A stretch of DNA of 26,075 nucleotides from Candidatus Heimdallarchaeota archaeon (GTDB lineage Archaea; Asgardarchaeota; Heimdallarchaeia; Hodarchaeales; Hodarchaeaceae). How positions within the stretch are numbered: the first letter of the stretch is position 1; each line of letters opens with the position of its first letter. Location: assembly GCA_048881705.1 (NCBI GenBank), contig JBHLSH010000056.1:1-26075 (forward strand). The letters run 5' to 3'. The notes beneath the pieces are model-generated. The model saw only the letters and a list, made by a program, of their open reading frames with translations. It ran no database searches and was not told the DNA's origin. Below are positions 1 to 26,075 of the stretch, piece after piece. The position numbers were made by a program, and so were the translations under genes.

Positions 1-63
1 AAAGGTTTTCAATTGAAATTACCCCATTATTCAGTCCTCAGAATTCCAAGAGTCAATTAAAGT

Positions 64-996
64 TCAAAGGATAACCAAGAGTGAGGTTAGATACATAATG
101 AAAAAACCTAATACTAGTCCAAAGAAGTTCCATTTGTTTTTCTTAAAATCGTTTCCGATGTGAGAAGTAATATCGATAACGACCTTCAAAAGCGAACCAG
201 CAGCTAGTGCAAAGAAAAATAATGCAACCCCATTGGAAAAGACAAAAATTCCCAGTAAACTTCCAACAATCGTTGGCCCTCCAGCTAGAAGTCCAAATAT
301 AAATAGCGTTCGATAGTTAACAGTAGATTTTGACACTGGAGCAGTAATGGCAAGTCCTTCAGTAACATTATGGATCGCAAAACCAAAAATTAGTACAGTA
401 GCCAAGGTAATATTGCCGGTTCCATATGCTACCCCCACTGCTAGACCCTCTCCCAAATTATGAAGGCCAATACCAAAGGAAATTATGGCTGCTAATATAA
501 ACGGGGGGGATAGATCTTCTATTCCAAGTAATGATAGTTTATTGCCAGAATTCTTGGCTTTTGACGTTTCCTTTTCATCCTCTGCCGTTTTCTTTGATGA
601 TTCCGCTGATTTTACCAGTGTTTCAATGAATATTAAAATGCCCAAGCCAGCCGTGAACCCTAAAAAGAGTATAGCAGGCCCAAGAAAAAACACGATATCT
701 TGATTTCTCGAGATTAAATCAAATAGCATTCGATCTAATAATGGTACAGTGGCTTGTCCGTCTGCGGGGATCTGCATTCCCGCAGGTAATTTATCTGCCA
801 TTTCTATAGACTCTGCTACTACATCTACAAACAGGAATACGAGTACACCCAAGGAAATACTAACAACGACATTCAACCACTCTCTTGAAAGGCGTTTAAG
901 TAAAGGTAGAAAATAAAAACCTAAAAAAACTGGGACTAGGCCAACGTAGAGACCCAAGAGAACTCCTATGAATGTCAATTGACCGAAATCTGCCAT
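64..996 (-). CDS. ZIP family (ZupT/GufA-like) divalent metal transporter
   Basis: 310 aa, about 8 hydrophobic segments; ZIP TM4/TM5 signatures GLHNLGEGLAVG and AIHNVTEG; AGGTG SD-like motif upstream; last gene of the mntR-MCO-MCO run. Confidence 0.92.
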   Translation of the reverse strand: MADFGQLTFIGVLLGLYVGLVPVFLGFYFLPLLKRLSREWLNVVVSISLGVLVFLFVDVVAESIEMADKLPAGMQIPADGQATVPLLDRMLFDLISRNQDIVFFLGPAILFLGFTAGLGILIFIETLVKSAESSKKTAEDEKETSKAKNSGNKLSLLGIEDLSPPFILAAIISFGIGLHNLGEGLAVGVAYGTGNITLATVLIFGFAIHNVTEGLAITAPVSKSTVNYRTLFIFGLLAGGPTIVGSLLGIFVFSNGVALFFFALAAGSLLKVVIDITSHIGNDFKKNKWNFFGLVLGFFIMYLTSLLVIL

Positions 997-1031
997 TTTT
1001 ATACACCTACATCCAATATTCTTGCTTTATA

Positions 1032-2018
1032 CTATTCTATGACCGTAAACTCGCCTATCATCCCAAGAACATCATGCTTGGGTATCCCACATATATATTT
1101 TGAGTCCATAAGTTCGGTAGCTTCTAATATAAAGTCACCGAACTCTAAAGCCCCGAATAGAACACTTTTACGATCTTCTCCAGTTATCGAATCTCTCCAA
1201 TTTATACTGGGTATGAATATATCGTGATTTGAATTCGGACCCACATTGATAACACGGAACCTGATCCTTTCGCCTAATTTGAACACATAATGGGGAGTGT
1301 AAGGATATATTTTCCCATTAAATGTCATATAGGTCGGTCCCTGAGTAACTTCAGCTTCGAATTCGGATTCTACCAAGATTATCTCGTGATCTGCTTGAAT
1401 TGGATCATTTTTCCCGTAAACGATCAGCGCACCGAACAACCCTCTTTCGATACCCTCTCCGGATTCAGGTATCGTAATGTTTTGGAGAATTATTACTTCA
1501 TCTAGCTCGGCTACTGCGTCATGATATGCCCAGGTACCTACTGAAGTGTCGTTAGCGTAAAGTGTATACGTATACGTTCCCCCAGGTACCGCAAACGAGC
1601 TGCTCATGAAAGTTCCATCGCTTCGGAATTCCCTGGCCAAGCCATGGGCATGAAAACTCACAATTGTACTCAGTCTGTTCTCCAAAGTGAGGATTAATGT
1701 ATCTCCTTCATTTAAACAAATGTGTGGACCGGGGATGGTCCCGTTAAATGCCCATCCAATAAATGACTGGCCAGGTGCCACCTCCCAAACAACTGTTTCC
1801 GCGACAAGACTTACTTCTTTAATAGGTTCATCCGATATACCCCCACAATCAGATTGGGGTTCAGAATGAGAGCCGATGTGGCCTTCTACGTTTTCAAAAC
1901 TACCACTTGGAGTAGGAAAGATCATCTGCGGGGTATAGAGAATAAATCCTAAAAGAAGAACCAATCCTAAGATAGTTCCAAATAAACTTTGCACTTTCCT
2001 ATTATCTAATCCCGTCAT
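1032..2018 (-). CDS. Two-domain multicopper oxidase-like protein (MCO-B), membrane-anchored; retains domain-1 T2/T3 His and domain-2 T1 ligands only
   Basis: Cupredoxin motifs WAFNGTIPGP, SFHAHG, WAYHD, ERGLFGALIV, TFNGK; T1 pattern H...C-x4-H-x4-M (NHD...ICGIPKHDVLGM). Start moved from 2072 to ATG 2018, which forms an ATGA overlap with the upstream stop (2015-2017) and is followed directly by a hydrophobic anchor. Confidence 0.85.
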   Translation of the reverse strand: MTGLDNRKVQSLFGTILGLVLLLGFILYTPQMIFPTPSGSFENVEGHIGSHSEPQSDCGGISDEPIKEVSLVAETVVWEVAPGQSFIGWAFNGTIPGPHICLNEGDTLILTLENRLSTIVSFHAHGLAREFRSDGTFMSSSFAVPGGTYTYTLYANDTSVGTWAYHDAVAELDEVIILQNITIPESGEGIERGLFGALIVYGKNDPIQADHEIILVESEFEAEVTQGPTYMTFNGKIYPYTPHYVFKLGERIRFRVINVGPNSNHDIFIPSINWRDSITGEDRKSVLFGALEFGDFILEATELMDSKYICGIPKHDVLGMIGEFTVIE

Positions 2019-3064
2019 AACCCGCTTTCCTCCATGAGTTGCATAACATACTGAATCGGATTTCCTGTCCAATCACTGGGGATAACTGAGAGCATTCCTG
2101 TCATCCCAGCAGCAATATGGTCATAAATGTGGCAATGATACATCCATAATCCAGGGTTTTTTGCAATGATCAACCGGTCAATTGCCTCTCCTGGTAAAAG
2201 CAGTTCATTGTCAAGGGTACGATTCCCTTCATCTCTCCAGGTATGACCATGAATGTGCGTTGTATGAGGATCCCCTTTGTCTCCAATGTCTATGTTTATA
2301 GCCCGGTACCTAATTCGTTCCCCTTGCCGGAAAATGTAATGTGGAGCATATGGATAGGCACCCCCATTTTGAACTGCAAAGTAATCGTCGTTGTTTGTGA
2401 TCGGGGGTTTAAACGAATCTAAAAAGACTACTACATCATGAGCGGGAAATGGCTCGACGCGATCGTAAATAATGAACGCTCCATATAAACCTCGTTCAAC
2501 ACTTTCATTATTTAACACGTCGAGGTTTACATTATTCTCCGTTAATCCTTTAAATGCAACCATATCCCTATATATCCAAGTACCTTCTCTATTTTGCGGA
2601 ATTCCTATCGTAAGAACCTCAGTTTCCTGTGATGGTATTGATACGCGACTAAACGTATCGTTTACACGCTGTCGAGTAACTGGTTGGACCACATCAATGC
2701 TGATAGGTTCCGCCAAGTTGTTAGTAACTGAGAACTCAACCGTATCGTTTTCATAAACTCCCAGTGTAGGTCCAGGTATCGTTCCATTAAATGTCCATGC
2801 TGTAAAATATTGGCCTGGAGCCACTTCCCATTCAACCTCTTCTACAATAAGAGAAAATCGACGAATTTGAGGAGTAGAAGAGGGATTTACAAATATATCA
2901 GGCTCGATATGCGAGTCTAAATGTCCATCGAACGTTACATTCACAGATTCTTCATTTGGAAGAAATATCTGCGGAGTTACGACTTCAAAAATAACTAACC
3001 CGATAAATAGGATCGTAACTACGAAGAAGTTAAGCTGAATTCTATTCCCAGGTTTAATCAACAA
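2015..3064 (-). CDS. Two-domain multicopper oxidase-like protein (MCO-A), membrane-anchored; complete domain-2 ligand set, domain-1 His lost
   Basis: WTFNGTIPGP, HTTHIHGH, WMYHCHIYDHIAAGM (SLAC-like type B two-domain MCO); N-terminal hydrophobic helix; TTG start. Confidence 0.9.
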   Translation of the reverse strand: MLIKPGNRIQLNFFVVTILFIGLVIFEVVTPQIFLPNEESVNVTFDGHLDSHIEPDIFVNPSSTPQIRRFSLIVEEVEWEVAPGQYFTAWTFNGTIPGPTLGVYENDTVEFSVTNNLAEPISIDVVQPVTRQRVNDTFSRVSIPSQETEVLTIGIPQNREGTWIYRDMVAFKGLTENNVNLDVLNNESVERGLYGAFIIYDRVEPFPAHDVVVFLDSFKPPITNNDDYFAVQNGGAYPYAPHYIFRQGERIRYRAINIDIGDKGDPHTTHIHGHTWRDEGNRTLDNELLLPGEAIDRLIIAKNPGLWMYHCHIYDHIAAGMTGMLSVIPSDWTGNPIQYVMQLMEESGL

Positions 3065-3098
3065 TAATAATCACATCTAGTTACTGGTATCAAAATCT

Positions 3099-3518
3099 TC
3101 ATGCAGTTGCTAATTCAATATTTGGAAATGGGCGTCCGTGAGGACAATGAAGAGGGTTTTCTAGTTTTTTTCTTAATTGTTCAATTACTCTGTCCGAAAA
3201 CGCATGTTCAAGCCGGTGAGCCTCCTCGTGAACTGAATCTAAGTCGAGACCCAAGAATTCATGCAAAAACACCTCGATAATTCTGTGTTTTAATGTTAAT
3301 TTGGCACCGATCTTCAGTCCTCTCGCTGTAAGTACGATTGGAGAATAATTAGTCTTTTGTACCAAATTTCGCTTTGCAAGGGATGTTACTCGCTCTGAAA
3401 CAGTAGATTTCGCCAAATCCATGTATTGTACAAGATCCTTGATCTTTATTTCTCGGCCCAGTTCTTCTGTTAACCGATAAATCGCCCTTAGGTAATCTTC
3501 TTGGGTTCGCGTTACCAT
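3099..3518 (-). CDS. mntR: DtxR/MntR family metal-dependent transcriptional repressor (short form, no FeoA/SH3 domain)
   Basis: EDYLRAIY, HTH, KHRIIEVFL, EEAHRLEHAFS, CPHGRPFP; 139 aa. Confidence 0.92.
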   Translation of the reverse strand: MVTRTQEDYLRAIYRLTEELGREIKIKDLVQYMDLAKSTVSERVTSLAKRNLVQKTNYSPIVLTARGLKIGAKLTLKHRIIEVFLHEFLGLDLDSVHEEAHRLEHAFSDRVIEQLRKKLENPLHCPHGRPFPNIELATA

Positions 3519-3538
3519 AAGTTCGTACTTACGAACTT
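3519..3538. promoter_or_regulatory. Perfect palindromic operator AAGTTCGTA-CT-TACGAACTT, probable MntR/DtxR autoregulatory box
   Basis: 9-bp perfect inverted arms with a 2-bp spacer directly abutting the mntR start codon; AT-rich TATA-like stretch at about 3539-3548 on the minus strand, consistent with a leaderless transcript. Confidence 0.8.
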
Positions 3539-3732
3539 TTTTTAATAGATTATTTTACGGTTTTCGCTATGTCAGATGATAATCAGGCACGCCAATGGAG
3601 TTTAAGAAGAAAGAAATGTTTTGTGATATGGTTAAATTAGGGGCTTTTCCCCAATTTAAACCGCTATTTCAGACTAATGTCACAAATTCCTGAATGTATC
3701 AAAACATTAAAATGGTAGACAGATAAAAGATT

Positions 3733-5238
3733 ATGGTAAAATCACAATTGGGAGAAATTAGATTGAGACCAAGCGGATGGGCCAAAAATAGTAGTGTTGG
3801 AATTTCGGTACTCTTTCTATTCATCCTCCCGATTTTATTTGGTTCTTACTCTTTAATTCTGGAAAGATATCGTTTAATAAACGAGAAGATTGAAAAAAAA
3901 CCTGTTCTTAAGGAGAAAAATCCGTCAAGGTATAACTACCATCCGCCCATTAAAATTGAGGGAAACTGGGAGGCTGTAAGCACGGCCACAAATGAAAACT
4001 GGCCTGGGAACGGAACGTTGGCATCACCGTATGTAATCCAAAATTATAACATTACTACCCGGCCATCTATGGATTGGGGCGATGTTTTAATCGGGATTAC
4101 AGACACGGATTTATACTTTATAATCAGAAATTGCTTTTTAAAAGGAGGATATATTGGGATTCGGTTAGATAATGCATCAGGTGTTCAGATCTCAAATAAC
4201 GTCTTGATAAACAACTATGCGAGTGTTGAACTGAGCTCGGTGGGAAAAAACGAGATATTAAACAGCAGCATAATTGAATGCAGGGGTAATGGAGTTTTTC
4301 TTTTGTATTCCGGAAAAAGCTCCATTAGGGGAAACAAATTTTCTGACATTCTGGGAACGGCTATTTCCTTGTGGAATTCAGGTGGTAGTATAATTTCTCA
4401 TAATATAATAGCCTCAATTTGGGGAGATGGCATAAGCCTGAGAACATCTGGAAATAATACGATTATTAATAACGTTTTGCTGAATAGGGGTATCACGATA
4501 AGCGGTTCAAGTATCAGTGACTTTATACAGAACCTAGTAGACAATAATACGTTGAATGGGAAATTTTTGGTCTATATGCAGAATTTAGACGGAGTTACTG
4601 TCCCAATGGATGCCGCGCAAGTAGCTATGGTAAATTGTACTAATATTATATTGGAGAGTCGTTATCTTTCCAATGTTTCAATAGGTGCTTTGGTCGCGTT
4701 TAGTTCTGGAATCGAGATCGTGAGAAATGTCATATCAAATAACATTAGAATCGGTATATCCTTAATTAACGTTACAAAATGCGTCATTTCTGATAACATC
4801 ATTATCTTAAACCACGGAGACGGGATAAAACTCTACAAGTCAACCGACTGTCTTATAACAAACAATACCTTTACACAAAATGTCCAGAGAGGGATTTCCC
4901 TTTTCTATTCCCAAGGAAACTCCATAACCTGGAATAAATTCATTGAAAATAGTCGGGGGACAGTTTCTCAAGCCTTCGATGACAGCAATCGAAATACTTT
5001 TGCATATAACTACTGGAATGATTGGATATCACCTGATTTGAATCAGGATGGCCTTGTAGATTTACCTTATGCTGTTGATGGACACACTGATAACCAAGAT
5101 CGTTTTCCCCGTACCTCGCCGACGGGACGTCTCAGTGAGGGGCCCGATTTTCGTTTTATGATAGTTTCCGCTCTTATAGTAACTATTGCCGTTCTCCTAA
5201 TCCTTCCACGAGTTAAAATCAGGCTTTTTGGGGATTGA
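3733..5238 (+). CDS. NosD/CASH right-handed parallel beta-helix surface protein with C-terminal membrane anchor
   Basis: N-terminal hydrophobic segment, WPGNGTLASPYVIQN, many GI.L..S..N.I.NN.I repeats, NYWNDW..PDLNQDGLVD.PY motif, C-terminal TM helix. Confidence 0.85.
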   Translation: MVKSQLGEIRLRPSGWAKNSSVGISVLFLFILPILFGSYSLILERYRLINEKIEKKPVLKEKNPSRYNYHPPIKIEGNWEAVSTATNENWPGNGTLASPYVIQNYNITTRPSMDWGDVLIGITDTDLYFIIRNCFLKGGYIGIRLDNASGVQISNNVLINNYASVELSSVGKNEILNSSIIECRGNGVFLLYSGKSSIRGNKFSDILGTAISLWNSGGSIISHNIIASIWGDGISLRTSGNNTIINNVLLNRGITISGSSISDFIQNLVDNNTLNGKFLVYMQNLDGVTVPMDAAQVAMVNCTNIILESRYLSNVSIGALVAFSSGIEIVRNVISNNIRIGISLINVTKCVISDNIIILNHGDGIKLYKSTDCLITNNTFTQNVQRGISLFYSQGNSITWNKFIENSRGTVSQAFDDSNRNTFAYNYWNDWISPDLNQDGLVDLPYAVDGHTDNQDRFPRTSPTGRLSEGPDFRFMIVSALIVTIAVLLILPRVKIRLFGD

Positions 5239-5328
5239 TTCTTCGTCCAGTCTTTTGGATTACGAATGTGAAAAAGCATAAGAAGGCGGCAATGACAGTA
5301 TCGGTATCCTTCAGCAGGTTCTCGGTCG

Positions 5329-7638
5329 ATGTGCTTTTCAAAAACTGATCTTATATACTATTTTGGACTAAAAAGCAACATTTATGCCGATTTCAAGCAA
5401 CGAATGCAAACATTTCTAGATCAATTAAAGAATAACAATCACAATATGTCTTATTTGGAGGCTTGGAAGAGGAAATTTGAATCACGCAACATTGAAATCA
5501 GGAAATCTCCGGACTTATGGATTAATCAAATCTTCTTTCTACTTATAGCAAATCTAGTCCTTCAACTCTACCTAAACAATCTGAAAGTGAAGTATCCCAA
5601 TTCAGGTGGTCAACTAGGGCAGATTACTGAGGATTTCAAGTTCGAAAACAACAGTGATCTATTTCTCATGGATTGGATCTTGGATGCTGGAGGGAACGAA
5701 ATTATCAGCCGATTAAAAGTTCAGATCATCAGTCTAATAAAAGAATCAGGTATTTGGGAGATACAAGGAGATTTCTTCAGAGAACTATATGAAGAGCTCA
5801 TCACAAAAACCTCACGACTGGAAAGGGGAGAATATTATACTCCTGATTGGCTGGCTGATTTAATTGTTGGTGAAGTTTGGCGAATTTGGAACCAATCTGT
5901 TCTTGGTAAAGCGGGAAAAAAAAACCCCAAAATATTGGATCCTGCCTGCGGAAGTGGAACATTTATCTTCATGTTCGTCAATCTATACTATGAGAGAGTC
6001 AGCAAGAAACCACCACGCAATAACCATCTAGAGGTCCACGGATTTGATATAAACCCAATTGCGGTGTACGTGGCGCGGATTAATTATATTTTGGCTATTC
6101 CTCCCTTGATTCTGTTTGATATACTCAATACTAGGCCAAGGTTTTATCTGGACATTATTACTAAGGACTCTCTAGATATAGATTCGAAAATTCTACGTGA
6201 AAATGGACAATCTTTTGAGAATTCGTTCGACATTATCATTGGTAATCCGCCCTGGTTAGTATTGAGATCGATAAACAATTTGGGGTATCAGGATCGTCTC
6301 AAAAAGGAATTTATTAAGTTTAATCTGGTACGAAGCACTGACGTACATCTTTTTACCCAGCTAGACGTAGCCACGCTGTTTTTTGCGAAAAGCTTCAACT
6401 TTTACCTTAAAGAGGGAGGAAAGATAGCTTTCGTGATGCCCAAAAGCGTTCTGACGGGAGCAAAGCAACATGAGAAGTTTAGAAAATTCAATTTGCCTCA
6501 AATGGGACTTGATCGAATCTGGGATCTTCAAGAAGTAACCCCCCTCTTCTATATGCCCGCCTGCGTCCTTTTTGCCACCAAAGGCAAAAAAGTGCAATAT
6601 CCTGTCAAAATGATTAAATGGAACGGAGATATTCCTAAAAACGGGATTAAACTGGGAACTTATGGTCAGTTTATTGAAACAAAAGAAACCGAATATATCC
6701 CTCCCAAGTTCCAACTAAATAAATCTTGGTATTATAATAAATTTAAAGTTGGGTTAAGTATTTTTCCAAGGAACTTCTATTTTGTCCACATCGGAGCGAT
6801 TAAAGACTCCTATGTTGAGATTAAGACTGAACCTGAGGTAAATTCCCTTTCAAAGCCTCGATGGAAAGATATCTTTCTTAAGGGTAAAATCTCCACGGAA
6901 TACCTTTTTGTAACTCTCTTGTCTTGGGAAATGTTTAGCTTTGGCTACAACCGACTTAGATACGTAGCTCTTCCCATTTCTAGCAAACGAGGTAATAGAT
7001 CCTCATATGTTCCGATAACCTTGGAGGATCTAAAACAAAAAGATAAAAATTCCTACGAATGGTTTGCGCAAGCGGATGAAACATGGAATCGCCTCAGTAC
7101 TGAGAGATCAAAGGTTCGATTCCCAACTCTTCTTGCGAGATTAAACTACAATAACCTGATCTCGTATCAAAGTCCAGATCGAAGGTATTTAGTCGCTTTC
7201 AGTGGGACTGGTACCAATTTAACCTCTTGTGTCATTGACAAAAGGAGGCTCAAGTCGGTTCCTGCCAAAAATCCCTTACGTTTCATTGCGGATGTAAAAA
7301 CCTGGTTTTTGGAAACAAATGAAAGCTCCGAGGCCCATTATTTATCCGCAGTTTTCAATAGTAATGTATTAAATAAACTTATCAAACCTTTACAACCTCA
7401 GGGGTTAGGTGGTGGACGTGCCATTCATAGAAGAGCATTAGCGTTCCCGATACCCCAATTTAATCCATCTAAACCTATACATTGTGAATTGGCCAAGCTT
7501 AGTAAAATAGCCCATGATCGTCTTATTGGTACGACCTTTCGAAAAAGTGGTACAATGCGGAAGAAAGCAAGACGAAAAATATTAGATATTCTACCAAATC
7601 TAGACCAGCAAGTCACTAATCTATTGGCCCCTCCTTGA
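5329..7638 (+). CDS. N6-adenine DNA methyltransferase with fused target-recognition region (Type IIG/Eco57I-like MTase-TRD), no evident nuclease domain
   Basis: GEYYTPDWLA, ILDPACGSGTF (motif I), IIGNPPW (motif IV), gamma-class order; true start may be ATG 5404 (MQTFLDQ). Confidence 0.88.
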   Translation: MCFSKTDLIYYFGLKSNIYADFKQRMQTFLDQLKNNNHNMSYLEAWKRKFESRNIEIRKSPDLWINQIFFLLIANLVLQLYLNNLKVKYPNSGGQLGQITEDFKFENNSDLFLMDWILDAGGNEIISRLKVQIISLIKESGIWEIQGDFFRELYEELITKTSRLERGEYYTPDWLADLIVGEVWRIWNQSVLGKAGKKNPKILDPACGSGTFIFMFVNLYYERVSKKPPRNNHLEVHGFDINPIAVYVARINYILAIPPLILFDILNTRPRFYLDIITKDSLDIDSKILRENGQSFENSFDIIIGNPPWLVLRSINNLGYQDRLKKEFIKFNLVRSTDVHLFTQLDVATLFFAKSFNFYLKEGGKIAFVMPKSVLTGAKQHEKFRKFNLPQMGLDRIWDLQEVTPLFYMPACVLFATKGKKVQYPVKMIKWNGDIPKNGIKLGTYGQFIETKETEYIPPKFQLNKSWYYNKFKVGLSIFPRNFYFVHIGAIKDSYVEIKTEPEVNSLSKPRWKDIFLKGKISTEYLFVTLLSWEMFSFGYNRLRYVALPISSKRGNRSSYVPITLEDLKQKDKNSYEWFAQADETWNRLSTERSKVRFPTLLARLNYNNLISYQSPDRRYLVAFSGTGTNLTSCVIDKRRLKSVPAKNPLRFIADVKTWFLETNESSEAHYLSAVFNSNVLNKLIKPLQPQGLGGGRAIHRRALAFPIPQFNPSKPIHCELAKLSKIAHDRLIGTTFRKSGTMRKKARRKILDILPNLDQQVTNLLAPP

Positions 7639-7665
7639 GATAGACTTTTCCTCCCATTGATTCAC

Positions 7666-9654
7666 TTATGCTCCTAGTTTTTGGAGCATGGAAGTTATTG
7701 TTTCAATAGGATAATCAAGGAAATCCCCCGGATTTTTCCCTTTTTTTGTGGTTTGAACCGTCTGCAGTTTTATCCCCGTACGTCCTATGTAATCAACGTA
7801 GGGATCATCCAGATCAAGAATCACTTTTAGCTTTTGAATGTCGTCCAACTTGGGGAGGCTGCCACCCATATCTTTTCTTAACCAGTGACCCACAGTATGC
7901 TTGTATTTACTGGGGAAAAGGTTAGTTAGGCCAACCTTGGTTAAATTTTTCTTCTTTCTGTGAAGATTCAAATAATCACACACCAAAGGTTGATTGACAG
8001 AAAAATAGCGTTTCACCGAGAAGAATGGCTCCTCTAAGGATGAGCGTGCTCCTGGCGATTGGCCACGATTCAGCCTTTCCGTATTCTTGAACTTTCCTGA
8101 ATAGATTTTAGGAGGAGGTCTGACATTGGCCGGAGCGGTTGTATCGGGTTTAAACGAGGGTTCTTCTCTCTTCGGGAGGCTAAGAATTGGAATTCGCTCC
8201 CATGACGTCCAAAGTTGTATATTGCAGGCAGGGCAACTTAATTTTTTTGAACGGCTGTAATAGGATACCAATGAGGATGAACAAGATGGGCACTTCATTT
8301 GAATTTGTAAACTGTCGCTAGCGTCCAATACTTCTTCAATAGAGTTATTTCCTGAATCCCAATGGACAACCACCCAATGTGGCAGGCCGTCAGTAAATTT
8401 AGTTAACACTCGAACGATTTTACCTGAATACGGGTTATTAAATAGTGTCTGAGTGCGTTCAACTCTGTATCCTAAAAAATCCGTATTTTCCCAAGTTTCT
8501 TGGGGAGTCTGTAGAGAAATACGAATCCGATCCAGATTAAAGCGATACCTAACTGATTTAATATCCTTAACAAGGAAAAAAATCGGTAGCCAATGCCCAT
8601 TTTTCGGAACAACAATGATGTTTCTTATAACCCATCTATTAAGGTGTGAAAAAGCCATAATATCCTCAATAATAGGTTTAGAAAGGCCTATGAAGTAAAT
8701 TGCATCATCAGGCATCGTTGAATAAACCGATTCATCGTTTAACTCGGGATAAAAAGAATTGAATTCTTCTGACGACTGAAATATCTCCAAAAAGACCTTG
8801 TTCATCTTTGGGCGAAGGAAAGGAAATGGAACCGTAATCGTGGTTACACGCTTTGGAATTCGGTTAAGCATGGGAAGTGATTTCTCGGGGTATTTCTCGG
8901 ATGGAACCCTCGTTATAGTTGAATTTTGTAACTTACATCGTTCCTGGATTATCCTAATGAATTCGGGATTAGCCTCAATCATTACCGATGTCATTTTAAT
9001 CTTATTGAAGTACCCAGAAGAAATGTTTTGAGCAGCAACACAGGTTGTTCCAGATCCTGCGAATGGATCAAGAATTCGTGCTGTTTCAGGAAGGCCCATA
9101 GATAATAGGGTTTCCACGAGCTTCTCTGGGAATGAAGCCATATGTTTGTATGGAAGAGATTGAAGAGGGATGCTTAAAATGGCAGAAAAGGGATTTAATT
9201 TCTTATATTCCTCATAATAGTTCTTTTGGTTCCGTGTTAATACAAAAATTGGTTCATAGGTATTTGTGAATCGATTTTTCACGGAACTGGGCATATGGTT
9301 CGGTTTATACCAAATTAGAATATCCTCAAGGTGCCACCCAGATTTTTTCAGGAAATACGCTAGTTTGAACGGAATCAAAGCAAGACTCGTATTTCCATAT
9401 TTTGTAATGTATTTGTCACCCAAGTTTAGGTAGAATACACCTTTTGAAACAAGCTTAAATCTAAGAAGATCGAAAATCTGTACCAATTTTGCAAGATAAT
9501 CCTCCAAACCATCTTCGCGGCCCAATTGTCCCTGAAAACCATAATCCCGCTGCTGCCAGTATGGTGGAGATGTAACTACACAATCAATGGATGCGTCTTC
9601 CAGAGTTAAAAGACACGCCCAAACATCACCGTGCAGTATTCTGTGTGGTTTCAT
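7666..9654 (-). CDS. Beta-class N4-C/N6-A DNA methyltransferase with long C-terminal extension (degenerate second MTase-like module, Zn ribbon, HTH-like)
   Basis: VTSPPYW (motif IV) precedes ILDPFAGSGTT (motif I). Start moved to ATG 9654 (MKPHRILHGDV) because 9804 overlaps the divergent tyrS. CPSC/CPAC pair in the extension. Confidence 0.88.
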   Translation of the reverse strand: MKPHRILHGDVWACLLTLEDASIDCVVTSPPYWQQRDYGFQGQLGREDGLEDYLAKLVQIFDLLRFKLVSKGVFYLNLGDKYITKYGNTSLALIPFKLAYFLKKSGWHLEDILIWYKPNHMPSSVKNRFTNTYEPIFVLTRNQKNYYEEYKKLNPFSAILSIPLQSLPYKHMASFPEKLVETLLSMGLPETARILDPFAGSGTTCVAAQNISSGYFNKIKMTSVMIEANPEFIRIIQERCKLQNSTITRVPSEKYPEKSLPMLNRIPKRVTTITVPFPFLRPKMNKVFLEIFQSSEEFNSFYPELNDESVYSTMPDDAIYFIGLSKPIIEDIMAFSHLNRWVIRNIIVVPKNGHWLPIFFLVKDIKSVRYRFNLDRIRISLQTPQETWENTDFLGYRVERTQTLFNNPYSGKIVRVLTKFTDGLPHWVVVHWDSGNNSIEEVLDASDSLQIQMKCPSCSSSLVSYYSRSKKLSCPACNIQLWTSWERIPILSLPKREEPSFKPDTTAPANVRPPPKIYSGKFKNTERLNRGQSPGARSSLEEPFFSVKRYFSVNQPLVCDYLNLHRKKKNLTKVGLTNLFPSKYKHTVGHWLRKDMGGSLPKLDDIQKLKVILDLDDPYVDYIGRTGIKLQTVQTTKKGKNPGDFLDYPIETITSMLQKLGA

Positions 9655-9789
9655 TTTTACTCTAACCAATCTAGGTTTAAGGGCGAAATACGAACGTTCG
9701 AAGATCTTATATTCTGAATTATATCTTCTATCATGTAAGAGTTTAAAAATATCCCTCTGTAACGCCTCCCGATTATAAAGGCGATTTAT

Positions 9790-10866
9790 GTGACCATCGA
9801 ACAACGATTAAAACTTATCCGAAGTGTCGGTGAAGAAATTATTACCGAGGAGGATCTTGTCAGCCTTCTAGAGGCAAAGTCAACCTTCAAAACTTATGAT
9901 GGGTTTGAACCAAGTGGCCGTATTCACATTGCCCAAGGAATTTTACGGGCAACGAATGTGAACCGTATGATTGAAGCGGGTGCGGAATTTAATATGCTTA
10001 TCGCAGATTGGCATGCCTGGGCCAACAATAAGTTGGGAGGTGATTTGGAAAAGATCCAGACAACGGGAGATTATCTAGTTGAGGTTTGGCGATTGACAGG
10101 TATGAATCTCAGCCGGGTAAATTTCCTTTGGGTAAGTGATTTTGTTAAAGATGACGCATATTGGAAAATGGTAATGAGAATTGCCCGTAATTCTACTTTG
10201 AAGCGAATCCTGCGGACCTCACAGATCATGGGCCGTTCCGAGTCCGAAGTTCTTCAAGCTTCGCACATCCTATATCCTTGTATGCAATGTGCAGATGTCT
10301 TTTGGCAAGATCTAGATGCCACTCAGCTGGGCATGGATCAACGAAAGGTGAATATGCTTGCTCGCGAGGTGGGTCCTAAACTCTTCGGTAAAAAACCCGT
10401 AGTAATCAGCCATCATATGTTGTTAGGGCTTGTACCGCCTAAGAATCATTATGACAACCTTGAAAAGAAAATCATGGATCTAAAGATGTCGAAATCCAAT
10501 CCTGATTCGGCCATATTCATGACCGATACTGAATCAGAGATTTCAAGGAAGATAGTGAAAGCATATTGTCCAGAAGGATTAGTTGACGGGAATCCCATCC
10601 TTGAGTACGCGAAATACCTCGTTTTTGAGGTCGGAAAGAAGTTCGTTGTTGAACGCTCATCTAAATTTGGTGGAGACATTGTATTTTCCACGTTCACAGA
10701 ACTTTCCAAGGTTTTTAGGGATAAGGAACTTCATCCCTTGGATCTCAAGAAAGCAATTGTACGAGAATTAAATAATCTCGTGGAGCCCGTCAGAAAGGCA
10801 TTTGATACCAACAACCGACTTCGAGATTTGAAAGATCTGGTAGAAAGTTTCGAAGTAACCAGATAG
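9790..10866 (+). CDS. tyrS: Tyrosine--tRNA ligase, archaeal/eukaryotic type
   Basis: YDGFEPSGRIHIAQG (HIGH-like), ADWHA, YPCMQCAD, GMDQRKV, KMSKS; GTG start. Confidence 0.96.
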   Translation: MTIEQRLKLIRSVGEEIITEEDLVSLLEAKSTFKTYDGFEPSGRIHIAQGILRATNVNRMIEAGAEFNMLIADWHAWANNKLGGDLEKIQTTGDYLVEVWRLTGMNLSRVNFLWVSDFVKDDAYWKMVMRIARNSTLKRILRTSQIMGRSESEVLQASHILYPCMQCADVFWQDLDATQLGMDQRKVNMLAREVGPKLFGKKPVVISHHMLLGLVPPKNHYDNLEKKIMDLKMSKSNPDSAIFMTDTESEISRKIVKAYCPEGLVDGNPILEYAKYLVFEVGKKFVVERSSKFGGDIVFSTFTELSKVFRDKELHPLDLKKAIVRELNNLVEPVRKAFDTNNRLRDLKDLVESFEVTR

Positions 10867-10879
10867 GATGAGTTCAACT

Positions 10880-12316
10880 TTATTTGTTCAGTTTTGCTGT
10901 TATTTGTTGGACCGTATATTGATCCAACTCCTTCACAGATTCAAGTTTCTGAACGACAATATCCTTAAATACGCTATTTCTTATCAATTCGATCTTTTTG
11001 TCTTCTTTTAAATCAGGTTTTCCATTGATGAACTCCCTCATGAACGTAGAACGACTGGCAAGTAAATCAAAAGCTATTATTCCACTGTACCATCGGTTGA
11101 CGGCCAAAAGAGGATCCAATGTTCGTTCATAGCCTATCGGAGCCTCTTGTTGATTAACAAATTGATCAAGTACCTTAATTCTCATTTCCAGCTCATCATC
11201 GTCAAGTGAACATCGCCAACGTCCCGTTTTTTTGTCCATATAGGTTGAGCCTAGCAGCGTTAATCCTTTCATTGCGAACTGAAAAATTGGATACCTATGA
11301 TTTGATATCCCCATTGGGTTTATCATTAATAAGTGATAGACGTCCATAAAAAGCGAGGTAAAGCCATCTGTTACCATCGATCCGATTTTCCACTCTGGTG
11401 AAAATTCTGGAAGTCCATCGAACTTGATAGAGCTTAAATCTGGTATTTTTGCTCCGAACATTTCCCAGGTCGAACTGAAGAATTCAGGTTCAGACTTAGT
11501 ATTCACCCAGAATATCTCAAGGTCCATAGCTTCTGGAATTTCATTTAAATCATATGCTTCTCGGACATGCGCATATTGTGGGTAGTTGTGATGCCAAATT
11601 AGCCACTCGTTAAGAGTTGAAAAGGGGAATGGTTCATTATCATCGAGAAATTGAATATCGCTCAAGTAATGAAAATCAACCTTTCTATGAACTGACGGTT
11701 TCTTATCTTGATTTAGTGATCGGAGATTTCTTTTTTGGTTTTCTAGAGATAAAGCATCTCTAGAAGGGATGATTCTCTTATCGAAGAATCCTCCCAAAGG
11801 TCGAATATGCTTACGAACCACAGTAGATGACTTTTTTGTGCCTCTTCTCCTCAGACTGTTGTTTTTTGCTCTTTTCCCTTTGGATGAGGAGGATTTCTCT
11901 TTATTTAGCTTGCTCTTTGTTTCCCTTAAGGCCAACTTCAATTTTGCTCGTGTGGGAGATTTAGTATGTGGGATTGCCCTTCTTGATGTTGGGAGTTCAT
12001 CTACATCCGTTTCTGCTACGTTAAATCCATTTATCGATGATAAAGGAATCGGCCTAAAGGTTAGATGCTTTGTTTTTTCAAGATCTTTCTGATATTTGTT
12101 GGATTTGGCTGAAATTCCTTGGATCCCATTTTTTATGTCCGGAGGCGCAGGATCATCCATGGAAGCGCCTTGGTTATCTCCCTTTGTTAGAAGAGTATCA
12201 GAATTCTTTTTTGTAGTCAATCGTAATAGAATTTCTTGTCTTGAATCACTTAGTTTTCTACAATAAAATAGAGAAGATACACCCGTTGAAACAGGTTCTT
12301 GCAGGTCATCACTCAT
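10880..12316 (-). CDS. Hypothetical protein with long Lys/Arg/Ser-rich, probably disordered N-terminal half
   Basis: 478 aa ORF starting 5 bp after the CDF stop; no recognised motif; globular-looking C-terminal about 250 aa. Confidence 0.7.
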   Translation of the reverse strand: MSDDLQEPVSTGVSSLFYCRKLSDSRQEILLRLTTKKNSDTLLTKGDNQGASMDDPAPPDIKNGIQGISAKSNKYQKDLEKTKHLTFRPIPLSSINGFNVAETDVDELPTSRRAIPHTKSPTRAKLKLALRETKSKLNKEKSSSSKGKRAKNNSLRRRGTKKSSTVVRKHIRPLGGFFDKRIIPSRDALSLENQKRNLRSLNQDKKPSVHRKVDFHYLSDIQFLDDNEPFPFSTLNEWLIWHHNYPQYAHVREAYDLNEIPEAMDLEIFWVNTKSEPEFFSSTWEMFGAKIPDLSSIKFDGLPEFSPEWKIGSMVTDGFTSLFMDVYHLLMINPMGISNHRYPIFQFAMKGLTLLGSTYMDKKTGRWRCSLDDDELEMRIKVLDQFVNQQEAPIGYERTLDPLLAVNRWYSGIIAFDLLASRSTFMREFINGKPDLKEDKKIELIRNSVFKDIVVQKLESVKELDQYTVQQITAKLNK

Positions 12317-12321
12317 TAATC

Positions 12322-13206
12322 CTAATCCTCGCCATATGGTTCCAAATGAACAACAATTCTTGCACCTAATTTTTCGTGAAGGATGTCATAGACTGCCTCA
12401 CTTATGGTATGACCTTTCCGTACAGATATTTCAGGATCAACTAAGACATGGACATCCCCCACAACAATTTTCCCGTTATAACGGGCACGAAGGCTGTGGA
12501 CCTCACGAACTCCTTTGATCGAGCCTGCGAGGCTTAATATTTCGGCAATATCCTGTTTGTTCGGAGCTCTGTCTTGAAGGATATCCAACGCGTTTCTGAA
12601 TAGAATTCCGGCCCCGTAAAAGATCACAAAACAGATCAAAATCGCAGCAATAGGATCCACAAAACCCAGGGCCGGATGAATTGCGGTTGAAGTGAAGGCA
12701 ATTACAACGAAACTTGAAGATAGCACATCTGTAGAGTAATTGAGGGCAGTTGCTTTTAAACTAGTGGAGTCGAGTTCAGAGGAGGTCCGATACATTATGA
12801 ACACGATCACTAGTTTTCCGATAATTCCTAGAAGACCCGTAAAAAATCCTACGGGCGAGAATGTTAGTAAAGTTCCTTGTACAAGTTTATCTACGGCAGT
12901 TAATGCCAAATTTAGCCCACTATATCCGATGATAAAAGTTAACGCCAGGACAAGTATCATTTCCACTTTTTCATGCCCATACTGGTGGTTTTCATCCGCA
13001 GGCTTTTGAGCGTAAATCGTTCCAACATAAGCGACGATACCCATAAACAAATCAAGAATCGAATCTACTCCATCCGCTACTAGCGATATACTGGATGTAA
13101 ATAATCCAACGCTAATCTTTAATGCTCCCAGCGCAGCATTTCCTCCTATTGCTATTAAGGTAGCTTTCAGGGCTTTGTTCCGAAATGACTCTCTATGAAT
13201 GCCCGT
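12322..13206 (-). CDS. Cation diffusion facilitator (FieF/CzcD-like) metal exporter; start codon uncertain (non-canonical or disrupted)
   Basis: Frame stays open upstream of the tracked TTG 13050 and encodes TM1-TM2 (GGNAALGALKISVGLFTSSISLVADGVDSILD); also HQYGHEKVE, ALNYSTD, VDPIAA, DVHVLVD, VHLEP. Candidate start ACG 13206 lies behind GAGGTGA. Confidence 0.85.
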   Translation of the reverse strand, partial: TGIHRESFRNKALKATLIAIGGNAALGALKISVGLFTSSISLVADGVDSILDLFMGIVAYVGTIYAQKPADENHQYGHEKVEMILVLALTFIIGYSGLNLALTAVDKLVQGTLLTFSPVGFFTGLLGIIGKLVIVFIMYRTSSELDSTSLKATALNYSTDVLSSSFVVIAFTSTAIHPALGFVDPIAAILICFVIFYGAGILFRNALDILQDRAPNKQDIAEILSLAGSIKGVREVHSLRARYNGKIVVGDVHVLVDPEISVRKGHTISEAVYDILHEKLGARIVVHLEPYGED

Positions 13207-13485
13207 AATTCGTCACCTCGACTTTGATTCGTTCATAGCTCCTAGTGCGTTTAATCAACTGATTTACGGTTGTAGGCCACGTCACTTGTACATTTTTAAT
13301 GGTATTGATTTTTATCTACTCTCTCTGTTCACCTATGAAAACATTCAAGGATATAAGGTCTAATGAACCTTAAATCCCTAAGGATTAGGGGGAGATAGCG
13401 TGATTCGGAATGATTCTTTGTCAACGGAGCAAACCTTTCAATAAGCTGTTAAATCCCGCTTAAACTCGCGTCAACGGTGTAAATT

Positions 13486-14799
13486 ATGTCACAGGAAGAG
13501 GAAAAAGTCGAGTGGTATCACGATTTCAATGATCCAAACTATTCTCCCTCAGAAACCGATCTTGTTGCTCTCTATTATTTTGAACCTGCTCCTGAGATCA
13601 GTATTGATGATCTCACGGGTAGACTGGCTTCCGAATCCAGTATCGGAACTTGGACGACTCTTGAAACATTAGATGAAAGAATCTATGGTATGCGTGGGAG
13701 GGCGTTTTGGACGAATTCAGACATAAGAGTAGTGAAAATCGCTTATCCTGGGATATTATGGGAACACGGAAACATACCCCAACTTCTCTCAGGTGTTGCA
13801 GGGAATATTTTCGGAATGAAAGCTGTTCGCAATCTAAGATTATTAGATGTTTCTTTACCCGAAGAATATTTAAAGGGTTTTTCGGGGCCACACATAGGTA
13901 CCAAGGCGTTAAAGTCAATTTTTAAGAAGGAGGGGCCCCTTCTTTCCTGTGTTCCAAAACCAAAGATTGGAATGACGGTGGATCAATACCTTCAAGTCGC
14001 GATGGATGCCTACTTGGGAGGAATCGATTGTATTAAAGATGATGAAAATCTTACCTCCCAGGAGTTTAATAAATTTGAAAAACGAGTGGAAGGAATGGCT
14101 AAAACTCGAGATAAGGCAGAAAGCGAGACCGGAGCTGTAAAAGATGCATTTATAAACATAACAGCAGAAACGCATGAGATGGAACGTCGTTTACGCCTTT
14201 TAAACGATCATGGCTTCCGATACTGTATGATCGATGTCGTAACAACTGGATTCGCTTCTGTCCAATCATTAAGGGCGCTGACTCAGGACCTGGGGATGGC
14301 AATTCATGCACATCGAGCAATGCATGCGACTTTTACAAAACACGCGACTCATGGAATATCTATGTTCTTTTTGGCGAAACTTCTCAGACTAATTGGAGTG
14401 GATAATCTTCATATAGGAACCGTTGTCGGAAAACTGGATTCACCGAAACAAGATGTCTTGAACATGCGAGACCTTCTTCTCTTATCCCAAATCGATGAAT
14501 CAACGGGGAAGCATCTAGCACAAGATTGGAAACACATTCCTTCGGTAGTTCCCGTGGCCTCAGGGGGACTTCATCCTGGTGTTCTTCCTGAGGTTCTCTC
14601 CATATATAATACACAGGACTTAGCCCTTCAAGTTGGGGGGGGTATTCATGGACATCCAGGAGGAACTAAGGCTGGTGCAATTGCCACCGTTGATGCAATC
14701 GATGCTTGGAAGAGAGGAATAACCCTGGAGGAGAAGTCGGAGGAATCTCCAGAGCTGGAGCAGGCCCTAAAAAAGTGGGGCCATTTAAAACCGGTGTGA
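13486..14799 (+). CDS. rbcL: Ribulose-1,5-bisphosphate carboxylase/oxygenase, archaeal form III
   Basis: SESSIGTWT, VPKPKIG, DCIKDDENLTSQ, HAHRAMHA, LHIGTVVGKL, ASGGLHPG, QVGGGIHGHP; catalytic Lys, KDDE and His residues present. Confidence 0.96.
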   Translation: MSQEEEKVEWYHDFNDPNYSPSETDLVALYYFEPAPEISIDDLTGRLASESSIGTWTTLETLDERIYGMRGRAFWTNSDIRVVKIAYPGILWEHGNIPQLLSGVAGNIFGMKAVRNLRLLDVSLPEEYLKGFSGPHIGTKALKSIFKKEGPLLSCVPKPKIGMTVDQYLQVAMDAYLGGIDCIKDDENLTSQEFNKFEKRVEGMAKTRDKAESETGAVKDAFINITAETHEMERRLRLLNDHGFRYCMIDVVTTGFASVQSLRALTQDLGMAIHAHRAMHATFTKHATHGISMFFLAKLLRLIGVDNLHIGTVVGKLDSPKQDVLNMRDLLLLSQIDESTGKHLAQDWKHIPSVVPVASGGLHPGVLPEVLSIYNTQDLALQVGGGIHGHPGGTKAGAIATVDAIDAWKRGITLEEKSEESPELEQALKKWGHLKPV

Positions 14800-14829
14800 T
14801 CATGATATGGTCGGCTTAACCGCCAAAAA

Positions 14830-16359
14830 ATGGCAGGTGGACTTTCTATAAAGCGAAGTGAGATTATGGAGTTTGGCATTAGAACTTTCGATGATTTTAC
14901 TGGTGAAACGATCATAATTGCAGTGACACGGGTAGATAACAAGCCTCAGATTCCCCAGGACCTACCAGGCCCGTTGGAGGCTCATACACGTCTTATAATT
15001 GAAAAATCAGATTTTATTGCTAAATTAGGGGAAATAAACAATACTTTTCCCTCCAATCTTACCTTTGGGCAATTAGTCCTCGTTGGTTTGGGAGATAAAA
15101 CTGATATTTCCCCTGAAAGCGTACGTCGGGCTTTTGGATCACTGGGAAGTTACCTTCGTTCGCATAGTATTACCGAAGTCGGCATCTATCTTACCAAACC
15201 AGTGATAAATCACACAGAAAGTCTTTTTGAAGGAATCAGATTGGGAAATTACAGATTCACCCATTACTTAACCTCAAAAGAGAAAAAGGAAGAGCCGCTA
15301 ACGAAACTTACGGTTCTAGGGTCAGGTTTTCCAAGTGGCCAAATTCAACAGGATTTTAATCGAACAGATGCTATTGTCCAAGGAACGCTTTTGGCGCGAG
15401 ATCTTGGCAACCTCCGAAGTAACCATGCAACGCCCCGCCGCCTTGCAAGCGAAGCAACCAAACTCAAAGAATTAAACTTGGGGGTTACAGTTTTGAATGC
15501 TGCCGCCATCCAAAACGAACAGATGCGATTATTCTTAGCGGTTGCCCAGGGTTCACTTGAAACAGATCCGCCCAAGTTCATTATAATGGAGTATAATCCT
15601 GAAACCTATACAAAGACGATATGTCTTGTAGGTAAGGGAATAACTTTTGATACTGGAGGAATGAACCTCAAATCTGGTGACGGGATGCTTCCGATGTTTT
15701 ATGATATGTCAGGAGGCGGAACAGTCATCGGAGTAATGAAATCAATCGCTCTCCTGAAGCCAAATGTTCGTGTTGTCGGGCTGGTGCCGGCCACACCAAA
15801 TGTACCAGACGCACAAGCCTACCGTCCAGGAGATATTATAGAGTCGCGAGCCGGGAAACAGGTGGAAATTATTAGCACGGACGCGGAAGGACGAAATTTA
15901 CTTGCAGATGCGCTAGATTATGCGAAAAAATACGATCCAGACCTGGTAATAGACATTGCAACACTAACTGGAGGGATTATGGTGGCCCTTGGACATGTCA
16001 ACGCTGGGCTTTATGTCAATGAGGCGGCAGCAGAGTTGGCTGAAGTTCTTTTCAAAGCTGGACGTAAGAGTGGGGACTATTTGTGGCAGATGCCTTTAGA
16101 TTCGGATTATTTCGAGTATCTCAAAAGCCCGCATGCTGATTTTAAGCATTCTGGCGGGCATTACGGAAGTTCCGTTACCGCTGCAATGTTTTTGAAACAA
16201 TTCACTGCTTATCCGTGGGCCCACATTGATATTGCTGGGGTCGCTTTTAAGGGTTTTAACTATGGAGGAAAGCCTCAATATTATAATCCCAAAAAAGGTG
16301 CGACAGGATTTGGGGTTCGTTTAATTATGGAATTCATCAGATTATGGGAAAATGAATAA
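14830..16359 (+). CDS. pepA: Leucyl aminopeptidase, peptidase family M17
   Basis: LVGKGITFDTGG, DMSGG, STDAEGR, DIATLTG, WAHIDIAG; alternative start ATG 14866. Confidence 0.95.
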   Translation: MAGGLSIKRSEIMEFGIRTFDDFTGETIIIAVTRVDNKPQIPQDLPGPLEAHTRLIIEKSDFIAKLGEINNTFPSNLTFGQLVLVGLGDKTDISPESVRRAFGSLGSYLRSHSITEVGIYLTKPVINHTESLFEGIRLGNYRFTHYLTSKEKKEEPLTKLTVLGSGFPSGQIQQDFNRTDAIVQGTLLARDLGNLRSNHATPRRLASEATKLKELNLGVTVLNAAAIQNEQMRLFLAVAQGSLETDPPKFIIMEYNPETYTKTICLVGKGITFDTGGMNLKSGDGMLPMFYDMSGGGTVIGVMKSIALLKPNVRVVGLVPATPNVPDAQAYRPGDIIESRAGKQVEIISTDAEGRNLLADALDYAKKYDPDLVIDIATLTGGIMVALGHVNAGLYVNEAAAELAEVLFKAGRKSGDYLWQMPLDSDYFEYLKSPHADFKHSGGHYGSSVTAAMFLKQFTAYPWAHIDIAGVAFKGFNYGGKPQYYNPKKGATGFGVRLIMEFIRLWENE

Positions 16360-16374
16360 AGAAACTTCTCTTGC

Positions 16375-16381
16375 TTTTTTT
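16375..16381 (+). terminator. Oligo-T archaeal-type terminator candidate after pepA
   Basis: T7 tract 15 bp after the stop, between convergent genes. Confidence 0.45.
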
Positions 16382-16412
16382 ATGGGAACTGCTTTAACAT
16401 TGTCTTATTTAA

Positions 16413-16655
16413 TTAGGAAATTGGCATAGCTGAGTATCCAAGTCTTTGTATGCTGTTAACAATGTCAGATTGACTTGTTAGATAGGTATTATACACGACT
16501 ACAGCTTCATCTGCTATAATGCTTACAGACACAGCCTCTATCCCTGCCAAGTTACCTACTGCTTGTTCCACTCGGGATACACATCTACTACAGTTCATTC
16601 CCCCAATCTTGAGCTTCAAAACCGACGTTTCTTGTATGGATTTGTCATATTTCAT
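16413..16655 (-). CDS. copZ: Stand-alone heavy-metal-associated (HMA) domain protein, CopZ/Atx1-like chaperone
   Basis: LKIGGMNCSRC (GMxCxxC) and GY at the end of the domain; GAGGT SD 7 nt before ATG. Confidence 0.88.
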   Translation of the reverse strand: MKYDKSIQETSVLKLKIGGMNCSRCVSRVEQAVGNLAGIEAVSVSIIADEAVVVYNTYLTSQSDIVNSIQRLGYSAMPIS

Positions 16656-16845
16656 GTTGGTTACCTCAATGTATTGTGGGCAAGAAATGCCCTCGATTTC
16701 TTATTGAAATTTGGATTCAAAAATTAAACCACTGTTGTACCGGGTTATTGAACAAAAGGAACAGACGAATTACAGTTAAAACTTCGAGGCCAAGCTTTTG
16801 TTATATTGTAAAAGATTCATTGAATGTAGGAGCTAGGAATATTAC

Positions 16846-17805
16846 CTAGCTACATGTACAGTTATTTTCAGACTCGAGACCATCACAAGAGCATTTGACT
16901 GGGTCACATTGATCATGTATAACCTGTTCTAAGATTATGGTTGGTGTTAATGGGAATTTTTTAGTTATTCTGGATTGAAGGGATTGTAGACCAAAACATT
17001 CGCTCCTATAATGGTCTATATCAATCAGAGTCATGCCAACCTCTCGAGCCATAGTTTGAGCTACCCAACTATGGTCGGATGATATGAGAATATCCACGCC
17101 CAGTTCAGCCATAGTCAAGATCGTTTGATCATTAAATCCTCCTCCGGGAATATATCCAACCTTATTACCTTTACATCGTGGATTGTAGATTACTTTGGGA
17201 TCAACTCCCAAGGACATCAGCCTGCTAATAATGCTTTTTAAGGAGATTTTAGCTCTCAGAATTGCACCCAAATTTCGGATTTGATGCCCCTTGTACGGTA
17301 GATTAATTTTAATGAACTGATTTTTCGTAAAACCGAGATAGGATAAAAAAGAGTCGCCAATACCGCCTTCCATTGAGTCCCAGGCTAGGTGGAAGTTGTA
17401 GATATTAAACCCGTTAATTTCAGCTAGTTTAAGCATACCTTGATATACAGGATTCTTGTAGCAGCTGATTTTATGATGAGCGATCACAAGACCATTGGCA
17501 GGGATTAATGCTAAATGATGAAATTCAGGATTTATCATCAGATAAATGACATTAATATTGTCTACAGGCTTGATCTCGTATCCTAAGGATAGAGATGAAT
17601 TTTTTCTATCAACGTGTGCATATTCGAATTCGTTGATCGGTGATAAAGTTTCAAGAAACGTCACGACATCATCAGAAGGAATAAGTTTACCAGGAGTACC
17701 TTTATAGAATCCTTCGTCTCTCGACGCGATTGGGAGCGTAAGTGGACTATACCTAATTATGTAAGGATCAATATTTTCGGTATAATCGTTATCCACAATA
17801 AACAA
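16846..17805 (-). CDS. Nif3-like (YbgI/HcgD family) dinuclear metal protein with Cys-rich tail
   Basis: IAHHK, FHLAWDSMEGG, IPGGG, LISSD, DHYRSE match the Nif3 metal-ligand pattern; start uncertain. Confidence 0.8.
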   Translation of the reverse strand: MFIVDNDYTENIDPYIIRYSPLTLPIASRDEGFYKGTPGKLIPSDDVVTFLETLSPINEFEYAHVDRKNSSLSLGYEIKPVDNINVIYLMINPEFHHLALIPANGLVIAHHKISCYKNPVYQGMLKLAEINGFNIYNFHLAWDSMEGGIGDSFLSYLGFTKNQFIKINLPYKGHQIRNLGAILRAKISLKSIISRLMSLGVDPKVIYNPRCKGNKVGYIPGGGFNDQTILTMAELGVDILISSDHSWVAQTMAREVGMTLIDIDHYRSECFGLQSLQSRITKKFPLTPTIILEQVIHDQCDPVKCSCDGLESENNCTCS

Positions 17806-17984
17806 CCCTTTTGGGTTAATATGGTCGCATCGAAAGCAATTCTAAGTTTTGTAGGTTTTGAGGGGTCAACCCTTATGGTTTTTAGATCAAATTACTCTGA
17901 AGAATATTCCTCCCTCGATCCTTATTGATATTTAGCATTAAAAATTTACATTTTACCTATATATTAAGATCAGATATTCCTATC

Positions 17985-17991
17985 AAAAAAA
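17985..17991 (-). terminator. Oligo-T terminator candidate downstream of the YHS ORF
   Basis: A7 on + (T7 on -) within a pyrimidine-rich minus-strand stretch about 60 bp after the YHS stop. Confidence 0.35.
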
Positions 17992-18049
17992 GAAAGGAAT
18001 GGACAAGATTCTACCTTACCTGTCCCATTTCCTTACTCTGTTGATTGTT

Positions 18050-18220
18050 TTACATATGCATTCCACTGGAATTTTGTTGTCTACTTAAGAATTTTTCAGG
18101 ATCCTTATCAAACATTTCCTTATGCATTGGTTTATGAAAGTAGAACGTCTTTCCTTTGTAAACTGTGGAAGGCGATCTGTTTTCATCCACCATCATTCCG
18201 CAGACAGGACATCTTTGCAT
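18050..18220 (-). CDS. Small YHS/TRASH-domain metal-binding protein (56 aa, not in the ORF track)
   Basis: Manual translation MQRCPVCGMMVDENRSPSTVYKGKTFYFHKPMHKEMFDKDPEKFLSRQQNSSGMHM matches the YHS pattern PVCGM.V...Y.GKT.YF....K..F..DPEK; GAGGA SD upstream. Confidence 0.88.
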   Translation of the reverse strand: MQRCPVCGMMVDENRSPSTVYKGKTFYFHKPMHKEMFDKDPEKFLSRQQNSSGMHM

Positions 18221-19193
18221 TGCAGTTTCCTCATTGTTGCTTGTGGTGTAATAGCGATTAATCCCAAATTATCTTTCTAAAGTAAGATTAATCAAATCAA
18301 CACCATACCATTGATGACATGAATGAGGAATAAGGTTCCCTCTTCAAAATCTAAAGTTATATTAACAAATGGTTTCTCTAGTATGCAAATTGGAGAGAAA
18401 CTTCGATGTTTTTCAATGAAATCCACGTCTCTCAATAATTCACTATGTCCTATAATGCGGATATGAAAGTTCACGAGAGATAGAGGGAAGGTTCTAGGTG
18501 ATGAGAGATGACAGGATTCATTCCACCAATTATCCTTTAAATTGATTCTTTTTTTTCTTATATATGTAATTAGGATGTAAAACGGGCTAAATATCGCCAA
18601 TTATTACCCAAAAAACCCCGTTTAGTAATGATGAACAACATACAAAACAGGAACCATAACCAAGAGGGATGTTGTTCTCCTGAAATTTCGAATATCGTTC
18701 TGGTTGTTTTAAAAAATGAAGTCTGGATTTCAATCGTTTATGGTTGTCAATAAATCCTATTATTCCTGTACGCTAGGTAGCTCTAGTTAGCTGGTGTTTG
18801 TGAGGAGGTGTTCGAATTATAGGCCTAATCATAAACAAAACACACTGCAACCTTAGATTTATCTTGTTTAATGTTTTCATTAATGAAATTCTGATGTTTT
18901 GTGTAATTATTCAGGATATAGAAGCTTTTTTTTTTCCATAATCTGTCTCTTTTATTCCCTCCTACCTTAAAAACTATAGCAAAGCTTACATAACCTGTCG
19001 TTCGATCTTCTGCCTAAACAAACTCTTTGACAGGAGGCATAGGCAATTCATGAAACTTTATCAGTTCAGTATCTTATGGCAACAATGGCTGCTAAAGTAC
19101 AACATTAATTATAACTTTTACAATCTTGTAATCCTAAACTTTGATTTTGAGCCGCTTTTTCAATCGTTAAATGAACTGGAAATACTTCCGGAA

Positions 19194-19688
19194 TTATAAA
19201 CGCTTCATAGCGTCGCGCAACCTTTCCCCGGTACTCTTCTGTGGATTGAAAGGTAGTTCTATCACTACATCTGGACTGATCCGCAATTTAAGGTTTTCTG
19301 AGTTACTTAAGGTATTAAATAGTTCAGGACACAGCCTTTTTAGTGTTGAAACCGTAAGAATATTGTTCATCGTGCATGCACCAATGATTTCTCTAAGAAT
19401 ATTCTGATAAGGTAAGGAATTGACATTTTCACCAAGTAAGAATCCAAATGCTGCAAAGGATCCGCGAACGTCCTGGGATTCTTCGAATGCGGGGAGTTTA
19501 ATGATAACAGCAGCTGCTTTAAATTCTTTTTTGAAGCTGACCACAACTAAATCCCCTTCTTTACCTCCTGCGGGCAGGATCTTTAGGGCAAGCTCAATTT
19601 CCTGCGACTCATCTAATATTGTCCTTGGCCAGATGTTGAAAATTCCTGGTCCGAGTTCTGTTACCCCCGCTATAAATACTGCTTCCAT
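19194..19688 (-). CDS. Putative longin/uDENN-like domain protein
   Basis: N-terminal strand then ELGP.I...WP, central LP.GG, D.RG followed by a hydrophobic strand; pattern recalled from uDENN/longin-like proteins, not verified by search. Confidence 0.55.
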   Translation of the reverse strand: MEAVFIAGVTELGPGIFNIWPRTILDESQEIELALKILPAGGKEGDLVVVSFKKEFKAAAVIIKLPAFEESQDVRGSFAAFGFLLGENVNSLPYQNILREIIGACTMNNILTVSTLKRLCPELFNTLSNSENLKLRISPDVVIELPFNPQKSTGERLRDAMKRL

Positions 19689-19853
19689 ATTAAACCCAAT
19701 ATCTAAATTTCATGGAACAGATAGTTTTCAATTGTCATCAAAGACAAATTCATTGTAGTTACTGTTACAGGGTCATATATCCCCTTTGGGATTGTAACTA
19801 TTCATTTTAAGGTTTTTCAAAAACTCAGAACCTGGTGTTAACTTTTGGCTGAG

Positions 19854-20177
19854 ATGGATTTTCTGTTATTGGTACAAGTGGTTAATTCCATTTGTTGTTT
19901 AATTGGATTTATTTTCTTTGCTTCAGCCTGGAACTATTCACGCAAGATTCAAAAGTTACTAAAGGAGACACGGATAGTAAGAAGATGGAGAATAGCTACG
20001 CTGCTGGTAGGTTTGTTTTCAATTGGCTACCTTATTAATATTCCATTAGTTTTTATCGTAGATTTACCTGTTCTATTGCTTATAGAGGCGTTGGTATTTC
20101 TAGGAGGTTCTATTTTCGTTTTAATAGTATTTAATTTAGCTTTCAAGACATACGATCTTATTTATAGCCTTCCATAA
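19854..20177 (+). CDS. Small integral membrane protein (about 3 TM), resembling stand-alone sensor N-terminal membrane modules
   Basis: Three hydrophobic helices, W..L..L...F..GY and VFLGGSIFV; ATG 19854 preferred over TTG 19845. Confidence 0.7.
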   Translation: MDFLLLVQVVNSICCLIGFIFFASAWNYSRKIQKLLKETRIVRRWRIATLLVGLFSIGYLINIPLVFIVDLPVLLLIEALVFLGGSIFVLIVFNLAFKTYDLIYSLP

Positions 20178-20266
20178 GGAAAATGAGATTTTTGCGTTAA
20201 AAAAGCATGCTACTTATATTTCGAGATAAATTTTGGAAAATCCTAACATGAGCTGACTTTAAACGA

Positions 20267-20380
20267 TTAATAATCACGTTTTTTGTCAGATTTCTTTTTA
20301 TACAGTTCTACAAGCTTCTCTAGATCAAACTCCTCAAGGATTTCTTCCTGTTTTCTGTATCCAATTGATTCTTTGGCTTT
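20267..20380. repeat. Dispersed direct repeat, copy 1 (pairs with 24765-24878)
   Basis: 114 bp ungapped; hand count 94/114 identical (about 82%). Confidence 0.9.
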
Positions 20381-20434
20381 TGAGGAGCGGAGATTATTTA
20401 GGGAACTCATCAAAAGACAAAGCAGTACTTCCAT
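20267..20434 (-). pseudogene. 55-codon ORF or gene remnant duplicating the C-terminal tail of the Arf-like GTPase
   Basis: Ends KAKESIGYRKQEEILEEFDLEKLVELYKKKSDKKRDY versus KDKESIGYREQKELLEEFDLEELAELYKKKSDEKRGY in 24765-25712. Confidence 0.7.
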
Positions 20435-20672
20435 ACCGTCGTATAGCCTCTAGGGAAAATTTTACTTTTTTCTTTTTATTTATGCCTGGCAGGGGTTCAA
20501 AACATATTGTCTGATTTATTAAATTTCATAGAGCTGAAAGAAATCGGTATTGCGGAACATGCAAGGCATCCAAGACCATTCCTATTATTCTTTTAACTGG
20601 AAAGGATCGATGAGATTCGCAGTTTTTACCCCGATCAGGTCAACAGAGATAGTTTCCGAGCGTGCCCCCTGC

Positions 20673-21422
20673 TCAAGACAGCTGATTCAAGGCTTCTTGC
20701 AGTTCAACGTTGAACTTGTGATCAGGCTTAAATATGGATCTTTCATGTGCTATTTGATAAGATATTTCGCACGAACACGAAATCGAGCCAATATATTTTA
20801 TCCCGTCATCCCGAAATTCCTTTGCCCATCTTTCTAAATCGGCTCTCATATCCACTTCAGGGACCTGATTAAATAACAAATAAATATTCCAATTGGCACC
20901 TGGTTTTGCTCTCTTATAAAGTATCCTTAGCATTATCTTGGTACCATTCACTTCATAAGAATTCGGACGGAGTAATAAAACGGCCTTATCTGACAACATG
21001 ATCAGATTGACTAGAATAAGGTGCCATCCTGGCGGAGTGTCGAATACTACATAATCATATGTACTTTCTAGCGATTTTAGATCAATCATCATTCTTTCGA
21101 GAACAGTCATGAACCATTCTTGATCTGATCCCATCACTTTCTCGTTCGGATCAAAGTGGTTGTTGGTAAAAACCACATCTAAATTAAACCTGATATTAGG
21201 ACATATGGTTTTTTTAAAAGTGACATTTCCCATAAGATAATCATTAAAATAAAAGTCGGGTTCTCGTTTAAAGATATCAAAAAAAGAAGGCATCATGAAA
21301 TCGTTTTCCACTAATAGAATTCTATTTTTGCGTGCAAGTAAGCCAGCTATGTTCACAGCTACAGTTGTTTTGCCCGTTCCTCCCTTATAACTATGGATTA
21401 GGATTTTTTCCATTGTAGACAA
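20673..21422 (-). CDS. ParA/MinD family ATPase
   Basis: Deviant Walker A YKGGTGKTT, LLVEND, FDTPPG, LLLRPN; GGAGGT SD upstream; start TTG 21422 or ATG 21413. Confidence 0.9.
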   Translation of the reverse strand: MSTMEKILIHSYKGGTGKTTVAVNIAGLLARKNRILLVENDFMMPSFFDIFKREPDFYFNDYLMGNVTFKKTICPNIRFNLDVVFTNNHFDPNEKVMGSDQEWFMTVLERMMIDLKSLESTYDYVVFDTPPGWHLILVNLIMLSDKAVLLLRPNSYEVNGTKIMLRILYKRAKPGANWNIYLLFNQVPEVDMRADLERWAKEFRDDGIKYIGSISCSCEISYQIAHERSIFKPDHKFNVELQEALNQLS

Positions 21423-21438
21423 CTGACCTCCTCAATGG

Positions 21439-21972
21439 TTAGTGTGCAAAATAATAGATCTCTCCGTGTGACTCTCGAAAATCCAGAAGAGCATCCGCCA
21501 TGAATTTTTCGAGATGTTCTCTTATGGTTTTCCGATCTGTTTTCAAGTACCTGAGCAGATCCTCCATTGTCACCCCTGGTGGTTTTTGCAATTGTAGTTC
21601 AAGTAATGCCACAGCTGTATCATTTTCTTCTTCTGAAAGACCTTGACGGGTAGCCCAGTTTTTTAAACTTCTTTCCTTTTTTAAAACAGTCAAAAACTCG
21701 CTCAGCGCCCTTTTGATGAAATCATCAACACTCGAAATCGCATATCTAATCTTAATATCACGACTGGACGTAATTTTATGAATCTCATTATACAGATCCT
21801 CGTCAATCTCAAGTGTTATTCCATGATAGACCTTGTTGACACAAAATCTAAGTACCTCCGCCTTATTTTTCAATTTAAATTTCTCTTGAACAGCTTTAAA
21901 CTTTTCTGCGTCTTCTTTATCAAGATCTACCCGAATTGGGAATTTTCGATACTTTTCGTCACGTGTACTCAT
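21439..21972 (-). CDS. Putative DNA-binding protein: two ribbon-helix-helix-like repeats plus C-terminal winged HTH
   Basis: IRVDLDKEDAEKF..KAEVLRFCV and ITLEIDEDLYNEI..VDDFIKRALSEF are RHH-like; VTMEDLLRYLKTDRKTIREHLEKF..LL....GEIYYF is wHTH-like; start moved to ATG 21972. Confidence 0.7.
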   Translation of the reverse strand: MSTRDEKYRKFPIRVDLDKEDAEKFKAVQEKFKLKNKAEVLRFCVNKVYHGITLEIDEDLYNEIHKITSSRDIKIRYAISSVDDFIKRALSEFLTVLKKERSLKNWATRQGLSEEENDTAVALLELQLQKPPGVTMEDLLRYLKTDRKTIREHLEKFMADALLDFRESHGEIYYFAH

Positions 21973-22185
21973 GAATGTTACACCATAGAGCATAATAAAC
22001 AATGAAGGGACAGTTACGTAAACCAATATAGGCCATTACATCTCAATAATAAAAGGTTAATGCCAGATACGGGCTTTTATTGAAGAGATATGCAACTGCG
22101 GCATCTGGGAGTCGTTTCTGAAATCATTTAATGAAAAAACCACTATCGTAAACCTTATATATACCATTAGATTACAATAATTAAT

Positions 22186-22220
22186 ATTAAGGTGTAATGT
22201 TCAATTCGTTACATCTTAAT
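22186..22220. promoter_or_regulatory. Inverted-repeat operator candidate ATTAAGGTGTAA-N11-TTACATCTTAAT
   Basis: 12-bp arms, 11/12 match, in a divergent intergenic region about 25 bp downstream of a TTATATA box (about 22155). Confidence 0.6.
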
Positions 22221-22252
22221 GTCTCAACGTAAAACATTGGAGGAATTAGGAA

Positions 22253-22786
22253 ATGAGGAAAAAGTTGTCAGCTTTATTCCTAGTAGTTTCCATTCTAGCG
22301 TTAGTACCAGTAGTATCCACAAGTGCAAAAAGGCCTCTTGTGGGTACAATGGATTTGCAGTTTAACCTAGGATGGCCGGGGCCTCAGCAGACGACCATAC
22401 CAGATTGGATAGGGAATATAGAAATCGGTGAAAACGCCTATGGTATGGCTTTCTTTGCTATTGGAACAGGAAGGCCTTTTGAAGTGCAAAACGAGGGTAG
22501 TGCATATTTCTTCGAAGAAATATGGAGGATTTATGAAACTATAAACTATGTTTTCGACGAAAATGGAGTTCTTCAAGACTGGGATCATGGTGAGGTACTC
22601 CTTTGGGGTTATGACGAAGGGTTAACCAACATGAAGAACAGCAAATATCATATGCTTGGGCTCGTTGAAGAAGCAGTTGGTAGTTTCACGGTTTGGTCAG
22701 GTCGCCATGTTTACATGAGTGGTAATATTATCTGGTACCCCTTCGAAGCACCTCATTATGCCCCAGGAACAATGAGAATAAACTGA
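22253..22786 (+). CDS. Secreted/surface hypothetical protein, beta-rich
   Basis: Signal peptide MRKKLSALFLVVSILALVPVVSTSA; GGAGG SD; Gly/aromatic-rich mature region. Confidence 0.75.
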   Translation: MRKKLSALFLVVSILALVPVVSTSAKRPLVGTMDLQFNLGWPGPQQTTIPDWIGNIEIGENAYGMAFFAIGTGRPFEVQNEGSAYFFEEIWRIYETINYVFDENGVLQDWDHGEVLLWGYDEGLTNMKNSKYHMLGLVEEAVGSFTVWSGRHVYMSGNIIWYPFEAPHYAPGTMRIN

Positions 22787-22811
22787 AGACATTAAGAACG
22801 GCTAAGAAAAA

Positions 22812-22845
22812 CTCCTGGCGTTTTCCAGGAGGCCTCTCTTTTTTT
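22812..22845 (+). terminator. Hairpin plus T-tract terminator
   Basis: CTCCTGG-cgtttt-CCAGGAG followed by ctctcttttttt, 25 bp after the stop, between convergent genes. Confidence 0.7.
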
Positions 22846-22908
22846 CAATTGTAAATATCGATTTAATGCTGAAGAACTAAGGTAATTTTCGGAAAACCAA
22901 AGAAAGCG

Positions 22909-24465
22909 TTAGCCCTCTTGATCTAGTCTTACCATTTTTTGTACTTCTTGGAGATATTTCTCTATTTCAACAATTTTTATTCTTTCTCTGACAGAAACCG
23001 CTGAATCCCACTTCTTGAATTCCTGTTCGATGTGATCCATCTCTACTTCAATTTTTTCTCCCAATCGAAACAACCTGTTTTCATCTGCTTCCTGTTTGGC
23101 CTGATCAAGGATTGCCATGGCTTGTTTTATTTCTCCTTCAACAATGAAGAGTTTCGCTTTTAATAGTGAGAGTTCTATTAGTTCTGGAGAAAATTTCTTT
23201 TCAGATAAAGTTTGAATATGATTATCAATTAGTCTTCGAGCTTCCTTCATAATCAGTTTGTCTTCTGACAGCTTAAATTCATCTAAATAGAGCTCGGCTA
23301 AATGGGTCAAGACCAGAAAAGAAAAAGTTGTATCTGATGTAAGCCATATGTAGGAACCGGCTGACTGAATTTCCTTTTCCCTGGCAGCAAGAAGTTCCAG
23401 AAATATGCTTTGAGCCCGTGCTTTATCGGAGAATCGGGAGCTAGATTTCAGAAAAATCGCTTCTGCGACCAAGCCATGGGCCGTGATGCGTTTACTGTTT
23501 GATCTACCGCTCGCTTGAAAAAACTTTTGAATGCACTCCTTTGCCTTTCTACGGCTTCCAAATTCAATATACAATAACAACAAAGGAATAAGACAATAGG
23601 ATGCTATCATAGGGTTTCCAATTTCAATGGATGAACTAAAAGCCTGTTCTAGAATCTTTTCACCTCTATTTAATTTTCCTTGTTGGTAAAACATTAGGCC
23701 TATTAGGGAATTAACCAAGTTAATCCCATTTCTATCGCCGATGGACTTGAACAGCTCTGTAGCTTGAGAAATCTTATTGTTAGCCTCCTTAAAATCGCCT
23801 TTTTGTAAATAAAATTGTCCCTGCCAAGCTTTCACCCAAGCTATCCCTTGCTTGGCCTCAATTGAGCTATAAATCACCAAGCTGCGATCAAGAAAGTCAA
23901 AAAACTTTGAAGTATTCCCGTTCTCAAGTTCCAGAAAAGCCATATAGTACAAGCTCTTTGCTTTAATGAACAGGTTATTTTGGTTTAATTCCAAGCCTTT
24001 TCGAAAATATTTCTCAGCCAAATCGTTTCTAAGTTGGTAAAAGTAAGCGATACCCATCAAGTGATAAAGAAAGGAGCCCCAGAAAGACATAAGTTTAGGA
24101 TATTCTGATACTTTTTCCATATCGTGCTCTAATAATTCCAATACATTCTTTCCTTTCTTTATCGCTTCGTCAACTTCCCCTCTAGTAATTTCTAAATTCA
24201 TAATCGATGTTGAATACACTAAACTTGATATAAACAAAAGACCATCCAATTCTAATTCCGGAATCTTACGAATGAGGTTTTCGGCTTCATCGACTTCTCC
24301 TAGCCTAATCAAAGCTCGGCTATGATAAGAAACGCAGATCGCCCTTTCAATGCTCTTTGAATCTTTAAACGTCTCGTAACATTCTAGCTTCTTGATCTCT
24401 TCCAAAAGTAATGGATATTCTCCTGTTACATATAGATGTTCAAGTGCCTCCTGATCTATTTTCAA
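22909..24465 (-). CDS. Tetratricopeptide-repeat protein
   Basis: Recurrent helical repeats (HLMGIAYFYQLRNDLAEKYFRKGLEL, WQGQFYLQKGDFKEA, LIGLMFYQQGKLNRGEKILEQAF); TTG start with GGGGA 6 nt upstream. Confidence 0.88.
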   Translation of the reverse strand: MKIDQEALEHLYVTGEYPLLLEEIKKLECYETFKDSKSIERAICVSYHSRALIRLGEVDEAENLIRKIPELELDGLLFISSLVYSTSIMNLEITRGEVDEAIKKGKNVLELLEHDMEKVSEYPKLMSFWGSFLYHLMGIAYFYQLRNDLAEKYFRKGLELNQNNLFIKAKSLYYMAFLELENGNTSKFFDFLDRSLVIYSSIEAKQGIAWVKAWQGQFYLQKGDFKEANNKISQATELFKSIGDRNGINLVNSLIGLMFYQQGKLNRGEKILEQAFSSSIEIGNPMIASYCLIPLLLLYIEFGSRRKAKECIQKFFQASGRSNSKRITAHGLVAEAIFLKSSSRFSDKARAQSIFLELLAAREKEIQSAGSYIWLTSDTTFSFLVLTHLAELYLDEFKLSEDKLIMKEARRLIDNHIQTLSEKKFSPELIELSLLKAKLFIVEGEIKQAMAILDQAKQEADENRLFRLGEKIEVEMDHIEQEFKKWDSAVSVRERIKIVEIEKYLQEVQKMVRLDQEG

Positions 24466-24764
24466 GAGAAATCCCCTTTGAAAACTCCGTGAAACGCTCC
24501 ATTATAACAGAATCGTTTGGGTTTATTAGATGTCTCATCATAGAGGAAGCGGGGATTAAATTTCGGTGGACTCCCGATTTCGAAGAAAATGTTTCAGAAA
24601 ATACCTCAATACCGTTTCTTAATCCTCTTACATCGATTCACTATACTGTTTCGAACTATTTCTTGAAGAAAGTACTATCAATACTCTCCTTGTCTTCAGA
24701 TATCCTACTTATACTCCCTGAAGCAAAAATCCATCAAAATTGATAAGAAATGAAACTGGACCAG

Positions 24765-24878
24765 CTAATACCCACGTTTTTCATCAGATTTTTTCTTATA
24801 TAGTTCTGCGAGCTCTTCTAGATCAAATTCCTCTAATAATTCTTTCTGTTCTCTGTATCCAATTGATTCTTTGTCTTT
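24765..24878. repeat. Dispersed direct repeat, copy 2 (pairs with 20267-20380)
   Basis: Last 38 codons of the GTPase gene including the stop. Confidence 0.9.
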
Positions 24879-25712
24879 AGAAGAACCAGAAGCGATGTCG
24901 GATTCGTCAATCAGAGATTTGATCTTTTCATATTTGCTGCTCTCTATCAAGTCTGACGTATTTAGTATTTCTTTCCCCTTTTCGGTTACTTTCCAAATTT
25001 TATAATGCTCGCTAAATTCTAATTCCCCAGCCGCCCTGGACTTGCGTAGGATGGCTAGGATTTTATCTCGGTCATAACTTACTTGTCCAGTGCGAGCCAT
25101 TATTTCGAGCTGACCGAGTAAAGCTAGAATCGCCAGTCCCTCCTGTTGGTTATTCAACATATCGAGAATATAAATTCTAAACAACCTGGCTTCTTGATCA
25201 TCCACTAGGGTCTCGTCTTCATTGAGACGCGTTTGGATCCAAGTGAGAACTCGTTCGAACTCACGAGGCTCTTGTGCAGTACTCAAGAACACTCTATGGG
25301 GCCGATCGTACCTATCGAGCAGATCGAGCCGCTCAATTATGATGGACGGATGGATGAGTGCAATGTCATTTTTGTGAAAAAGAACCGCTATTGGTTTTCC
25401 TATTGATTGAGGATGAGCAAGTATTTTTTGGAACTCCGAGGCCACTTCATCAAATTTTCGTTCATCGCTTCCATCTATAACGAAGATAATCGCGTCCACA
25501 TACCCAACAAACTCCGAGACGAAATTTCTTACTTCTCGTCTTCCTCCGATCTCTAGGATACTAAAATGCGTATTATTGTAGGTAAGTTCTGTTAAACTTT
25601 GAGCCGTAAACGGTGTTCCCTCCGTGAACTGACCTGCCTGAAATGAATTGACCAGTGTTGTTTTACCGCTCCTTTCTAAACCAAATAGTAAAATCCGAAT
25701 TGGCCTTGCCAG
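24765..25712 (-). CDS. Arf/Sar-like small GTPase fused to C-terminal winged helix; start non-canonical (CTG) or frameshifted
   Basis: Upstream of the tracked GTG 25499 the open frame encodes IRILLFGLERSGKTT (G1) and FSILEIGGRREVR (G3-like); downstream DAIIFVIDGSD, HKND (G4), STA (G5); C-terminal ...WKVTEKGKEIL is wHTH-like. Confidence 0.8.
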   Translation of the reverse strand: MARPIRILLFGLERSGKTTLVNSFQAGQFTEGTPFTAQSLTELTYNNTHFSILEIGGRREVRNFVSEFVGYVDAIIFVIDGSDERKFDEVASEFQKILAHPQSIGKPIAVLFHKNDIALIHPSIIIERLDLLDRYDRPHRVFLSTAQEPREFERVLTWIQTRLNEDETLVDDQEARLFRIYILDMLNNQQEGLAILALLGQLEIMARTGQVSYDRDKILAILRKSRAAGELEFSEHYKIWKVTEKGKEILNTSDLIESSKYEKIKSLIDESDIASGSSKDKESIGYREQKELLEEFDLEELAELYKKKSDEKRGY

Positions 25713-26075
25713 TTTTGATTCCCCGTTTTTTCGCTCATTAGTTGTTTCTGGTTAAGCGATATCATAATATGCCTAGTTTCTTATAAGGCTTTCAGTAGAA
25801 TAAAGGAAATTTCTGTGTATTTCAAAGAGGTTCTTAAAATCTGGACTTAAGAATTGGCATTTTGCTGGTAATGGATTTACGGTTTATGAAATCAAATTAA
25901 AGCACATTTAAAGTGAAAGATATTTACACAGGGGTCGGTCGCTATTCGTAGAAGATGGTATTAAAATCGGGCGGTTTTTGTTTGGAAAGAAGGATGATTT
26001 TCCGACACCGAAGAATCACAGTTATCTGTGAATTTTAATCTGGATATAAGATGAGAATTGAAGGGATTTTGAGTA

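Follow-up and report, generated by a model that had tools for sequence, protein, structure and literature searches.

Overlapping archaeal genes for paralogous multicopper oxidases with complementary cluster ligands, a probable split two-subunit enzyme

The window analysed here, a DNA stretch of 26,075 nucleotides from an Asgard archaeon, carries an operon of four genes on the minus strand. In the direction of transcription these encode a DtxR/MntR-type repressor, the multicopper oxidase (MCO) paralogs MCO-A and MCO-B (A and B in the following) and a ZIP permease. The repressor gene (3099..3518, minus strand) codes for a DtxR/MntR-family metal-dependent repressor of 139 aa without an SH3/FeoA tail, which matches the Pfam models Fe_dep_repr_C (4.9e-25) and Fe_dep_repress (1.3e-10). 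Its best NCBIfam matches are MntR and DtxR models, but all of them are below their cut-offs, and this comparison could not separate Mn from Fe specificity. A perfect 9+2+9 palindrome (3519..3538) abuts the ATG of the repressor gene. It was found once in the window, with 0 matches expected, its 16-bp core is unique in the 3.96-Mb genome, and the outer GTTCG...CGAAC arms are kept upstream of the orthologous repressor gene in the related locus L017. The palindrome is a candidate operator for the DtxR/MntR-type repressor, which would make the operon autoregulated, with its function inferred from sequence alone. The last gene of the operon (64..996, minus strand) encodes a ZIP-family divalent-metal permease (Pfam Zip, PF02535, 1.9e-17), for which the best NCBIfam match, ZupT, is below its cut-off.

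Both oxidase ORFs are intact. The stop codon of the A gene (2015..3064, minus strand, 349 aa) and the start codon of the B gene (1032..2018, minus strand, 328 aa) overlap as ATGA, and a GGAGG is located about 10 nt upstream of the ATG of B. The two proteins are paralogs with an identity of 33% (E 1e-49). A matches the Pfam models Cu-oxidase_3 and Cu-oxidase_2 above their cut-offs, while B matches Cu-oxidase_3 and its domain 2 falls below the Pfam cut-off. B nevertheless aligns over its full length to two-domain laccases. Each protein has a single N-terminal hydrophobic anchor (A: aa 11-29, 2978-3034; B: aa 9-27, 1938-1994), followed by a G-H-x3-H motif in A (aa 47-52, 2909-2926) and a G-H-x3-H...C motif in B (aa 46-58, 1845-1883).

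In domain 1 of A, the two positions at which cluster motifs are expected (motif 1, aa 121-126, 2687-2704; motif 2, aa 163-167, 2564-2578) carry no cluster histidine. Domain 2 of A features the complete blue-copper (T1) site (H267, C311, H316, M321) and all four cluster histidines (H270, H272, H310, H312), located in an H-x2-H-x-H motif (aa 267-274, 2243-2266) and an H-C-H...H...M motif (aa 310-321, 2102-2137). B shows the opposite pattern. Its domain 1 has three cluster histidines, H123 and H125 in an H-x-H motif (1641-1658) and H166 in a Y-H-D-A motif (aa 165-168, 1515-1532), with A168 where the fourth histidine is expected. Domain 2 of B keeps only the T1 site, consisting of H265 in a degenerate motif 3 (aa 264-271, 1206-1229) and C310, H315 and M320 (1059-1094). 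B further contains C101 (within 1716-1733) and an invariant PESGEGIERG loop (aa 184-193, 1440-1469). The original prediction of a complementary ligand split between two overlapping, paralogous genes was thus confirmed in every motif, including its caveat that only 7 of the 8 canonical cluster histidines are present. The latter is a signature of the whole family and not a defect of this copy.

Conservation among orthologous pairs had been set beforehand as a test of whether the pattern reflects simple decay of duplicates. The A-B-ZIP triad was found in the same order in 18 loci from Thorarchaeota, Marine Group III (MGIII) and Marine Group II (MGII), the latter two being abundant marine archaea. 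A and B usually overlap or abut, which suggests translational coupling. A ZIP gene directly follows B in every locus with enough flanking sequence, and a homologous repressor gene lies upstream of the pair in the loci L006, L018, L019 and L034 as well as in L017. Ligands were tabulated for 69 sequences (65 family members plus 4 outgroups). All 32 B proteins examined have the H,H+H set in domain 1 and, in the 31 whose domain 2 is present, only H,C,H,M in domain 2. All 26 A proteins have the complete domain 2 set. The 15 A proteins of the Thor/MGIII branch have lost the domain 1 histidines, whereas in MGII the A subunit retains them. Full complementarity is therefore not universal, but a derived, late and lineage-specific state. 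The second histidine of motif 2 is A/S/L/T throughout the family, such that the single-gene relatives have 3+4 cluster histidines (domain 1 + domain 2), compared to 0+4 for A of the window, 3+0 for B and 4+4 for the outgroups.

Conservation is asymmetric between the two faces. The domain 1 motifs of B score 0.92-0.99 and the domain 2 motifs of A 0.80-0.97 (0.93-0.97 for the H-C-H motif), while motif 1 in domain 1 of A scores 0.49 and the domain 2 motifs of B 0.66-0.74. The T1 ligands are invariant in both. In the phylogenetic trees the B clade has 98/92 support, and the A and B subtrees both split into Thor+MGIII versus MGII. Monophyly of A is not rejected (AU p = 0.49), which fits one old duplication with both copies retained since. 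An intermediate clade comprises the proteins P0124-P0126 and P0006. A single-gene relative (P0018), followed by a ZIP gene and preceded by a 140-aa gene, combines a B-like domain 1 (53-61% identity) with a full A-like domain 2. A tree of domain 2 alone, calculated to decide whether the single-gene form is ancestral, was uninformative, as the outgroups scattered and the single-gene forms still sat beside B with a support of 82. The G-H-x3-H...C motif is present in all paired A and B proteins, but absent from the single-gene forms. A search of the own genome revealed no third MCO.

A two-chain structure model of A and B yielded a score of 0.86, compared to 0.00 for the best control. This mark was reached by 58 of 80 solved complexes and by 2 of 110 mismatched pairs. 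Three runs, which differ only by seed, share at least 81% of contacts, and the partner pLDDT is at least 87. The modelled interface is formed by residues 266-322 of A (including H270, H272, H310 and H312) and residues 125-140, 158-161 and 180-191 of B (including H125 and the invariant ESGEGIE loop), which is the cluster-forming orientation. However, the choice between the two possible orientations has a prior of 50%, the model cannot distinguish a hetero-ring from homo-rings of paralogs, and likeness to solved SLAC-type homotrimers may explain the pass. In solved two-domain MCOs the cluster lies between two units (PMC11761707).

The closest known proteins are type B two-domain MCOs, i.e. small laccases such as SLAC (3cg8), Ssl1 (4m3h), 8aip/9ix9 and 3gdc. 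They are the best PDB sequence matches (about 105-117 bits in a single stretch for A and about 110 bits for B) and share the two cupredoxin domains, the T1 site in domain 2 and cluster ligands on the domain 1 and domain 2 faces that meet between neighbouring chains of a ring. Those enzymes are homotrimers of one gene product carrying all 8 histidines, whereas here two paralogous genes each carry one face, the family has 7 histidines in total, both chains have an N-terminal membrane anchor and an extra G-H-x3-H...C motif, and the genes are part of a ZIP operon. Nmar_1354 (9cck) of Nitrosopumilus maritimus is a two-domain MCO ring whose three chains are not identical (PMC11761707), but this asymmetry originates from one gene product with or without an extra cupredoxin domain, and all interfaces there carry clusters. 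Copper nitrite reductase (NirK) has its T1 site in domain 1 and a three-His T2 site wired by a His-Cys pair. In both proteins studied here T1 is in domain 2, B has no histidine adjacent to its T1 cysteine, and NirK chains are only lower-ranking PDB hits.

In ammonia-oxidising archaea, the two-domain MCO gene MCO1 lies directly beside a ZIP (zinc/iron) permease gene, and oxidation of a metal for uptake has been proposed without a test (PMC7785015). There, a single MCO gene is described as having all three copper centre types, Cu uptake was suggested because the genes respond to Cu limitation, and no DtxR/MntR repressor or two-subunit split is described. The operon also resembles Fet3p-Ftr1 type iron uptake, in which a membrane-tethered MCO is co-produced with a metal permease under control of a metal-responsive regulator. 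Fet3p is, however, a three-domain MCO, and its partner Ftr1 (Ftr1/OFeT family) is an Fe(III) channel, while ZIP carries divalent ions; for the operon described here, coupling of oxidase and permease would be an inference. Literature searches for a two-gene or heteromeric two-domain MCO, or for an MCO in MGII, returned nothing relevant within the limited collection of papers searched.

Based on these results, we consider it most likely (probability of about 0.65) that A and B are subunits of one extracytoplasmic, membrane-tethered two-domain MCO that assembles as a SLAC-like ring containing both paralogs. In this view, the oxygen-reducing copper cluster would form only where domain 1 of B (H123, H125, H166) meets domain 2 of A (H270, H272, H310, H312), and the T1 site of A would feed this cluster through the Cys311-His diad. 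The T1 site of B has no Cys-His link to any cluster and would act as an extra electron-entry or relay site, like the T1 sites of the inner units of ceruloplasmin. The pair would have arisen by one old duplication followed by complementary loss at the two interface faces: first, B lost its domain 2 cluster ligands in all lineages, and later A lost its domain 1 ligands in the Thor/MGIII branch, which would have made the heteromer obligatory there. Co-transcribed with the ZIP permease under the repressor, the enzyme would most likely oxidise a metal ion (Fe(II), Cu(I) or Mn(II)) at the cell surface as part of metal acquisition or homeostasis, although none of the features tested indicates the substrate metal. 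The ligand maps, their conservation, the synteny and the modelled interface are direct results of our analysis, while the assembly, its stoichiometry (A2B or AB2), the formation of a cluster with 7 histidines and the substrate are inferred. With the eighth histidine lacking, a classical trinuclear cluster is not assured, and in MGII, A could work as a homotrimer with B as an accessory.

An alternative that we regard as unlikely, but cannot dismiss, is that A and B do associate without forming a classical four-electron O2-reducing trinuclear cluster. With 7 histidines, or with B acting mainly as a T1 electron-relay or metal-docking subunit, the complex would be a lower-nuclearity copper or metal-binding protein that hands metal to the ZIP permease rather than a true oxidase. 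The lack of the eighth histidine in the whole family, including the single-gene form, the conserved extra motif next to the membrane anchor and the constant adjacency of the ZIP gene are in line with this view. On the other hand, the seven remaining ligands and the Cys-His diad of A are invariant over deep divergence, which is the pattern expected of a working T1-to-cluster wire, and nothing suggests a different chemistry.

Slightly less likely still, A and B may form separate homo-oligomers with separate roles and be neighbours only because both serve the ZIP system. B3 would then be a T1 protein with a three-His mononuclear site, and A3 would be an oxidase in MGII and something else in Thor/MGIII. 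This is conceivable since A of MGII retains the family's full 3+4 set and could be self-sufficient, and since the three domain 1 histidines retained in all 32 B proteins could in principle hold one copper. In the Thor/MGIII branch, however, an A homotrimer has four invariant cluster histidines with no partner ligands, and this reading gives no reason for their strict conservation. In addition, B has no histidine next to its T1 cysteine and hence no wire to any site, the genes overlap, and the model pairs domain 2 of A with domain 1 of B.

The original prediction also interpreted the pair as an unfused analogue of, or intermediate toward, ceruloplasmin/hephaestin-like ferroxidases in a probable Asgard archaeon. 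The prediction as a whole is only partly supported: the heteromer with a B-domain-1/A-domain-2 interface remains the best reading, and neither protein can supply both halves of a cluster, but the parallel to ceruloplasmin is an analogy and not ancestry. Ceruloplasmin has one cluster between its first and last domains, T1 sites in every second domain, some of which are not wired to a cluster, and a pseudo-threefold ring with most interface sites lost. The ligand distribution of A and B matches its first and last two-domain units if a mixed ring forms. Ceruloplasmin is, however, one fused chain of six domains with 8 histidines. It is the top-ranked PDB sequence for A only because three repeated units add up, as its best single stretch scores 47.8 bits, which is below the about 105-117 bits of two-domain laccases, and the best hits of B are two-domain laccases. 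The operon is patchy, occurring in 1 of 21 congeners and in only 2 of 400 sampled Asgard genomes, both in one genus, and its closest relatives are MGIII/MGII proteins. A search for fused A-B forms among longer proteins found no fused form of this family and only an unrelated Streptomyces MCO, which is weak evidence. The published model places fusion before site loss (PMC3600357), whereas here the loss occurred without fusion. We therefore reject Asgard ancestry and special kinship to ceruloplasmin, and consider an intermediate on the line to the eukaryotic enzymes very unlikely. Decay of one or both duplicates to non-functional remnants, which the loss of canonical ligands in both might suggest, is refuted in practice by the intact ORFs, by T1 sites and retained half-sites that are invariant across Thorarchaeota, MGIII and MGII, and by the retention of both copies since a duplication older than those lineage splits.

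In its most far-reaching form, which we judge about as likely as not, the pair would represent a naturally heteromeric two-domain MCO, a pseudo-threefold ring built from two paralogous subunits with a single seven-His oxygen-reducing cluster at one interface and a T1 site in every subunit. It would serve a ZIP-linked metal-uptake system that is widespread in planktonic marine archaea (MGII/MGIII) and would have been transferred into a few Asgard genomes. All characterised two-domain MCOs are homotrimers, and the textbook route to ceruloplasmin-type asymmetry is fusion first and site loss afterwards. If the heteromer is real, the pair shows that the same asymmetry can arise in an unfused ring by complementary loss at the two faces of one interface. 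The intermediate stage, with B degenerate and A still complete, is still alive in MGII, and a single-gene form is also extant, which makes the stepwise origin of an obligate heteromer directly testable with natural proteins. It would also define a seven-His cluster variant and would assign a first candidate function to a conserved operon of Marine Group II and III archaea, which lack cultured representatives.

The operon comprises four co-directional genes on the minus strand, which encode a 139-aa DtxR/MntR-family repressor (3099-3518), MCO-A (2015-3064, 349 aa), MCO-B (1032-2018, 328 aa) and a ZIP permease (64-996). The TGA stop codon of A overlaps the ATG of B as ATGA and a GGAGG is located about 10 nt upstream of that ATG. 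B therefore starts at 2018, as assumed in the original prediction, and not at the upstream TTG. A and B are paralogs (33% identity, E 1e-49). Each protein has one N-terminal hydrophobic segment preceded by basic residues, which suggests a membrane anchor with the copper domains outside the cell. A search of the genome with A as the query detected no other multicopper oxidase (MCO).

A perfect 9+2+9 palindrome (3519-3538) directly abuts the start codon of the repressor gene. Its 16-bp core is unique in the genome, while the outer arms GTTCG...CGAAC are kept in a second Thorarchaeota genome (locus L017, about 2373-2388). The palindrome is a candidate DtxR/MntR operator, which would imply autoregulation of the operon. 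The Marine Group III versions of the repressor (L018:2365-3021, L006:652-1305 and L019:2368-3024) are about 218 aa in length and carry a FeoA/SH3-like tail. They score much higher on an MntR model (170 bits, still below the cut-off) than the 139-aa Thor version does. A divergently transcribed gene (3733-5238, plus strand) encodes a 501-aa protein with right-handed beta-helix/NosD-like repeats and hydrophobic segments at both ends.

The observation behind the original prediction, a complementary distribution of copper ligands over the two proteins, was confirmed, and all motifs on which it was based are present. Based on an alignment of 65 family members with four eight-His outgroups, A lacks cluster His in domain 1, whereas its domain 2 has the full set, i.e. 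H267 for T1, H270 and H272, followed by H310-C311-H312, H316 and M321. B has H123, H125 and H166 in domain 1, with A168 at the position of the fourth His (within 1515-1532), and its domain 2 keeps only the T1 ligands H265, C310, H315 and M320. The spacing G-T-W-x-Y-H-x-(H) matches the general MCO motif 2, hence the missing eighth His is not an alignment artefact. This second His of motif 2 is replaced by A, S, L or T in the entire family, including single-gene forms that otherwise have full ligand sets. The family is therefore a seven-His lineage, and its nearest eight-His relatives are the proteins P0154, P0159 and P0161.

The original prediction had named conservation among orthologous pairs as a test, and the arrangement turned out to be conserved, which is the main result of this analysis. 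The A-B-ZIP triad occurs in the same order in 18 loci. It is found in the second Thorarchaeota genome (L017), in Marine Group III Poseidoniia (loci L006, L018, L019), in an intermediate clade (L033, L035) and in Marine Group II Poseidoniales/Thalassarchaeaceae (L008, L010, L013, L020-L022, L024-L027, L034). A and B mostly overlap by 1-8 nt or abut, and a DtxR-family gene lies upstream in several lineages. All 32 B proteins examined have the three domain-1 His, and all of those whose domain 2 is present keep only the T1 ligands there. All 26 A proteins have the full domain-2 set. The 15 A proteins of the Thor/MGIII/intermediate branch have lost the domain-1 His, with variable residues in their place, while the 11 Marine Group II A proteins keep H,H+H. 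Complementary loss was therefore stepwise: B degenerated first, in every lineage, and A degenerated later, in one branch.

Two metagenomic single-gene relatives (P0018 and P0134) carry 3+4 His in one chain, and P0018 is followed by a ZIP gene. Their domain 1 resembles that of B (53-61% identity) far more than that of A (32-48%), while their domain 2 is slightly closer to that of A. The single-gene form may be ancestral or a secondary loss. In P0134, the axial T1 position is Glu instead of Met, which was observed in this one sequence. A G-H-x3-H...C segment just after the membrane anchor (B aa 46-58, 1845-1883; A aa 47-52, 2909-2926) is present in all paired A and B proteins and absent from the single-gene forms. 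Its Cys and a second Cys after the P-G-P motif (C101 in B, within 1716-1733) are both present in 60 sequences and both absent in the three Thor A proteins, and also in the two single-gene forms, where the first position is a gap. This pattern suggests a disulfide, which might tether an extra metal site.

A further metagenomic ORF (L037:1601-3769, protein P0156, 722 aa) fuses two two-domain MCO units through a Thr-rich linker and two hydrophobic segments. The N-terminal unit keeps all four domain-1 His but has lost the domain-2 cluster ligands and the T1 Cys, whereas the C-terminal unit has a dead domain 1 and a complete domain 2. The halves are 32% identical to each other and are closest to an eight-His relative. 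Although it rests on a single 3.8-kb contig, this ORF looks like an independent, fused instance of the same complementary split.

Column conservation around the ligand motifs is asymmetric. The domain-1 motifs of B yielded scores of 0.92-0.99 and the domain-2 motifs of A scores of 0.80-0.97, whereas domain-1 motif 1 of A in the Thor/MGIII branch scored 0.49 and the domain-2 motifs of B 0.66-0.74. The phylogenetic tree recovered the family (support 97/98), the B clade (98/92), B plus the single-gene forms (98/97) and two A clades (100/99 and 100/100). Monophyly of A is not rejected (AU p = 0.49), and both subtrees split into Thor+MGIII versus MGII. This is in line with one old duplication with both copies retained since then, and it excludes simple decay.

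A structure model of the A-B complex obtained a score of 0.86 against a best control of 0.00, a mark that was reached by 58 of 80 solved complexes and by 2 of 110 mismatched pairs. The runs, which differ only by seed, share at least 81% of their contacts, and partner pLDDT is at least 87. The confident interface joins A 266-322, which includes H270, H272, H310 and H312, to B 125-140, 158-161 and 180-191, which includes H125 and the loop PESGEGIERG, invariant in B. This is the orientation that would bring the two half-sites together, and in solved two-domain MCOs the cluster is built between two units (PMC11761707). However, homotrimers of related enzymes are solved, so the result may only reflect likeness to them, and since A and B are paralogs, homo-rings could score just as well.

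We propose that a mixed ring forms, in which one cluster per B-domain-1/A-domain-2 interface would be fed by the T1 site of A through the Cys311-His diad. The T1 site of B is unwired in this view, because the residues flanking C310 are Ile and Gly, and would serve as an extra entry or relay site, by analogy with the established role of the inner T1 sites of ceruloplasmin. The ring could be A2B or AB2, and the retention of the domain-1 His of A in Marine Group II argues for at least one A-to-A interface there. The role would be extracytoplasmic oxidation of a metal ion, coupled to or protecting ZIP-mediated uptake, under a metal-sensing repressor. Whereas ligand distribution, conservation, gene order and the modelled interface were shown here, ring assembly and composition, formation of the cluster, oxidase function and the metal concerned are inferred. 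Ammonia-oxidising archaea also have MCO-ZIP gene pairs, for which Cu(I) oxidation before uptake has been suggested without a test (PMC7785015). No description of a two-gene two-domain MCO was found in the literature searched.

The interpretation offered in the original prediction is thus only partly supported: a heteromer with its cluster between domain 1 of B and domain 2 of A remains the proposed mechanism, but the suggested position as an intermediate toward ceruloplasmin in an Asgard archaeon is not supported. The pair is not an Asgard heirloom, since it was found in 1 of 21 congeners and in 2 of 400 genomes of the phylum, and the nearest relatives of B, at about 60% identity, are Marine Group III proteins. 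Within Poseidoniia it was found in 6 of 301 sampled species genomes, many of them incomplete, although the metagenomic clusters are large, with up to 186 member sequences. It is also not specially related to ceruloplasmin, which tops the list of matches for A only by summing repeats (47.8 bits for the best stretch, compared to about 105-117 bits for two-domain laccases). The published scheme for six-domain oxidases places fusion before site loss (PMC3600357). Here, site loss happened without fusion, so the likeness to ceruloplasmin, which fits if a mixed ring forms, is convergent.
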